NCBI GenBank assembly: GCA_044226015.1
Contig: JBGAHS010000011.1
Location: 32,001-96,000, forward strand
Source of the DNA: Candidatus Obscuribacteraceae bacterium
Lineage (GTDB): Bacteria > Cyanobacteriota > Vampirovibrionia > Obscuribacterales > Obscuribacteraceae
Reading direction: 5' to 3'
Length of the DNA stretch: 64,000 nucleotides
A program made the translations under genes and the position numbers. The notes under the pieces were generated by a model. That model was given only the letters and a program-made list of their open reading frames with translations, did not search any database and was not told the origin of the DNA. Positions 1 through 64,000 of this stretch are shown one piece after another; position 1 is the stretch's first letter; each line of letters starts with the position of its first letter.

Positions 1-905
1 TATCCGGCAGCTTTAAGTAAGCGACTAACCTCACTATCTTGCAGAAGCCTGAATCTGACCTCATAAGACTCCTTTACGAGATCACCGAGATAACACATAT
101 TGAGAGTTGAAGGCACTGATGATGTTGTTCTATCGTGAGCAGAACTTGCGTTTTCAGCAACATAGAATTTCTTTTCCTTGAGATGCTCAATGAGTGCACT
201 CTTGTAATGAAACTGTTCATTTAAGGTCTGAGCATTCGGGTAACAGTCAGCAACAATGTAGTAAACATCTGGGGCCGGACTTGGTGCCTTCAATTTTGAA
301 ACAGGAATGAGGTTCATGATCTGTTTCTTGGCGCTAGCCACATGCTCTTGCTGCTTAATCTCACCGGCGACAACAGGAAAGACTGACATCATGAAAATAA
401 AAATGGAATACAGATTCAAAGGCATAGTCAATTTTGCGATGGGCATCCAACGCAGTATCACGTAAATTGCATTCGCGCAAAGAGCAAGGTAAATTGGCAG
501 CAAAATCAAATTATCAATTTTGTTGGGCTTCGTGAGTATCTGAACAAGAGCCTCAAAGCCCAACCAAAAATAGAGCGTGCCTACAAGAACGCCGACTATG
601 ACGCCTGTTTTATCAAGGTCTTTTTTCGCAAGATAATACACAAGCGCAAAACACAACAGCGTTTTAATAAGAATGAACGCAATCACCAGCGCATACTGCT
701 CTGGCAAATAGCTACCCATGCAGTTGTCCCAGACTTTCAGCATGGGCAGAAGTGCAAAGAAAAAAGGATAAACAGGAGGGAATTTGAAACCTTGCGGCTT
801 TGTTATCGATTCATCGCCAGGGGACTGATTATCACTCTGAGCGGTCTCTTGTGCTGCTTGCGGCTCATTATCGTGACTTTCTGATTCGTTTGAAGGGTCT
901 TTCAA
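1..905 (-). CDS. Membrane protein with sulfatase/LTA-synthase-like C-terminal domain (partial, runs off window start)
   Basis: Not in the ORF track; translated by hand. Open frame from a TTG at 905 (GGAG upstream), several hydrophobic helices, then PDVYYIVADCY...TTSSVPSTLN, typical of the alkaline-phosphatase superfamily. Confidence 0.6.
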   Translation of the reverse strand, partial: MKDPSNESESHDNEPQAAQETAQSDNQSPGDESITKPQGFKFPPVYPFFFALLPMLKVWDNCMGSYLPEQYALVIAFILIKTLLCFALVYYLAKKDLDKTGVIVGVLVGTLYFWLGFEALVQILTKPNKIDNLILLPIYLALCANAIYVILRWMPIAKLTMPLNLYSIFIFMMSVFPVVAGEIKQQEHVASAKKQIMNLIPVSKLKAPSPAPDVYYIVADCYPNAQTLNEQFHYKSALIEHLKEKKFYVAENASSAHDRTTSSVPSTLNMCYLGDLVKESYEVRFRLLQDSEVSRLLKAAG

Positions 906-990
906 AGTTAGCTCCCGGTCGCCAGCAAATCTGCCTGATTCTGTTAGGGCATGTTAGCGCACAGACAAGAATGTATCAACTCAAGCAATC

Positions 991-1025
991 AAAAGAAAAG
1001 AGAGCCGCTTGTTTGCGACTCTCTT
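991..1025 (-). terminator. Intrinsic terminator after the diguanylate cyclase gene
   Basis: Stem AAGAGAGCCGC/GCGACTCTCTT followed by a T-run on the minus strand. Confidence 0.65.
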
Positions 1026-1043
1026 AATTACGATTTGCAGTGA

Positions 1044-3644
1044 TTATGTCATGACCTTGGTTTGTACCAATCCATGCTGAATCAGCAAGCTTGCTGCACG
1101 CCACAGTGAGTGGGTTGGAACACCTTCCATGCTGCGGAAGATGTTGTGCAATGTTGTGTTTCCATCAGCCTTCTGCACAATGTCAGACATAACATTGAAC
1201 TCTTCAGGCATTGGTGGTTCTGGAATTTGACCAAGTTGCTGCCAGCGAGCTGCGAACTCTACAGGAGCGACTGGCCTGATTAGCATGTTCAAGGTTGGAA
1301 TGATCTTCTTAGCAGCATTGAAGTTATCTTGTGCAAGAGCACCATCCATCAAGATACGTTCTAAACTCTTCGCGATGTTGAAGGTGTCATCCAGGCGAGG
1401 CAACTTGGTCATTGTCTCTTTACCTGTTCCAGATTTTTCCTGGAAGTTGAAGCTTCCTTCTTCAAACGTTGAGACGAATTCCACAATTGCCGCAGCCCCA
1501 GCAAACTTCGCAAGACGTGCTTGCATTGGCTTACCGGAATCGAAGAGAATCCACAGCTGCCGTCCGTCTGGAGCCTGTACAGTCAAGACACCAGTCTTCT
1601 GAGCAGTAGCCAGAGACTGAAGCAAGGCTGCAGGGTCGAATACTCCGAGTTCGCCGCTAACTGCTGAAGCAGTCTTGGAGGACTTGTAGCTCTTCGGAAC
1701 TTGTTGCGAATGGATACACTTGTTTCTGTCTAGAACTTCTTTTACGTAGTACAGTGCTGTATCTGCCTTGTTGAGCAAGTCATCAGTGGTCTTACCGTCC
1801 ATTGGGAAAGTAGCAACACCAATAGAAACCGTCCACTTTGCGATACCTGCGGGCCAATCACCTTTAGCCTCGATTGCAGTTCTGACTCTTTCAGAAACTG
1901 CCATAGCGCGCTTAGCGTCAGTGTTTTCCATTACGATGATGAATTCTTCCCCACCATAACGAATTAGATAATCACCAGGGGCACTGAGTTTTTCGAGCGT
2001 GTCGGTTGTTCGCACACAGGTTTTGACAATCTTCGACAATTCCTGCAGCATCTGGTCACCAATCTGGTGCCCGTATGTGTCGTTGATCGACTTGAAATGG
2101 TCACCATCCATTATCACGAGCGAAACAGGATTTTGCTCAGGATTGACGGCTGCACGATCCATAATTTGAGGCATGATTTCGTAGAAGAACTTCTTGTTGC
2201 GCAGACCGGTTAGCGGGTCTGTACGAGCTGCTTCTTGTTCTTCTTCGTACTGAATATTCTGGTGCAATACACGTGATGCAAGTTCAACGACGTTACGCAA
2301 AACTCTGAGACGATCTTGCACGGTTTGACCTTCAGTGTTGAAGTAGATTGCTACTACACCAAGGTTGCGGCTTTGAAATACGATTGGCAGGTAGACTGCA
2401 GTGCGAATTCCATGAGCCTGAGCGATTTGAGTTAGCCCATAGTCACGAATTCCTTCCATACCCAGTGTCACGTGTTTGCTTGTGGCAAAAACTTCTCGCG
2501 CAATTCGGGAATGGTCAATTTTCTTGAGTCCTTGAGCGTTTCTATCATCGAAACCAAGCCAGGCATCAAGGTTCAAACGCTGATAGCGGTCAGCTTTGAA
2601 GAATGCACCGTACATGATGCTTGTCGGAAACTTGTCGTTGAGTTTGTCGAGAATTCGCTGACAAACCTGGTGACTGGACTTGAGCTGGTCGAGTTCTTTA
2701 CCAAGAGCATTGATAAATTCTTCTTCCGCTTCCTTTGTATATAGCTCTGAAATTTTCGCTTGAGTTTGATTGATCTGCTCTTCGTACTCTTGAGAAAGCT
2801 GTTTCTTTTGAGCTTCGAATTCTTTTCTTTCTTTCTTGAGCACATCATCTTTAGCAACACGAGCTGCGACCAACTCGTCATATTGTTGCCTGATGCCTTT
2901 CAAACCTTTTGCGACACGACCAACTTCTGAAATGGCGCCGGATACATCGAGACCACCGCCAGTAACCCCTGAGTAAGCATCACGAGCCAAAAGCAAAGAA
3001 CCGGTTGCACGAGCAATTAATAGAAGTGGTTTGCTTACAAACAGGAACAGGGCGCCCATTGTCAGAACACATACGCCACCAAGTACGGTGAATACATATG
3101 CAATGTTCGCAGGAGCAGCCATAAGTCCGCCGCCCATACTGAGGGCTGTGCCCATGAACGGCGCTTGAGAAAATCCGATGTGTAGCAGCTTTCCTTCACC
3201 CATAGCTTCTACTGCTTCGAAGTACTTTTTCTCACGCCACTCGATATCGCCGGAAGTGATGTCATATTTAGACAATTCCGGTGCGTATTTTTCGGTTAAA
3301 GGATCTAGTGTTCCATCTGCTGATGTCACGTAGTACCAGGCAAGATTATATTGATTGAATGCCTGAAGGATTTTAGATGTAGGCGGAACCTTCCTCTTAG
3401 CTTCATCAGCAAGTTGTTTGCAGATAATTTGATAAGAACCTTTAGCAACGGACGGATAAACAAAGTCTGCTGCAAACGGTACCGTCGCCCCGCCGATGGC
3501 AAAAATCATCACCAGTCTCAAAGGCAGGCCGCCGAAGAAATCCATAACGGAGCCTGTAACTTGTTGCACCGCCGAAGGTTTAGTGGGCTGAAGTTGCGAT
3601 TCGTCTTCAGATCCAGTACCTTCCAACGCCCCCTGATATGTCAC
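1044..3644 (-). CDS. Membrane diguanylate cyclase: 2 TM, coiled coil, GAF, GGDEF, C-terminal DUF4388/PATAN-like domain
   Basis: TDPLTGLRN, DGDHFKSINDTYGH, RYGGEEF; GELGVFDPAALLQSLATAQKTGVLTV at the C-terminus. Confidence 0.85.
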   Translation of the reverse strand: MTYQGALEGTGSEDESQLQPTKPSAVQQVTGSVMDFFGGLPLRLVMIFAIGGATVPFAADFVYPSVAKGSYQIICKQLADEAKRKVPPTSKILQAFNQYNLAWYYVTSADGTLDPLTEKYAPELSKYDITSGDIEWREKKYFEAVEAMGEGKLLHIGFSQAPFMGTALSMGGGLMAAPANIAYVFTVLGGVCVLTMGALFLFVSKPLLLIARATGSLLLARDAYSGVTGGGLDVSGAISEVGRVAKGLKGIRQQYDELVAARVAKDDVLKKERKEFEAQKKQLSQEYEEQINQTQAKISELYTKEAEEEFINALGKELDQLKSSHQVCQRILDKLNDKFPTSIMYGAFFKADRYQRLNLDAWLGFDDRNAQGLKKIDHSRIAREVFATSKHVTLGMEGIRDYGLTQIAQAHGIRTAVYLPIVFQSRNLGVVAIYFNTEGQTVQDRLRVLRNVVELASRVLHQNIQYEEEQEAARTDPLTGLRNKKFFYEIMPQIMDRAAVNPEQNPVSLVIMDGDHFKSINDTYGHQIGDQMLQELSKIVKTCVRTTDTLEKLSAPGDYLIRYGGEEFIIVMENTDAKRAMAVSERVRTAIEAKGDWPAGIAKWTVSIGVATFPMDGKTTDDLLNKADTALYYVKEVLDRNKCIHSQQVPKSYKSSKTASAVSGELGVFDPAALLQSLATAQKTGVLTVQAPDGRQLWILFDSGKPMQARLAKFAGAAAIVEFVSTFEEGSFNFQEKSGTGKETMTKLPRLDDTFNIAKSLERILMDGALAQDNFNAAKKIIPTLNMLIRPVAPVEFAARWQQLGQIPEPPMPEEFNVMSDIVQKADGNTTLHNIFRSMEGVPTHSLWRAASLLIQHGLVQTKVMT

Positions 3645-4654
3645 TGTTGTAAAGCCTCCCCTACTTTTGCAAAGTCTATTCTAAAGACAAGTTGCTCTCC
3701 GCGATACCACTCGGGCAACGCTTGGAATTCTGTAGCCTCAACTGCAGCGATAGCTTCTCTGTCAGCTCTCCTGTTTCCAGAACTTTCCACCACTTCGACT
3801 GATAATACTTTTCCATCCTTTCCAATAGAAATTTGAAGCGTCATCGCTTCTGTCTTATTTTTTGGACGCCAATTCTGAGCGATGCGCATAAGAACGTCTT
3901 TGCGGTAGGGTGCGATGTTGCCCATGGCTCGACCGCCGCCGTTTACTCTGGTGGCAATGTCTCCACCGATGTTTCCGTATCCACTGCCGGTACCAGGATC
4001 TCCCTCCCCTGAACCATTACCACCAGTGCCGTCGCCACCAGTGCCGGTGCCACCGTCCTTACCATCAGGTGCTCCCCCCTCTTGCGCTGCGCCAGAAGGT
4101 GCTGAGTTGGAGGTCTGACCCGCCATCATATTTGTTGGTTTGGGCGGCGCCTTAGGAGACGCTTTAGGAGCCTGAGTAGGCAAAGCTTTAGTCGTTTGAG
4201 CCGTCGTCACCATCACAGGTGGTGCGGTCGTAACTTCATGAGAAACTACAGGTCGAGCTTGCTCTGGTGTCGGTACGGGCAAAGTCTCAGGAGCTTTGAT
4301 AGTCGGAAGCGAGACTTTATCTGCCTCTTGTGGCTTTGCAGATTCAGCAGAGCCAGAATCAGGGTTTTCCCCTTCAGTCAGAGTAATCGGCTTAGGTATT
4401 TCTCCGACGCGGAAATCAGGCGCAGGCGGTGGCGCTGTGAACTCGAAAGATACGTCTACATCTCTGATGATGCGAGGATGCTTACGCTCATACTCTTCCA
4501 TCTTCACCAGCGCGATACCCATTATCGCGTGGAAGATGACAACAACAACAATTACTTGATTCAGTTGACCTTGCCGGTCAATGGAGTTTGGGTCACGCCG
4601 ATCGAAAAATCGATCAGAAATCTTGACCACTTCATTCATGAAGGAAATCGACAT
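3641..4654 (-). CDS. TonB/TolA-like protein (N-terminal TM, Pro/Gly-rich linker, TonB C-terminal domain)
   Basis: TM with FH, Pro-rich spacer, C-terminus RIAQNW...IGKDGKV..VEVVESSGNRRADREAIAAV. Confidence 0.8.
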   Translation of the reverse strand: MSISFMNEVVKISDRFFDRRDPNSIDRQGQLNQVIVVVVIFHAIMGIALVKMEEYERKHPRIIRDVDVSFEFTAPPPAPDFRVGEIPKPITLTEGENPDSGSAESAKPQEADKVSLPTIKAPETLPVPTPEQARPVVSHEVTTAPPVMVTTAQTTKALPTQAPKASPKAPPKPTNMMAGQTSNSAPSGAAQEGGAPDGKDGGTGTGGDGTGGNGSGEGDPGTGSGYGNIGGDIATRVNGGGRAMGNIAPYRKDVLMRIAQNWRPKNKTEAMTLQISIGKDGKVLSVEVVESSGNRRADREAIAAVEATEFQALPEWYRGEQLVFRIDFAKVGEALQQ

Positions 4655-4861
4655 AAGCCACCCAACAAGTTACGCGAGTACAAAAATCCCCATTTGATAG
4701 GAGCATGCCCCATTTCGGAGCCAGTTAAAACCTTGACGGCGAAAAAAATTGCCAACGTACAATTCGGACCCAGTTGAGTTATTCCACGCCAAATGCCACT
4801 TCCATATATGGAACAAAAGAATTTTTTCACAAATTTCAGGAAGCATGTAGGTTTGACAAGA

Positions 4862-5890
4862 CTATTCGGATGTCAAGTCGATTTGGAACAGCAAATCCTC
4901 ACCCTTAAACCATTCGGGCAGTGGGCGAAAGGTAAGTGATTCAATTGTCGCAATTGCTTGATTATCAGCTCTGCGATTACCAGAACTCGACACAATTGAA
5001 GAACTCAACAAGGTGCCGTCTCTTGCAATCAGCAGGTTAACTGTTAATGACAATCCGCGCTGGGCTGGCTTCCAGGCTTCAGCAATTTGCTGCATCAATG
5101 CCCGATGATATGGTCCTATCGCGCCCATGGCTTTTAACATCGGTTCTTTCGCTTTTAGAGATAAGGGAATGGAACCAACTGGAGCCTGAGTTTTACCGTC
5201 CCCAGCCCCTTCAGCGGCGGGTCCATTTCCGTCAGTTCCGATTCCAACTCCGCCAACAGCATCACCTTGTTGCATGACGTTGCCTGACTCAATTGGCACT
5301 CCCGAACCCGGGTGAATCATGACATTATCGGCAGTGTGAGAGCCATTATTGGCTGAGTTTTGCTTTGAAGAACTGGCGAAAGTCGAATCGTTTGCAGTCT
5401 TATTAGCTTCTACAAGACGAGTGTTTTTCAATTCTCTCGAGCGCATCGGATCTGGGCGAGGGTTATCGTCCCTCTGTGCGGACTGAGGAATGGGCACACT
5501 CACCTTTTCAGCACGACATGCTGGACCCGTGCCCGAGCCAGGGTCTTTCGTCTTTCCTGCAAGAAGACTTAGAGGCTGGGGCTGTGTAACTTCAGCTTCT
5601 TTCAATTGCAGTTTCGGAGCTGAAAAATCTTCAAGACTGAACGATATATTTATCGAATTTCTTGTGACTTTATGATGCTTCAGCTCGTACTCCTGCATTT
5701 TTAGAAACGCAGTGGCCATAATCAGATGGAAGATCAACACAAGAACGGTCGCCTGTGTAATCTGCCCCTGGCGGTCGATGCACTCAGGGCTATTCTTATC
5801 GAACAGACGATCACAAATTCTCAATACAAAGCTCATATAGTGAGTAGACATGCCAACTCCTTGCATTGCAGTAGCAGCGAAATGAGTCAA
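4862..5890 (-). CDS. TonB/TolA-like protein, paralog of 3641-4654
   Basis: Shares IDRQGQ, IFH, SSGNRRAD and LPEW motifs with its neighbour; start uncertain. Confidence 0.75.
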   Translation of the reverse strand: MTHFAATAMQGVGMSTHYMSFVLRICDRLFDKNSPECIDRQGQITQATVLVLIFHLIMATAFLKMQEYELKHHKVTRNSINISFSLEDFSAPKLQLKEAEVTQPQPLSLLAGKTKDPGSGTGPACRAEKVSVPIPQSAQRDDNPRPDPMRSRELKNTRLVEANKTANDSTFASSSKQNSANNGSHTADNVMIHPGSGVPIESGNVMQQGDAVGGVGIGTDGNGPAAEGAGDGKTQAPVGSIPLSLKAKEPMLKAMGAIGPYHRALMQQIAEAWKPAQRGLSLTVNLLIARDGTLLSSSIVSSSGNRRADNQAIATIESLTFRPLPEWFKGEDLLFQIDLTSE

Positions 5891-6007
5891 ACGCTCATTT
5901 CATCAGTGTGTTAAGCAGCCAAATTGAGCCTTAGCTCAAAAACGTCCAGAAAAACTGCTGCAGTTTTGCAGCCCCTTAAATATTATTGCTCATCGAAAAG
6001 CTTCCGC

Positions 6008-6036
6008 TTGACATCGCCGCTTTAGTTCTGTTTAAT
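6008..6036 (+). promoter_or_regulatory. Candidate sigma70 promoter upstream of the secG operon
   Basis: TTGACA-N17-TTTAAT. Confidence 0.45.
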
Positions 6037-6345
6037 GCGTCTTTACAGCTGTCAAGAACAAGTGCTTGCCTTGGAAATATTCAGGGTTAACCCTCTTGTC
6101 TACATCAGAAATTTATCGAGGGCGTCAGAGAAATACTCCCGAGAATGCTTACTAATCAGCCTTTCTGAGATCCAGGGCTGGATTTTACGGCATTTTTTGA
6201 AATGTTTCGAAATCGCAACAATTCAAAAAACCCCTCTATCTTGAAAAATTACAAACTTCAATTTTGCTGATGTATTCAATCGGCCGAGGCTTCAGAGAAG
6301 CGTTTCCGCTATAATCCCCTGAAGATAAATCTGTTAGGTGGTTTC

Positions 6346-6582
6346 ATGAAGACTCTGTATCTGGTCCTTCTCATTCTTGAAAGTCTCTTTGCGCTCAGCG
6401 TAATTGGACTCATTCTTATCCACCCGCCAAAAGGCGATGGAATGGGAGCGATCGGAAGTGCGGCCACAGTTTTCTCTGGCAAACGCGGTGCAGAGGCAGG
6501 TCTCGATAAGGTCACCTGGACATTCGTGGCGCTATTTATGATTGTCTGCGTAATTCTCGGTTTTGGTTTCGTGACACCATAG
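6346..6582 (+). CDS. secG: Preprotein translocase subunit SecG
   Basis: 78 aa, two TMs, LILIHPPKGDGMGAIG...LDKVTW. Confidence 0.92.
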   Translation: MKTLYLVLLILESLFALSVIGLILIHPPKGDGMGAIGSAATVFSGKRGAEAGLDKVTWTFVALFMIVCVILGFGFVTP

Positions 6583-7331
6583 TGAGTTTTCAGCTTCCGA
6601 CAACAGAAGAAAAAGCAGATTATGTGCTGAAGCAGTTTGATCGAATCGCGCAGAAATACGATTTGATGAACGACCTTATCAGCGTCGGAATGCATCGCGG
6701 CTGGAAGCAGCAGGCAATCGCAGAGCTGATGAAGGGTGTTGACCTGAAAAATAGTGCAGGCAAGAAGTATCTTGATGTTTGCACCGGCACTGGTGACCTT
6801 GCATTGCTAATCGCAGAAACTAATGGTTTCCGGGGAACTGTCACCGGGCTCGATTTTTCGCCTGAAATGCTGAATGTCGCCCGCCGAAGAGGGGCAAACA
6901 AGGTCAGCAAACTAGAGTCGAGTCTAGAATTTCAGCAAGGTGATGCCCAAGCATTACCGTTTGCAAATGACAGCTTTGACGGTGCCATCATCAGCTTTGG
7001 ACTGAGGAATTTGACCGACCTGCAAAAAGGCTTAAACGAAATGGCACGAGTTGTTAAGCCCGGAGGCAGAGTCATCAATCTAGACTTAGGGCAGCCCACA
7101 ATGCCACTCTTCACACCTTTGTTCATTTTCTTTTTCGACAATGTAGTACCCATGCTGGGCGAAATCATTCAGCAAGACAGGCAAGCATATACCTACTTGC
7201 CTGAATCAAGAAAAAAATACCCTAACCCTCAAAAGCTCACAGAAATGTTTGAGTTAGCAGGCTTAACCAATGTCCAATGGAAGAGCCTTGCCTGCGGCTC
7301 TGTGGCAATGCACATCGGCACGGCAAAGTGA
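6582..7331 (+). CDS. ubiE: Quinone biosynthesis C-methyltransferase UbiE/MenG
   Basis: FDRIAQKYDLMND, LDVCTGTGD, ISFGLRN, RVVKPGG. Confidence 0.92.
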   Translation: MSFQLPTTEEKADYVLKQFDRIAQKYDLMNDLISVGMHRGWKQQAIAELMKGVDLKNSAGKKYLDVCTGTGDLALLIAETNGFRGTVTGLDFSPEMLNVARRRGANKVSKLESSLEFQQGDAQALPFANDSFDGAIISFGLRNLTDLQKGLNEMARVVKPGGRVINLDLGQPTMPLFTPLFIFFFDNVVPMLGEIIQQDRQAYTYLPESRKKYPNPQKLTEMFELAGLTNVQWKSLACGSVAMHIGTAK

Positions 7332-8554
7332 ATGAGCCTGATTCAAGCAACAAGAAAATAAAATCTCTCTTTATTTGCGCTGGTGATCACTCAGCCGACC
7401 TTCATGGTGGCAAACTAGTTCGCAAATTAAAGGAAGACATGCCATACCTCAAAATTTGGGGACTGGGTGGCTCTTCAATGGGTGAAGCGGGTATGCAACT
7501 GGTCTACAGTCGAGAGCAGCTTACAGTACCAATCGGTATATTTGAAGTAATAAAACATCTGCCGAAACTTGCAGCAGTGCGGGAAGACTTGCTAAATCAG
7601 ATTTTGAGCAAGAAACCAGATGTGATACTACTTATGGATTTTGGTGGCTTCAACCTGGGCTTCGCTACAAAGATAAAAGCAGGACTGCGCCAAAATAATA
7701 TACCGGACATACCGATTGTATATTTTATTTCCCCTCAAATCTGGGGATCACGACCGTGGCGTATCAATGCAATTCTGAAATCTGTCAACAAAATGCTAGT
7801 CATTTTTCCGTTCGAAGAAGCCCTTTACAGACAGAAAAAGATGAGCGCCAAGTTCGTCGGGCACCCACTCACGATGAAGTTCAAAGCAGAATCAGAGCGA
7901 AGTACTAAGGAAGATTTCTGCCAGCGAAATAATCTGGATCCGGAGAAGCCCATTATTGGTGTTTTTCCAGGCAGTCGCAGACAGGAAATAAAAGAACACG
8001 CTTCGCTGGTGCTACAGGCTATCGAATGGATATCGAGAGAGCGCTCGAATGTGCAGTTCGTGATTGTTAATGCGAATCAGCAGATGGCCGACCTCTTACA
8101 AGAATTCATGCAACGTGAAAAATTCATTCATCTAGTAGGAAAGTCGGTAAAAACAATTTCATCAGAACAAAGCGAAGATTTGATGACTCACAGTGATCTT
8201 CTCTGGACGAAATCGGGCACCACGACACTGGAAGCGACTCTGGTTGGGAAGCCTATGCTGATCTTCTACCGCGGTTCATGGCTCTCTTTCTTGTTAGTTA
8301 TGGCATTCAAAATCGTTAAGTTTGTAGGGTGGCCGAACCTTTTACACGGAGATGGAATCGTTCCTGAACTAATTCAACTAGATTGTCGAGCGGAACAACT
8401 CGTAAGATATACCTGTGACTGGCTGGACGTTCCGGGGCTGCGCAATGAGATTACGGCAGGACTGAAGACGTTAAAAGGCCATCTGGGCGAAGGCGATTTC
8501 ACTGATAACGCCCGCAACGAAATAATTGCGCTACTACAAGGAAACCTGACTTGA
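7328..8554 (+). CDS. lpxB: Lipid-A-disaccharide synthase
   Basis: AGDHSAD, SPQIWG, IFPFEE, FVGHPL, PGSRRQE, SGTTTLE; GTG start overlapping the ubiE stop chosen. Confidence 0.93.
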   Translation: MNEPDSSNKKIKSLFICAGDHSADLHGGKLVRKLKEDMPYLKIWGLGGSSMGEAGMQLVYSREQLTVPIGIFEVIKHLPKLAAVREDLLNQILSKKPDVILLMDFGGFNLGFATKIKAGLRQNNIPDIPIVYFISPQIWGSRPWRINAILKSVNKMLVIFPFEEALYRQKKMSAKFVGHPLTMKFKAESERSTKEDFCQRNNLDPEKPIIGVFPGSRRQEIKEHASLVLQAIEWISRERSNVQFVIVNANQQMADLLQEFMQREKFIHLVGKSVKTISSEQSEDLMTHSDLLWTKSGTTTLEATLVGKPMLIFYRGSWLSFLLVMAFKIVKFVGWPNLLHGDGIVPELIQLDCRAEQLVRYTCDWLDVPGLRNEITAGLKTLKGHLGEGDFTDNARNEIIALLQGNLT

Positions 8555-10395
8555 ATCAGACCATGAGCACGAAAGAGCAAGAAAGCAAGGGCGCCAGCGA
8601 GCTGCCTCGCAACGAAAACAAGCCTAATGAAGGTGCAGAGCAGACGCAAATGCAACTTTATTTTCGCTTGCTCGACTATATCAAGCCTTACGGGGTTCCT
8701 TTTGTTATCGGTGTGCTGGCAGCAATTCCCTCGGGAAGTATGGATGCAGCCATCGCATGGTTAGCTGGTCAGGGCTTGCAAAAGATAATTGTTGATGGTC
8801 AGGAAAAACTGATTTATTGGGTGCCAATTCTGGTGCTTATTGTGGCCGGTTTACAGGGACTATTTCGCTTCATCGAAGCTTTCACTATCAGAATGGTAGG
8901 CGCAGCTGCAATCAGAGACTTGCGCAACGAACTCTTTTGCCATATTGAAGACCAGCCCCTCGTGTATTTCCAAAACATTTCCTCTGGAATTTTGATTGGG
9001 CGTCTTACAAATGACGTCGCTATGATTGAGAATGCAATTTCTCAGACATTTCAATCACTGATAAGCCGCACAACAACGCTGATATCACTGGTGGTGGTAT
9101 TACTGAGTCAGAGCTGGAAGCTAACCTTGATTGCCGTCTCGATTATGGCTTTCATCGTTCTACCAGTAAACATATTGAGCCGACGTATTCGTAAGTCAAG
9201 CAGGCTAGGACAAGAAGCTATCGGCGACCTGGTCTCAGTTATTTCCGAGTCGATTCAAGGTGCGAAAATTGTTCAATCGTTCAACCTGGAGAGCTTCCAG
9301 ATTTCACGATTCATGACCACAAACCAACATTTTTACGACAATTCGATGAAATCAGTGCGAGCAGAAGCGATGATGTCGCCGATTCTCGCGATGATAGGAG
9401 CCTTGGGTATAGCTGCAGTTATGTGGGCTGCAGGATGGCAGGTCGTCCACAAAGTTATGACGATTGGATCTCTTACATCGTTCTTGATTGCCCTTCTTCT
9501 GCTCTACTCTCCTTTGAAAAATCTGGGCAGAATAAACGGCATAATTCAACCAGCGCTGGCTGCGGCCCAGAGAGTGTTCGAAGTACTAGACCGCAAAGCT
9601 GAAATCACCGATAAAGCGGATGCAGTTGAACTAGAAAAAGGCAGTCACATCATCGAGCTCAAAGAGGTCTTCTTCCAATATCCCTCAATGAGTGACAAGC
9701 CATCACAGATGGTTCTTCAAAATATCAATCTCACCGTCCCTCCAGGCAAAACATTTGCACTTGTTGGTCTCTCGGGTTCGGGCAAGTCAACGTTAGCCAA
9801 CCTGGTGCCACGTTTCTACGATGTCAACTCAGGCACAATTATGATCGATGGCAAGCCATTGAGTGCATACACGCTAGATTCACTGAGGGCTGAAATATCA
9901 ATCGTAACTCAGGATAACTTCCTATTTAACGCCACGGTGGCAGAAAATATCAGGTTAGGAAGACTGAATGCAACTGACGAAGACGTGGTTGCAGCAGCAG
10001 GTGCAGCTTACTGCCACGACTTCATCATGGAACTTCCAGAAAAGTACAACACAAAGATTGGCGAGCGTGGTCTTCGGCTTTCAGGTGGACAGCAACAGAG
10101 GCTGGCTATTGCTCGTGCATTCCTGAAAAACGCCCCAATTTTGATTCTCGATGAAGCAACCAGTTCGCTTGATAATGAATCCGAGAAGATGGTTCAAGCC
10201 GCTCTGAGCGACTTAATGCGCGGACGCACCGTAATCGTCATTGCGCATCGCCTGAGTACAGTGCGTCACGCAGACACCATAGTAGTGCTTGAAGCTGGCA
10301 GAATCATCGAAATGGGCAAGCATTCTGAACTGCAGAATGCTGGTGGGCTTTACGACAGACTTCTAAAAGCACAATTCGAACGTCCAACAGCATAA
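8551..10395 (+). CDS. msbA: Lipid A flippase-type ABC exporter (MsbA family)
   Basis: TMD plus NBD (GLSGSGKST, LSGGQQQR, LDEATS); directly follows lpxB. Confidence 0.85.
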   Translation: MNQTMSTKEQESKGASELPRNENKPNEGAEQTQMQLYFRLLDYIKPYGVPFVIGVLAAIPSGSMDAAIAWLAGQGLQKIIVDGQEKLIYWVPILVLIVAGLQGLFRFIEAFTIRMVGAAAIRDLRNELFCHIEDQPLVYFQNISSGILIGRLTNDVAMIENAISQTFQSLISRTTTLISLVVVLLSQSWKLTLIAVSIMAFIVLPVNILSRRIRKSSRLGQEAIGDLVSVISESIQGAKIVQSFNLESFQISRFMTTNQHFYDNSMKSVRAEAMMSPILAMIGALGIAAVMWAAGWQVVHKVMTIGSLTSFLIALLLLYSPLKNLGRINGIIQPALAAAQRVFEVLDRKAEITDKADAVELEKGSHIIELKEVFFQYPSMSDKPSQMVLQNINLTVPPGKTFALVGLSGSGKSTLANLVPRFYDVNSGTIMIDGKPLSAYTLDSLRAEISIVTQDNFLFNATVAENIRLGRLNATDEDVVAAAGAAYCHDFIMELPEKYNTKIGERGLRLSGGQQQRLAIARAFLKNAPILILDEATSSLDNESEKMVQAALSDLMRGRTVIVIAHRLSTVRHADTIVVLEAGRIIEMGKHSELQNAGGLYDRLLKAQFERPTA

Positions 10396-10397
10396 CA

Positions 10398-10934
10398 ATG
10401 TTTGCGTTTTTCAGAGACTTATTCAAGTCAAAACAAGAGCTGGAAGAAGCTCGAAAACGCATACTCGCTCTTGAATCTGAAATGCAATCTCTGAAGCTGG
10501 AGATGCAAGAACAAGAACGTCTGTTGAAGCAAGCTTGCAGCGATTTAGAACTGGCAGAGAAGAAAGTCGACGGAACAATTAAAGGCAAGTTCGAGCAACA
10601 AATGGAAGCGCTAGCCCGAGAGCTGGCATCACCAATGGTGCAACTAAAAACTCAACAGCATCTTTCAGCACAGAGGCAAATTCAGGCGAAAGATGTTCTT
10701 GCCGTGGCCATGCGAATGGTGCAGAGCATCGAGTCCAGCGGAATCAAGCTTCTGGGAAACATTGGTGAGTTGGTCAAGTTCGACAGCACAGCTCACGAAG
10801 GGCTAAACATGAATGATGGCACTCTAAATGAAGGTGGCAGCGCAAGAATTAGTATGCCAGGCATCTCATACAACGAACGAATTATTCGAAAAATAGCAGT
10901 GATTTCAACTGAAAACGACACGGAGACTAACTAA
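10398..10934 (+). CDS. GrpE-like protein
   Basis: Long coiled coil, then GELVKFDSTAHE...PGISYNERIIRK resembling the GrpE beta domain; abuts the Hsp70 gene. Confidence 0.6.
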   Translation: MFAFFRDLFKSKQELEEARKRILALESEMQSLKLEMQEQERLLKQACSDLELAEKKVDGTIKGKFEQQMEALARELASPMVQLKTQQHLSAQRQIQAKDVLAVAMRMVQSIESSGIKLLGNIGELVKFDSTAHEGLNMNDGTLNEGGSARISMPGISYNERIIRKIAVISTENDTETN

Positions 10935-12521
10935 ATGGCAGGCAGAGTAGCCATCGATTTTGGAACAGCAAACACAGTCATTGCCAACTGGGACAATGTG
11001 CGCCAGCAGGGGTTTGCATTTCCGTTGAACGATTACTGCCGTTTTCTTGCCGTGAATGATGAGCAAATAGGTGTTGTACCATCGCTCGTTCATTATGGAA
11101 CAAATGGACAAACTTACTATGGCAATGAAGTACACTCTCGCAATTTGTTGCAGTCGCCTCGTACATTTCAGTGGATGAAACGCTACATCTCGATGCGAAG
11201 CCCGGCTTCAAGACGAATAGATGATCGCAGTGTGAGTGTGTATGATGCAGCAGAGGAGTTCTTGATTCGCGTTATTAAAGCTGCTGATGCTGAGCTCAAT
11301 ATAAAAAATGAAGAAGTTGCTTTCACCGTGCCGGTTGAAGCATTTGAGCATTATGAGAATTGGCTGCTTAGCGTTACTCAAAAGGCTGGTCTACAAAAGA
11401 TTCGTTTGATAGACGAGCCCTCGGCAGCGGCACTCGGATATAGCACTCGACTGTTTCCTGATGAAGCCTGCATGGTCTTCGATTTCGGCGCCGGCACCCT
11501 TGATGTATCCATAGTGAAGCAAGACCCTTCTACAAACCCTGGAGCCGAACGCTGTCGCGTATTGGGCAAGGCAGGCACAGAGATTGGCGGAAGCACTATT
11601 GATGAATGGCTCTACGAGGAAATAATTTCACAAAACGGTTATACCGAAAAAGATCAAGAAGTCCAGCAAATAAGCCGATTCCTCTTAAGCGAATGTGAGC
11701 TTTTAAAGGAGAAGCTGTCCTTTCAAGATAAGGCTTCATTGACAGTGATGAATCCCCTGACGGGAGCAGTAATTTCGGCTGATTACACCCGTTCTCAGTT
11801 TGAAACAATGCTGGAAAACAAAGATGCTTATGCGACAATCGACCGCACGATTCGCCGTGCTCTGGCTGATTCACGTGAGCGAGGCTTTGATGTAGATGAT
11901 ATAAAAACGGTACTCATGGTTGGCGGCTGCAGCCAGATACCGAGCATTCAAAGCACTCTGAAAAGAATATTTGGTTCCAAGAAAGTGAAAATGGACCGTC
12001 CACTAGATGCGGTGGCACGAGGTGCCTCCTCCTTTATCGGTGGACGCAGCTTTGATGATTACATTCAGCATGATTATGCAATCAGACATAGAAACTCAAA
12101 AACACAACGTTATGAATACAGAACGCTCGTAAAAAAGGGTAGCACTTATCCTTCTGATGGACCGATCGACACCATTAAAGTGAAAGCAACGCAAAATGGG
12201 CAAGAGGAATTCATCATGCAAATTTTCGAGATTGGAGACAAGGCAAACAAACATCAGGATGGATTCGAACTTTTCTTTGACGAAACTGGTACAGCAAGAC
12301 TGAATACAGTGACTGCAGAGGACATGGATCAACGCAACATGTTCTGGATCAATGAAAAGAATAGAACTCTTCTAACAGCAAAACCGCCTGCTATGGAAGG
12401 GCAGGAGAGATTTGAAGTGTCGTTTTCCATTGATCAGAACCGCCGTTTATTAATCACGACTAGAGACTTACTTTCTGGGCATCTTATACATAGCGATTAT
12501 CCAGTAGTTAAACTTCATTAG
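10935..12521 (+). CDS. Non-canonical Hsp70-family ATPase
   Basis: IDFGTANT, IDEPSAAAL, FDFGAGTLD, VGGCSQIP; 528 aa with no helical lid. Confidence 0.9.
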   Translation: MAGRVAIDFGTANTVIANWDNVRQQGFAFPLNDYCRFLAVNDEQIGVVPSLVHYGTNGQTYYGNEVHSRNLLQSPRTFQWMKRYISMRSPASRRIDDRSVSVYDAAEEFLIRVIKAADAELNIKNEEVAFTVPVEAFEHYENWLLSVTQKAGLQKIRLIDEPSAAALGYSTRLFPDEACMVFDFGAGTLDVSIVKQDPSTNPGAERCRVLGKAGTEIGGSTIDEWLYEEIISQNGYTEKDQEVQQISRFLLSECELLKEKLSFQDKASLTVMNPLTGAVISADYTRSQFETMLENKDAYATIDRTIRRALADSRERGFDVDDIKTVLMVGGCSQIPSIQSTLKRIFGSKKVKMDRPLDAVARGASSFIGGRSFDDYIQHDYAIRHRNSKTQRYEYRTLVKKGSTYPSDGPIDTIKVKATQNGQEEFIMQIFEIGDKANKHQDGFELFFDETGTARLNTVTAEDMDQRNMFWINEKNRTLLTAKPPAMEGQERFEVSFSIDQNRRLLITTRDLLSGHLIHSDYPVVKLH

Positions 12522-12522
12522 A

Positions 12523-13971
12523 ATGTTCAATAAAAAGCAAAAGCCAGCAAGCAGCCAAGATTTGTGGATCGAGGCGCAAAGCTCTGCGCCTCTGCAAATG
12601 GCTCAGCTTCTCAGTGATTTGCGAGAGCGCAACTGGGCACCATCCGAAAAGTTAGAACGAGAATGGTTTGATGAGCTGAATAATTTATATGCGCCCCTCA
12701 ACCTGAACGCTTTCAAGAAAAGTGGCATCGATTTGCTAAGTAAGCTCATGCATGAAGAACAAGAACATTCCTTGCATGAAGATGTAAATCTACTTCCGAT
12801 TCTGACCCCAGAACACAGTGGTGCAGAATTCTCGATGCACACCTTAGACGATGGCAGAATTGCTACTCATGCTCCTGCAAGCGCTGGTTTGATTCAAGTA
12901 TGGACTCTTCCACAATGCGTTGAGACCCTCAAGCATAAACTCTATTCCCGCCGTTCAGCCTGCGCAGTGTCTGGAGACGGACTTTTTGTTGCAAGCAAAA
13001 CTGAAACAGGAAAGCTTGCAATTGATCGCCTGGAAGACGCTAGGACATTGAAAACATGGACACATCCAAACGAATTTAATGGCGGCACTTATATGATCGA
13101 GAAGTATCTGAACAACAACGAACTTCTTCTTAGTGATTCGAACAATTCTGTCCATTTTCTCTCTATAAACATGCGGGTACCGCGGACCTACGCAAACCTA
13201 CTCGTGCGAAACAAGTCGCTTATAGATTGTTCGAATGATGGAAGCATGCTTATCACACCTGAGTACGGCAAGCGTCCTTACACGATATGGAAGTTCACAA
13301 ACACATTTTCCAAAACAGACGAGGGAATTCGTCCTAATAGCGACATGGAGAAGCTATTGTCGCTTGGCTCGGAATCTCTTCCGAACATGCGAGCTAAATT
13401 CAGCCCAAATGGGAAATTTCTGGCGATATCTACTCCCATAGAAATACAGGTTAGAAAATTTCCTTTTGAAGAAGTGGTTTTTCAATCTGAACTCGGCAGA
13501 GACATCGAGCAGCCTCTTCTTGCATTTGATTCAGATAGCCAGACGCTTGCTGTTTTGCGCCGTTCAAACCCAGCAGAACTTATTTTTATAAACCTGAATC
13601 AATTGCAAATAAGCAAGAGGTTGAAACTTGCAAGCATTTTTTCCCGTTCCCCTCTGACACAAATCGAATTTATGAGTGATTCCAAAACGCTTTTATTGGC
13701 TGGGAAAGAGCGAATTTACGCTTGCAAGCAAAATGATACGCACGACGCCACAGCTCTGTTAAACAGGCTTGTAAATCTTCGCATTAAAGACATTCAATTA
13801 GAAGATTTACAAAGTCTGGAAAGCCTTCAAAATAGCGGATGGCTGAGCATGTATTTACGTCCATGGGTCGAAACGCTTCTATATCTATTGAAGCGAAGAA
13901 CTTATGACATAGCCATTTCAGAGCCAGACAAGACCCAATCTCGATATGACATTGAGATAGCCGAATCCTGA
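12523..13971 (+). CDS. WD40-like beta-propeller protein
   Basis: Repeated AVSGDG, CSNDGS, FSPNGKFLA, FDSDSQTLA, FMSDSKTLL turns. Confidence 0.65.
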   Translation: MFNKKQKPASSQDLWIEAQSSAPLQMAQLLSDLRERNWAPSEKLEREWFDELNNLYAPLNLNAFKKSGIDLLSKLMHEEQEHSLHEDVNLLPILTPEHSGAEFSMHTLDDGRIATHAPASAGLIQVWTLPQCVETLKHKLYSRRSACAVSGDGLFVASKTETGKLAIDRLEDARTLKTWTHPNEFNGGTYMIEKYLNNNELLLSDSNNSVHFLSINMRVPRTYANLLVRNKSLIDCSNDGSMLITPEYGKRPYTIWKFTNTFSKTDEGIRPNSDMEKLLSLGSESLPNMRAKFSPNGKFLAISTPIEIQVRKFPFEEVVFQSELGRDIEQPLLAFDSDSQTLAVLRRSNPAELIFINLNQLQISKRLKLASIFSRSPLTQIEFMSDSKTLLLAGKERIYACKQNDTHDATALLNRLVNLRIKDIQLEDLQSLESLQNSGWLSMYLRPWVETLLYLLKRRTYDIAISEPDKTQSRYDIEIAES

Positions 13972-14046
13972 ACAGGAGCCCGGCTTGAAGGATAGCTGGC
14001 AATACAGTAAACTCAAAGCCTTCAAGTTTCAGCTCTCGGACAGGGT

Positions 14047-16227
14047 ATGGACCTTAGTTCTCTATCACCAATACTTGAAACCGTTTCAGATGGCATGCTT
14101 GTCGTTTGCACTAAGTTCAGCGTTCTAAAAATGAACAAGGCTGCAGAAGACATACTTGGACCGGGTTGCGAAGGATTGTTGCGTCCGCCAATCAGAGAAA
14201 ACAGATTGCCGATGATGAAGGTCAACAAAATCTTCAAGCAGACCATCAGCGCTGTAAAACCACAGATGCATAGCGGCGGGGGTCCTCTACAGATTTTTGG
14301 CAGCTTCCATTTCGATGGAAAACAAGCTTTCAGTTACGAGCAAATGCCGGTGCAACGAGCGATGCGCGGTGAGGTCGTAGAGAAGGTCGAACTGATGATT
14401 CGCAATAGATTTCGACCAGAAGGAGTGCGCTTGCTTGCCAACGCCCGTCCTGTCTACGACGAACACGGACAGATGAGCTACGTAATCTGCTGCTTTACCG
14501 ACGTAAGTGCCGCACATGCCAGCGAACAACGCTCAAATATTTTCCGACAGGTGTTTGCTCAGACACAAGAAGCGATAGTGATTACCGACGCTTCCTTCAT
14601 TGTTCAATATGCCAACAAGTCTTTTTGGGATCTTACCGGCAGTACACCAGAGCGAACTTTAAACCAGCCGTTTGCGCCGCCGCAGGAAGAGTACGGCGAT
14701 GGAAGCTCCTGGCTTGAGATTCAGAACATCACCAGAAAGACGGGAAGTTGGTCAGGCGAATTCGTCATCCGAAAAAAAACGAGTGAACTCTTACCACTTT
14801 GGGCCAGTTTGCGTTCAGTGGTAGATTCAGACAAAACAATCACAAACTACGTTCTAACCCTTGCTGATCTCACTAGTCTGAAATCGTCTCAAGAAGAGCT
14901 TTACCGCATCGTCAACAAAGACACTGTAACAGGTTTGAACAACCGTCAATCATTTTTTGAAGATCTCGACCAGACCATAGAACGCGCTAGGAAGCAGGAA
15001 GAGCGCTTTGCTTTGATCTTCATGGATATTCAACGTTTTAAGGAACTGAACGATTCTCTCGGTCACGAAGCTGGTGACAAAGTCTTGCAAAAGATAGCAG
15101 ACAGACTGAGTTTTATGCTCAGGCAAGACGATTGTATAGCTCGACTCGGTGGCGATGAGTTCGCGATGATTGCGGCGGACTGCAGCAATGACCTTGACCT
15201 TGCCATGACTATCGAACGCATTCGCAATGCTGTAGAAGCACAAATGCAAATAGAAGAGCATCTAATTACTCCGAACATATGTATCGGTGCCGCGGTGTTT
15301 CCTGATGATGGGCAAGATGCGCTTACACTGGCAAAACATGCGGACATTGCTCTAACCTCTGCCACCAATTACGGTGCGGCTGTGACCCAGCTGTATACAG
15401 AGACAATGAACAATAACATTTCACGCCACTTCTGGGTTGAGAACAATCTTCGCAACGCATTTGGAAGCAACCAACTGATACCTTACTTCCAGCCACAGCT
15501 TAATCTGGCGAACATGAAACCTGAAGAAGCTGAAGTACTGATTCGGTGGAAACACCCCCAAACGGGGCTGATAAACCCTGGAGAGTTTATTCCAGTAGCA
15601 GAGCGTACGGGACTAATCGGGCATGTGACCTGGGAAGTGATGGAAGCAAGCTGCCGACTAGCTCTCCAATGGAAAGCCGCAGGCATGCCACTTTCATTGA
15701 TTGCAATCAACATTTCTGCAAACCTTCTGCTGGAAAACACTTTTATGGATGGCTTATACCAAACCATTGAGAAGATTGGCATTACGCCATCGCAGGTCTT
15801 AATCGAGATAACTGAAAGTTCTGCCATGGCAGATCCGGACTTAACCAGTTCGGTTTTGAAGGACATGAAAGACTATGGTTTGTCTCTTGCCATAGACGAT
15901 TTCGGCACAGGCTATTCTTCACTTGCATACTTAAAGAAATTCGCAGTAGATCAAATCAAGATTGATCAATCATTCGTGAAAGATCTCTCTAGTTCGCAGG
16001 AGTCGCGTTCTATCGTAAAAGCCATTATTAGAATGTGCGAGACACTGGGCTACGAAACATTGGCAGAGGGAGTCGAGACTGGAGAACAAGCACGCATTCT
16101 TCAGGAGTTGGGATGCAACAAGCTTCAAGGTTATCTGATCGCTAAGCCATTAAGCGCAGATGAGTTTGAAGCATTCATGCGCGAAAACGGTCAAGGTCTA
16201 AAGAACCTGCAGTCAACCTCAATCTGA
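14047..16227 (+). CDS. PAS-PAS-GGDEF-EAL diguanylate cyclase/phosphodiesterase
   Basis: RLGGDEF, EVLIRW, IDDFGTGYSS, AEGVET. Confidence 0.92.
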   Translation: MDLSSLSPILETVSDGMLVVCTKFSVLKMNKAAEDILGPGCEGLLRPPIRENRLPMMKVNKIFKQTISAVKPQMHSGGGPLQIFGSFHFDGKQAFSYEQMPVQRAMRGEVVEKVELMIRNRFRPEGVRLLANARPVYDEHGQMSYVICCFTDVSAAHASEQRSNIFRQVFAQTQEAIVITDASFIVQYANKSFWDLTGSTPERTLNQPFAPPQEEYGDGSSWLEIQNITRKTGSWSGEFVIRKKTSELLPLWASLRSVVDSDKTITNYVLTLADLTSLKSSQEELYRIVNKDTVTGLNNRQSFFEDLDQTIERARKQEERFALIFMDIQRFKELNDSLGHEAGDKVLQKIADRLSFMLRQDDCIARLGGDEFAMIAADCSNDLDLAMTIERIRNAVEAQMQIEEHLITPNICIGAAVFPDDGQDALTLAKHADIALTSATNYGAAVTQLYTETMNNNISRHFWVENNLRNAFGSNQLIPYFQPQLNLANMKPEEAEVLIRWKHPQTGLINPGEFIPVAERTGLIGHVTWEVMEASCRLALQWKAAGMPLSLIAINISANLLLENTFMDGLYQTIEKIGITPSQVLIEITESSAMADPDLTSSVLKDMKDYGLSLAIDDFGTGYSSLAYLKKFAVDQIKIDQSFVKDLSSSQESRSIVKAIIRMCETLGYETLAEGVETGEQARILQELGCNKLQGYLIAKPLSADEFEAFMRENGQGLKNLQSTSI

Positions 16228-16237
16228 GCCAGCTTCC

Positions 16238-17323
16238 TTATTTCTTCGCTGGTACTATTGAAAGGAAGTTTGGAACAGTTCTTCCCGGATAAATGTAGTT
16301 ATTCTCTTTCCAACGAAACTGGCTGGACGATCCACCATCCAGCATCATAGTAGGACCTGCTCCGAATTCTCTCAGGGTTAGTTCGGCGTGCGCTTGAGAG
16401 GAAGCTGGAGATACGAAAATTAAAACCCTGGAGTAAGAACCATCAGAGCCAGGATTTCCCAGACCCACAAAAGTTCTTCCAACCCTTGATGCTGCAGCAC
16501 CGTCAATATTCACCCGTGGACTAAGACTAACTATAGCGTTATCAGCCTGGAGCTTGCGAAACTCCTCAATGTTCTTATTATCAAAAGAAATTATCCGAGC
16601 AGAATTTTGCTCCAAAACAAGTGTAAGCCTGTTTCCCACATGCTTATCAGTGGAGGCGAATCCTTCGCTGACAACCTTAGAATCTTCAATCAGAGGAAAT
16701 GCAATTGGCACAGCGTTTCGAGGCAAATTAGCAAAGAACTCTGCATTCACTACTGCGATAGCATTTGGCTCAGTTTTCCTTTCGAGTTCGAGAGCCTGGT
16801 CTGGAGACATTCTGGCGAAGCTGGGGTTAGGTCCACCGTAAGCCGACTTACGGCTTTGCTCCGTGGAATCTCCATGCACAACGTCAATTTGAGCACCTGC
16901 AGCGAGGTTGGTTGATACGATGAACTCATCACCTTTTCTGTAAAGCGATACACCAGGCGCGGTGTCAACCAGAGAAAAGCCCGAAGCTACACCATTGCGG
17001 AACTTATCCGCAAAGAAAGCCAGGTTACGTTGCGCAGTATCGTCAGAGACATTTTCCTTTCGCGGATGAGCCGAATTTTCAGCTTCGCTATGAGCCTCTA
17101 CTTTGTTCGGTTCCGCATCTTTGCCCTTTTTATTATCAGCAGAATTTTGCTCAGACAACCAGTTCTTTAGCAGCAGTATTTCATCAAGCACAATGTCTAC
17201 AAAAGACCTTTGTGCTTTTCCAGCAGCGACCATTTCAGCGTCATTTGGCGGCAACAGCTTGCTTTCACTATTGTTGGAATTGACCTTATCGATTTCGTCT
17301 TTTTCGCGATGTTCCATCTTCAA
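16238..17323 (-). CDS. Phosphodiester glycosidase (NAGPA/DUF2233-like) domain protein
   Basis: VNAEFF, RTFVG, MMLDGGSSSQ, RTVPN. Confidence 0.7.
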   Translation of the reverse strand: MKMEHREKDEIDKVNSNNSESKLLPPNDAEMVAAGKAQRSFVDIVLDEILLLKNWLSEQNSADNKKGKDAEPNKVEAHSEAENSAHPRKENVSDDTAQRNLAFFADKFRNGVASGFSLVDTAPGVSLYRKGDEFIVSTNLAAGAQIDVVHGDSTEQSRKSAYGGPNPSFARMSPDQALELERKTEPNAIAVVNAEFFANLPRNAVPIAFPLIEDSKVVSEGFASTDKHVGNRLTLVLEQNSARIISFDNKNIEEFRKLQADNAIVSLSPRVNIDGAAASRVGRTFVGLGNPGSDGSYSRVLIFVSPASSQAHAELTLREFGAGPTMMLDGGSSSQFRWKENNYIYPGRTVPNFLSIVPAKK

Positions 17324-17487
17324 ATCCCAAGGGGTCAGCTTAGATTAAATGTCAAATTTGAAAAATCCTTGAAACGAACTTACTCACTCGGCTGGCGAAT
17401 AGCTAATAAAATCCCTGGAGTATTCCAAAAGCCTATGTGTTAAAAGAGACGTATCTGGCAATAATGTGAATAGAAGCGGGGGTGTTC

Positions 17488-17868
17488 ATGTCACACATAA
17501 GCCGAGTAAAAACTGAGCTGCGCGAACTTGAGTTCATCATGCAAGCTTTGAGAGATCTAGAAATCGATTTTGTGACCGAGGACTTTGAACATATCCCTGA
17601 AATAGAAGATCCTATTGAGCTATTGATTCGTCTGCCGAAGAGCCGCCATCCAATCGCATTGGTAAAAGGAAAAGACGGTAGCTATTCCTTTGAGGGAGAG
17701 CAAAGCGTGATAAAAATGGCAAAAGAGCTCGACCTGACCGATAAGATAAGCCAGCGATATGCCTATCACTTTGTAAAAGACAGACTTTTGCAGCAGGGCT
17801 TTCATCTTGAAAGCGAATCTAAAGGTGAAGAGGACGAAATCCATCTGACTCTCAGACGAAATGCTTGA
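17488..17868 (+). CDS. DUF1257 / Ycf35-like protein
   Basis: MSHISRVKT start, ISQRYAY, QQGF; typical gene context. Confidence 0.8.
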   Translation: MSHISRVKTELRELEFIMQALRDLEIDFVTEDFEHIPEIEDPIELLIRLPKSRHPIALVKGKDGSYSFEGEQSVIKMAKELDLTDKISQRYAYHFVKDRLLQQGFHLESESKGEEDEIHLTLRRNA

Positions 17869-17880
17869 TGGAGTGAACTT

Positions 17881-18078
17881 ATGAACATTGAAACAGTTCG
17901 CGTAACTATAGACAAAGATGGACAGGTCAAAATCGAGGTAGACGGTGTTCATGGACCAGTCTGCCTCGACCTGACTGATGAATTGATAAAGCAACTCGGA
18001 ATCGTTCTAAAACAAGACTTAAATGCAGAGTATTTTGAAGAGAGACAAGTATCTGACGAACAGAGAACTTCGAACTGA
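17881..18078 (+). CDS. DUF2997 family small protein
   Basis: IDKDGQVKIEVDGVHGPVCLDLT...LG...EYF. Confidence 0.8.
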   Translation: MNIETVRVTIDKDGQVKIEVDGVHGPVCLDLTDELIKQLGIVLKQDLNAEYFEERQVSDEQRTSN

Positions 18079-18090
18079 GGCTAAAAAAGA

Positions 18091-19620
18091 ATGGAATTCA
18101 GCAAAGAGTTAGAGACTCTATTACACGCACGCTTCACTCTCATAATCGTTACTACTCCTGAAGAGTTGCGATTTATGGACTCTATCAGAAAAATGTGTGC
18201 GACTTCAAACCGACTCTGCATCAGTTGGGATATGGGTCGAGGATTTCAACTTGTTTCTCAGGGGTCAATCAATCTTCCTCAGGCAGCCAATCCAATAGCT
18301 GCGCTTGAACATATGGAAAAGATGGATAACGATGCTATCTACATTCTGAAAGACTTTGACGATTGCTGGTCTAATGCACAAGTAAAACGTCAACTGAGAA
18401 ATCTAGCTCAGTCTTTTAAGCAATCGCGAAAATCCATTGTAGTCACGACCTGTACCCAGAAAATTCCTGAACAATTGAAAGATGATGCCTTCATAACTGA
18501 CTTTCCGTTGCCGGAGGTCGAACAACTAGAGCTGGAATTAAATCGAGTTGCCCAGGCTCCAGGTGCGGTTGTAAAACTCACGAATCTAGGTAAGCAGAAA
18601 CTCTTGCAGGCTGCTCTCGGTTTAACTGCATCACAAGCCTTACGTGTTTTCTCGAAGGCAATGGTCAGAGACAGAATGCTCGACGATCGCCACATAGATA
18701 TGGTCACTGAAGAGAAGCGACAGGTCATCAGAGAGAGTCAGGCTTTGGAATTCTACCCTGTCAGTGAAAAGGTTGATGATATTGGTGGCTTAGATGTTCT
18801 CAAAGAATGGCTCAGATTAAGACAAAGAGCTTTCACACAAGAGGCAAGAGACTTTATGCTGCCACCACCAAAAGGAATTGCTCTAATAGGCATTCCGGGA
18901 ACAGGTAAGAGTCTAACTGCAAAAATAATTGGCTCATACTGGCAAATGCCAGTGCTCAGATTAGATGCCGGCTCGTTGTTTGGAAGCCTGGTAGGCGAGT
19001 CAGAAGAGCGCACCCGAAAAGCTCTCCAGTTAGCTGAAACGGTGGCTCCGTGTGTTTTATGGGTTGATGAAATTGAAAAGGCGTTTTCATTCGGTGACAA
19101 TGATGGAGGAACAAGCCGAAGGGTGTTTGGGCAGATTCTCACATGGATGCAAGAGAAGCAAAAACCATGCTTTGTTGTTGCCACCGCCAATGATGTCAGT
19201 GTTTTGCCTCCAGAGTTCCTTCGAAGAGGTCGCTTTGATGAAATATTCTTCTTAGACTTACCAACAGCAAAAGAGCGAAAGGAAATACTTGGAGTTCATT
19301 TGAGAAAACGCAGACGCCTCGCGAAAGATTTTGATCTCGAAAAGCTCGCTCAATTATCTGAGGGTTATGTGGGCGCTGAACTAGAACAAGCAATTTTGGA
19401 CGCAATGTATTTTGCCTTTGATGGAAACAGAGAATTTGACACGAACGACATAGTAAAAGCGCTTGAGAAACAGGTTCCTTTGTCTGTTTCACAAGCAGAG
19501 ATAGTTACGGAACTCAGAAGAATGCTAATGGACGGCAAGGCGCAGTCAGCCTCGTTCAAAGAAGCTAAAGATGCGAAACAATCTTTTGTCGACCTCAACC
19601 TGGAATTGTCTAGAGACTAG
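18091..19620 (+). CDS. Ycf46-family AAA+ ATPase
   Basis: Degenerate N-terminal [30 protein letters not shown]. Confidence 0.88.
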
Positions 19621-19638
19621 ACGGCGAAAGGCGTCGAA

Positions 19639-20940
19639 TTACTTTATCAAAGGCTTGAGTTCTAGTTTTTCAGGGTCGCCCTTAAAAACACAAAACTGGT
19701 TATAGCCCTGTGCTAAAAGAGCATCTAACTGCTTGTTCATGTCTTTCTTGCGAGCTTGAATTGAAACCGTCTGTCCATCAGTTCGCAACTTATTAGCTGC
19801 TGTGACAATGCTGCTGGCACTGTCTCTATCAGCGTCAACAATCAATGCTATCTTAGACGCTGTGCTAGGAATTTGAAAACCCTTGTCCGTCAAAATATCG
19901 ATTACGCGCTCAAAGCCAATCGAGAAGCCGCATGCCGGCACATCACGCCCACTAAATTTTCCGACCATTCTGTCGTATCTGCCACCACCGGCGATGGAGC
20001 CGGAGTAGCCTGGATATTTCACCTCAAATATCTGCCCAGTGTAGTAGCCCATTCCACGGACGAGGGTGGGATCAAATTTGATTCGATATCGATCATCAGA
20101 ACCGCTTTCTATGGCACTAATCACGTTGCGTAGTGGCTTTGTGAATTCATCTTCTAGCAGCTCAGCAAACATGCCCTCGATATCTGAAAAGGAATTCTTA
20201 CCCTGCTCATGCATTGTTAGATAGGTTCGCAACAATTCGCGCAATTTCTCAATTGCCTGATGTTCATCACAGACATCGGAAAGCTCTTTCATCACATTGT
20301 CTAAACCAACTTTGTCCAATTTATCCAACGCAATAAATACAGAAGACATTTTTGCATCTGTAAAACCACAGTGCTTAGCCAGTTTGCTGAGAAACCTTCT
20401 GTCATTAATCAAAATGGTGAAGTCTTCAAACCCAAGAGCTAACAGTGCGGCTGATGTAGCCGTAATCAGCTCAACCTCAGCAAGCTCTGACTTCAACCCG
20501 ATAATATCGATGTCACACTGAGTGAATTGACGAAAGCGCCCCTTTTGTGGACTTTCCGCTCTAAACACTGATCCAATCTGTACAGACTTAAGAGGTGTGG
20601 GCAGACTGCTGTTATTTGCTGAATAGTATCGTACAAGCGGCACGGTCAGGTCGAAACGCAGCCCCAGGTCGCTTAGTTCTTCCTTGCGAGCAGAACCTGA
20701 CTCCAGCGCCTTATCGAGTTTTTCGCCTCGCTTTAGCACTTCGTAAATGAGTTGAAGATTTTCACCGCCTTCGCCACCACGAAGAAGTTGAATATTCTCC
20801 AGCACAGGAGTTTCGATGCGAGAGAATCCGAATTGCCTGTAAGTGTTCTGGATAACTCCAGCTGCCCAGTCACGTAATGCAACCTGTTCTGGAAGGAAAT
20901 CGCGCATACCTCTAGGTGGAGCAACACTTATAGAACTCAT
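19639..20940 (-). CDS. hisS: Histidine--tRNA ligase
   Basis: PRGMRD, LRFDLTVP, GRFRQFTQCD, RGMGYYTG, GGGRYD, GFERV. Confidence 0.95.
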   Translation of the reverse strand: MSSISVAPPRGMRDFLPEQVALRDWAAGVIQNTYRQFGFSRIETPVLENIQLLRGGEGGENLQLIYEVLKRGEKLDKALESGSARKEELSDLGLRFDLTVPLVRYYSANNSSLPTPLKSVQIGSVFRAESPQKGRFRQFTQCDIDIIGLKSELAEVELITATSAALLALGFEDFTILINDRRFLSKLAKHCGFTDAKMSSVFIALDKLDKVGLDNVMKELSDVCDEHQAIEKLRELLRTYLTMHEQGKNSFSDIEGMFAELLEDEFTKPLRNVISAIESGSDDRYRIKFDPTLVRGMGYYTGQIFEVKYPGYSGSIAGGGRYDRMVGKFSGRDVPACGFSIGFERVIDILTDKGFQIPSTASKIALIVDADRDSASSIVTAANKLRTDGQTVSIQARKKDMNKQLDALLAQGYNQFCVFKGDPEKLELKPLIK

Positions 20941-21076
20941 TCGAAACCTCTCGTCGCAAAGGCAAACTAGTGTTGAGTTTTGAGCATCTCAACAAGAAGG
21001 TTCTATTCTACATCAACGATGGTCTTAGCATGCTTCCAGGCTACACGGACGCAACAATTCGCATGCTTTTCCAGGC

Positions 21077-21114
21077 AAAAAAAGAGAGAGAATATAGTCA
21101 TTCCCCCTCTTCTT
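21077..21114 (-). terminator. Probable intrinsic terminator
   Basis: Imperfect GA-rich/TC-rich inverted repeat with an A7 run just beyond the 21128 stop. Confidence 0.45.
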
Positions 21115-21127
21115 CAAATTTCAATTA

Positions 21128-21550
21128 TTAGAGCCTTTTGACGATTTGTTTTCCGCGCTCTTCAAGGACGACCTGCTCAGGGTCGATTTGAGCAACAGTA
21201 ACATTCTGATAGATGGCACCCTTCTTCAGGTGGACTGTTTCCTCACAGGAAGCAAGTTTGAAGAAAGCGACATCATCGACAACTGCAGTTAGTTTCATCT
21301 CTTCCGCAGTAGTCAGCTTGGGTTTATGCACAATTGGAACAAAGCGAGACATGCTAGTGAAGCCGCCGGAGTAATTTCTTCCGTAGGATGCCAGCACAAG
21401 AGGTGACACCGGCACTGGTGGCGGAGGTGGAACTAGATAACTATTGTAGTGCCTGCTATGAGACTTGCTCTTGCCTGCAGCCATGGCAGTGAGTTCGGTT
21501 ACTTGCAAAGCTGCAAGTAGTAAGCCGATGAGTAGAAAAGTTTTTTTCAC
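21128..21550 (-). CDS. Secreted hypothetical protein
   Basis: Sec-type signal MKKTFLLIGLLLAAL, poly-Pro stretch, beta-rich C-terminus; GTG start. Confidence 0.6.
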   Translation of the reverse strand: MKKTFLLIGLLLAALQVTELTAMAAGKSKSHSRHYNSYLVPPPPPVPVSPLVLASYGRNYSGGFTSMSRFVPIVHKPKLTTAEEMKLTAVVDDVAFFKLASCEETVHLKKGAIYQNVTVAQIDPEQVVLEERGKQIVKRL

Positions 21551-21911
21551 GATTAAAACCCCGCCAAGCCAACCAGATGAAATGCTTCCGGTCCAATGGA
21601 TTTATACCCAGAATTTCATCTTTTCTAATTATATAGATTACAAGCAGATAATACGAGATATCAAAGCTTAACCCTTTTGATATCTTCACGACCCACTTGG
21701 CATCCTGAATTTGAAACGAGGCTTGGAAACGCAGTCAGCACAGCACAGACATGGCTCTTCGCATGCGTGAGAATACAAATTGGCTCTGAAAATGATCAAT
21801 TTTCTGCAATTGCTAATCGAGAGAAATTTGCCCTTGGAAATTCGAGCCAGGGTACTAATTCCGACAAATCAGCTCAATCTGGGATTGGGCGCAGCACAAT
21901 CACCTGGAGAA

Positions 21912-22811
21912 TTACTTCTTCGGCGGGAGGTAAGCACGGAAGTATTTCTCTTCCTTGTAGCGGCCAAAACGATCATCTAAACCTTCTTTACGCCATGTTC
22001 CACCATAATTGTCGTAGACCATTCGTTTGCCATTTTCGATACCGCCTACGATACCAACATGGCGCGTTGTCGTACCGGGATTTTGTCCCTCGATAATGTC
22101 GCCTTCTTTGACTTCACTGGCGTTTATTTCTTTCATCAATCTCTTCGAAGGGTCAGAACTATTCAGCCCCATGGCTTTGTTCATCTCAGTCATGTTTACC
22201 TGATAGAGTTCTTTATAGGCACTATCTTCGGTGCTATTAATTCGCCCGGACATTTTCAATGTTTCTCGATAACGATTACTAAACGAGGAGACACATCCCA
22301 GTTCTGGTGGGGGAACCGGCAACATGGACTTAGCCCACTTAGGCAGTTTATAGATGGACTGATTTACTACTGCGTCGGCGGATTTCAGCAAAAGCGCGTT
22401 GGCTTCTTCTAGTTCTTCTGGATTGTCTTTAGCTTTTTCGCCAGCATCTTTAACTTCTCCGTTCTTCAGATCACCCGGTTTTGATTCGCCAGACTTCCCA
22501 TCGGATTTGGGATCCTCATGCTTGTCATTTCCCTTGGGATCTGGTTTTGCATCACGTGAATTCTGGTCCACCTTCGAGTCAGCAGATGGCTTTGAATCAG
22601 CTTTTGCAGGCTCATCGGATTTTGCATCCTTCTTGTTATCGAGACCTTCAATAGTAAGATTTGTGAGCTGCGTGCCTTTAAGTTCGGCATTTCGGGGCTC
22701 AACTTTCGAATTGCTCTGCCACTGCTCTGCGGAAAGCTCAGCAGCAGAATTGCGGCCTTTATCACCTTCAGCAGCGACTTTATCGCTTGTATGTTTATTT
22801 TCCAGACCCAT
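21912..22811 (-). CDS. NlpC/P60- or CHAP-like cysteine hydrolase domain protein with disordered N-terminus
   Basis: LGCVSSF ... EGDII ... RHVGIV ... VYDN Cys/His pattern; GGAGGA places the start at 22811 (or 22820), not 23093. Confidence 0.6.
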   Translation of the reverse strand: MGLENKHTSDKVAAEGDKGRNSAAELSAEQWQSNSKVEPRNAELKGTQLTNLTIEGLDNKKDAKSDEPAKADSKPSADSKVDQNSRDAKPDPKGNDKHEDPKSDGKSGESKPGDLKNGEVKDAGEKAKDNPEELEEANALLLKSADAVVNQSIYKLPKWAKSMLPVPPPELGCVSSFSNRYRETLKMSGRINSTEDSAYKELYQVNMTEMNKAMGLNSSDPSKRLMKEINASEVKEGDIIEGQNPGTTTRHVGIVGGIENGKRMVYDNYGGTWRKEGLDDRFGRYKEEKYFRAYLPPKK

Positions 22812-22929
22812 TGCGTACATTCCTCCGACCTTATTATTGTATTTTTTTAAGGAAGGCTGAAAAATGTGTAAGTGTGCAGTTCTTCGCCCCAATCTTCCTC
22901 TATAAGGACACGGATTCCCTGCAAAGCAA

Positions 22930-22958
22930 TTGACAGACATACATTTGTATGGTATATT
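22930..22958 (+). promoter_or_regulatory. Near-consensus sigma70 promoter with a palindromic operator in the spacer
   Basis: TTGACA-N17-TATATT; CATACA-TT-TGTATG at 22938-22951. Confidence 0.7.
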
Positions 22959-22963
22959 ATATG

Positions 22964-23210
22964 TGATCGCTCTGGCTGAACTAAGCGTAGCGATCAATTC
23001 TGGGTCAGGCAAAAGCGGATCTGGAAGCGGGAGCCGGCGTGTATCGCGAAAGCGATGCTTGTCCGGGGATGGCAGCCCCCTCTCGCGTTCCATAGGGTCC
23101 GCTAGAAGAGCAGGCTAATTTCCGGCCGGCCGGCTGAAATGTAGAAATCGAAGTTGCACCCGGAAAGCGAGAGCGCAGCGATAGCGCATGGAGATATCTA
23201 GCGCTGGGCG
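22964..23210 (+). ncRNA. Putative structured non-coding RNA, family unidentified
   Basis: GC-rich intergenic stretch just after the promoter; nested stems with G-U pairs and GAAA/GAUA tetraloops. Confidence 0.55.
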
Positions 23211-23287
23211 ATTCACCGATAGCAAAAACAATAAACACTTAGTCGCCGGCAAAGCTGCTGAATTAACGAGAGCACCAAGCAGGTGAA

Positions 23288-25777
23288 CTAGGAAACGAAT
23301 CTGCCGCTGGCTCTGTCGAATTTCTTAGCATCAGATGGAAGAGCGACGCGATTTCCAGACTCATCCACGAGCACAGAGAACTGATCCGTAGACGCTGCTG
23401 CATCAGTAGAAGCTTCTGGCTTGTAAAGCTTCTTCTTAATCGTTAGTGAGACCAATTTGCCGTTTTCATAACGAGCTGAATTAACATCGTTTGAACTTGG
23501 ATAACGGTAAACTTGCGTCTCATTTCCGCTTTCAGTTGTAACACCGGTAGCATCAATGCGAACAGTTAGACCTGCCTTGTCATTGCGTCCAGTCAAAACC
23601 ATTTCGCCATCAGGACCGAGATTTGAAGCAGCGGCCCAACTGTTAGCGTCGTAAGTGACACCATCAGCTCCCAATATGCCGTTTTCAATTTGGGTCCAAG
23701 CTAGCTGACCTGGATTTGCCGAAACACCCATGTACTTGCCTTCGGCATTGCTTACACGCCAGTATTTGTCTCCACCGGCTTTAACACTTGTACTTCCGTT
23801 TCTCGGATTGTATACGGTCTGAAGTTCCTTTCCATCGGTACCCTTGGTCACTGCCAGTACTGAACTATCATCTAATACCTTCAGTTCTGATACGCCATTT
23901 TCACCAACCTTCAGGGTGCTTAGAGCGCCATCTTTGCCAGGAATCTGTACAGCCTTAGCGACTGGTTTCGGAGGATTGCTACCATCGCTGCCAATGCTAG
24001 CGACAACGCCATTCGGCAAGTAATAGTCACGCAGTCCAGTTGATGTCTTGTCTTGAATGACTGAACCATCCGTCAGAATTTCTACTTTACCTTCAGTGGA
24101 ATTCAGGGTGATGTCTCTTCCTGCGCGGTTGAACCTGAAGGTAGATTCTTTTGTTGCTTTATCGAAAGTCTCGATTACATTACCTGCGTGCTCTGACACC
24201 ATGGTGCTTCCCAAGTCGCGGTAACGGTCTTGTCCAGGTGACTCGTATGTCACATAGGTCTTACCTGGACCACCACTAGTTTCCATGCGAACGGTACCAT
24301 CTGCGGTGACGTTCAAGTTCATGCGCATTACATTGCCGGTGGAGTCAACGAATGTGTTGTAATCAATCGTGTCTTCTATGCTTCTTGGTGGGAGGTCAGA
24401 TGGAGAGCCAGGAGAATTGAGCCCGTGGCTTGAGCGCCAGCGTTCCATACCCGGATAAAGCTCGCGGCCCTGACGAGTCATGACTTGAGTTACTTGATTG
24501 CCTGTTTGATCAGCGTAGGTATGTTGAGCTCGATAAATGTCGCCATTTACGTCTCTCTGGAATTGCCAGGTTCCACGAGGACCAGTGATGCTGGTGACAT
24601 AACCATCTGGATCTTTCTCGACTACGGTGTTGTCTTGACGGTAGGTGGTCATCGATCCATCAGAATGCTGGACAGCTGTGATCGGTTCACCTGGTCGTGG
24701 TTCCTTGTATGTGTAGGTCACATCGCCTGGTCTGGGTTTGTCATTTTCGGTTTGAGTAGCCTGAACGTAGTCAGCACCATTAAAGTACGTGGTGTCTCGT
24801 TGTTCAGGCGGTCCTGGATTTATTCTTACTCTGGAATTAGTGCGAAAATCGCAATCATATTGAATTCCCTGGTTGAACTGAATGCTTGCTTTGTCGACGC
24901 CGCTGCCTAGTTCACGCTTCATGAAGTCTGGCTTTGCTGCATCAGCCGGAACGAACTTGATGCGACCATCAGCCTGGACTTCACCATTGCGATACTCATA
25001 GCCATCCCAATAATCAGACTTAACCTGACCATCTGGACTCATGACGGTGCGCTTCCATGTTCCCAGGTCTACAGCTTGAACAGTGCCATCTGCTCTGCGA
25101 AGATACTCAACACGGTCTGGTCCTTTGCTAGGAACATATTTGATGTCGCCGTTAGCGCGGAAATTCAGGTCACCTTGAACCGATCCATCTGGATTGATGC
25201 GAACTGGAATTCCTTCGAAATTTATTTTGCCATCTTGCGGCATATATTTCCCTGTGGCGCTCATGACCTTCAGGGCGCCATTTGCATCTCTGGCTAGTTC
25301 GATGCTTCCAGATCCATCAGGACTGTTGTAAGCGATTTTTTCAGCACGACCGTCCAGCCTGGTGGACAGTTGATAGTCGTTGCTTCCCAGGCGGAAAGCC
25401 TGCTGCATGATGGAATCGATCACAGGAGCAACGATTTGTTCTGCAACCGGTGCTGGAGGAATAACTTGATCTAGAACCGGACCAATTTGTGTGCGATTGC
25501 CCAGCAAACGAGCAACATTGTCCATCGCATTTATAGCGACGGAGTCGGCTAAGTTTGGTGCTGGACGAAACGGATTTGCATGACCATCGATAACCAATGG
25601 AGCAAGTTGATACTCTCCCGCTGTGCGCTCGACAGTGGTCTTAGCAGGGTCTGTCGTTGAGCGGACATCGCTCAAGAACTGCTCGTTCAAACTTGCATTT
25701 TCTTGCCTTGTGTCGCGAGCATCATCAGTGGTCTTCGCGACTTCTTGCTTTAAAGATTTTTGTTCTGTTCCAGCCAT
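23288..25777 (-). CDS. Large beta-hairpin-repeat hypothetical protein
   Basis: 829 aa, many xDG/NG turns, no Sec signal. Confidence 0.7.
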   Translation of the reverse strand: MAGTEQKSLKQEVAKTTDDARDTRQENASLNEQFLSDVRSTTDPAKTTVERTAGEYQLAPLVIDGHANPFRPAPNLADSVAINAMDNVARLLGNRTQIGPVLDQVIPPAPVAEQIVAPVIDSIMQQAFRLGSNDYQLSTRLDGRAEKIAYNSPDGSGSIELARDANGALKVMSATGKYMPQDGKINFEGIPVRINPDGSVQGDLNFRANGDIKYVPSKGPDRVEYLRRADGTVQAVDLGTWKRTVMSPDGQVKSDYWDGYEYRNGEVQADGRIKFVPADAAKPDFMKRELGSGVDKASIQFNQGIQYDCDFRTNSRVRINPGPPEQRDTTYFNGADYVQATQTENDKPRPGDVTYTYKEPRPGEPITAVQHSDGSMTTYRQDNTVVEKDPDGYVTSITGPRGTWQFQRDVNGDIYRAQHTYADQTGNQVTQVMTRQGRELYPGMERWRSSHGLNSPGSPSDLPPRSIEDTIDYNTFVDSTGNVMRMNLNVTADGTVRMETSGGPGKTYVTYESPGQDRYRDLGSTMVSEHAGNVIETFDKATKESTFRFNRAGRDITLNSTEGKVEILTDGSVIQDKTSTGLRDYYLPNGVVASIGSDGSNPPKPVAKAVQIPGKDGALSTLKVGENGVSELKVLDDSSVLAVTKGTDGKELQTVYNPRNGSTSVKAGGDKYWRVSNAEGKYMGVSANPGQLAWTQIENGILGADGVTYDANSWAAASNLGPDGEMVLTGRNDKAGLTVRIDATGVTTESGNETQVYRYPSSNDVNSARYENGKLVSLTIKKKLYKPEASTDAAASTDQFSVLVDESGNRVALPSDAKKFDRASGRFVS

Positions 25778-26071
25778 CTAATCGATTTCACCGCTTCAGC
25801 AATTGAGAAACTCAGTTGCTATAACCAACCCCGACCAAACGTTCCAGCTCGTTTGGATGATCCGTCCGTTCTGATTAACCCAGGCACCGAAATTACAAAC
25901 ATCAGGCGGTTCAGATCATGTATAGAGAATCCTTGATATTGGGGGGTGGGTCAATGGGAATTCCACGCAAACAGACCCATTTTCGCACACGATAGTCTAC
26001 ACACATACATGTTTAGTTAGTTAAAATTTAGCGAAAAGACACCTTTGGCTGAATCGCTAGAAATATCAGGC

Positions 26072-26203
26072 AAAATTTGACACCCAGCAGGATCCGAAAA
26101 AAAAGAAGCGCGCAAAGTTTGATACTCCTCCGTCAGAACTTCCCGCGCAAAGTTTGTCCCCAGCAGGATCCGTCAATAAATCCCCAGGAAAATTTGACAC
26201 TCC
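26072..26203. repeat. Four imperfect AAA(A/G)TTTG(A/T)(C/T) direct repeats
   Basis: Copies at 26072, 26114, 26149, 26189; CCCAGCAGGATCCG and GCGCAAAGTTTG each occur twice. Confidence 0.55.
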
Positions 26204-26292
26204 GCGGAATCTGCCTAATAACGGAACAGAAACATGGTCAAAACCAAAAACCGTTCAGGTATCAAAGACACAAGTCAAGAAAGCTAAATGTA

Positions 26293-27174
26293 TTATTTTT
26301 TGGCGGTGTTGGAAGGTTCACTGGAGCTCAAAACGTCACCTAGATTCACCAGCGTTTTCTGGTCGGCGATTACGACTTTGACCTCAGGGGCGAGTTTTTG
26401 AACATACTCATAGCGAACAAGTGTAGGATTCTCGCGAAGTGCCTGACCCCTGCGACGCATAGCTTCAGCTTCACCCGTTGCAGCGATGATCTTTCTGTTC
26501 TTCTCAGCTTCTTCCTTTAGCAGAACATACTTCATGCGTTCGGCATCTTGCAGTGCGACCTGTTTTTGCTCTATGGCTTTGGCAAACTCATCGGAGAATC
26601 CGACATTGCGCACCAGCACCTCATCGAGAACGATGTGATACTTTTCCATATCAGCTTGAAGTTGATCTCGCATCTGACCCTGAATTTTTTCACGATTAGA
26701 AGAATAAAGTTCAGTCACAGTGTACTTAGCGACAGCATTACGCACAGTTGTTTGAGATTGAGGACGAATTATCTTTTCCAGGTAATTAGGTCCCACAAGT
26801 TGATGCACTTGCCAAACTTTGTCAGGGTCCAGATGATACCTGATTGAAATGTCCAGCTTAACAGTCTGACCGTCAGAACTTAAAGCATAAATGGCGTCAT
26901 CACCGGCTTTATCACCTTCATCCTGATAGCCAGACATGGTGTAGGTTTGTGTTCGCACATCATACTGAGTTGCTGACTCAACGAAGGGAACGATCATGTG
27001 CATTCCCTCGGAAAGATTGTGCGTTTCAACACCGTTGAACATATTGAATATAGCCGCTCTGTGACCAGCAGGAACAGTAACAAACGTTCCTACTGTTACA
27101 GCTATTAATCCACCAACCAACACTACAGCGAGCACTGAAGAACCAGTGCTGAATACAGTTTTAAGCAATGACAT
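26293..27174 (-). CDS. Prohibitin/SPFH family membrane protein
   Basis: N-terminal TM, VPAGHRA, FSDEFAKAIEQKQVA, GEAEA. Confidence 0.9.
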   Translation of the reverse strand: MSLLKTVFSTGSSVLAVVLVGGLIAVTVGTFVTVPAGHRAAIFNMFNGVETHNLSEGMHMIVPFVESATQYDVRTQTYTMSGYQDEGDKAGDDAIYALSSDGQTVKLDISIRYHLDPDKVWQVHQLVGPNYLEKIIRPQSQTTVRNAVAKYTVTELYSSNREKIQGQMRDQLQADMEKYHIVLDEVLVRNVGFSDEFAKAIEQKQVALQDAERMKYVLLKEEAEKNRKIIAATGEAEAMRRRGQALRENPTLVRYEYVQKLAPEVKVVIADQKTLVNLGDVLSSSEPSNTAKK

Positions 27175-27463
27175 GAGACATCACCTTTCAATATTTTATT
27201 TAATGGGAGACAGGAGCCCGTCGCTATACGACGGACAAATCAAATTCAAATTTCGGAATCATTTGGTCGTCTTTAGAGCCACGACCGCAGCTCAACTTCC
27301 TCGATTGTTGTCTATCATAGCACTGAACTAGAAGCATGGTTACAGTCTTAATAATTAAGCGTAAGATTAGCCCAGATAAGAAGGACATACATATATAGTA
27401 TTGCTTTCGCGGGACTCTACGACAGTTTACAGCTCCTCAAACAGGACTCATTAAGCACCATAT

Positions 27464-27880
27464 ATGATACCAGCGCAGATTAAAGTAAATAAGCTAGCAG
27501 TGTTCTTGACCTTACTTGCCATTGCAATAGTAGTATCTATCTCCAATTGGGCTTTCAGCGAAATTATGGTTTGCCCATTCAATGCTCTCAAAGAATACTC
27601 ACTCGAAGAAACAGCTCATGAAGCGCCTCAGACAATGCATCTGCGAGCATTAATCGATGGCAGCGTAGGATGCGACAGAGTTACAACTGAATTAGCAGGA
27701 CAAGATAACATGCTATTGAAAGTTCACTGTTTCCCAGGTAAATCAAACCAAATCGACTATAGCTTCGACATTCCAGCTAGTGTCAACAAACTGTACTATG
27801 GCTACGAGAACCATGTAATGTGGACAAGGAAAAATGGCATAGCCGACCCCGTTTCGAGTTACTGGAAAAACAAAAACTGA
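27464..27880 (+). CDS. Membrane-anchored or exported hypothetical protein
   Basis: N-terminal hydrophobic helix, 138 aa. Confidence 0.55.
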   Translation: MIPAQIKVNKLAVFLTLLAIAIVVSISNWAFSEIMVCPFNALKEYSLEETAHEAPQTMHLRALIDGSVGCDRVTTELAGQDNMLLKVHCFPGKSNQIDYSFDIPASVNKLYYGYENHVMWTRKNGIADPVSSYWKNKN

Positions 27881-28027
27881 AGAACTGACAATTTGGTTAC
27901 TTTTCAGAAAAGAAACTAGCTTAAGCTGTTTCGTAGGACCCGCAATTTCTAATTGACAAATATCGCAAGCACCATTAGTTTGAAGCAAGGACGGGACGGG
28001 CTGACAAAGACTCTTTGAGGAATTGTT

Positions 28028-29416
28028 ATGCCAGAAGATTTTGTTGCGCCAAAAGACGACACAAATAGCAGATGGGAAGCGCGTGAGGCACGAAATTCGA
28101 TCAGTGCGCTAGAGCTATCTCGCCTCGTCTATGACCTCGAAATGGGCAGAGGCAATCACAAGCGGACGGAGAATACAAAAGCTCCGAACGAACTTGAATT
28201 CGATCATTCGTCAGCGAAGCCTGCATCATCTTCGGAGTTCGACAAAGCAGCAAAACAGCTCAGCAAATCTGAACATTTGATACCAGCTGTGGGCGCTCAA
28301 GCAAGTTCTATTCCTGGCAGGCTGTTGAATGATTACAGAGAGCCACTTGGGGCTGCAGCAGGCGTATTATCAACTGGTGGAATAGCCGTAAGCATCGTCA
28401 GAATGAGCGAAAAATACATACCTTCTCCTACAGGCAGAATACTGCTGGGCGCGGGTACTGCACTCATGGCTGGAGGCTTGATTAACAATGAAGTCTCAGG
28501 AAGAGAAATGCTCGACCCTACGGGGTATGTCCATAACGCTGGTTTATCAGCAGCGACGTTTGCACTTGGTGCTGGTTCGTATAAAGCAGTTTCACGTCTG
28601 GAAATTGCTTCGACTCGTGGCACCACAGCTGGTGCAACAGACATGCTGGGAAGACAATTCTCCGTCAAAAATCATAGTGAATTGGTCGCAGCAACTGAGG
28701 CAATCTTTAAATCAATGCCAAAAGGTGCTGAGGGCGCTCAGTTTTCCCGTCTTGCTCCAGCAACTGAGGCTCTCTTATCGAAAGGCATTCCGATAAGCAG
28801 CCCAGCGCAACTTGAGTCAACCGTTGATCGATTGCTCAGAGGCGCTTTCCCAGTAAGCGCTGAAACAAGAGCCGCGGTCAGCACCTTGACACCAGCGGCG
28901 GAGTCAATGGCAGGCAGAGCACTATCTATTCACAAATCAGTCCAACTCACTGCAGCAACCGAGTCGTTGATTGGACGCTCAATTCCAATCAATGTAGAGA
29001 CCAGAAACGCAGTTGCTCAGCTATCTCTTGCCGGAGCGCCTGAACTTGCACCAGCAAGCAGAACCATAATAAAAGCAGCTATACCATTAAGCGTTGAAAC
29101 CAGAAACGCAGCTGCTCAGTTTACTCTGAGCAATGCAGCTCATTTGAGCCCGAATACAGAAGCTTTAGTTGCCGCAGCAATTCCTATCAATGTCGAAACA
29201 AGAGCCGCCCTTGCTAAACTTTCAGACACTAGTGTAACTGTTCTTAAATCTGCAATCGAAGCAGAGACAAAATTAGGCTCGGCGGAGGCAGCAGCAGCAA
29301 TGCAAGCGCCAAATGCACTTGCCAAAACACTAGCAGGTAAACCGCACTTCGAAAGCGAAATGGATCGGTTCAGAAAAGCTGTTTTCGGTGATTTAGACAA
29401 GTATCTGTCTCAGTAA
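28028..29416 (+). CDS. Hypothetical protein with Gly-rich TM-like helices and 33-aa repeats
   Basis: GAGG RBS; IP(I/L)(N/S)VETR repeats. Confidence 0.7.
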   Translation: MPEDFVAPKDDTNSRWEAREARNSISALELSRLVYDLEMGRGNHKRTENTKAPNELEFDHSSAKPASSSEFDKAAKQLSKSEHLIPAVGAQASSIPGRLLNDYREPLGAAAGVLSTGGIAVSIVRMSEKYIPSPTGRILLGAGTALMAGGLINNEVSGREMLDPTGYVHNAGLSAATFALGAGSYKAVSRLEIASTRGTTAGATDMLGRQFSVKNHSELVAATEAIFKSMPKGAEGAQFSRLAPATEALLSKGIPISSPAQLESTVDRLLRGAFPVSAETRAAVSTLTPAAESMAGRALSIHKSVQLTAATESLIGRSIPINVETRNAVAQLSLAGAPELAPASRTIIKAAIPLSVETRNAAAQFTLSNAAHLSPNTEALVAAAIPINVETRAALAKLSDTSVTVLKSAIEAETKLGSAEAAAAMQAPNALAKTLAGKPHFESEMDRFRKAVFGDLDKYLSQ

Positions 29417-29422
29417 ACACAA

Positions 29423-29450
29423 ACGCCACGCTTGCAACAAGTGTGGCGTT
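29423..29450. terminator. Hairpin between convergent genes
   Basis: AACGCCACGCTTG/CAAGTGTGGCGTT inverted repeat. Confidence 0.55.
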
Positions 29451-29478
29451 CATAGTTATTGCAGCAAGCTGTGAGAGC

Positions 29479-30309
29479 TTAACCGCTGACAGATAGTACC
29501 AGTTGTGGTGCTGGAATTCTGTGGTCAGCACGAATCGGAACAATCGCAGTGCCAACGACAAAGAACTCAATGACGTGTGAACTCCATCCGTAGTTGCCTT
29601 CGTAGATGTCTACACCAACAATTCCTTCAGCTTGTAAGGCTTCTGCTTCTGTCTGCATTCTTTCCATTGCCAGCTCACGCGCGTCATAGAGAGCTTGAGT
29701 GAAGTTGGTCATTTCAGTGTTAACACCGACTGTCTTGAACCATTGACCGAAAGTCTGGTGTGCAACGTGATAGACGCAGTTACCCATGACCATGCCTACT
29801 GGGCGATAGCCTGAACGCAAAAGTGTCCAGAAATCTTGACCCGAAAGATCGCTGGTAAACGGCAAGCCCTTAGCGGTCTTAAACGAATGGTCTCCCGCGC
29901 GATTTTTTACAGCTGTACCTATTGCTACAAATTCAGCCAGGTCGGAATTCCAATCCATATGTTTGACTTTGAGCCTGACCCCGACCACACCGTCAGCCCC
30001 GAGTTCCTGAGCTTCTTCTTCCATTCTGGACATTGCAAGTTCTCTGGCATGATACAGAGCCTGCGTCAAAACACTCATTTCTTCGTTTTTGGTCCAACGG
30101 GCAGATTGATAGCCAATATGATAAATCGATGAACCAACAACCATTCCGACAGGGTCGAAACCAGCTTCTTTCACTAGAAGAAACTCGTTTACGGAAAGGT
30201 CACTCGTAAACAAGGCCCGGTGACCTCCCTTTCCTTGCATCCACTGCAAGCGTTCCTTTGCGTGGTCAGGCAAATCTGCATGCTGATTGGGATCATTAGG
30301 ATTGGGCAT
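29479..30309 (-). CDS. Tandem YbjQ-like (UPF0145, heavy-metal-binding-type) domain protein
   Basis: Two FTSDLS...ARELAMxRMxxEA..LxAxG(V/I)VGV units. Confidence 0.8.
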   Translation of the reverse strand: MPNPNDPNQHADLPDHAKERLQWMQGKGGHRALFTSDLSVNEFLLVKEAGFDPVGMVVGSSIYHIGYQSARWTKNEEMSVLTQALYHARELAMSRMEEEAQELGADGVVGVRLKVKHMDWNSDLAEFVAIGTAVKNRAGDHSFKTAKGLPFTSDLSGQDFWTLLRSGYRPVGMVMGNCVYHVAHQTFGQWFKTVGVNTEMTNFTQALYDARELAMERMQTEAEALQAEGIVGVDIYEGNYGWSSHVIEFFVVGTAIVPIRADHRIPAPQLVLSVSG

Positions 30310-30365
30310 TGGTTTTCTCCTGCTTACTTTTTGGGCGGATACCTTTTATGGTTATGGAACCTGGC

Positions 30366-31394
30366 TTACTCATCGTCTTCACCAACTAGATTTCTGTCGG
30401 CCGCATCCCAATAATTGTTTTCGTACTCAGCAGTTGATCCTAACTGCCTGTACGATTTGCTAGCGAGGTCTAAGCACACCAGTGGTGCCGTATGATTTGG
30501 CTCGCGATTCGGATGAGCCGAAACTGCGGTTCCAATCATCACGTAATTCAAAAGCATGTCTGTATAACGAACGTCGTTTATTTCATATTCGACGAATTCC
30601 CTGCCAGGGTCTACGCTAACACCCACAGCTCCGTCTGCACTTAGGCGAGCAAGTTCTTGCTGCATCCTCGTGTTTGCGGATCTTGCTGCGTTTCGGTAGC
30701 CTTCAGTGAAAGAATACACTTCCTGATTTGGCGCAAACCAACCGTAAATTTGATTGCGCGTATTGGGATCCATGTGAATGTAGTATGCACAATTTCCCAT
30801 GACTACAGATCTCGGCAAATAGCCATCTTTATACAACTGCCAAAATTCCTGTCCGTTTAAGGCACTCGTAAAGGGTTCTTCCCCATCAGGCCAGTCAGGA
30901 ATTTTTATGGCAGTACCAAATGCGGTGAATTCTGTGACGTTAGAACTCCACTCATGGCGGCGCTTCTGCACCCTCACGCCAATTACACCTGATGCACCGA
31001 GAAGCGCGGACTCTTGCCTCATTCGATCAACCGCCGTTGAACGTGCATCTGACATTGCCAGTGTCACTGCACTAAGCTCGCCAGTCCATCTCTGATAGCT
31101 GGAAAAATTACCCCAAAAACTAATCTTGAAAAACGATGTACCCATCACTTGACCAAGAGTCTGAAAACCAGCCTGCTTGGTCAACAAAAATTCTGGGGTA
31201 CTCAAATCACTGGAAAAGAAATTACGTCCGAGGTCTCTTTCTTTCAGCAGTCTTTCGCGCGCTATAGGAGGGATTTCACCGCGTTCAAGAGCTGCGATAC
31301 ACTCTGCTTGACGCAGCTTTTCATTTTCCTGACGAGCCTTAAGCTCTTGCTTTGCTCGTTTCTCTTCTTCACTTTCTTTTCGCCAAAATGGCAT
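30366..31394 (-). CDS. Tandem YbjQ-like domain protein, paralog
   Basis: FSSDLS/FTSALN, LLGASGVIGV, LSADGAVGV; start reset to MPFWRK. Confidence 0.75.
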   Translation of the reverse strand: MPFWRKESEEEKRAKQELKARQENEKLRQAECIAALERGEIPPIARERLLKERDLGRNFFSSDLSTPEFLLTKQAGFQTLGQVMGTSFFKISFWGNFSSYQRWTGELSAVTLAMSDARSTAVDRMRQESALLGASGVIGVRVQKRRHEWSSNVTEFTAFGTAIKIPDWPDGEEPFTSALNGQEFWQLYKDGYLPRSVVMGNCAYYIHMDPNTRNQIYGWFAPNQEVYSFTEGYRNAARSANTRMQQELARLSADGAVGVSVDPGREFVEYEINDVRYTDMLLNYVMIGTAVSAHPNREPNHTAPLVCLDLASKSYRQLGSTAEYENNYWDAADRNLVGEDDE

Positions 31395-31398
31395 GATT

Positions 31399-31800
31399 TT
31401 ATCCTTCGACGAATCTACGCAAAGCATCCTTCATACGAGTATTTTTTTCGGCAACTCTAGTCAACTCTTTAACTATCTGATTAATGCATTCAGACAGTTC
31501 CATTTCGGTAGACTTGAGCGCAATACCGCGCACTATTTTCATTGACTTTGCTGAATAAGAAGCCATGCCCTTATCTTTACTGATTTGATAATGGGTTTCG
31601 TCAAAACGAACGAGAAGGTCTTCTATCGGTTTCTCTTTGGAGAAAATCCAACCACCTCTAGAGACCGTAACATTGTCGGGTAGCGCACCCTGCAACATGG
31701 TTGCAAGAGACTCGACTAAACTCTTAGCTTCTCGCCTGTCCATTTCCAGACTCGCAGCAAGAGTTTCAAACATCAACGGTTGATCTAATTCGTCTTCCAT
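31399..31800 (-). CDS. Hypothetical protein heading the YbjQ triad
   Basis: 133 aa, VRGIALKS motif, tightly coupled to the next gene. Confidence 0.7.
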   Translation of the reverse strand: MEDELDQPLMFETLAASLEMDRREAKSLVESLATMLQGALPDNVTVSRGGWIFSKEKPIEDLLVRFDETHYQISKDKGMASYSAKSMKIVRGIALKSTEMELSECINQIVKELTRVAEKNTRMKDALRRFVEG

Positions 31801-32089
31801 AGCAAGTATTGAACCGCTTTTTCAATGATTGCTCATGCTAGCACGTTCCCCTAAAACGAACCTGAGAAAAGGGAAAAGGCGCCAAACCAAGCCAAACTTG
31901 GCCGAATAAATTCGACGAGCATATTCAAATTTGATGCGTGTTCAAATTAGAACTCAGCAACAAGTCCAAATGATGCGATTAGAAGGATGCAGAAAAAGTA
32001 AAAGAGAAAGAACCAGGTCCACCTGGAAATCATCTCTATTTCACTTGGTTTGTCATCTTTTGCGGCCATGGCGTCCTCTAGTTCCTTAC

Positions 32090-32485
32090 TTATTTAGCGT
32101 CTTGAGCTGGCAATTTATCAACTACTTCGCTGAAGCTTTTAACTTCCTGGAGCAATCTTTGCGGTTGCATTCTGGACAACCACAAACCGATAACACGGCG
32201 TCTATCTGTTGCCTTTTTCAGGGTTGGCGGACGAACGCCAAGCAGACGATCGCGAATCATTTTATTGCCTTCGCGGAAGTAGCAGTCACCAATTTGGCAA
32301 CCAGTAACGACTACTCCGTCAGCACCATTTTTCAAAGCAGCCTCAATCATCAACGGCTGAATCATGCCAGAGCATGGAAACTTAACGACATAGCAACCTG
32401 GCATGTCCTTAAGCTGGCTCTTCGAATCCATGATGTTAGTCAGGTCGCAAGAGCGTTCGCAGATCAGTGTCATTATCTTTGGCAT
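32090..32485 (-). CDS. MvhD/FlpD-type [2Fe-2S] protein (hydrogenase delta subunit family)
   Basis: C...FPCSG...GADGVVVTGCQIGDCYFREGN. Confidence 0.88.
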   Translation of the reverse strand: MPKIMTLICERSCDLTNIMDSKSQLKDMPGCYVVKFPCSGMIQPLMIEAALKNGADGVVVTGCQIGDCYFREGNKMIRDRLLGVRPPTLKKATDRRRVIGLWLSRMQPQRLLQEVKSFSEVVDKLPAQDAK

Positions 32486-32494
32486 ATCGGCATC

Positions 32495-33676
32495 CTAGGA
32501 TTGAGTAAGAAGAGCTTTGATCTTATTTGTAACTTCAGCATCTGGCTGCTCAGGCAAGTCGATTGCATCGAAAGCACAAGCTCCAACACAAAGTCCACAA
32601 CCAGAACAACGGAATGGAATTACAGTAGCGCGCAGTTTGAAACGAGAGCCGGCAGGTGCTGGCACCATTTCGATAGCTTCGTAAGGGCAATCTTTGTCGC
32701 ACAACGAGCATCCAGTGCATTTGTTGTCGACGACTGTGGCAGGGTCAAATGGATCGAGCTTGCCGGAAGCGCCTTCAACTAGGAATGGCATCGGAAGGAA
32801 TGTGATCAACAAAGTACCGAGAATAATCACGACCCAGAAAGTCATTGGCGACATCTGTGTCAGCATCCAGTATGGGAAAAGGAAGAACCAATCAACATCA
32901 AACGCATTTGGTTGTGTTGTGAGGTTAGCCATCTTGCCCATAGTGATTGGGTTGAAGAACACCACCATCAAAACAATCGCCATAAGAGCGTACTGAATCA
33001 CTGGAGGAGCAGTGAGCACTGGGCGAGCCATGCGCACATAGTGCAACCACAAACCGAAGATCAGGAAGAACGACATACCAATGTGGATGAACAGGAAGTT
33101 TGAAAGTGTGAGGTTGGTGATAGCGTTACCGTTTAAGAACCAGGCTTTCAGACCAGGTCCGATAACTGGCAATTGTTCGAAAGCGCTAACGCTCATACGG
33201 CAGAGAACCAGCGAGCGCTCATCCCAAACCAGGTAATATCCGGTTTGACCGATGAATAGCACAATGAGGAAAAGCACGATACCAGTGAACCATTGCAACC
33301 AACGGTATTGCCTATAACGGTCAGTCATCCACACGCGCAAGGCGTGTAAGACGATGGTGAGCACCATCGCATCACCAGCATATCGGTGAATGCCACGCAC
33401 CACATTGCCGAATGGAATCTTATTAGTAATGTAATCAACGGAAGTGAACGCGTTGATCAAATTGCTCGCCGAGTATGCACTATCAATCGTTGGAATGTAA
33501 TAGGCAAACAAGAGCAAGCCTGACAGAAACAAAACCCACAAGAAGAATTGGGGCAGAGCTCCGTGGTAATAGAAAGGATTGTATTTGCTCGTGAGCACCA
33601 TGTTGGTGGCATGCTCGAGCGGCAATCCTATTGTTTTGTTTAGCGCGTCTGTATAGACCTTTTGCTGCTGCGACAT
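32495..33676 (-). CDS. Cytochrome b fused to a C-terminal 2x[4Fe-4S] ferredoxin
   Basis: Four heme His (RGIH..VLH; FIH..WLH), VDWF, CTGCSLCxxxCP and CSGCGLCxxxC. Confidence 0.9.
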   Translation of the reverse strand: MSQQQKVYTDALNKTIGLPLEHATNMVLTSKYNPFYYHGALPQFFLWVLFLSGLLLFAYYIPTIDSAYSASNLINAFTSVDYITNKIPFGNVVRGIHRYAGDAMVLTIVLHALRVWMTDRYRQYRWLQWFTGIVLFLIVLFIGQTGYYLVWDERSLVLCRMSVSAFEQLPVIGPGLKAWFLNGNAITNLTLSNFLFIHIGMSFFLIFGLWLHYVRMARPVLTAPPVIQYALMAIVLMVVFFNPITMGKMANLTTQPNAFDVDWFFLFPYWMLTQMSPMTFWVVIILGTLLITFLPMPFLVEGASGKLDPFDPATVVDNKCTGCSLCDKDCPYEAIEMVPAPAGSRFKLRATVIPFRCSGCGLCVGACAFDAIDLPEQPDAEVTNKIKALLTQS

Positions 33677-33706
33677 CTATCGACTACCTTTTACTTTACC
33701 CTTCAA

Positions 33707-34222
33707 CTACTTTTTAACTGGCAGAATTGTTTTTTCTTCGGCACCCCAACGACCCATCGCTTGAATAGCGACTGCGCCGAGGAAAAGAGCGACTCCTAAA
33801 AACAATGCATAAGCGTTGTAGACATAGTTTTTGTCTACTTGCAGCAGATCAAGAATCGTTTTGAGATTCTGCTCGCCGAGATTTTGCTGAATGTCTTTTA
33901 CGACTTGCTCACCATATTTGTCGCCGTTGGTTGCAACGATTTGAGCTTTCCAGTTTTTCATTACATCAGCATTTTGTGCGTCAGGAGCTGGCTTAGGACC
34001 AGGCAACATGCCGAGCATCTGAATTCCAAAACCTGCATATTGATTCATCAGCTCTGGAATTCGAACACAAGACTCACCTGACTCGCGTTTTTCCGGGAAA
34101 ACTTGAGCTGGTAAAAGCTCAGCCGCTGGCAAAAACACGAGGCTTGCTACAAGCACGCCAACCGCTGCCAAGAGGCAGAGTCCCATGCTCATAGGGTCTG
34201 GTTTTCTTTCTTCAGGACCCAT
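33707..34222 (-). CDS. Two-TM membrane protein of the respiratory operon
   Basis: TMs at both ends, GGAG RBS, lies inside the operon. Confidence 0.7.
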   Translation of the reverse strand: MGPEERKPDPMSMGLCLLAAVGVLVASLVFLPAAELLPAQVFPEKRESGESCVRIPELMNQYAGFGIQMLGMLPGPKPAPDAQNADVMKNWKAQIVATNGDKYGEQVVKDIQQNLGEQNLKTILDLLQVDKNYVYNAYALFLGVALFLGAVAIQAMGRWGAEEKTILPVKK

Positions 34223-34225
34223 TTC

Positions 34226-34555
34226 TTACTCCCTTCCTTCGCTCTTGTCGCCGTTATTGAGATCGTTTCCGACCTTCTTCTCAATGGAATTATTTTTTCT
34301 TTCGTTCAAAGATTTCTCTATTTTTTCAAACAGATCTATGCGCTTGCGCAGATTGCCTTTCTTCTTCTCTTCGACATAGATGTAGTAAGCCTGCACCATG
34401 ACAAAGAAGATAGTAGCGGCAGTTCCACCGATCAGGACACCCCAGTCGCCCAAGCCCCCACTCTGATTGACTTGCCTCCACCCGGCGAAGAACCAGGAGA
34501 GAGCAACAACCGAAGCGGCAAATATGGTGAGTTTGAGCGACCAGTGCATAGTCAT
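34226..34555 (-). CDS. Small two-TM membrane protein of the respiratory operon
   Basis: Two hydrophobic helices and a basic tail. Confidence 0.7.
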   Translation of the reverse strand: MTMHWSLKLTIFAASVVALSWFFAGWRQVNQSGGLGDWGVLIGGTAATIFFVMVQAYYIYVEEKKKGNLRKRIDLFEKIEKSLNERKNNSIEKKVGNDLNNGDKSEGRE

Positions 34556-34572
34556 GACCTTGCCTTACCTCA

Positions 34573-36429
34573 TCAGGATGCAGCTGGAGCTGCAGGTTCT
34601 GGGGTAGGCGCCGCAGGAGCTGGAGCTGGTGGTGTCTTGAACTTCGGCAGCATGACGAAACATGCCACTGTGGTTGCAGCACCTACAGCCATCCAGATCC
34701 AATCGATTTCAGGAACGGCTAGCGGATATGGTGCACCAGACACTGCTTTTTCCAGTCCTGGTGTCATGCGCTTGGTGAAGGTCAAATAGTCGAAACACCA
34801 ACGATTTTGCACCATGTAATCCAGGGTGTTCAGATATGGCACGGCTGTTGGCACGCCGTCTTTGCTGACGACCATGAAGCTAGGAATAGCTTTGAAGAGC
34901 GGGTCTAGCCAACCACCAGCGTCCGGAGCTGTAACGAGTGCATACAAGTCTTGCACTTGTTTTTCGCCTGGGTAACCGTGAGTTGTCACCAACTCATGGT
35001 AGTTCCAGTAGCCCGGATTGTAATTAGGTTTATTGGCTGGGTCGCTGTCGATGAGCACTTTAACGAGTGCTTCCGCCTGCTCGCCCTTCGAGATGCTGCC
35101 CAATGTTTTGCATAGACCATAGGTCCAAGCTTGTGTCAGTGGGCTGAAGAACATTTCGGTGAGAGCCATGTAGTAGTACACAATTGCCCAGAATGTCTGG
35201 ATTGCTGCGGTAATACCCATGACGATACAACCTTTGGCAGCGACTGCTTTTTCCTGAACGGTCTTGAAGTCTTTACCGTAGACCCAGAGTTGCAGAAGTA
35301 TGCCGAGGTCAATCAATCCCCACAAGAATGAGCGCCAATATGGTGGGTCATTGTGGATGTTGGCGATGTTGACGATGATGAGTAGAGAGAACACGATCCA
35401 GCAAACGAAGCCCATCAAAGCAACGAAGAAAATAAGTGGACGCTTGTAAATGTCTTTCTCTGCACCGGTTGCCCATACATCTATGAAGGGCAGCAAAATA
35501 ACCGATATCGGAATGACCATTGTGATTTCAGTAGCAACTACGGGCTCGAGGTATTTGTACATCTGATACAAACCGAGGAAGTACCAGTCCGACAAAATCG
35601 GCAACGGAGTTACGTCAGGGTTGGAACGGTGTCCAAGAGCTGCTGGCATGATGATTGCAATAATCACGACCATCAATAGAACGACCATGCGTTTGGTCCA
35701 ATTAATTGGAATTCGCTTGAAGCCCGTTTTGTAGAAATACAGTTCGACGAAAATAAGTGGTATCGCCGAGAATGCCAGGTGGATAGAGAAGAATCTAGTA
35801 ATAGTTTCTTGCGTGATAGCGCCACCAGCGCCGAGCAAGAACTCTGCAGTGTTCCAACCGAGGTGAACTGATTTGACCAGAGGCAAATAGAAGTCACCCA
35901 TGAATGGGAACTGGTCCATGTACGTCGGGAACGTGGCGAATACCTTCGTAGCCCAAAACGCGCGCTGGTTCCAGATGAGCAGATATCCTGTAAGACCGGA
36001 ATACATAGAGAGGAGCAGAGTAATCAGCGCGATGGCTATATTGAACTCTTTTCCAGGTTTGTAGTCACCGCAAATGAACATGCGGTAAAGACGAATGGTA
36101 GCAGCGATAATCATCGCGTCGGCACCATACTTGTGACATCCTCTCCAGATGTTGCCGAATGGAATTTCGTGCTGAATATGCAGGATGGAGTCGAACGCAG
36201 CGGGCTTGGTCGGTACGTACCAGATGAAAAGAATACATCCAGTAGCCATGACCAGGAACCAGACCAGATAGAAGATTCCGCCTATGCAATAGAACGGATT
36301 CGTCTTGGCCTGCTCCGCATGGTGCTCGTCCATGATGTCGATATTGTTTAGCCGCGTGTTAATCCAGTCGCCAGCTTGCTTCATGAAGCCGGCCATACTG
36401 AATCCACTGGCGTTTGTTGTACTAGGCAA
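34573..36429 (-). CDS. Long cytochrome b6-like protein (b6 + subunit-IV-like + extra TM/periplasmic part), two heme His replaced
   Basis: NPFYCIGG, RGCH, TGYLLIWNQRAFWA, TRFFSIH, SDWY. Confidence 0.88.
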   Translation of the reverse strand: MPSTTNASGFSMAGFMKQAGDWINTRLNNIDIMDEHHAEQAKTNPFYCIGGIFYLVWFLVMATGCILFIWYVPTKPAAFDSILHIQHEIPFGNIWRGCHKYGADAMIIAATIRLYRMFICGDYKPGKEFNIAIALITLLLSMYSGLTGYLLIWNQRAFWATKVFATFPTYMDQFPFMGDFYLPLVKSVHLGWNTAEFLLGAGGAITQETITRFFSIHLAFSAIPLIFVELYFYKTGFKRIPINWTKRMVVLLMVVIIAIIMPAALGHRSNPDVTPLPILSDWYFLGLYQMYKYLEPVVATEITMVIPISVILLPFIDVWATGAEKDIYKRPLIFFVALMGFVCWIVFSLLIIVNIANIHNDPPYWRSFLWGLIDLGILLQLWVYGKDFKTVQEKAVAAKGCIVMGITAAIQTFWAIVYYYMALTEMFFSPLTQAWTYGLCKTLGSISKGEQAEALVKVLIDSDPANKPNYNPGYWNYHELVTTHGYPGEKQVQDLYALVTAPDAGGWLDPLFKAIPSFMVVSKDGVPTAVPYLNTLDYMVQNRWCFDYLTFTKRMTPGLEKAVSGAPYPLAVPEIDWIWMAVGAATTVACFVMLPKFKTPPAPAPAAPTPEPAAPAAS

Positions 36430-36979
36430 TTCCCCCGGCCTCCAGTGAAACGATACTTATTTTGTCCCCTTCTGTTTTCACAGTGAATTGTCTGGGTGGG
36501 CGAGGTGCTGGTCCTGAGACCACCTTGCCTCCCTGCGCAATGTCATAAACACTCAAATGGCAAGGGCAGGCGAATACCGGTCCTTGCGGTTTAAAGTTGT
36601 AGCCCTTCAAACACTCATCTGGATCCTTCACGAAATTGAAGATGCAACCCAGGTGAGGACAAATACGGCTGTACGCTACTACATCGCCGGTCGGCAGTTT
36701 AACTGCAAAACCAGGAATCTTGCGTACTTCCAGACCTTCAGGATTGTATTCCTTATATGATTGCGAAAACATGAATTGCAAACAGGTCCACTCTTCCGGG
36801 AAGTCTTTATTCGTGAAGGATACTTCTTCCAGCGCTTTAGGCTGGTCAGATGGACCAAGAATGTCCATCGGCTTGATGGTCGGTCTTAGATAACGCATGA
36901 ATGGCGAAAGCAGTAGCCCGAACGTTGCAGCAAGTGGAATTGCTGCCATAAAAGATCTCCTAGTTGTTCCCTCAGCCAT
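36422..36979 (-). CDS. Rieske [2Fe-2S] protein
   Basis: Tat motif TRRSFM, CPHLGC, CPCHLSVY, GPAPRP. Confidence 0.95.
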   Translation of the reverse strand: MAEGTTRRSFMAAIPLAATFGLLLSPFMRYLRPTIKPMDILGPSDQPKALEEVSFTNKDFPEEWTCLQFMFSQSYKEYNPEGLEVRKIPGFAVKLPTGDVVAYSRICPHLGCIFNFVKDPDECLKGYNFKPQGPVFACPCHLSVYDIAQGGKVVSGPAPRPPRQFTVKTEGDKISIVSLEAGGIA

Positions 36980-37022
36980 AAATTCGTTCCTCTTAATACC
37001 CGTTGAAAAGACCTTCTAAATT

Positions 37023-38021
37023 CTAGTGAGTTTTGTCTTCGAGTTTTCCGTTTATTACATTCTTTGGACTTTCTGCTTGACCGGCATTGTCGTTGTGCGG
37101 AGCATCAGCTTTCTTTTCCAGGTCACTCTTTGTTTCCTGGTCAGGAGTTCCGCCGGTTGAGGTCTCGGTTCCAGTAGCTCCAGTCGCTTCCTCAGGAGTC
37201 TTGGTGGTGTTTTCGCCAGCGTCTTTCGGCTTATCAGATGTTCCAGCAGCTGCTGGAGCTTTAGGAGCGGCCGTAGCGGCAGAGGCAACTTCAGTTGTTG
37301 CAGCATTGCTAACATGGAAGTTACGTACATAAGCGACTAGCTTCTTGATGTAAGCATGGTCGAATTTTACGTTCTTCTTCTTGTCGGTTTTGCCGAGGAA
37401 GTTAGGCATGCCTTCCCACTTGATGCCGTTAGCGATGTGATCGAACAGAGTGTCATCTGTTCTGTCATAAAAGCGTTGGAAAGTCTGGAAGTTTGCTGGG
37501 TTTGGCTCGAGGTTGCGAGCCAGAGGACCGTCGCCATCACCCTTGGTGCCATGGCACACAGCGCAATTAGAACCAAATACAGCATTAACTTCGTCAATTT
37601 CGCCTTGAGTCAGCGGAGGGCAGCCCAGCGAACGAGCATAGAATACGAGGTTCCATGTGTCTTTCGGGCTGATCTTGCCTTGCATATGATGCTGGTCAAG
37701 CTTTCCGTAAGTAAGCGCCTTGTACAGATCAACTGGTTTGACCATCGCCATATAGCGATGATCGTTTACTGCAGCTTTAGCGCCTTCAGGCTTAGTGCCA
37801 CCATCTGCGCCATGGCAGGAAGCACAATTCTGCTTCTCCCAGACCACCTTACCATCTGGAATAGACGGTCTGTCGTCAGGATAGACAATGGTGTCAGTTG
37901 GAGCCAGAGTTTGATTGACGCTGATCAGAGGGTCTGTCAGAGCCACCTTCGTCTCTGTCTGCCCGCAAGATGCGAGAGCAAAGACTACTGGAATTAGGGG
38001 AAGAGTTTTAGTGAGTTTCAT
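37023..38021 (-). CDS. Di-heme cytochrome c lipoprotein
   Basis: Lipobox LASC, CASCH, CAVCH. Confidence 0.88.
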   Translation of the reverse strand: MKLTKTLPLIPVVFALASCGQTETKVALTDPLISVNQTLAPTDTIVYPDDRPSIPDGKVVWEKQNCASCHGADGGTKPEGAKAAVNDHRYMAMVKPVDLYKALTYGKLDQHHMQGKISPKDTWNLVFYARSLGCPPLTQGEIDEVNAVFGSNCAVCHGTKGDGDGPLARNLEPNPANFQTFQRFYDRTDDTLFDHIANGIKWEGMPNFLGKTDKKKNVKFDHAYIKKLVAYVRNFHVSNAATTEVASAATAAPKAPAAAGTSDKPKDAGENTTKTPEEATGATGTETSTGGTPDQETKSDLEKKADAPHNDNAGQAESPKNVINGKLEDKTH

Positions 38022-38042
38022 TCGAATTGCCTTCAGTCCTCA

Positions 38043-38228
38043 TTAATATCCAAAGAAGGGGACCCAAGAGGTCAGAGCCCACGTCACAATCAAGAAGAAG
38101 ATAACGATGAGTGAGAGTGGGGGCGGTCCTTCGCCAACACGATACTCAGCAACTTCTTCATAGTGCTCTTCAGGCACCACCGAGTTCGGTGCTGCTGGCT
38201 TTGGAGTAGCTTTTACTTCGTCAGCCAC
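38043..38228 (-). CDS. Small TM protein resembling the CcoP N-terminal anchor
   Basis: EYRVGEGPPPLSLIVIFFLIVTW; GGAG RBS. Confidence 0.6.
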   Translation of the reverse strand: MADEVKATPKPAAPNSVVPEEHYEEVAEYRVGEGPPPLSLIVIFFLIVTWALTSWVPFFGY

Positions 38229-38244
38229 GACAATATCTCCTTAT

Positions 38245-38487
38245 TTACTCAGCTTGGGCTTTGGCGCGAACTACATCTATACGGGCTTTGGCGATGGATG
38301 AAAGACCAACTTCCTCTCCGTCGTCAAGCATATCGAATTTCGAAGATTCCATATCTTCAAACTCGCCGTTTCTGAAAGCCCACCACATTGCTGCGATCGC
38401 GATCAAAAAGAACAACATGCAAACACCGTAGGCTACGTACACGCCTGGCTGCAAACCAGCCTGGTTTAGTAGGCAATTTGGACACAT
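38245..38487 (-). CDS. ccoS: cbb3 assembly protein CcoS/FixS-like
   Basis: TM then WWAFRNGEFEDME...MLDD. Confidence 0.75.
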   Translation of the reverse strand: MCPNCLLNQAGLQPGVYVAYGVCMLFFLIAIAAMWWAFRNGEFEDMESSKFDMLDDGEEVGLSSIAKARIDVVRAKAQAE

Positions 38488-38489
38488 GA

Positions 38490-39599
38490 TTAATGCCCTC
38501 CTGCTGGTGCTGGTGCATCGGTGTGCACGACAGGAGCCGGCGCACCCAAGCCCTTAGTCAAGCTTGCTGGTGGATTTGTGATGGTAGAACTATTGTCCGG
38601 GTTCTTCGTGCCATCGCTGTTGTCTTCCCAATAAGTGGATTCCACAACAGACTCACCTGGTTCAGGTGCAGACTCAGCAGAACCGCTCTTCGGTTCATAA
38701 ACCTGGTTAGACAAACGTGGCAGCCTGGTTGGTTCGACCTTGTTAAGCTGGTCAATATTATTGACTGTCTCTTCGTGGTCTTTCTGCAATGTCTTCAGGT
38801 AAGCGACTAGGTACCACATTTGTTCTTCAGAGAGAATTTCGCCAAAGTGTGGCATGCGAGTACCGGCTACACCTTCTCTGATTCTGTAGAACCAAAAGGT
38901 ATCAGGATATTGCTTGAAGAAGTCTCTGGTGAAGTTAGCTGGTTTCTTCTCGAGGGTAATGGAGTTAGGACCATTTCCGCGACCTTCCAAACCATGGCAT
39001 ACTGCGCAGTTTTGCGTGTAGATACCACGACCAGCATTGGCAGCAGCATCAGCTTCAGTATCAACTTTCTTTCTTGCCAGAAACGCATCGTATTCTTCTG
39101 GAGCTTGAACGTAGGTTGTGACCTTACGGTTGTTGCCGAGTGATTGCAGGTAAGCAACCAGGTCGTTCATGTCGCGATCAGAAAGGAAGCTGAAACTTGG
39201 CATGATGGAACCTGGCTTCACAGCACGTGGCTGCACCAGGTGAGCCTTCTGCCACTCGGAAGCCATGCGAAGACCTTCGTTGGTCAAGTCAGGACCAGTA
39301 CGAGCAGTTCCTAATTGGTGAGGAGTTTCGTTAACATAGTCACCAGCCTTAACGAGTGGACCATAACCGCGGTCTTGCAAGCGAGTGAACTGCGTATGGC
39401 AGTAGAAACAACCCTCACGTACGTAGACCTGGCGACCACGCTCGGGGTCTGCGACCTTGGCAAATGGAGTCTCTTTATAAGCATTAGCAGATGACGTAAG
39501 CTTCGGATTGAAGAGCACCATCGGCAGTAGCACCGTCGCCGTAATAATGGCGAAGAAGGTGATGATGATACCAGTGGCGCCTAGGCGGTAACCGTTCAT
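38490..39599 (-). CDS. ccoO: cbb3 oxidase subunit II fused to a second cytochrome c domain
   Basis: GRQVYVREGCFYCHTQ, RTGPDL, SIMP; second CAVCH. Confidence 0.9.
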   Translation of the reverse strand: MNGYRLGATGIIITFFAIITATVLLPMVLFNPKLTSSANAYKETPFAKVADPERGRQVYVREGCFYCHTQFTRLQDRGYGPLVKAGDYVNETPHQLGTARTGPDLTNEGLRMASEWQKAHLVQPRAVKPGSIMPSFSFLSDRDMNDLVAYLQSLGNNRKVTTYVQAPEEYDAFLARKKVDTEADAAANAGRGIYTQNCAVCHGLEGRGNGPNSITLEKKPANFTRDFFKQYPDTFWFYRIREGVAGTRMPHFGEILSEEQMWYLVAYLKTLQKDHEETVNNIDQLNKVEPTRLPRLSNQVYEPKSGSAESAPEPGESVVESTYWEDNSDGTKNPDNSSTITNPPASLTKGLGAPAPVVHTDAPAPAGGH

Positions 39600-39600
39600 T

Positions 39601-40989
39601 TTAAGCCTTTACCTCCTGAACTTTAGCCTTCTGAGCTGTAGCTGACGACTTGGAGTAAAGTGTCTTCCAAGCGTTATAGCCGAATAGGACTTGACCCAGA
39701 ACGATCATGATTCCGCTGATGGAACGAAGAATCCAGTAAGGCTTCAGTTCGGTTCCCCACAGATCCACTGGAATGGCGTGGTGCCAGCCAGCTGATTGAA
39801 TCAGACCTGCCACAGTCAATGAAGACATCATGAGTCCAAAGCCTGCGGTCTTGAGCCACCAATGTGCCCGGATAAGTCCCTGACTATGCCATTCTCTTCC
39901 GGTGAGCCTGGGCAATCCATAATATATAGATGCGACTGTGATGAATGAGAAGGTTCCAAGAAGTGCAAGGTGAGCATGTCCGACCACCCATTGTGTGAAG
40001 TGGAGGTACCAGTTAACCCAACGAGTTGCTTGGAAAGGACCTTGCGTACAAGTAATCAAATAGAAGATGTTTGATGTGAGCACAAAGCGCAGTGGGATGT
40101 CAGTCACGCACATCTGCCATTTGCCTTTCATGGTCATGAAGAAGTTCGTAAGAACGGTCATAACTGGTACGAGCAAAAATACTGACGAGATGATCGCGAT
40201 AGCTTTCAACCACTCAGGTACAGGAGACTGGGTGATGTGGTGTGTGCCGGTAGGCGCGTAGAAGAGAGCGATGCCCCAGAATCCCAACATGGAGAGTCCG
40301 TGGCTGTAGAGTGGGTTCTGAGTGATACGTGGTAGCAGGTAGTACATCATGCCTACGCCCACTGTCGTGAACCACATACCGAGAATGTTGTGTCCGTAGA
40401 ACCATCCGATGATGGCATCGTTCAAACCTGGGAGAGCAACGAAGGTTCTCTGCCCGATGATGTAGACCAGAGGAAACCAAAAAAGCGCTCCGAGAAAATA
40501 CCAGAGCGACACATAGAGCTTTTTGATTTTGCGATTTACGACGGTCATATATAGATTGAGCGCCGTACAAATTAGTGCCACCACTACGAGACAGTCGAGA
40601 ATGGCACCTAACTCTGCGTACTCACGACCTTCCGTGAACCCGTTCAACAGCGTGCACATCGCACCGACCATCAACAAATTCCACGCCCACATGGTGAAGT
40701 TGCCGAGGCGTTCACTCCAGAGCTTTGATTTGGTGAGTGATGGAATCATGTAGAACATTGAACCTACATAACCCATCGACAGCCAACCTATGGCCACCGT
40801 GTTCACGTGCCACATACGTAAATGGGGCATCGAGAGCTGGGGCACATTGTGGACCAGGTCTGGGAAAGAGAACTCGAGTCCGGCAAGCATTCCGGCTCCC
40901 ATTCCTAAAATGGACCAGAAAATTGCGGAAAGGATGAAATTGCGCGCCGCGCTTCCCTCCCTGTCGCTTAATAGCCTGTCAACTAACAT
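39601..40989 (-). CDS. ccoN: cbb3-type (C-family) heme-copper oxidase subunit I
   Basis: WHVN, GREYAE, WFYGHN, GTHH, WVVGHAHLALLG. Confidence 0.93.
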   Translation of the reverse strand: MLVDRLLSDREGSAARNFILSAIFWSILGMGAGMLAGLEFSFPDLVHNVPQLSMPHLRMWHVNTVAIGWLSMGYVGSMFYMIPSLTKSKLWSERLGNFTMWAWNLLMVGAMCTLLNGFTEGREYAELGAILDCLVVVALICTALNLYMTVVNRKIKKLYVSLWYFLGALFWFPLVYIIGQRTFVALPGLNDAIIGWFYGHNILGMWFTTVGVGMMYYLLPRITQNPLYSHGLSMLGFWGIALFYAPTGTHHITQSPVPEWLKAIAIISSVFLLVPVMTVLTNFFMTMKGKWQMCVTDIPLRFVLTSNIFYLITCTQGPFQATRWVNWYLHFTQWVVGHAHLALLGTFSFITVASIYYGLPRLTGREWHSQGLIRAHWWLKTAGFGLMMSSLTVAGLIQSAGWHHAIPVDLWGTELKPYWILRSISGIMIVLGQVLFGYNAWKTLYSKSSATAQKAKVQEVKA

Positions 40990-41150
40990 GAACTAACCTC
41001 TGCTTGAGATTTCCAAAATTTGGCAATGCGAATGGCTCATTCCAACATTCGCATTCATCGTTTGAATAGGTCGAGGCTTCAGACATGCGCTCAAAATTTT
41101 GATAGCAGCCATATGACCCCTTGACATAAACGATATCTACTAAATGCGGA

Positions 41151-41164
41151 CTGATCTTGATCAA
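41151..41164 (-). promoter_or_regulatory. FNR/Crp-family binding site candidate
   Basis: TTGAT-caag-ATCAG on minus, 9/10 match to TTGAT-N4-ATCAA, ~160 nt upstream of ccoN. Confidence 0.6.
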
Positions 41165-41536
41165 ACAAAATTATTGCAGCGTGGCAAAATCTCTTTTATT
41201 GAAAGAGCTTATTTGCGATACAAAGCGTAACGCTCGAAAGAGCTTTTGTCCAGCGGTTTTTCAGGCTTTGCCGTTGTCAGTTAGCCACATTTGCAATTAT
41301 CTTTCCTTTATTTTGGTTTTCATCTGACCCAAATAGTCTAATGAAAAAGTCCACTTGACTTAGCATCTTTTCAGCGAAGAACCGCCTCATTCGCGCATCA
41401 TGAGAAACTGACCAGTATCGAAATTGATGTCCATGAGACGCTGCTCAGAAAGCTACTTATTTAGCCCGTTCACAAACCCTTGTCAAACACATTTTGGTAA
41501 CCAAGGGAATGCGTGATATCAAATATGGTGCATATA

Positions 41537-41722
41537 TTATTCACAACCAAGTTTTTTACTCCATTCGACCTGCTTGGCGAGTTCAAGCAGTATCCTGAGG
41601 TCACATATAAGCTCAGATATGTACTTCATTCGCTCTCCAGACGTATATCTGCAACGCGGATACAGGACGTCGAGAAGAACTGCATAAGATACAGAATCGG
41701 GTACTTCTTCTGGGACTTCCAT
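41537..41722 (-). CDS. Small hypothetical protein (61 aa)
   Basis: GAAAGGAGG RBS before ATG 41722. Confidence 0.5.
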   Translation of the reverse strand: MEVPEEVPDSVSYAVLLDVLYPRCRYTSGERMKYISELICDLRILLELAKQVEWSKKLGCE

Positions 41723-41783
41723 GGCTCCTCCTTTCTTATATGAACAGGATCTTTGAATCATAGGCACCATAAGCGGTGCGATA

Positions 41784-42533
41784 TTAGTGTGCATCTCTCC
41801 CTTCTGCTGATTCCCGTTCGTCATGATTGCAACTACCCTGCAGAATTGAAATGACTATTACGGCAATGCTTGCTCCAAACAAAGGAGCAAACAGGTAAAT
41901 CCACCAATCAGTGTAATTGCCTGCTAATATCGCTGGACCCAAAGTTCTGGCAGGGTTCATTCCCGCACCACTAATTGGCTCAGCAATGATGTGTCCTACA
42001 AGAATTGCAAATGCAACAGCTATAGCAGCGTTACTTCCAGTAACTTTATGCTTGTTAGCAGTTCCCAAAATAACTAAAAGGAGTACACAAGATGCCAACG
42101 ATTCAGCAAAGAATCGTTGCCACTCAAGAAACGAATCGTGACGCGAAACCAGGTCGGATTGACCACTCAGTAAGAAAACAAACAATGAAGCAATTATTGC
42201 CCCTGTAAATTGTGCAGCCACGTAAGGAAAAACTTTCCAAACAGGAAATGCTCTTCTGATGGCAAAGGAATAGGTAACAGCCGGGTTAAAGTGAGCACCG
42301 GACGTATTTCCGACGGCTAAGATCAAAGCTCCAACAACCAGCGGAGTTCCGCAAATAGCCTCAAAATGTGATAACAATGACTGACTGTATAGCACGGACG
42401 GTAGCACCGCTGACAGAGTCAAGACCAGGGTACCCACCAGCTCTGCGATGAGACTTCTCCAGAGGGGAATTGGAGCCTCATCCTCCTTGTGAACTGTCTT
42501 CTCAAGTTTACTTTGAAATATGACCGTGGACAT
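41784..42533 (-). CDS. Aquaporin/MIP channel
   Basis: SGAHFNPAVT and GAGMNPART. Confidence 0.93.
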   Translation of the reverse strand: MSTVIFQSKLEKTVHKEDEAPIPLWRSLIAELVGTLVLTLSAVLPSVLYSQSLLSHFEAICGTPLVVGALILAVGNTSGAHFNPAVTYSFAIRRAFPVWKVFPYVAAQFTGAIIASLFVFLLSGQSDLVSRHDSFLEWQRFFAESLASCVLLLVILGTANKHKVTGSNAAIAVAFAILVGHIIAEPISGAGMNPARTLGPAILAGNYTDWWIYLFAPLFGASIAVIVISILQGSCNHDERESAEGRDAH

Positions 42534-42561
42534 CTTTCACTAACCTATTTGCCGACAGAAC

Positions 42562-42589
42562 TGAGACTCAAGATTTTGGGCTTTGTTCC
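42562..42589 (-). promoter_or_regulatory. ECF-type promoter of the aquaporin gene
   Basis: GGAAC-N17-GTCTCA. Confidence 0.65.
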
Positions 42590-42660
42590 AACAAAGCAGC
42601 AAAGGCGAGCTTTTCACCTGTTTTACAAATTCTAAAATTGACAAGTCTGAGCGAGTTAAG

Positions 42661-43212
42661 TCAAGTTACTTGCTTCTTGCAAAACTTCTTTTGAGCTTTT
42701 CTTAAAAGACTCTCCGCTTCTTTGGGTCCTCTCCAGCCGAGTACTTTGAACTCACGACCCTTTGTCATATTGCTGAACTTGAAAAATAACGATATGTCTT
42801 CGCAAACGTTGCTTGGAAGCTCTGACCAATCCTTGAAGTTAGCAAAAAACACAGAGTGTGCATGTACTGCAAGAAGTCTGTCATTTCGAATGCTTCGATT
42901 AGGCTCCGTTTGCACAGCCTCGAGGACTCCAATCAGCCTTACTTCAATTGTGCATCCGGGAGCACAAAATTGGTCCATAAAAATGATAACGTCAAGCGGA
43001 TCACCATCCTCTGCAAGCGTATCGGGCACAAAGCCAAAGTCAAATGGATATGTTAGTCCACCTTTCAAAGTAGCTTCGAATTGTAATTTTCTTGATTTCG
43101 AGTCGTACTTATACTTATTTCTGCTGTTTCTGGGGGTTTCTATCAGCACCGTAAGTTTTCCGTCTTCAACAGCAGTCATCATTTCATTGCTTTTTTTCTT
43201 TGTCTTTGGCAT
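42661..43212 (-). CDS. ppa: Inorganic pyrophosphatase (family I)
   Basis: NKYKY, YPFDFG, DGDPLD, RNDRL. Confidence 0.9.
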   Translation of the reverse strand: MPKTKKKSNEMMTAVEDGKLTVLIETPRNSRNKYKYDSKSRKLQFEATLKGGLTYPFDFGFVPDTLAEDGDPLDVIIFMDQFCAPGCTIEVRLIGVLEAVQTEPNRSIRNDRLLAVHAHSVFFANFKDWSELPSNVCEDISLFFKFSNMTKGREFKVLGWRGPKEAESLLRKAQKKFCKKQVT

Positions 43213-43244
43213 GCAATCCTCCAGCTCCGAAGCTAACTGTCAAA

Positions 43245-43272
43245 TGTGACTCTGCCATGGAGAAAAGGTTGC
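43245..43272 (-). promoter_or_regulatory. Variant ECF-type promoter of ppa
   Basis: GCAAC-N17-GTCACA. Confidence 0.45.
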
Positions 43273-43313
43273 ACCAGATTCCAAAATTGGCATGGAGGAA
43301 CAGCAAATAACAT

Positions 43314-44081
43314 TTAGCGTCCCTTTTTCTTCTTTGCTGTACTAGTAGTCTGGCGTCCTTTTTTGGGCGTGGACGCTTTACGTGTAGTTTTCTTGGCAGT
43401 GCTCGCTTTGTGAACACCTATCTTTGCGCTGGTTGATTTGCTTTTTGTTGCTCCAGTGACTCTCTTCGGAGACGAAGATTTCGATCTGGTTGATTTCTTC
43501 GGTCCCGGTTTAGAAGATGTGGATTTGCGACTGCTACCGGACGTTTTGGTGCCGCGGCTCGAGGCAGATTTCGCACCCGATGATTTTTTTGCGGCAGTTT
43601 TTCTGGTACTTGTGGATTTTCGAGTTCCCTTCTTAGCTGTGCCCGATTTAGTTCTTGTACGTCCAGAATTTTTTGTTGTCTTTTTTGCCGTTCCCGACTT
43701 AGTGCTGCCGGATTTTGATTTGGAACTAGACTTCTTGCTAGTGGATTTCTTGCGAGGTGCCCGTTTATGCTTTGATTCGCCTTCGCTAGCTGAATCTTCA
43801 TCTTTGTTCTCATCTGCAGTGGGAGCTCTTCTACGCCCGGTCTTTCTCGTTTCCGCAGCATTTCTGCCACTGGATTTACGCGATTTTTTCTTTTCCCCTT
43901 CGGATTTTTCAGTACCACTTCCTCCTTCTTTTTCGCCACCACCACTTTGTTTATTGACTGTAGCCCAAGCACGTTTTTCGGCTTCGCCTTCACTTACTCC
44001 CTTTTCTTCATAGCTTTCTTCAATGTGCTCGGCTTGCCGCTTTTGCTTTTCCGTATATTTGTCTTTATCACCACGTGGCAT
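43314..44081 (-). CDS. Stress-associated protein with PRGDK...AWATVNK head and Lys/Ser-rich histone-H1-like tail
   Basis: MPRGDKDKYTEKQKRQAEHIE...AWATVNKQSGGG; GGAGG RBS. Confidence 0.8.
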   Translation of the reverse strand: MPRGDKDKYTEKQKRQAEHIEESYEEKGVSEGEAEKRAWATVNKQSGGGEKEGGSGTEKSEGEKKKSRKSSGRNAAETRKTGRRRAPTADENKDEDSASEGESKHKRAPRKKSTSKKSSSKSKSGSTKSGTAKKTTKNSGRTRTKSGTAKKGTRKSTSTRKTAAKKSSGAKSASSRGTKTSGSSRKSTSSKPGPKKSTRSKSSSPKRVTGATKSKSTSAKIGVHKASTAKKTTRKASTPKKGRQTTSTAKKKKGR

Positions 44082-44116
44082 TTAAACGGTCCTCCGATAA
44101 AAATACTCGACAGAGC

Positions 44117-44144
44117 TGAGACGAAAGAGTGACATATCTGTTCC
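44117..44144 (-). promoter_or_regulatory. ECF-type promoter
   Basis: GGAAC-N17-GTCTCA. Confidence 0.65.
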
Positions 44145-44219
44145 GCTCCTAGCTCTGTAAAGAATGCAGCGAACAAAATCTGGCGCTAGAATTAATATAT
44201 AAGATATCGGAACATCAGA

Positions 44220-44849
44220 ATGTATAAGAACAGATCCGAAGCTGGACAAAAGCTCACAGAAGGACTGCAGTTCCTGCAAAACACAGCGGATGCTATCGTT
44301 TTGGCACTTCCGCGTGGAGGAGTGCCGGTAGCTTACGAAATAGCTAAAACGCTCAAGCTTCCTCTGAATATATTTCTTGTGAGAAAGTTGGGAGTACCCG
44401 GCCATCGCGAGTTGGCGATGGGTGCCATTGCCAGCGGTGGCATAACAATTTTGAACGAAGCACTGATTTCCGAATTACACATATCAGCCTCTGAGATCGA
44501 ACGAGTAAAAACGGAAGAAATAGCAGAACTTGAAAGACGAAATCAACTCTATGGTACTTCCCAAAAGCAACCGTTACTTAAAGAGCAAACAGTAGTTTTA
44601 GTTGATGACGGATTAGCCACAGGCGCTTCGATGAAAGCAGCAATCACTGCCCTGAGACAAACTGCCCCAAACCGCTTGATTGTCGCAGTTCCAGTTGGGG
44701 CTCCCGATATTTGCGAAGAACTGCGCAAGCAAGTATCCATGCTTGTTTGTCCGCTTCGCCCACCATATTTTAGTTCCGTCGGGGAATGGTATGAAGACTT
44801 TTCGCAGACCACCGATGAAGAGGTACAAGTACTCCTTGCACGATCCTAA
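44220..44849 (+). CDS. Phosphoribosyltransferase family protein
   Basis: LPRGGVPVA, VDDGLATG. Confidence 0.9.
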   Translation: MYKNRSEAGQKLTEGLQFLQNTADAIVLALPRGGVPVAYEIAKTLKLPLNIFLVRKLGVPGHRELAMGAIASGGITILNEALISELHISASEIERVKTEEIAELERRNQLYGTSQKQPLLKEQTVVLVDDGLATGASMKAAITALRQTAPNRLIVAVPVGAPDICEELRKQVSMLVCPLRPPYFSSVGEWYEDFSQTTDEEVQVLLARS

Positions 44850-45379
44850 ATCACAAAATCATTTGTAACGCCGACGACTGTGACACCATGGGATTGGACG
44901 TAGTCAATAATTTTCTTGGCAACGTCGCTTCTAAATGACCAGAGCGGAATTCGCACGTCGTCCTTTTTGCCATGCAAAAGTAGATTTCTTGACTCTGGCA
45001 ACTCGTAATAGTCGGCTGTCTTAACGTCAGTCAAGAGAACTTGTTGAATACTTCGCGCCCGCTCAAGCTCGTCGTAAGCCGCCAGGCTCAATAAATCCCC
45101 ATCTAGCGAAAGCACATAATGTTCATCTTTCTCCTTGATCCACTTAAAGCATTTGAAAAGCAGTACGAATCCAATTGTGCAAAGGAAAAGCAATACAAGA
45201 GCTGCAGTCGAAGCAGAATGTCGTGCAATAATTCCGGCTTCCATCAAAGCAATGCCCGACAGCAACCAGAATGAAGCAATACCCGTAATTACAGGAATCA
45301 TCCCGATATGCCTATCGCATTGACGTGAGCGGAATCTGAGTTTCTTTCCAATCGACGTAGTCACAGCTATATTCTCCAA
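44846..45379 (-). CDS. Membrane hypothetical protein
   Basis: Two TMs then a soluble domain; start uncertain. Confidence 0.55.
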   Translation of the reverse strand: MENIAVTTSIGKKLRFRSRQCDRHIGMIPVITGIASFWLLSGIALMEAGIIARHSASTAALVLLFLCTIGFVLLFKCFKWIKEKDEHYVLSLDGDLLSLAAYDELERARSIQQVLLTDVKTADYYELPESRNLLLHGKKDDVRIPLWSFRSDVAKKIIDYVQSHGVTVVGVTNDFVI

Positions 45380-45392
45380 TTATGTTTGATCT

Positions 45393-45420
45393 GAAGACTG
45401 AGCTGAGTGAATTTCGTTCC
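45393..45420 (-). promoter_or_regulatory. ECF-type promoter
   Basis: GGAAC-N17-GTCTTC. Confidence 0.6.
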
Positions 45421-45603
45421 GAGCATGTAAGCTATTCCCAAAAGGCAGGCGCTGACGATGTTATGCGCCACCACTTCACAACGACGAAAGTCGTTGTGGA
45501 TTTCCTTATTATCGCTAGCGTTAGACCTAGCATCGAAAAAAGAAGGCTCTCACATGATTTATGCTGAACCGCTCAGATATTTTTTCTAGGTCATGGAGGT
45601 CTC

Positions 45604-47808
45604 ATGAAGCAAACAAACTCTGTCCATATAGGAATTGCAGTCAGTTTAGTAATGTGCTTACAATCCGCTCAATTAATATACGCAGCGACAGAGAGTGTCT
45701 CTGGAAATATTCCTGCCAAAGGCACCGATAAACAAGGTACTGCTGCTGGCAGCACCGGCAGTGGTGGCGAATTGCATCAAACATCCGGAGCTGATCTTCC
45801 AAGCTTAACGACACAACAAGGTACGACTGTTTCTGATGATCAAAACTCACTGAAAGCCGGCTCTCGCGGACCTACGATACTTGAAGATTTTGTCGGCCGT
45901 GAAAAGCTTTTTCACTTCGATCATGAAAGAATTCCAGAGCGAGTTGTCCATGCACGTGGCTTCGGAGTACACGGATTTTTCGAGACTTACAAATCACTTT
46001 CAGACCTCACTAAAGCAGATATTTTTAAACGAGCTGGAGAAAAGACGCCTGTATTCGTAAGGTTCTCCACTGTCGCAGGAAATAAGGGATCGGTCGACCT
46101 GGCAAGAGATGTTCGAGGTTTTGCAGTTAAGTTTTACACAAAGGAAGGCAATTGGGATCTCGTTGGCAATAACATTCCCGTATTCTTCATTCAAGACGGC
46201 ATGAAATTCCCTGACCTTGTTCATGCAGCCAAACAAGAGCCAGACAGAGGATTTCCTCAAGCTCAAACTGCACACGACAATTTTTGGGATTTTATTTCGT
46301 TGACACCTGAATCAATGAACATGATTATGTGGGTCATGTCCGATCGTGCCATACCAAGATCATTTCGCTTTATGGAAGGTTTTGGAGTGCATACATTCCG
46401 GCTGGTTAACGCAAACGGAAAGAGCACCTTCGTAAAATTTCACTGGAAGCCAAAGCAAGGAATGCAATCAGTATTGTGGAATGAAGCAGTTAAAATAAAT
46501 GGCGCAGATCCTGACTTTCATAGACGAGACATGTGGAATGCAATTCAAGAAGGTCATTATCCCGAGTGGGAACTGGGAATGCAATTATTCGATGAAGACT
46601 TTGCCAAAAGATTCGATTTTGATGTTCTTGATGCAACCAAGATAATTCCAGAAGAGCTAATTCCTATACAGAAAGTTGGTCGTCTCGTTCTGAACAGAAC
46701 AGTGGATAATTTCTTCGCTGAAACTGAACAAGCAGCGTTCTGTACTCAAAATATAGTACCGGGTATAGATTTCACTGATGACCCTCTTTTGCAATTGAGA
46801 AACTTTTCGTATCTCGATACTCAACTGAAGAGATTGGGCTCACCGAACTTTACGCATTTGCCTATAAATGCACCAAAATGTCCCGTCTTCAACTTCCAAC
46901 AAGATGGGCATATGGCAATGACTAATCCAAAAGGCAGAATTAATTACGAACCGAATTCCTGGGGTGGCCCGCGCGAGAACTCAGAAAATGGATTTAAGTC
47001 ATTTCCCGAAGAAGTTTCAGGCACAAAACAAAGGAGTCGTTCAGAAACTTTTGCTGATCACTACAGCCAAGCCAGGCAATTTTATATCAGCCAGACGCCA
47101 GTTGAACAAGACCACATAGCAGATGCTCTTGTTTTCGAACTCTCGCGTGTCGAGAATCCCAATATCCGCGTGAGAATAGTCAGCCACCTTGAAAATATTG
47201 ATACTGGACTGGCACGTAAGGTCGCAGACGGGTTAGGACTGAAGCAACTGCCAGAAGCGGCTAAGGCTGCAAGACCAACAAAAATGGATTTGCCTCAATC
47301 TCCAGCTTTGAGCATTTTGAAAAATGGACCTAGCTCATTCAAGGATAGAAAGCTCGGTATTTTTGTCTCAGATGGTATAGATAGTAAGCAATTCAATTCT
47401 TTGAAAGCAGCAGCGGAAAAAGAAGGTGCTGACGTTGCTGTAATCGCACCAACTATCAGTGGGGTCACCACCAGCGATGGCGTCCACATTGGAGCAGACT
47501 TCAAAATAAATGGTGGTCCATCTGTTCTCTTCGACTCTGTTGCATTACTTATGTCCAACGATGGCGCCGCGAAACTAGCTAGTGAATCAACTGCAAAAGA
47601 CTTTGTGTCCGATGCCTTCGCGCATCTAAAAGTAATCGGTTATAACGAAGCGGCCCTAACACTACTTGCAAAAGCAGGCGTGCCCGCTAACGATGAAGGA
47701 ATCATTCAACTAAATGGAGCAGACACAGTAAATACTTTCATTGACAACTGCAGAAAGATCAAAATCTGGAGCCGCCAAGCGAAAGTGAAGATGGCCTCAA
47801 ACATCTAA
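45604..47808 (+). CDS. katE: Large-subunit heme catalase (HPII type)
   Basis: [30 protein letters not shown]-terminal GATase-like domain. Confidence 0.95.
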
Positions 47809-47844
47809 AGCTAGCAAGCAAAGTTTTCAGAACAAAACGAACCC

Positions 47845-47889
47845 CAAAAGAGAAGAAGCTGAGGCATATGACTCAGCTCCTTCTCTTTG
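47845..47889. terminator. Bidirectional terminator between katE and the DUF4142 gene
   Basis: AAAGAGAAGAAGCTGAG / CTCAGCTCCTTCTCTTT. Confidence 0.7.
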
Positions 47890-47906
47890 TATATAACGCA
47901 AGACTA

Positions 47907-48425
47907 TTATTTTGCAGCGACTTTATCCACGTCCTTCGCCATCTGCAAATGATGCTCAAGGGTTGGGAGCGTCTTCTTCGCCCATGACGTTAAGTCAGCG
48001 TCGCCACCAGACTTATTGCAGCGATCGCGGAATGCCTGAACAACCTTTTCGTGATCTTTGACCATATGGTCCATATAAGTCTTATCAAATTCCTTTCCAC
48101 TTAATCCTGAGAGCTTAGTTTCTAACTCTTTCTGGTCTGAAACAAGGTCAGCTGGCAAAGCCTCAGACTTTTTGCTGGCCAGCGCTTTTAATTCATTTGA
48201 AGCCTTAGTATGATCGTTGATCATTTCCTTAGCAAAATTTTTGACACTTGCTTTTTCCGCTTTAGCCTCAGCTAGATTTCCAAGTTCAACCTCTAGTTTT
48301 CCTGCACGTGCTGCCAGAGCCATGAAATCCTTATCTGCAGCGCTTAACTGTGTTGCAAATACAGGTGCTGTAAAAGAAAGCACCATCAAAGAACTAAGCA
48401 AAAGTTTGCCTTTCATTACAATCAC
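47907..48425 (-). CDS. DUF4142 ferritin-like exported protein
   Basis: Signal peptide, MINDH, FDKTY, MVKDH, LPTLEHHL. Confidence 0.88.
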   Translation of the reverse strand: MIVMKGKLLLSSLMVLSFTAPVFATQLSAADKDFMALAARAGKLEVELGNLAEAKAEKASVKNFAKEMINDHTKASNELKALASKKSEALPADLVSDQKELETKLSGLSGKEFDKTYMDHMVKDHEKVVQAFRDRCNKSGGDADLTSWAKKTLPTLEHHLQMAKDVDKVAAK

Positions 48426-48480
48426 TCCTATGTAAAACTAGAAGGCAGAAGCACTTGCCTCTGCCTTCATTTCCTCTGAC

Positions 48481-49269
48481 CTAGCCTAACTTGCTCGTAC
48501 TTGAACTCAAGACTGAGCTCGTACTACCAAGCCTTGCCTCTCCAAACACGTCGGGGTTGATGCGAAGAAGGTTCTGAACATTCTTTACTCCAAAAACGTC
48601 CTCTGCAATTTCTTCAATCAATCGTTTATCAGCGCGATCTGAAACCATGCCTTTCAGAGTGACATCGCCATCTTTAACTTCAATCAATACTTCTCTTGCG
48701 TCGATATCCAGGTGACGATCAATACGTTCATGGATATCATCTGAAATACGATCGTCACTACGCTTATAGTTACGCGGACCTTTCTTGCCACGTTCATATC
48801 GTTGCAAGCGGTCATTGTAGCTACTGGTCAAAGACCCACCAGCGGCATTAACGAATTCACTGTCTCTGCCCCGTGGCTCGCCACCCCAGTTTCCTGGGTA
48901 ATAGCTTTCATCGTCATATCTCGAACCATATCGGTCGGTCAGAGAACCGCGATAATTGTTGCTGCTACGTTCATTAGTTCTTCTATGCCAAGAAGGCTCA
49001 CTTTCTCTCCAGGGCGATTCAAAATATCGATACGATGATGAGCCTACCTGGCTTCCGTAACGCGCGGGATATTGTGATGCACCGTAGCCCTCAGCATAAT
49101 TGCTGTAACGATCTTGCCTTTCATGATCAGCTTTATCGATATTGCGGCGACGCTCGGCATCTTCATCGCCGAACCAGGAAGCTACTTCATCTTTGGTTTT
49201 GTCAAACCAACCACGTTCATGACCATAGCGACACCAACGTTCATAGTCCTCTCTGTCTTTGAAATTCAT
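48481..49269 (-). CDS. BON-domain protein with SWFGD motif
   Basis: VASWFGDEDAERRR; KGPRNYKRSDDRI, GDVTLKG, GVKNVQNLL. Confidence 0.88.
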   Translation of the reverse strand: MNFKDREDYERWCRYGHERGWFDKTKDEVASWFGDEDAERRRNIDKADHERQDRYSNYAEGYGASQYPARYGSQVGSSSYRYFESPWRESEPSWHRRTNERSSNNYRGSLTDRYGSRYDDESYYPGNWGGEPRGRDSEFVNAAGGSLTSSYNDRLQRYERGKKGPRNYKRSDDRISDDIHERIDRHLDIDAREVLIEVKDGDVTLKGMVSDRADKRLIEEIAEDVFGVKNVQNLLRINPDVFGEARLGSTSSVLSSSTSKLG

Positions 49270-49450
49270 AAATTATCCTCAGCAAAAAAACGATGCTGTG
49301 ACGCCGCACAGCTTCGAGGGAAGTAAAATTGATCCATTGGGCTAAAGTATACCAACGCTCAACTGACGAAAAGAAAAACACTGGGGTTTTCCACTAGAAG
49401 AAGAGCAGGAACCCGAAAGACAGTTGTTTCAAAAATCCTTTGTGATAAAC

Positions 49451-49481
49451 AAAAGTGAAGCACCGTCACTGGTGCTTCACT
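49451..49481 (-). terminator. Intrinsic terminator
   Basis: AGTGAAGCACC / GGTGCTTCACT followed by a T-run on the minus strand. Confidence 0.65.
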
Positions 49482-49501
49482 CTCCACTATGCAGTATTTA
49501 A

Positions 49502-49750
49502 TTAGGCGCCTCTCGTACCAAATTTATCCGAGCCAGCATCCTCTTGCTTGTTATCATCTGCATCGACAACGTAATCAGAGGGTTTATCGAAGACCTTTCC
49601 ACTTTTCTTTTTATTCATACCCTGCTCTTTAACTTCTTTCGGGCTTGAGGAATTAGCGTTGTGCTTCATGGCTTTTTCCTCGGAGCAAGTTTTGTGCTCA
49701 GCCTCAGTAGCTGGGTTCAATTTGCAAGATTGATCCTTTTTGTCTGACAT
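49502..49750 (-). CDS. Small hydrophilic protein
   Basis: AAGGAG RBS, charged 82 aa. Confidence 0.6.
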   Translation of the reverse strand: MSDKKDQSCKLNPATEAEHKTCSEEKAMKHNANSSSPKEVKEQGMNKKKSGKVFDKPSDYVVDADDNKQEDAGSDKFGTRGA

Positions 49751-49783
49751 ACTTTCTCCTTTTTGTATTTGACTGATGAAGTG

Positions 49784-50356
49784 TTAGCTAGCTTTACGCG
49801 TAAGCTTTTTTCGTCCACGCATGGCAGCTGAACTAGTTTTGGTACTTCGTACCTTTTTGCTGCTTTTAGCACGGGCTTTGAGTTGTTTTTTCATAGCCTT
49901 TATGTCTTCTGCCATTTTGTTCAAATCAGCATCCGATTTCTCAAGTTGAGGCAGCATTTCGCCTTCCTCTTCTTTCACGTGATGTTGTACGATTTCCTTG
50001 AGTACTTTAACCTTCGCCTCAATTTCATCAGTTATTCGCGTGGTGTTCTTCAATTCGCGAAGAAGAAACTTAACTACATGGTGTTCCTGAATGGCCTCTC
50101 CGGCCATCTCATGTTCTACCTTATCTAGAACAGGGTAAACAACTTTTTCTTCGACCTTCGCATGTACTGTCAGCTCATCAATAATTGTCTTAATTAGCTT
50201 GCGCTTGTCAGCTGTACCATCGGACTCTTCGAACTTGGAAAACAATGATTCCACGACCCTATGGTCATGCTTCAGAAGCTCTACCGCATTATTCGGAGCT
50301 GCCTCTTCTACATTGTTTGGTGATACCAGAGAATTAATAAAATCAACTATACTCAT
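49784..50356 (-). CDS. Hemerythrin-like domain protein
   Basis: LKHDH, HAKVEE, QEHH, HHVKEEE; GGAGGA supports the MSIVDF start. Confidence 0.85.
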   Translation of the reverse strand: MSIVDFINSLVSPNNVEEAAPNNAVELLKHDHRVVESLFSKFEESDGTADKRKLIKTIIDELTVHAKVEEKVVYPVLDKVEHEMAGEAIQEHHVVKFLLRELKNTTRITDEIEAKVKVLKEIVQHHVKEEEGEMLPQLEKSDADLNKMAEDIKAMKKQLKARAKSSKKVRSTKTSSAAMRGRKKLTRKAS

Positions 50357-50366
50357 TGTTCCTCCA

Positions 50367-50792
50367 CTATTCTTCTCGTCGACCAAATTCATCGTTCTCG
50401 GACCCAATAGAAGCTTCATTGAAGGACTCTTCGTCAGCTCCTGGTCCCTTATCGCTCTCAATTTTTCCAGCTTCTTCTTTTTTGACTCCACTGGATGCTT
50501 GAGGACTATTACCGCATGACTCTGCAAGCACCTTCTCAGCGCTTTCCATATCCAAGCCGCTTTCGTCAGCGGTCGCTAAAACTTCATCGGCTGCTGCTTT
50601 GGCATCATCATCAGAACTCTCGTCAGCAAGTATTTCCGTTGCTTTTTCCAAAGTCATACCAGTAGAATCTTTTGCAGCTAGCAACTGCTCTGCACAGCAT
50701 TCCTTGCTAATTTTTTCATTTTCTTCTTTTCCAGAAGACATTGACTCCTTATTGCAATTCGATTCCTTTTTGAAATCATCCTTATTTCCCAT
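50367..50792 (-). CDS. Acidic hydrophilic protein
   Basis: GGAGGAG RBS; internal repeat GMTLEKATEILA / GLDMESAEKVLA. Confidence 0.6.
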   Translation of the reverse strand: MGNKDDFKKESNCNKESMSSGKEENEKISKECCAEQLLAAKDSTGMTLEKATEILADESSDDDAKAAADEVLATADESGLDMESAEKVLAESCGNSPQASSGVKKEEAGKIESDKGPGADEESFNEASIGSENDEFGRREE

Positions 50793-50851
50793 TTTTTCAT
50801 CTCCTCCGTCGCACAATAAAAAGGCAACTCGCGTAAAAATTTGAATGACTA

Positions 50852-50879
50852 AGGGACTGCAATGCTTCGGCTTAGTTCC
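50852..50879 (-). promoter_or_regulatory. ECF-type promoter
   Basis: GGAAC-N17-GTCCCT. Confidence 0.6.
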
Positions 50880-50992
50880 ATTGCAGCCTATTTGAGGAAT
50901 TCTATGTCAGCAAAAGCACGCATGAGCTAAGGAACTTTCCAGCTGCCTGAGCGCCAGTGAACAAGTGCCCCATTTGCGCTCGAAGGATCACC

Positions 50993-51652
50993 ATGAAAGC
51001 ATTTACCAGCACTGTGACATTGTTGTGTGCGCTTACTCTGACAGTCAGCTCATCGTTAGCAGATACGGATAAAGCCACAGAAAAAGCCAATAAGGGTGAG
51101 AAATCAACGATTGTTCAGAAAGCCATGTCTCAAGGCAAACCAAATGCAACTCAGAGCGAATTGGATTCGTTGCAAGAAATGAAACCTATAAAAGGTATTC
51201 ATCCTATTAAGCGAGCCTTTCGCCCACTGGAAGAATTACAGTTGAAAGTGGTCGCATTGCAAGAAAGAGTTGCAGAATTACAAAAGCCAATTTCTGAACT
51301 GCATCCAGCGATGGTCACCCTGCAGAGCGATAGCGCAAGCGTCGATAAGAATCTCGGCGCAATGCAAGAAAAGTTGAACAATATGCGCCGAAGAATCGAC
51401 GGAGTCAGAGCCGACTTAGCTTCGATGCAAGTAACAATCGCTAAACTCCGCCCCCCGATTGTTGCTTTGAAAGGTCCCATGGAAGAAGTCGCGCGCCCAA
51501 TGCTAGCGGTGAGATCAGAATTGAATTGGATCATTGCCGCAATAGTAGCCGCAGCACTCGGTATTGCTGTGGGAACACCTTTGCTGGGATTCTTGATTTA
51601 TATGAATCGAAACAGACTATTTCCAGTCAGATACCAGACCCAACACGAATAA
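50993..51652 (+). CDS. Exported coiled-coil protein with C-terminal TM anchor
   Basis: Signal peptide from MKAF, heptad repeats, C-terminal TM. Confidence 0.65.
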   Translation: MKAFTSTVTLLCALTLTVSSSLADTDKATEKANKGEKSTIVQKAMSQGKPNATQSELDSLQEMKPIKGIHPIKRAFRPLEELQLKVVALQERVAELQKPISELHPAMVTLQSDSASVDKNLGAMQEKLNNMRRRIDGVRADLASMQVTIAKLRPPIVALKGPMEEVARPMLAVRSELNWIIAAIVAAALGIAVGTPLLGFLIYMNRNRLFPVRYQTQHE

Positions 51653-51703
51653 AGTTTGAGCTAACTCCCACCTGCAAGAAATGAAAGCTGCCTGCACTGA
51701 CGA

Positions 51704-52378
51704 CTACTGAGCTGAGTCTGACTTCACTGACGATTCATTAGCGTTTTCAGATTTGTTTTCTGCTTTGTGTTTTCCGACCGAATGTTTCTCCGTTTTCACA
51801 CGGTTCTTGCTTTCAGCTTTGCTTTTCTTGCTCGATTTCGTCTCTGTCTTCGATTCATGTTTGCTCGAACTTTTCAGGCTTGATGCATCAGACCCTGACT
51901 CTTCAGCTCCATTAGGCTTCGAGCTGCTGTTCGCATCTGTTTTAGTCGCTGGTTCTGCTTTATCCACTTTCGAGGAACTAGCCGAAGCTCCAGCAGCTCC
52001 AGCACCCAAGACAGTGAAATCCAGATATGCAGTTCCATGTGAGAGATACCCGAGATCGTCGGCGGCTTTCCTTGAGAGATCCATAACCCTGGTCTTTACG
52101 TATGGACCTCTATCATTAACGCGAACTACGGCAGACTTTCCTGTTTTAGGATTCTCAACCATCACTTTAGTAATGAGCTTCAGGGTTTTGTGAGCCGCGC
52201 TGTGTTTGTTCATGTCGAAAATTTCGCCAGAAGCTGTCTTGCGTCCGTGAAAAGGTTTCCCATACCAGGACGCCGTGCCACTAAAAGCAGTGTCACTTGC
52301 CAAAGCCGAACATTGACTGCTTAAGCAAAAAACTGAGACTAACAACAGTCGCAAATTCATGTCGGAAACTGTCTCCAT
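51704..52378 (-). CDS. rlpA: RlpA-family lytic transglycosylase (DPBB domain)
   Basis: GTASWYG, TASGE, AAHKTL, VNDRGP, DLSRKAA. Confidence 0.88.
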   Translation of the reverse strand: METVSDMNLRLLLVSVFCLSSQCSALASDTAFSGTASWYGKPFHGRKTASGEIFDMNKHSAAHKTLKLITKVMVENPKTGKSAVVRVNDRGPYVKTRVMDLSRKAADDLGYLSHGTAYLDFTVLGAGAAGASASSSKVDKAEPATKTDANSSSKPNGAEESGSDASSLKSSSKHESKTETKSSKKSKAESKNRVKTEKHSVGKHKAENKSENANESSVKSDSAQ

Positions 52379-52478
52379 GATGTCATCGTATAGAATACCA
52401 TCTTACAAACCTTGTGGTTCAAGTCATACAGGTTTTGAAATCACGCTATAATTTTGCGGTCTATATAAGAGAACGAAA

Positions 52479-54062
52479 ATGCAAAAAGGTTTCTGTCTGC
52501 AAATAGCACTGTTGTCCACTTTACTGCTTGGTCCTGTTGCGCTTTCTCAAGAAAATTCCCCGCAGACGGAAACGGTCAGTTCGGTAATCGTCTCGGCTGA
52601 AAAAGCTTACAAAGAGCGAAAGTTCGACGAAGCAAATGCTCTCTTCAGCAGGGCTCTTGATATGTCAAAAGGACTGACTGGACAGGAAACGGCCATAGGT
52701 AGCTGTTACAACGGTCTTGCGCTCATCGCCGAGGCACAAAAGCGATTTGATGACGCAGAAAAGTACTACCGCAGCGCTCTTGAAACCAAGGAAAGCGCAA
52801 AAGGAAAAGATAGCGCGGAACTTGTGCCGATTATTTTGAACTACGCAGACTTTGAGATGAAGCAAAAGAAGATTGCAGAGGCAGAGACATTACTGCGAAG
52901 GGCGTTGTCATTAAGAACAACAGAACAAAATTCAAACAAGTCCGAGCTTGGTGTAGTTCAGACAAAACTTGCCGCGGTTCTTGAATTAAAGGGCGCGGAC
53001 AACGAGGCTGAGCAACTTCTGCGTCAAGCATATGAAGAGCAGAGCAAAAATCCTGGAAAGGAATCAGCATCAACTGCGGTGGCAGCTGACAACCTCGCTA
53101 ATTTTCTTCGCAAACACGGAAAGGTCAACGAAGCGCTCCCGCTATACCAGGAAGCGCTTGACACGTTCACAAAGAAGTTTGGAGTCAACAGTCAGCCCGT
53201 TGCGGCTGCTATGACCAGTCTTTGTGCCATTCTGCGTGAACAACACAAATATGAGGATGCTGAACAATATGCTCGAGGCGCCGTATCTGCGCTCGAAAAA
53301 GCAGAGCCTGTCGAGGAAAAGGGATTGATAATCGCGCTGAGCAACTTATCGAAAGTCTTGCAAGAAGAAAGTAATTTTGATGAAGCCAAAACTGTCACCG
53401 AAGCTTTGATTCCCCGCATCGAAAAAGTGTATGGCGAAAAATCAGACAAATTAATGGCACCTCTTTCGGACCTTGCAGTTTTGTACAACATGGCGGGAGA
53501 CGCCAGTAAAGCAGAGGGTTTACTTGAACGTGCCCTTGATTGCGGCAAATCATCGCTGCCTGCAGGAGATCCTAAAATCGCGATCGCAATGGATAATCTC
53601 GGGCAACAGTATCAGGAAGATGCGAATTTCGACAAAGCATCCAGCCTATTCCAACAGTCATTCGATATGAACAAGGCAAGTTTTGGAGCAAATAGCAAAC
53701 AGGCAGCTGATTCTCTTGCAAATATTGCAATTCTAGACAAACAACAGGGCAAAGGTTCAACTGCGATCGATAACTTCAAGCAAATAGTTTCGATGAGAGA
53801 AAGCAGTCCTGACCAAAATCCTCTTTCGCTTGCTACTGATTTGAACAACTTAGCAAAATCGCTACGCGACAGCGGAAAGTACGGCGAAGCTGAACCCCTC
53901 TTCAAACGGGCCTTAGAAATTCGCGAAAAACAGCTGGGGTCAAACGACATGGGTGTGGCAGCGGTGCTGCGAAACCTCGCTATAAATCAGCGCCTGAAAG
54001 GTGATGCAAAACAAGCAGATCAGTTAGATGCACGTGCAGAAAAAATTGAAGATTCGCAATAG
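52479..54062 (+). CDS. Exported TPR-repeat protein
   Basis: Signal peptide; LNNLA...AEPLFKRALEIREK repeats. Confidence 0.88.
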   Translation: MQKGFCLQIALLSTLLLGPVALSQENSPQTETVSSVIVSAEKAYKERKFDEANALFSRALDMSKGLTGQETAIGSCYNGLALIAEAQKRFDDAEKYYRSALETKESAKGKDSAELVPIILNYADFEMKQKKIAEAETLLRRALSLRTTEQNSNKSELGVVQTKLAAVLELKGADNEAEQLLRQAYEEQSKNPGKESASTAVAADNLANFLRKHGKVNEALPLYQEALDTFTKKFGVNSQPVAAAMTSLCAILREQHKYEDAEQYARGAVSALEKAEPVEEKGLIIALSNLSKVLQEESNFDEAKTVTEALIPRIEKVYGEKSDKLMAPLSDLAVLYNMAGDASKAEGLLERALDCGKSSLPAGDPKIAIAMDNLGQQYQEDANFDKASSLFQQSFDMNKASFGANSKQAADSLANIAILDKQQGKGSTAIDNFKQIVSMRESSPDQNPLSLATDLNNLAKSLRDSGKYGEAEPLFKRALEIREKQLGSNDMGVAAVLRNLAINQRLKGDAKQADQLDARAEKIEDSQ

Positions 54063-54080
54063 TCTATTAGAGAAAAACTC

Positions 54081-55259
54081 ATGTTTGAACTCTGGAATGC
54101 CACCACCAATGGTTTCATGCCCCACGGCTATTGCTTACGTTGGGATGGTCCCCTACTTTTCGTTTTCATTTTAGGCAACATTGGCATTGCCCTGGCATAT
54201 TTTCTCATTCCACTGGCACTGCGACATTTTGTCGGTAAGCGCAAAGATCTTCCTTACCCGCATATGTTCAAACTATTTGCCGCATTTATTCTTGCGTGTG
54301 GAATGACCCATCTAGTAAAAGTGTGGACTCTTTACCAACCTGTGTATTGGATAGAGGCACTGCTGGATTTGTGGACGGCGATAATTTCCATGGCGACAGC
54401 AGCCTTACTTTTCCCTCTCATTCCTAAGGCTCTTGCGCTAAGAAGCCCAAAGGAATTGGAGGAAGCCAATGCCACCCTTCAAGAGGAAATCAAAGAAAGA
54501 GAACGTGCTGAACTCGCAGCAGAAGCGGCAAGAGATGCAGCCATTCGCGCAAACCAACTGAAGTCAGAATTCATGGCTAACATCAGTCATGAAATTCGCA
54601 CCCCCCTCAGCAGCATGATTGGAATGGCTGAGTTGCTAACGTTTTCCCCTGAGCCAGAAGAGCAAAAGGAATTATCAGAGCTGCTTTTCGTGTCTTCAAA
54701 AAAGCTCTTGCTGGTATTAAATGACCTTCTTGATTTTGCGAAATTGGAATCAGGCAAAGTTGTGATTGACGAAGTGCCATTTTCAGTGAGAAAACTACTT
54801 GATGAAGTTTACGACCTTTTGAATACGGGCGCAAAAAAGAAAGGGGTGGAGTTCCTAATATCAGTGGATCCCGCCATTCCCGAACTGGTTTACGCAGATG
54901 AGGCGAAAATTCGCCAGGTTCTGATCAACCTTGCAAACAACGGCATCAAATTCACAAAAGAAGGCTATATCAAAATACTAGTGAATCTCGAACAAAAGGA
55001 AACAAACCTGGTTCTACTTTCATTTTCCGTTGAAGACAGCGGTATAGGCATTCCCTTGCAACAGCAAGAAACCATTTTCGAATCTTTCATTCAGGCAGAT
55101 GGTTCGATCAAACGCCAATACGGGGGCACGGGTTTAGGTTTAACGATTTCAAAACAATACGTTGAATTGATGAACGGTAGAATAAAATTGGAGAGTACCG
55201 AAGGCAAAGGCTCGATATTCTACTTTTTTATTCCGTGTAAACTAAAGGCGCAGCAATGA
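54081..55259 (+). CDS. Histidine kinase with ethylene-receptor-like 3-TM input domain
   Basis: IALAYFLIP, FAAFILACGMTH; SHEIRTP, DSGIG, GGTGLG. Confidence 0.88.
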   Translation: MFELWNATTNGFMPHGYCLRWDGPLLFVFILGNIGIALAYFLIPLALRHFVGKRKDLPYPHMFKLFAAFILACGMTHLVKVWTLYQPVYWIEALLDLWTAIISMATAALLFPLIPKALALRSPKELEEANATLQEEIKERERAELAAEAARDAAIRANQLKSEFMANISHEIRTPLSSMIGMAELLTFSPEPEEQKELSELLFVSSKKLLLVLNDLLDFAKLESGKVVIDEVPFSVRKLLDEVYDLLNTGAKKKGVEFLISVDPAIPELVYADEAKIRQVLINLANNGIKFTKEGYIKILVNLEQKETNLVLLSFSVEDSGIGIPLQQQETIFESFIQADGSIKRQYGGTGLGLTISKQYVELMNGRIKLESTEGKGSIFYFFIPCKLKAQQ

Positions 55260-55645
55260 TTAACTCATCAATCATTCTGATTGTCGAAGACGACGACAAT
55301 CTCCGCTTCCTTACTATCAGACAACTGAAGAAGCTAGGTTTCGCCTGTCATTTCGCCAGCGATGGACTCGAAGCCCTCGACATGGTCAGCAGACAGAAAT
55401 ATGATCTGATTTTGATGGACGTAATGATGCCAAAGCTTGATGGCTACGAAGCTACGCGCAAAATCAGAATTTACCAGCAGGAAAAGCAGCAAAACCGAAC
55501 ACCCATAGTCGGCATGACCGCCTACGGTACAGAGAACACCTGCATTGAGGCAGGCATGGACGCATACCTGCCTAAGCCTGTTCTTCTTCCGGACCTTCAA
55601 CTGACCCTGGAGAGTTTCCTCACAGATTCAGAGTCTCCCCAATGA
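55256..55645 (+). CDS. Single-domain response regulator
   Basis: VEDD, LMDVMMP, MTA, PKP. Confidence 0.9.
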   Translation: MINSSIILIVEDDDNLRFLTIRQLKKLGFACHFASDGLEALDMVSRQKYDLILMDVMMPKLDGYEATRKIRIYQQEKQQNRTPIVGMTAYGTENTCIEAGMDAYLPKPVLLPDLQLTLESFLTDSESPQ

Positions 55646-56219
55646 CACGACCATTGAACTTGTTCATGGCGTCCTGAATGCCATTGCTCTTCCATTCCTC
55701 AAAGGATTCCATGCTCACAGCTAAGACCTTATTGAGTAGTTCAGCTTCGGCCGGCGGAAACTTGGACAAAACATAGTGAGCACGCACAGCACCGCCGGGG
55801 TCAGGACCTATGCCTATTCTAAGTCGATTGAAATCAGGGTACCCCAGACAAGCCATAATTGACTCAATTCCATGGTTGCCCGCTGAGCCGCCCCCGCGTG
55901 CAAGCCTGATCACACCTAAATTCAAAGCAACCTCATCGTGCGCAACGATGAGATTTTTCCGCTCAATTTTGTAGAAATTCATGATTGCCGCAACTGCCTG
56001 CCCCGACAGATTCATGTAAGTCATTGGTTTGGCTAAAATCAAATCATCATTGCCATTCTTAAACTTTACAAGCTGGGCTTGCATGTTCTTTGAGCTTACG
56101 AGAGTGACACCGTATTTGGTAGCAAGTTCATCAATGAACATAAAACCAACGTTATGCCTTGTCATGTCATACCGAGGCTCAGGATTCCCCAGACCTACGA
56201 CCAGTTTTAATGACATCAA
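55620..56219 (-). CDS. pth: Peptidyl-tRNA hydrolase
   Basis: VGLGNP, TRHNVG, KPMTYMNLSG, RLRIGIG. Confidence 0.95.
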   Translation of the reverse strand: MMSLKLVVGLGNPEPRYDMTRHNVGFMFIDELATKYGVTLVSSKNMQAQLVKFKNGNDDLILAKPMTYMNLSGQAVAAIMNFYKIERKNLIVAHDEVALNLGVIRLARGGGSAGNHGIESIMACLGYPDFNRLRIGIGPDPGGAVRAHYVLSKFPPAEAELLNKVLAVSMESFEEWKSNGIQDAMNKFNGRVIGETLNL

Positions 56220-56487
56220 TCACCCCTGACGGCTTCCTTTTAAGCGAATTTAAGCTAAGAGCCTGAAAGGAAGCAAAATCTAGCTAACGTACCTTCACAT
56301 GATAAATTATTTCCGAAATCCATCAAAGCAACCTCAGCAAAGATTGCGAGACAAAACGCCGAATTAATCAGATTTTTGCCAAGGCGCCCGGATGCGTAGC
56401 GCAGAAGCGTATGAACTAAAATTTGTACTATTCAAGGATGGAGCCGCCATCCCTTAGCAACATCATTCAGCAGGTGAAAACTTAGCA

Positions 56488-57897
56488 ATGTCAGAAAATA
56501 CGCACGAGAAAGAGAATTTTCCTTACTTGCCGCATACACGCGAAGACAGAGAGCAAATGCTCAAAAGCATTGGAGCAAAAACTCTGGAAGACTTGCTAAG
56601 CCATATTCCAGCTGAAGTCAGATTGAAAGAACTCAATATTAGCTCCGGTTTGAGCGAGCTCGAACTCAGTGAGTACATTAAGAGCCTCGCAGCAAAGAAT
56701 TGCTCAACCTCACAGCAGTCCTCATTTCTCGGAGCGGGATTCTACCGTCGCTACGTTCCATCAGTGGTTCCTTCCATGGTTTCACGCTCAGAGTTCGCCA
56801 CAGCATATACTCCATACCAGCCTGAAGTTAGCCAGGGCACACTACAGGCGATATACGAGTTTCAGACAGCAGTATGCCTTCTAACAGGCATGGAAGTAGC
56901 GAATGCTTCAGTGTACGATGGTCCGAACGCTTGTGCAGAAGCCGCTCTCATGTCTTCACGACTGACTAATCGCTCGCGTTCTCTAATCGCGTCAAGCGTC
57001 AATCCTGAATATGCGATGGTAACCAAAACCTATTTGGAAACTTGCGGTATGCAAGCCGAAACAGTTTCCCCCAAAGGTGCTTGCCTGAAAGCTAGCGATT
57101 TGAATTTGGCCGACGCAGCATGCATCATCGTTCAATATCCAAACTTCTTCGGTTGCCTGGAAGATCTAGATGAGCTGGCAAAAGCCGCGCATGATGCGGG
57201 AGCCCTCCTTGTCGTGGTGGCAGATCCGATACTTCTCGGCTTGCTTGAAGCTCCTGGAACATTTGGTGCAGACATCGTAGTCGGTGATGCACAACAATGC
57301 GGAAACGGTCTTTCTTACGGCGGTCCATCTGCCGGTTTCATGGCTACGAAAAATCAATATGTGCGTCAACTTCCAGGTCGTTTGTGCGGAATGACCGTTG
57401 ACTCGCGAGGACAGAGAGCGTTCACTCTGACATTGCAAACCCGTGAGCAACACATTCGTCGCGCAAAGGCCACTTCGAATATTTGCACGAACCAGAGCTT
57501 GAATGCGCTGACCATGCTGGTTTACCTCACCATGATGGGACCTGCAGGATTGAAGGACCTTTCTGAAATAAGTATGCTTCGAGCGCATCGCCTTGCTGAA
57601 TTGCTCACAAGCCTTCCCGGTGTGAAATTCAAATTTGACGCACCGTTTGTCAACGAATTCGTCATTGAGCTAGAACAACCGGTCGAAGCCGTTCTTGAAG
57701 GCCTCAAAGGCAAGGGAATTCTAGGTGGAGTGAACCCTGTACGCTCGCATCCAGAACTCAAAAACTGCCTGCTCGTCGCTGTTACCGAAATGAACACTGT
57801 TGCAGAAATAGAGCAGTACGGTGTCGCGATGAAGGAAGTTCTGGCTGGGTTGGCAAAATCAAAAGAAGGTGCCGCTGAAGTAGCTGGCTGCCGCTAA
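56488..57897 (+). CDS. gcvPA: Glycine dehydrogenase subunit 1
   Basis: YTPYQPEVSQG, QTREQHIRRAKATSNICTNQ. Confidence 0.93.
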   Translation: MSENTHEKENFPYLPHTREDREQMLKSIGAKTLEDLLSHIPAEVRLKELNISSGLSELELSEYIKSLAAKNCSTSQQSSFLGAGFYRRYVPSVVPSMVSRSEFATAYTPYQPEVSQGTLQAIYEFQTAVCLLTGMEVANASVYDGPNACAEAALMSSRLTNRSRSLIASSVNPEYAMVTKTYLETCGMQAETVSPKGACLKASDLNLADAACIIVQYPNFFGCLEDLDELAKAAHDAGALLVVVADPILLGLLEAPGTFGADIVVGDAQQCGNGLSYGGPSAGFMATKNQYVRQLPGRLCGMTVDSRGQRAFTLTLQTREQHIRRAKATSNICTNQSLNALTMLVYLTMMGPAGLKDLSEISMLRAHRLAELLTSLPGVKFKFDAPFVNEFVIELEQPVEAVLEGLKGKGILGGVNPVRSHPELKNCLLVAVTEMNTVAEIEQYGVAMKEVLAGLAKSKEGAAEVAGCR

Positions 57898-57949
57898 AAT
57901 TTGCTGTTAGAAATACACGTTAGAGCTCTCGATTTGAAGGACTGCAGAA

Positions 57950-58756
57950 TTGGATAACAGAAACACGACCGAGACCGAGCCAGGAATTTCTGGTGCGCCG
58001 AAGGAGGCAGCTCCAAGCGAGCCCGGCAAGGGTTCAGGCTCACCAAACTCTGCAATAGGCTTCATTCGCGAATTGGTAGAACTCGTGGTAGTTACACTGG
58101 TTCTCTTAATTGCAATTCGCTGGGCATTTGCAGAAGCCCGGTACATACCGTCGAGTTCGATGGAGCCAACACTTCAAATTAACGACCGTATTCTAGTCGA
58201 AAAAATTTCCGGACACCTCAGAAGACCCTACCAACGCGGCGAGATTCTCGTGTTCTATCCGCCTCCATCGGAAATGCCAAACAAGAAAGACCTGAGCAAC
58301 GACCCCCTTTCAGTATTGGGACGCTTGACTGGTCTTCCATTTCTGCCTTACGAACCTGCATTCATCAAGAGAATTGTGGGGCTTCCAGGCGATACACTCC
58401 GTGTCGTTAAAGGGGTTGGAGTGTACATCAATGGACAGCTGCTTGAAGAACCCTATATAAAGGAAAAGCCTAACTACGATTTGCGAACTATGGGTGACAT
58501 TGGTATGACGGGGCGTATTGCATACGATGGTCGCCCTCAGATGAGCGCCGATCAAGCAGGTCAAGCCATAGTTATTGGAAAAGACCAACTCTTTATGATG
58601 GGTGACAATCGCAACAACAGTCAGGATAGCCACGTCTGGGGCTTTCTTGACCAGTCTCGAGTAATTGGTAGAGCGTTTCTGGTCTTCTGGAGAAAGCTTG
58701 ACCCACCGCCTTATCCTCTTAATCTTCAATCTGGTGACCCAGATGCTGGGCACTGA
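57950..58756 (+). CDS. lepB: Signal peptidase I
   Basis: IPSSSMEPTL, FIKRIVGLPGD, MGDNRNNSQDS. Confidence 0.93.
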   Translation: MDNRNTTETEPGISGAPKEAAPSEPGKGSGSPNSAIGFIRELVELVVVTLVLLIAIRWAFAEARYIPSSSMEPTLQINDRILVEKISGHLRRPYQRGEILVFYPPPSEMPNKKDLSNDPLSVLGRLTGLPFLPYEPAFIKRIVGLPGDTLRVVKGVGVYINGQLLEEPYIKEKPNYDLRTMGDIGMTGRIAYDGRPQMSADQAGQAIVIGKDQLFMMGDNRNNSQDSHVWGFLDQSRVIGRAFLVFWRKLDPPPYPLNLQSGDPDAGH

Positions 58757-58767
58757 GGATTACGAGT

Positions 58768-59658
58768 GTGCCTGGCGATGAGTTAAAACCGAAAATTATT
58801 CCGGAGACTGAAATTACGGTTGTTGAAGAAGCTCAGAAAAATGAGACTTTGAGTAGTTCAACACAACCAAATAAAGAAGCAGCTGCCCTACCATCATCAG
58901 GTCAGAAACCTGCAGCTCCGGAAACCAAAACGGAAACCAAAACGGAAGCCAAAGGCGATGACAAAGGCAAGACAGGTGCCAAAGGATTTATTCGGGAAGT
59001 TTTGGAAATTGTAGTAGTCACTCTGGTTCTGCTTATTGCTATAAGGGGAATTCTTGCAGAGGCTCGATTCATTCCTTCCAGCTCAATGGAACCCACCCTG
59101 CAAATAAATGATCGACTGCTAGTCGAGAAGGTTTCGGGCTGGTCCGGCAGACCGATTGAGCGCGGAGACATTCTCGTTTTTTATCCGCCACCAATCGAGC
59201 TAGGCGGTATAGATATAAAATACGATCCCTTGCATATACTCGGAAGACTTACGGGACTTCCCTTCCTACCCATCGACACCGCCTATATCAAACGAGTGAT
59301 TGGACTACCCGGCGATCAGGTTGAAGTGAGAAAAGGACTGGGAGTTCTAATAAATGGGCAGCTTTTGCCGGAAAACTATACTAAAGAAGCACCAAATTAT
59401 GATTTGAAAATTCTCGCTGACATCGGTGGACGCAACGCTGTTGGCGAAATTATCAGACCTTACGAAGATTCATCAGAACCGATTCTTGTTCCGCCCGGCA
59501 AACTTTTCATGATGGGTGATAACCGAAATAATAGTGCGGACAGCCATGTATGGGGTTTTGTTGATAAGAAGCGAGTCATCGGAAAGGGATTTCTCCTCTT
59601 CTGGAGGTACTTTGCTGGTGAAACATACAAAACAAGTAAGGACCTCATACTCGAATAA
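58768..59658 (+). CDS. lepB: Signal peptidase I, second copy
   Basis: IPSSSMEPTL, YIKRVIGLPGD, MGDNRNNSADS. Confidence 0.93.
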   Translation: MPGDELKPKIIPETEITVVEEAQKNETLSSSTQPNKEAAALPSSGQKPAAPETKTETKTEAKGDDKGKTGAKGFIREVLEIVVVTLVLLIAIRGILAEARFIPSSSMEPTLQINDRLLVEKVSGWSGRPIERGDILVFYPPPIELGGIDIKYDPLHILGRLTGLPFLPIDTAYIKRVIGLPGDQVEVRKGLGVLINGQLLPENYTKEAPNYDLKILADIGGRNAVGEIIRPYEDSSEPILVPPGKLFMMGDNRNNSADSHVWGFVDKKRVIGKGFLLFWRYFAGETYKTSKDLILE

Positions 59659-59936
59659 GCCCTAGAACAGAGGCTTTTAAGAGAACACTCAGAAGAGAAT
59701 TCAGAGCCGCATCAGTCTTTTGCGTGATTTCAAGCCCCTCCACAAAGCGGAGAGTCGGCATGTCAAGAGGCGAGATGGCTGAAAATCCTCACCCAATCAG
59801 GTGTCATGAAACTCAGTCACTTGAGGGATTTCCCGAAATTGGGCTTAGATTTTATGTTTTCATCCGTGAAATCAGAATTGTCTGGGTATAAATAAATGGG
59901 ACCGAATACGCCGTTTGCTTTTAGGGGAACTTCTTC

Positions 59937-61469
59937 ATGGCTAAGAGTGAAGCCAAAGGTGGCAAGAAAGCCACACCCGTAGATCTCGCGAATCGAGGGG
60001 AAAATCCGGACAATCAGCATGCTGATGGTGGAAATGGACATGAACACAGTCACGACCATCATGATGGTTGTAGTCACGGTGACTTGGTGACTGATTCAAA
60101 AACTCGCGAGGATTCACTCCGCAAGCTTGAATCCGACTTGAGCAAACGCGAGATCGGACTGATTGAGCGCGAAATCAAAGTATTGAGTTTACAGCAAGAG
60201 ATCGACCGCCTTCGTCCACTTTCTGGACTCTACCGCGTGGTCAAAGCAATGGCAACTGAGCGCAAGCTAGAGTCAATGCTTGAAGTTATTACCAGAGAAA
60301 CAGCGAGCATGCTACGCTGTGACAGATGTAGCGTTTTTGTGCTCGACTCACACCATGGTGAGTTGTGGACACAAGTAGCACAAGGGCTGGATGGTCACCG
60401 AACAATCAGAGTACCTCTTTCTGGAACTAGCGTTGTCAGTTTGTGCGCCAGAACAGGCAGAACCATCAATATCCCAGACGCTTACTCAGACCCACGTTTT
60501 GACCCTGAAGTTGATAAAACGACAGGATACAGAACCAACAATATTCTTTGTGTTCCGATGCATAACCGCAATGGTGCAGTCATCGGTGTATTCGAAGTAA
60601 TGAACAAAGATGTCGGCACATTCTCCCAAGAAGATGAAGAATGGTTGCAGGCACTGGCTGCGGTGGCAGCGGGGTTGATTGAACAAGCACAAGCATACGC
60701 TGAAATCGAACACTTCGTTGACAAAACTGTTGAAACGTTAGCTCAAACAATCGATAAACGCGACCCACTTACAGCAGGTCACTCTATAAGAGTAACCAGA
60801 TATAGTATCGGCATCGGCGACGGAATGGCCATCTCAGATGATGAGAAAGATGTGTTGCGCTACGCCGCAATGATGCACGACTACGGAAAAATTGGTGTAC
60901 CAGAAGCTATTCTATGGAAGAACGGCCGACTCACACCTGAAGAGTACGCATGCGTTCAAACGCATGCTCGCCTAACCTATGAATTACTCTCAAACTTGCC
61001 GTTTACAAATCGACTGGCACAAGTTCCGTTTATTGCTTCTTGCCACCACGAAAAATTGGACGGCACCGGTTATTACCGCAATCTCAAAGGACATGAAATA
61101 CCATTCCTGGCTCGTGTAATTACGGTCTCAGACGTTTTCGATGCACTAACCTCAGTGCGTCACTACCGTAACAGAATGAATATCGTCAAAGTTTTTGAAA
61201 TCATGGAATCTGGCCGCGACAACCACTTCGACCCAGAAGTAGTCGATGCCTTCTACGGATTGCCTTGCGACAGAGTAATGCGAGTCATGGAATCAGAACG
61301 TGGCTCACAAATTCCTGAAGAAGTAGATTTATTCAAAAACATCAGCTGGTTGCGACTGGTCGAACTTTGCCAGGGCAGCAAACCTAAGCGACACGAAGAA
61401 GGTTTGAAAGAACTGTTCTCACGAATTTACAACGCTAATCTGCCTCCAGACTATCAGGAGCTAGACTAA
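59937..61469 (+). CDS. GAF + HD-GYP-type phosphohydrolase
   Basis: GAF (DAYSDPRFD, NK, F..EDE), GHSIRV, HDYGK, HHEKLDGTGYY. Confidence 0.88.
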   Translation: MAKSEAKGGKKATPVDLANRGENPDNQHADGGNGHEHSHDHHDGCSHGDLVTDSKTREDSLRKLESDLSKREIGLIEREIKVLSLQQEIDRLRPLSGLYRVVKAMATERKLESMLEVITRETASMLRCDRCSVFVLDSHHGELWTQVAQGLDGHRTIRVPLSGTSVVSLCARTGRTINIPDAYSDPRFDPEVDKTTGYRTNNILCVPMHNRNGAVIGVFEVMNKDVGTFSQEDEEWLQALAAVAAGLIEQAQAYAEIEHFVDKTVETLAQTIDKRDPLTAGHSIRVTRYSIGIGDGMAISDDEKDVLRYAAMMHDYGKIGVPEAILWKNGRLTPEEYACVQTHARLTYELLSNLPFTNRLAQVPFIASCHHEKLDGTGYYRNLKGHEIPFLARVITVSDVFDALTSVRHYRNRMNIVKVFEIMESGRDNHFDPEVVDAFYGLPCDRVMRVMESERGSQIPEEVDLFKNISWLRLVELCQGSKPKRHEEGLKELFSRIYNANLPPDYQELD

Positions 61470-61483
61470 GTCCATAAGTTACT

Positions 61484-61513
61484 AGCTGGCTAAAATAGCC
61501 AGCTATTTTTTTT
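61484..61513 (+). terminator. Intrinsic terminator
   Basis: TAGCTGGCT-AAAAT-AGCCAGCTA followed by T8. Confidence 0.75.
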
Positions 61514-61518
61514 GTCAA

Positions 61519-61887
61519 ATGATCAGCAAGCCAATTCTAATTGTTGAAGATGATCCAATTGTGCGCCTTACGACACAAAAACAGCTCAGCGCGCTAGGAT
61601 ACAAAACTGAAACCGTCGCAAGCGGAGAGGAAGCTGTTGAACGCAGCAGCAATTCGTTTGGACTCATTTTCATGGACATAGGCTTGCCCGGAATTGATGG
61701 CGGCCACGCGACCCTGTTGATTAGAGAAAAAGAATTGCGTGAAGGTCGACAAAGAGTACCCATAGTTGCTCTTACGGCTCATTCAGAAAGAGAACGCTGC
61801 ATTCGAGCCGGCATGGATGATTTTTTGCAAAAGCCGGCATTACTGGCAGACGTAAAATCTGTATTGCATAAATGGTATGACAGCTAA
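61519..61887 (+). CDS. Single-domain response regulator
   Basis: VEDD, FMDIGLP, LTAH, QKP. Confidence 0.88.
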   Translation: MISKPILIVEDDPIVRLTTQKQLSALGYKTETVASGEEAVERSSNSFGLIFMDIGLPGIDGGHATLLIREKELREGRQRVPIVALTAHSERERCIRAGMDDFLQKPALLADVKSVLHKWYDS

Positions 61888-64000
61888 CTAAAGAGCTTCT
61901 CCCTGCTTCAATAAATTTTCTACAGAATGCCTGTATGAATACTCACGGGGATCCAAAGCCTCGAACTTTGGCAAGATGTTCTTTTTCCATTCAACAACGC
62001 TTCTCTTTTCTCCTGCATAAACATAGTCGGCAAGCAATTGAATCTCAGCGGCGAGATAGGTATCAAACTGCTCTCTTTCGTTTGTATTCATCGCTTCAAT
62101 AATAGATTTATGGGCTGCGATAGCTTTGGGAAAGTTTCCTTCCAGTCGCTCTAATTGCCCTTCGTAGTTAAGAGCGATGTATTTTTCCAGGCGCTCTCGA
62201 TCATTTCTATCCAACAGCTGCGCCTGAAATCTCTGCAAAACTTCTCTAGCCTCTGCCTTCTGTCCCGCAAGCAGGTGCTTTTCAATTACATCATGGAAAA
62301 CCGCATAAGAACCAGCAAAGTCGGAATTTGAGAAGCGAGTGTCGTTCCGAGCAATGTCATAGTAAGTTAAGGCTTTTTCTAAGACTTTTGCGGCTCGTTC
62401 ACTTTGTCCCTCCATTCTGCAACGAATCCCTATTCTTTCGTCCAAGTCAGCAACGAATAACGGATTCTTTTTCTTGAGAGACTCCGTGATTAAATCAGCT
62501 GTTACTGGATCTTCAAATCCAAAATTTGCAAGCGCTTCAAAGTATATTGAATGCCCATTTCCGACAGCAATGTCCGAGAGAACCTCTTTAAGCTGCCTTC
62601 TAAACTTCTCTGATTCGTGAACCTGCGAATACAAAACGAGCCTGGTAACCTTGAAGTGATATAACGCGTCTCCTTTAATTGAACTGGAATCGATCTCATT
62701 GTCTAATATTTCGTGCGCAAGTTTCAGTTCACCAGTTTTACAACACCCATGCACGAAGCCAATCAAAAGCGGAACCACACCGCGTGCAGCAGAATGATAT
62801 TTCTTTGCCAGACGCGATGTGAGTTGAAATTCACTCAATAGGTTTAGTCTTGCGACAAGGTATACCATTCGATCAAAGGAGGTAATTTTGTCCTTGCTCT
62901 TCAAGTAGCATCGAGCAGCCTCACGAAGCGCTGAAAGCTCTCTTTCCTTGTCGCCAACGTTAGAGTAATAAATAGACAAAACAGTCAAAAATTCTCCGCA
63001 GTCTGAGTCTGTGCGGCAAGTCTTCCTAAATTCGAGACTCAGAGGCTGAACCATCGACTCTGAGCTTTTACATTCGGCAAAAGCGGAGAACAACTTCTGC
63101 ACGATAAACTGATAGGGCTCATCCTTATTGGTGAGCTTTGTTGCTTCAATGCAGGCTGAGCGGCACTGCGCCTCATCTCCAGCCCTCAGCGATAGAAATG
63201 CTTTTGCAAGATACAATCTGGTAGGAGAAACTTCTGAATCGCCCTCATTGGCTAACTGTTTATCAATAAGCGCAATCGCTGTTTTTGCGAGCTGACTATC
63301 AAAAGAGTATGACTGGTCTCCAAAAAGCGCATCAAAAAAATCGTCATTCAAGTACTTGTCGCGAACCCTTTCTTGAAACCAACTCTTAACTAGCTTTTGC
63401 CTGTTTGTCTCAGACTTTTCCTTTTGAACAACATTCGTATGAAAATCCTGAAATTTCTTTTTGAACAAACGCCCGTCTGACTTTGACTTGCCTGATTCAC
63501 CTTTTTTAACAACGGCTATTGGTGATAGTGACTTAGAAAGGATAGGAAAACTGATTGCAATCAAAATCGTAGCTATTCCTGCAATCAGCCAAACTCCACC
63601 ATATTTATGAGCGCTTTCACCCTTTCGAAGCTCGGACGCAAGTTCATTCATACTAAAGAATCGATCTTGACGTTCCTTATTCAAACATTTCAGAACAACC
63701 CTTCTCAAACCATTTCCTATCTCTGCTGGGAACTTAAGCTCGTTGCGATCTTTATTAAGATGATTGGACATGATGACCCAGTCCGAATCACTGTGCATGG
63801 GCGGAACACCAGTGCAAAGCTCGTAAAGAACGCAGCCCAGCGAATATATGTCGGAGCGCTCATCAAGGTCTTCTCCCTTGCACTGTTCAACGCTCATGTA
63901 ATTAGTTGTTCCGGGAGTAAGCTCACCCTGAGTTAATTGTTGATCGACTGGCTCAAGACTTTTAAAGATGCCAAAATCGACTAACTTGACCTTGAACTGC
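61888..64000 (-). CDS. Ser/Thr protein kinase with TM and TPR-like C-terminus (partial; start lies beyond the window)
   Basis: Frame stays open to the window edge: VKLVDFG...GTTNYMS..EQ, SDIYSLG, R; central TM. Confidence 0.88.
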   Translation of the reverse strand, partial: QFKVKLVDFGIFKSLEPVDQQLTQGELTPGTTNYMSVEQCKGEDLDERSDIYSLGCVLYELCTGVPPMHSDSDWVIMSNHLNKDRNELKFPAEIGNGLRRVVLKCLNKERQDRFFSMNELASELRKGESAHKYGGVWLIAGIATILIAISFPILSKSLSPIAVVKKGESGKSKSDGRLFKKKFQDFHTNVVQKEKSETNRQKLVKSWFQERVRDKYLNDDFFDALFGDQSYSFDSQLAKTAIALIDKQLANEGDSEVSPTRLYLAKAFLSLRAGDEAQCRSACIEATKLTNKDEPYQFIVQKLFSAFAECKSSESMVQPLSLEFRKTCRTDSDCGEFLTVLSIYYSNVGDKERELSALREAARCYLKSKDKITSFDRMVYLVARLNLLSEFQLTSRLAKKYHSAARGVVPLLIGFVHGCCKTGELKLAHEILDNEIDSSSIKGDALYHFKVTRLVLYSQVHESEKFRRQLKEVLSDIAVGNGHSIYFEALANFGFEDPVTADLITESLKKKNPLFVADLDERIGIRCRMEGQSERAAKVLEKALTYYDIARNDTRFSNSDFAGSYAVFHDVIEKHLLAGQKAEAREVLQRFQAQLLDRNDRERLEKYIALNYEGQLERLEGNFPKAIAAHKSIIEAMNTNEREQFDTYLAAEIQLLADYVYAGEKRSVVEWKKNILPKFEALDPREYSYRHSVENLLKQGEAL

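Follow-up and report, generated by a model that had tools for sequence, protein, structure and literature searches.

Multi-copy families of bacterial small RNAs, with one regulator for each family, are exemplified by Qrr1-5 with LuxO, the csRNAs with CiaR and LhrC1-5 with LisR. raiA, OLE, ROOL and GOLLD are orphan classes of structured non-coding RNA, all of them contained in Rfam. Control of non-coding RNAs by LexA has also been reported: DinR of Klebsiella pneumoniae is a LexA-controlled, trans-acting sRNA derived from a 3'-UTR (PMC10907235), IstR-2/tisAB of E. coli is a LexA-controlled non-coding RNA locus (PMC2577331), and LexA-bound sRNA genes are described for M. tuberculosis (PMC3381160). 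As far as the cited account goes, the known LexA-controlled RNAs are few and simple: antitoxin or toxin transcripts, and one sRNA derived from a 3'-UTR (PMC10907235). The LexA box, as given in PMC3091678, reads AGTACWNWTGTACT in Cyanobacteria and CGAACN4GTTCG in B. subtilis.

The window analysed here is the whole stretch of 64,000 nucleotides introduced above; the genome from which it comes measures 8.19 Mb in 13 contigs and is 92% complete. Candidatus Obscuribacteraceae, the family in question, is taken here to be a member of the non-photosynthetic sister group of Cyanobacteria. Within the window, a gap of 476 nt between two genes of the - strand holds an island, which an earlier note had read as an unassigned, highly structured RNA, encoded on the strand opposite to both flanking genes and located behind a near-perfect sigma70 promoter. 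The island is indeed GC-rich, as had been noted: its GC content is 0.595 in 23000-23199, versus about 0.44-0.47 in the surrounding sequence. Both neighbours lie on the - strand, and the elements of the locus, the RNA itself excepted, are the following:

21912-22811, - strand: upstream-side neighbour, 299 aa, no Pfam match.
22930-22935, + strand: -35 hexamer TTGACA; the first five bases, TTGAC, are shared by 21 of the 23 family promoters.
22938-22951, no strand assigned: 14-bp palindrome CATACATTTGTATG, predicted LexA operator, in the promoter spacer between -35 and -10.
22950-22958, + strand: extended -10 element, made of TG, one base and TATATT (TATATT at 22953-22958).
23288-25777, - strand: downstream-side neighbour, 829 aa, no Pfam match.

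Many of the neighbours of the other RNA copies are likewise without annotation.

The promoter is of the sigma70 type and its description as near-perfect holds: TTGACA, a 17-nt spacer and TATATT agree with the consensus at 11 out of 12 positions, with the addition of a TG extension just upstream of the -10 element. The same signals are found throughout the family of homologous loci described below. The two exceptions to the -35 element, among the 23 family promoters, are L109 (TTGAT) and L042 (TGGAC), while GTATGG followed by YAnnnT is invariant in all but one of them (22 out of 23; the exception, C1, features ATATGG). The combined pattern TTGAC-N10-14-GTATGGYA occurs 9 times in the 8.2 Mb genome, and all 9 occurrences are located at copies of the RNA.

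The island is almost certainly a real, structured RNA gene, as indicated by covariation. The alignment used, which is fitted to the model and consists of 22 sequences related to each other, includes 38 modelled pairs: 93.0% of the cells are paired, versus 43-57% after the 3' partners had been shifted by 1-3 columns. Changes on both sides are found in 23 of the 38 pairs, and none of 500 shuffles reached any of five covariation measures. In many pairs A-U or G-C alternates with G-U, as for example in columns 31/147 (UA 11, UG 10); this alternation fits an RNA encoded on the + (promoter) strand only, and the strand had been proposed earlier on the same grounds, from G-U pairs. The folding energy of the + strand is better than that of shuffled sequences (z = -2.12; 1 out of 100 shuffles folds equally well); for the - strand it is no better (z = -0.10; 40 out of 100). 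The proposal of an undescribed + strand non-coding RNA behind a real promoter is strengthened by these 22 homologues and their covariation.

When the whole window was searched against Rfam 15 at gathering level no match was obtained, in agreement with the reported absence of the hallmark non-coding RNA families. In E-value mode, the window copy and all 10 copies of the genome gave only matches at chance level (E > 1), none of them common to the copies. A literature search on non-coding RNA in Obscuribacter, Melainabacteria and Vampirovibrionia returned no relevant paper, and on this account the RNA family is called undescribed; judged by its sequences, to which no Rfam 15 model corresponds, it appears to be so. 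Y RNAs were considered separately and rejected: the Ro/TROVE domain (PF05731) was not found in the 92%-complete genome, and no Y RNA model matches.

The conserved fold consists of a 5' hairpin, followed by a three-way-junction core with about 38 base pairs and two branch points. The conserved part of the RNA is about 170 nt long, the core about 140 nt. In the window copy the elements are located as follows:

22965-22995, + strand: P1, the 5' hairpin, beginning approximately at the predicted transcription start.
23000-23005, + strand: CTGGGT, which may pair as 5' strand with 23120-23125 to close the core.
23015-23033, + strand: 5' strands of H1, H2 and H3 (GCGGATCT, GGAA, GCGGGAG), from the covariation model.
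23036-23064, + strand: H4, variable hairpin (loop GAAA in the window copy); double changes in 12 of 13 pairs.
23065-23079, + strand: H5, a GGGG-loop-CCCC hairpin with loop ATGGCAG; 98.9% paired.
23080-23102, + strand: 3' strands of H3, H2 and H1 (CTCTCGC, TTCC, GGGTCCGC), from the covariation model.
23103-23113, + strand: conserved unpaired junction TAGAAGAGCAG, after invariant CCGC, from the alignments.
23120-23133, + strand: TT, then the palindrome CCGGCCGGCCGG; end of family-wide conservation, the covariance model match stopping at 23134.
23135-23287, + strand: non-conserved downstream stretch, with no conservation past the palindrome.

P1 is predicted in all 23 sequences, with free energies ranging from -10.6 to -31.0 kcal/mol, and its sequence is variable between copies. 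H1 (23015-22/23095-102) is paired in 92.6% of the cells and hardly varies; H3 is paired in 99.4%, with double changes in six of its seven pairs; H5 (GGGG/CCCC at 23065-68/23076-79) is nearly invariant in the 22 sequences. H4 is considered dispensable, since one copy, found in a second genus (L157, see below), does not contain it. A helix of 4-6 bp, where CYGG(AU) would pair with CCGG of the palindrome, may possibly close the core (23000-05/23120-25); the support is weak, with 74.6% of the cells paired and double changes in two of the six pairs. A pseudoknot joining the loop of H5 to the 5' junction, looked for by eye in the alignment, is inconsistent between species. The stretch 23135-23287 of the window copy contains the copy-specific ACCCGGAA (23158-65), a hairpin at 23183-23205 and a 32-codon ORF at 23188-23286. 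A canonical terminator was found within 160 nt in only 2 of the 23 loci, the window copy not being one of them.

Most of the stems previously read by eye correspond to helices of the covariation model: 22964-71/22989-96 is P1, 23014-21/23096-103 is H1, shifted by one base, 23022-33/23080-92 is H2 plus H3, and 23041-58 is the tip of hairpin H4. The near-invariant GGGG/CCCC hairpin had, instead, been overlooked. The two other proposed stems, 22998-23005/23158-65 and the hairpin at 23183-23205, do exist in the window copy but fall outside the conserved part; in the other copies, the 5' strand of the former would find its partner in the invariant CCGG adjacent to 23120-25.

The genome contains exactly 10 copies of the RNA, as determined by BLAST and by the covariance model, with model scores between 111 and 148 bits. 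Common to all of them are the promoter, the variable 5' hairpin, the core of about 140 nt and the invariant CCGGCCGG, which forms the core of the palindrome. The identity between the cores of different copies ranges from 60 to 94%, with a median of 67%. A high copy number, of the REP/MITE kind, had been indicated by the earlier note as an argument against its own reading. The number is in fact high (10), but the copies do not resemble REP/MITE elements, which were accordingly rejected as an explanation: each copy carries its own full promoter, core identity is that just given, the differences are compensatory and no terminal repeats were seen by eye.

Among congeners, the covariance model finds six copies in genome G007 and four in genome G002, and none in the other five genomes (G001 and G003-G006), so that the RNA is present in 3 out of 8 genomes of the genus. 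Outside the genus, 29 genera of the family gave no copy with a first model and stricter filters, and a second one, based on 22 sequences, recognised a single copy, weak at 34.5 bits, in G025, which belongs to a second genus (L157:1501-1610; G025:C24:49844-49953). This copy, devoid of H4 and with a T-run after it, retains the LexA-box promoter, a long P1, H1-H3 and H5, and represents the RNA in a natural minimal form. None of 150 further genomes, sampled from the class, contains the RNA. A strict pattern, which catches about half of the known copies and therefore gives lower bounds, matched 53 loci in genome contigs (one genome per species), 5 of which are true according to the covariance model, all in G002 and G007, and 55 loci in metagenome contigs, 2 of which are true. 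The sequencing runs where the RNA sequence is found are DNA runs from bioreactor, sludge and wastewater metagenomes; no RNA run is listed.

Copies in different species occupy non-orthologous positions. Those of G002 and G007 sit between genes whose orthologues in G000, the genome of the window, have no copy between or beside them; when a filled G002 site was aligned to its empty G000 counterpart, the two were too diverged for the ends of the element to be defined.

The genes surrounding the copies were compared by annotation and all against all. At the 23 loci no neighbour family recurs, with the exception of Ser/Thr kinases, found at 3 loci; this recurrence is treated as due to chance, because such kinases are hugely expanded in the genome. 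The kinases that flank RNA loci are at L048:2-1330, L023:1954-3375 and L026:4238-6004; proteins of this type are often fused to TPR, and one query has about 80 tblastx-matching places in G000. Small ORFs were searched on both strands (12-80 codons, ATG start), and none is common to the 23 loci. By the same scan a type I toxin-antitoxin transcript (compare tisB, dinQ, symE) was rejected: no ATG-started small ORF is conserved. Directly upstream of the promoter of the C11 copy, tandem repeats of about 33 nt (...GCCGCCCC.CCCATGGTTCCGGT.C.GAATC...) were observed; the run of repeats, at L010:310-361 and L002:1301-1903, is crossed by a 155-aa ORF with no Pfam match.

The palindrome found in the promoter spacer, CATAC-N4-GTATG, is also present in the promoters of lexA, where it reads CATACGTAAGTATA, of imuA-imuB-dnaE2 and of ssb. 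In the perfect form it occurs 11 times in the genome: 7 occurrences are at RNA promoters, and the remaining 4 comprise the ssb promoter, the imuA promoter, one intergenic site flanked by unannotated genes and one site within an ORF. Sites are kept in relatives: the block GATACTATACTTACGTATGTG precedes lexA unchanged in 5 out of 5 relatives, from two genera, the flanks being different, and in the imuA promoter TTGACnAAC-CATAC-N4-GTATG is kept in 5 out of 5 relatives, while N4 varies. Conserved half-sites around a varying centre are the footprint that would be expected for the site of a dimeric repressor. The imuA operon codes for a RecA-like protein of 320 aa, a Y-family (IMS) protein of 590 aa and a DnaE-type polymerase of 1273 aa and, by these predicted products, is the imuA-imuB-dnaE2 cassette, a classical LexA target. 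Because the same palindrome is located at the lexA, imuA-imuB-dnaE2 and ssb promoters, with sites kept in relatives, it is read as the predicted LexA box of the lineage, and LexA control of the RNA is considered quite probable. As regards membership of the SOS regulon, the predicted operator of the lineage is found within the promoter of the RNA, which, given such a site, is likely to be switched on by DNA damage.

Boxes within the 23 RNA promoters are perfect in 14 cases, with one mismatch in 5, two in 3 and three in 1; in the 4 promoters with two or three mismatches, these fall in the left half-site. Since the right half-site and the extended -10 (TRTG-like) element overlap, an operator gains no independent support from the conservation of the box at RNA promoters. 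The shorter ATAC-N4-GTAT, taken without the flanking bases, is not enriched (49 sites, versus 39-93 for other 8-base inverted-repeat patterns).

Boxes with one mismatch are located 20-99 nt upstream of the genes for Ku, for the small subunit of ribonucleotide reductase (nrdB) and for a DinG-like helicase; another one is at the start of an ORF for a PD-(D/E)XK nuclease. The predicted SOS regulon includes lexA, ssb, imuA-imuB-dnaE2, Ku, nrdB, the DinG-like helicase and the PD-(D/E)XK nuclease, and its loci are L162 (G000:C1:696502-699687), L158, L168, L174, L175, L178 and L189; the gene for LexA itself is located at G000:C1:697528-698214. The RNA family is predicted to be the largest single block of this regulon. 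For recA (L163) no box was found in about 250 nt upstream of the start codon, so that the regulon is not a textbook one.

Two further boxes were observed, at L161 (G000:C9:318000-319200, about 656-669) and at L167 (G000:C8:631600-634600, about 1297-1310); one of the two is perfect, the other has a single mismatch. Both lie in gaps of 400-500 nt, the genes on either side matching neither Pfam nor NCBIfam, and might point to additional SOS-controlled transcripts or to uncharacterised SOS proteins. The unannotated genes with LexA boxes received no name from NCBIfam. Two of these genes were considered as partners of the RNA, and neither matches its phyletic pattern; L176 is found only in G000, and L177 is a widespread family.

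The explanation favoured here, to which as a whole we assign somewhat less than an even chance, is that of a stand-alone structured non-coding RNA gene, repressed by LexA, induced by damage and acting in trans by binding a protein. In undamaged cells LexA would sit on the box, at about -29 to -16, between the -35 and -10 elements, thus blocking RNA polymerase at a near-optimal promoter. Upon DNA damage, self-cleavage of LexA, stimulated by RecA, would free ten strong promoters simultaneously, and these would flood the cell with a stable, compact RNA. The invariant core would then act in trans by offering a binding platform, more likely to a protein than to a small ligand, making the RNA a damage-induced ribonucleoprotein or a sequestering RNA, rather than a base-pairing or a cis-acting element. 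The binding platform is suggested by a core which is invariant and branched, while peripheral hairpins vary, and by the lack of a cis target or seed; action in trans is suggested by the lack of a recurring neighbour family, save for the expanded kinases (3 of 23 loci), and of a conserved ORF. Protein binding in trans is the weakest step of the explanation, and is put forward tentatively, with the doubts outweighing the confidence.

The same promoter logic would apply to a family of SOS-induced base-pairing sRNAs, where the junction CCGC-UAGAAGnGCWG, or a C-rich strand, would be the seed repressing mRNAs, for example those of cell-division genes. A precedent is available in DinR, LexA-controlled and acting in trans on ftsZ in Klebsiella (PMC10907235), and one junction of 11 nt is conserved across species. 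However, the known sRNAs composed of a seed and a hairpin are far simpler than a core of 140 nt in which about 38 pairs are conserved and the junctions are invariant; conservation between species does not extend to the other unpaired junction; and a canonical terminator is featured by only 2 of 23 loci. The 10-mer complementary to the junction is found 20 times in the genome, 9 of which at the RNA genes, and the other 11 compare with about 16 expected by chance. Base pairing is, on these grounds, held to be unlikely. With no terminator found in 21 of the 23 loci, read-through is possible, as would suit a cis-acting element: a riboswitch or leader for the downstream sequence, including the 32-codon ORF (23188-23286), or the 5' domain of an antisense transcript running into a convergent neighbour. 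A three-way junction with invariant junction bases resembles an aptamer, and the next downstream gene is convergent in 7 of the 10 copies of the genome, a figure close, however, to the 5 out of 10 expected by chance. Co-oriented downstream genes are found in only 3 of these 10 copies, 150-600 nt away and with unrelated functions; the loci have no downstream gene family, ORF or peptide in common, and no known riboswitch or aptamer class of Rfam matches. The leader of the 32-codon ORF, an alternative raised by the earlier note, is not supported, no ATG-started ORF being conserved among the 23 loci, and a cis-acting element in general is very improbable.

A dispersed accessory or selfish DNA element, riding the SOS response, could also account for several features: a unit made of promoter and structured segment would be duplicated or mobilised to new places, and the fold, perhaps in the form of single-stranded DNA, might benefit the element and not the host. 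Consistent with this are a patchy occurrence (in the genus, 3 genomes out of 8; in a second genus, a single weak copy; in the class sample, 0 out of 150), the G002 and G007 copies lying between genes whose G000 orthologues are without a copy, and the presence of lineage-specific subfamilies, such as four G007 copies with near-identical P1. Yet neither terminal inverted repeats nor target duplications were seen, by eye, at the ends of the unit, no transposase, reverse transcriptase or recombinase is near the copies, and collections of phages and plasmids contain no match to the RNA. Moreover, the copies are old (median core identity 67%) and still retain pairing and the full promoter; with compensatory changes, this argues for selection on a transcript, and the reading as a selfish or accessory element is rated as distinctly unlikely. 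The earlier note had itself suggested a divergent 6S-like RNA, which would bind the RNA polymerase holoenzyme, as a rod with a large bubble. A global brake on transcription after DNA damage would be biologically sensible; the size is similar (conserved part of about 170 nt), a large internal loop is present between the weak closing helix and H1, and RF00013 finds no 6S RNA in the genome (E up to 0.01), so that no competing 6S gene speaks against such a role. This last absence means little, and may reflect low sensitivity, because the same search missed 9 out of 14 control genomes. The rod itself is contradicted by the fold: in 23 out of 23 sequences the 5' end is locked in its own hairpin and not paired with the 3' end, the core is branched at a three-way junction, and the closing helix, of 4-6 bp, is poorly supported (74.6% paired). 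RF00013 does not match the region or any of the 10 copies even at E up to 10, and 6S RNA is not known to occur in ten copies. A 6S-like role would thus be extremely improbable.

Each of the ten genes to which this complex covarying fold is amplified has a near-perfect promoter and, within it, a predicted LexA operator; together they account for 7 of the 11 perfect predicted boxes. If the predicted control is true, the SOS response in a little-known sister group of Cyanobacteria invests mainly in RNA, and includes a so far unexplored RNA-based layer of the response to DNA damage. A stronger claim, namely that the ten-gene RNA family is the dominant SOS output by number and belongs to a new class, be it a damage-induced ribonucleoprotein, a ligand sensor or a ribozyme, that serves damage tolerance in a way not described for any bacterium, is speculative and rather unlikely to hold in full. 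The scope is restricted by the narrow, patchy distribution and by the uncultured state of the organisms; within it, the analysis yields a LexA-box consensus for Obscuribacteraceae, a predicted core regulon and the covariance model of a new RNA family. As judged from the sequences compared, what appears to be new is the RNA family, since SOS-controlled non-coding RNAs as such were already known; its biochemical role may well be new too.

The predicted box can be compared to the LexA boxes of Cyanobacteria and B. subtilis, as they are given in PMC3091678. Shared features are the 14-bp palindrome with 5-4-5 geometry, the TAC-N4-GTA core and the location of sites at lexA and at repair genes (PMC3091678). 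The predicted half-site is instead CATAC, versus AGTAC in Cyanobacteria and CGAAC in B. subtilis (PMC3091678), and the predicted regulon differs in that recA is without a site.

As for the RNA itself, 6S RNA (RF00013) is similar in length and likewise features a strong promoter of its own and an internal loop; the Obscuribacteraceae RNA, in contrast, is branched and not rod-like, has a 5' end that does not pair with the 3' end, occurs in ten copies and is not matched by the 6S model. Qrr, csRNA and LhrC families provide the closest parallel in genomic arrangement, being composed of scattered paralogous RNA genes whose promoters carry a site for the same regulator and whose RNAs have a conserved core. 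Their RNAs, however, are of about 100 nt or less, folded into simple hairpins, with a single-stranded seed and a terminator, whereas the RNA described here is larger and branched, with no clear seed or terminator. With raiA, OLE, ROOL and GOLLD it shares a stand-alone, complex, covarying fold, invariant junction nucleotides and the lack of a known biochemical role; unlike them, it has no match in Rfam 15, is much more narrowly distributed, is multi-copy and has an identifiable, although predicted, regulatory input. DinR, IstR-2/tisAB and the M. tuberculosis RNAs share with it an operator of the SOS repressor in or at the promoter of a non-coding RNA, predicted in the present case. These LexA-controlled RNAs are single-copy, and are either Hfq-type sRNAs derived from 3'-UTRs or parts of toxin-antitoxin systems. 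The Obscuribacteraceae RNA, with no toxin ORF and no sequence relation to any of them, differs in being encoded by ten stand-alone genes, each featuring a branched, covarying core of about 140 nt.

Follow-up and report, generated by a model that had tools for sequence, protein, structure and literature searches.

Eleven minus-strand genes spanning 8.9 kb, with intergenic gaps of -8 to 43 nt, follow one another in the window analysed here, a 64,000-nucleotide stretch of DNA from a Candidatus Obscuribacteraceae bacterium, one of the relatives of Cyanobacteria that do not photosynthesise, whose genome is 92% complete. In the direction of transcription they are ccoN, ccoO, ccoS, a small ORF and the genes for a dihaem cytochrome c, a Rieske protein, a long cytochrome b (b1), two small membrane proteins, a second cytochrome b (b2) and an MvhD-type protein (Table 1). 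The b1 gene, whose nearest named homologs are from Candidatus Obscuribacterales, is a member of the complex III-cbb3 operon of Vampirovibrionia. Its TTG start overlaps the Rieske stop codon by 8 nt, with GGAGG upstream, and the identical 618-residue protein is database entry P0001. Contigs of two runs, X1 and X2, cover the gene with zero differing letters, and either run may be the source of the DNA.

Table 1. The eleven genes of the operon, in order of transcription (positions are those of the window)
Feature	Coordinates	Strand	Matches and remarks
ccoN, C-family (cbb3-type) oxygen reductase subunit I	39601..40989	-	PF00115 E 2e-81; TIGR00780 below cut-off
ccoO fused to a second cytochrome c domain	38490..39599	-	FixO + Cytochrom_C
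ccoS/FixS	38245..38487	-	PF03597
Small one-helix membrane protein	38043..38228	-	no Pfam match; present in 60/60 class loci
Dihaem cytochrome c	37023..38021	-	two CxxCH, PF13442/PF00034
Rieske protein, high-potential S-x-Y signature CPCHLSVYD	36422..36979	-	PF00355
b1, long cytochrome b, 618 aa	34573..36429	-	bL ligands H99/H217, R113, Y231, invariant E229, C-terminal extension
Small two-helix membrane protein	34226..34555	-	no Pfam match
Two-helix membrane protein, fast-evolving	33707..34222	-	no Pfam match; BLAST match in 19/60 loci
b2, six-helix cytochrome b, four haem His, C-terminal 2[4Fe-4S] domain after helix F	32495..33676	-	
MvhD/FlpD-type [2Fe-2S] protein	32090..32485	-	PF02662; 5odc_D E 2.8e-13

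Sixty loci from eight families, selected from strong class matches to b1, provide the comparison within Vampirovibrionia. The ccoN product has GHNILG in all 60. The dihaem cytochrome c is the likely acceptor for the Rieske protein, whose signature in the class orthologs is S-x-Y in 46 and S-x-F in 14, the former as defined in the available text of PMC4122944. The first of the two small proteins 3′ of b1 is recognized in 49 of the 60 loci and in most metagenome loci, and at the place of the second a small hydrophobic ORF is present in the other families inspected. The MvhD gene is single-copy in this genome; of the 301 genomes of the class 158 contain it, and almost all of these have one copy. 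Its product has the four cysteines that the family uses for [2Fe-2S] binding (C9, C38, C63 and C68, conserved in 90% or more of the 58 class orthologs and in 58/58 metagenome orthologs). One family of the class gives no match to b1 or to MvhD (0/98 each). A promoter and terminator scan of the operon stayed at chance level, and one RNA run contains small pieces of the operon, none of those listed being in b1.

By sequence and by fold b1 is a member of the cytochrome b superfamily with helices A-G: PF00033 is over cut-off and the top Foldseek and VIA matches to its model (pLDDT 82.7) are all cytochromes b, with 329 residues of 7q21_B aligned (VIA Z 20.4, rmsd 5.3). Its C-terminal extension is longer than in other families, and comparison of the whole-b1 model assigned no fold to it. 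The earlier note on this DNA had proposed that both histidines for haem bH are lost, and alignment bears this out. Against Chlamydomonas cytochrome b6 (1q90_B, E 4e-24) Cys48 of b1 falls on Cys35, His99 on His86, Arg113 on His100 and His217 on His187, so that the bL ligands are in place and Arg113 replaces the helix-B bH histidine. In helix D, Tyr231 is at H+14 and Phe232 at H+15, the position used by b6, and there is therefore no helix-D bH histidine in either register. The register itself is fixed because five distant relatives (P0129, P0130, P0131, P0133 and P0134) have a histidine exactly at 231. The four axial histidines for bL and bH of a canonical Q-cycle cytochrome are thus not all present in b1.

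The substitutions are not peculiar to this copy. His99 and His217 with Arg or Lys at 113 occur in 120/120 homologs, in the 60 orthologs from eight families and in 166 of 167 distinct pairs of b1 and b2 (both genes were present in 191 of 220 loci, which supplied the pairs), the one remaining having a gap. Arg113, Glu229 and Tyr231 are shared by all 120 of the top homologs, query counted; class-wide, position 113 is Arg in 43 and Lys in 17, and Tyr231 is in 60/60. The helix-C Trp and Gly that lie beside bH are variable in b1, but invariant in b2 (W129 and G132, 167/167). Some distant relatives of b1, namely 3 of the 80 metagenome loci examined and the five representatives above, keep the helix-D histidine with the helix-B Arg still present, and the genome here has two further ordinary four-His cytochromes b elsewhere; both observations count against the explanation that we come to prefer. 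Other histidines were sought as bH ligands and none fits: H189 and H359 are present in 120/120 close homologs, but class-wide in only 43/60 and 28/60, and belong to two loops, cd and post-G, that the topology places on the p side. The loss of the two bH histidines is genuine and extends across the family. That b1 is merely a decaying paralog has virtually no chance of being right, as nothing was found in its favour and it is already refuted by the same substitutions recurring across eight families and other phyla, by the intact frames of the matches listed and by a dN/dS of about 0.05-0.11 (a rough count against five close relatives). With so low a value, and with the bL histidines and Qo region kept, b1 is under purifying selection and is not decaying.

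A second claim of the earlier note, that b1 keeps the cysteine for haem cn, stands for this copy, which has CIGG with Cys48 at the position of b6 Cys35, and does not stand for the family. Cysteine is found there in 2/120 homologs (query counted), 0/60 class-wide orthologs and 4/167 distinct pairs, a complete CxGG is present in 2/167 pairs, and codon 48 of ten close relatives specifies Ser in eight and Ala in two. The conserved CxGG of cytochrome b6 is thus absent from the b1 family, as is the split into b6 and subunit IV, one 618-residue chain spanning both. As to the covalently bound haem of such cytochromes, a search of this 92%-complete genome for CCB2/4 gave no homolog, which is not decisive, since Firmicutes are not known to have CCB2/4 either. 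Haem cn is linked to haem bn via water and a propionate in the account given in the available part of PMC5600118. As haem cn would need the bH site, absence of that site in b1 counts against its retention. With the cysteine sporadic, the bH site gone and CCB2/4 not found, retention of haem cn in b1 was rejected; Cys48 is a local variant, and the haem cn part of the earlier note was wrong. It is very improbable that b1 instead binds an n-side haem through non-His ligands, either Tyr231 or a cn-type link to Cys48, and runs a near-normal cycle. Tyr231 in 60/60 class orthologs, the kept G50, Y47 and R116, and CIGG in this copy would suit such an arrangement, but many distant members have F, L, R or M at 231, Arg or Lys113 at the axial position faces invariant Glu229, Cys is in only 4/167 and the helix-C Trp/Gly pair is lost.

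The quinol oxidation site of b1 has fared quite differently. SDWY aligns with PEWY of subunit IV, as had been claimed, and WNQRA(F/Y)WA and PILSDWYFL occur in 60/60 class loci, so that b1 has both the Qo motif and the cd1 helix of canonical complexes. W159, A160 and Y288 are present in 167/167 pairs. The 60 class loci were chosen by whole-protein search and are free of motif bias; the metagenome loci were chosen by b1 motif patterns and their b1 conservation figures are inflated for that reason. The mean top-residue fraction in the cd1 and ef regions is 0.92 and 0.89 for b1 versus 0.63 and 0.51 for b2, the Qo region of b1 being the best-conserved part tested.

The b2 protein is the reverse case, as the earlier note had it, and all the features named are in the ORF: H97, H111, H198 and H212, NPFYYHG, VDWF and two ferredoxin CxxCxxCxxxC motifs. 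The four axial histidines are present in 167/167 pairs, as in canonical cytochromes b. Alignment to Rhodobacter capsulatus cytochrome b is gap-free over 121-207 with identical numbering, and L158 of b2 therefore falls on Rhodobacter G158. This position in b2 is Leu in 125, Ile in 34, Val in seven and Met in one of the 167, while in b1 it is Ala in 167/167. No Trp occurs at position 157 among the 160 of 167 residues listed, and the motif has decayed to xD(W/V/L)(F/L), for instance DWF, DVF or DLL. An intact Qo site has a small residue at 158, Trp157 and PxWY, and by comparison that of b2 is degenerate. At the Qi position of Rhodobacter H217, none of the 165 rows listed out of 167 has His, with His at 218 in 40/167. 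Rhodobacter K251 and D252 are also Qi ligands; the start of helix E in b2 has no conserved Asp, the loop being much shorter and the Qi alignment uncertain. Four n-side residues, N33, Y36, R215 and P219, are invariant. The position of the cn cysteine is Y37 in 164/167, with no cn Cys, and the adjacent H38, considered as a special ligand, is in 58/58 class orthologs but is T in 44 of 54 outside the class. The b2 model has helices A-F only, with a pLDDT below 50 for the ferredoxin domain, and as that domain comes after helix F it should be cytoplasmic, on a topology taken from b6f. On the HdrA2 profile the matches of the ferredoxin domain and MvhD adjoin each other (566-642 and 648-774).

The two cytochromes travel together. 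The ccoN-to-b1 order and the Rieske gene are kept in 60/60 class loci, with b2 and MvhD following in 58; in the remaining two genomes (G086 and G173) b2 and MvhD are away from the operon on another contig, so that genomes with a split operon, too, encode both b1 and b2. Outside the class more bH-less members emerged when 1.84 billion representatives were searched with a profile, with the source labels Holophagaceae and Armatimonadetes, and 67 of the 80 metagenome loci score outside the class. The core of cytochrome c, Rieske, b1, small ORF, b2 and MvhD recurs in them, b2 being downstream of b1 in 59/59 loci whose sequence continues for 2 kb or more beyond b1. Many high-GC loci (24 long loci were examined) are without a neighbouring cbb3 and are located between ccm genes and polyprenyl diphosphate synthase, which suggests that the cells concerned use the module as their main complex III. 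A quick tree of 89 rows has b1 as one group (support 97) and b2 with two Fe-S fusions (P0309 and P0310) as another (support 100, on long branches), with similar subgroups in both; the 32 four-His rows have support of only 77, so that the tree gives no sisterhood of b1 and b2. Coevolution in the paired alignment (167 pairs, effective number about 58) does not exceed that of shuffled pairings, with a top inter-chain z of 7.9 versus 7.4-10.8 in three shuffles. The family is a real, conserved, multi-phylum variant of Rieske/cytochrome b complexes.

A b1 without bH ligands beside a b2 with a degenerate Qo site points to an asymmetric cytochrome b dimer, and it is quite probable from these complementary losses that b1 and b2 form a heterodimer. 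It is distinctly improbable that they are separate homodimers, with b1 oxidising quinol without a Q cycle (bL only, and both electrons to the Rieske chain) and b2 an independent transmembrane wire. The position of b2 and MvhD in G086 and G173 is compatible with separate roles, as is the occurrence of b2-like proteins without a Rieske gene reported in the available text of PMC4122944. On the other side, bc1 with H212N in both halves has no activity in vivo (PMC4152375, in the portion at hand), b2 comes after b1 in 59/59 metagenome and 58/60 class loci, and both split-operon genomes kept b2.

In the asymmetric heterodimer an electron on bL would have no exit inside b1, and by that reasoning it must cross to b2. 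The predicted path starts at a single Qo site on b1, where the quinol oxidised would be menaquinol. The first electron would pass via the Rieske protein and the dihaem cytochrome c to cbb3 oxidase and O2, while the second would go from bL of b1 to bL of b2, bH of b2, the 2[4Fe-4S] domain and the [2Fe-2S] of MvhD. From MvhD it could be delivered to a soluble acceptor, either ferredoxin or flavodoxin or a flavoprotein making NAD(P)H, and the reduced carrier might re-enter via complex I without NuoF. That the b1-b2 dimer splits menaquinol electrons at one Qo and exports one of them to a cytoplasmic carrier is a tentative proposal, to which we give slightly less than an even chance. The fuller version, an asymmetric multi-phylum complex III with one Qo and no Qi in which O2-driven quinol bifurcation reduces cytoplasmic ferredoxin or NAD(P)+ via an Hdr-derived Fe-S arm, is possible and is put forward with considerable reserve. 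Gene order, co-occurrence and complementary losses are what the sequences show, while haem content, dimer formation, topology of the Fe-S arm, quinone species, direction and acceptor are what we infer.

Several observations speak for export. The b2 protein does not conserve the canonical Qi ligands, and the ferredoxin domain plus MvhD form an arm that resembles consecutive HdrA2 parts. Export was proposed for the related anammox bc1 (10.1101/855817) and for an eNOR-linked cytochrome b/Fe-S/FAD fusion (10.64898/2026.01.22.701106) in the available parts of those papers. Futalosine menaquinone genes are present in the genome (menB below cut-off in the genome search), and a high-potential Rieske signature alongside them would provide extra driving force; PDWY cytochromes b were found only with low-potential Rieskes according to the available text of Kao and Hunte (PMC4122944). 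The energetics are tight and count against export: with -80 mV for MQ, a membrane potential of 150 mV and textbook values, the calculation requires a high-potential chain of about +310 mV for NAD+ and about +410 mV for ferredoxin. Also against it, there is no flavoprotein acceptor within the operon, and NuoF, HdrA, Rnf/Nqr and FeFe hydrogenase homologs were not found in the 92%-complete genome, in which the HdrA2 P0312 as tblastn query gave no match at E 1e-5. The genome's NiFe enzyme scores best as a sulfhydrogenase, so an HdrABC-MvhAGD bifurcating complex, with its HdrA flavoprotein and Mvh hydrogenase, was discarded for this 92%-complete genome. The two 2-oxoacid:ferredoxin oxidoreductases and the Nuo cluster that the genome encodes fit either direction, input or export.

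The invariant n-side residues of b2 and His at 218 in 40/167 make a non-canonical Qi site possible, which counts against export and is the starting point for a reading that we regard as rather unlikely. The dimer would be the same, with the Fe-S arm an input, menaquinone at a non-canonical Qi of b2 being reduced by an electron from bH together with another that ferredoxin delivers via MvhD and [4Fe-4S]. Such a reaction would be downhill, 2-oxoacid oxidoreductases that reduce ferredoxin are encoded in the genome and NuoF was not found there, and b6f has been proposed as a ferredoxin-quinone reductase (FQR) in the available text of PMC7908018, a role of which this arm would be the hard-wired form. 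Besides the conserved n-side residues, a dimer of half-sites without a second Qi and the cn electron store might well be helped by a second donor. Yet conservation of the canonical Qi ligands does not extend to b2, the cn cysteine is replaced (Y37 in 164/167), H38 is not general (T in 42/167), and a drop of about 700 mV for one net charge, on our estimate, would be wasteful compared with a ferredoxin-using complex I.

It is improbable that the whole b2 arm is an inbound wire for fast O2 scavenging, from a cytoplasmic donor to MvhD, [4Fe-4S], bH, bL of b2 and bL of b1, with quinone then reduced at a p-side site of b1 or the Rieske protein and oxidase fed. The grouping of b2 with P0309 and P0310 (support 100, long branches), the combination in P0310 of cytochrome b, Fe-S, MvhD and cytochrome c, and the lack of a Rieske gene in the PDWF-FeS clade in the accessible description (PMC4122944) lend it something. 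However, the strictly kept Qo motif of b1 and high-potential Rieske are a set-up for quinol oxidation, the wire would dissipate membrane potential, and in many loci labelled Armatimonadota there is no nearby cbb3, the module being between cytochrome c maturation genes and polyprenyl synthase.

If the export reading is true, this is quinone-based electron bifurcation in which a cytoplasmic exit replaces the Q cycle. With the Fe-S arm as exit, aerobic respiration would directly yield low-potential reductant that could feed a complex I without NADH module, and the picture of respiration in the sister group of Cyanobacteria, whose complex has so far been annotated as b6f-like, would change. The relevance in nature of electron transfer between the halves of cytochrome bc dimers is an old point of debate, with tests confined to engineered mutants, and such transfer appears to be built into the b1-b2 family as a necessity. 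The b1 family escapes any survey that requires four His ligands.

A Melainabacterial complex III/IV fusion operon was reportedly described by Soo et al. in Science in 2017. Such an operon of Melainabacteria (Vampirovibrionia), in which the gene of a C-family oxygen reductase adjoins petC and genes for cytochrome b, is in Matheus Carnevali et al. 2019 (PMC6349859; 10.1101/531145). It is the same gene cluster as here, and one paper notes two cytochrome bc proteins; in the available printed text it is annotated as b6f-like or bc, with no mention of missing bH ligands, a degenerate second Qo or MvhD, a term with 0 matches in the text of PMC6349859 at hand. In the full-text literature covered, no account was found of a bH-less cytochrome b that has a Qo-degenerate, Fe-S-fused partner; Soo 2017, ten Brink 2013 and Dibrova 2013 are outside that coverage and may bear on the point. 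The operon is thus already in print, and it is the complementary losses of b1 and b2 that were not found in the literature.

With canonical bc1 and b6f complexes (1q90_B, 1zrt_C and 7q21_B) the fold, the bL ligands, the position of the Qo motif and the Rieske and cytochrome c partners are shared. Those complexes are homodimers with four His per monomer, whereas here b1 is without bH and the Qo of b2 is degenerate, and both proteins, unlike the canonical ones, have Asp at His+5 in helix B. QmoC-QmoB of sulfate reducers has a similar proposed passage of quinol electrons, with a flavoprotein, though QmoC has an unrelated cytochrome b fold. For the anammox Rieske/cytochrome b complexes with NAD(P) oxidoreductase subunits (10.1101/855817, PMC5600118) the available texts propose the same route from quinol via b haems and Fe-S to low-potential carriers in the cytoplasm; as described there they include a flavoprotein, while the b1-b2 operon has none. 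Closer to b2 is the PDWF-FeS clade, which likewise combines cytochrome b, a 4Fe-4S domain and MvhD (Kao and Hunte 2014, PMC4122944). In the portion of that paper available the clade is described as without Rieske, whereas a Rieske gene (60/60 class loci) and a bH-less partner are present here and MvhD is a separate gene; the likeness of b2 to the clade is through its grouping with P0309 and P0310, the clade's named members being known by description. As His-deficient sequences were removed in that study, judging from the same text, b1 would have been filtered out. The available accounts of His-deficient cytochromes b of Pyrobaculum (PMC4122944) and of cyanobacterial subfamily K (PMC5600118) tell of haem-ligating His loss as in b1, but of one His only and with no complementary partner or Fe-S arm described.

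The nearest functional parallel is engineered. In Rhodobacter bc1 the Qo site is disabled by G158W and bH is lost with H212N, and, in the part of the report available, symmetric knockouts fail to support growth while a cross-inactivated dimer supports it via the bL-bL bridge (Ekiert et al. 2014, PMC4152375). An asymmetric b1-b2 pair linked by bL-bL transfer would therefore, by analogy, have a working precedent, as in the H212N/G158W enzyme, too, one half is without bH ligation and the other is bulky at 158. The engineered bc1 keeps its Qi site and completes the Q cycle, whereas b1 and b2 are two diverged genes, with no canonical Qi ligands in b2 and an Fe-S arm that is predicted to be cytoplasmic.

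The C-terminal extension of b1, the cytochrome b without bH histidines, is longest in the source genome's family, where the protein has about 600 aa as against 380-530 aa in other families. One b1 copy (L250:8998-10356) has the stretch from helix E to the Qo motif repeated in tandem, near-exactly, which is probably an assembly artefact. Five remoter cytochromes b also lack bH histidines (P0147, P0151, P0154, P0207 and P0233), with PDWY or ADW as the motif, and in two of them long inserts precede helix B. In P0310, a fusion protein that groups with b2, cytochrome b shares one chain with 2[4Fe-4S] and MvhD, and a cytochrome c forms the C-terminal part.

Features of the operon, its surroundings and other loci of the same genome
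Feature	Position	Remark
b1 C-terminal extension	b1 residues about 390-618, window about 34573-35260	additional helices and soluble region; no fold assignment
Aquaporin-family (MIP) gene	window 41784-42533	upstream of operon
Large catalase-like ORF	window 45604-47808	label by inspection
Nitrate reductase-like operon (L002)	G000:C12:413440-423099	nar labels by inspection
Further Rieske and four-His cytochrome b (L001)	G000:C4:145215-149404	flanked by two membrane proteins
NiFe hydrogenase, four genes (L277)	G000:C9:265534-269510	best score sulfhydrogenase (group 3b-like)

Two adjoining ORFs at window 29479-31427 share similar internal repeats, presumably resembling YbjQ-type heavy-metal-binding domains. 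Elsewhere in the genome, L002 encodes a Rieske domain fused to a NarI-like protein; after it come a cytochrome b of the ordinary kind, with four His and PEWY, and a cytochrome c. One of the two membrane proteins of L001 has a CxxCH motif, and maturation genes lie close to the hydrogenase.

Both b1 (window 34573-36429) and its partner b2 (window 32495-33676) carry Asp five residues after the helix B histidine, as residue 104 in b1 (166 of the 167 pairs) and residue 102 in b2 (164 of 167), and so do the cytochrome b-Fe-S fusions P0309 and P0310. Such a buried carboxylate close to bL could lower its potential; in cytochrome b6 the same position is Ser.
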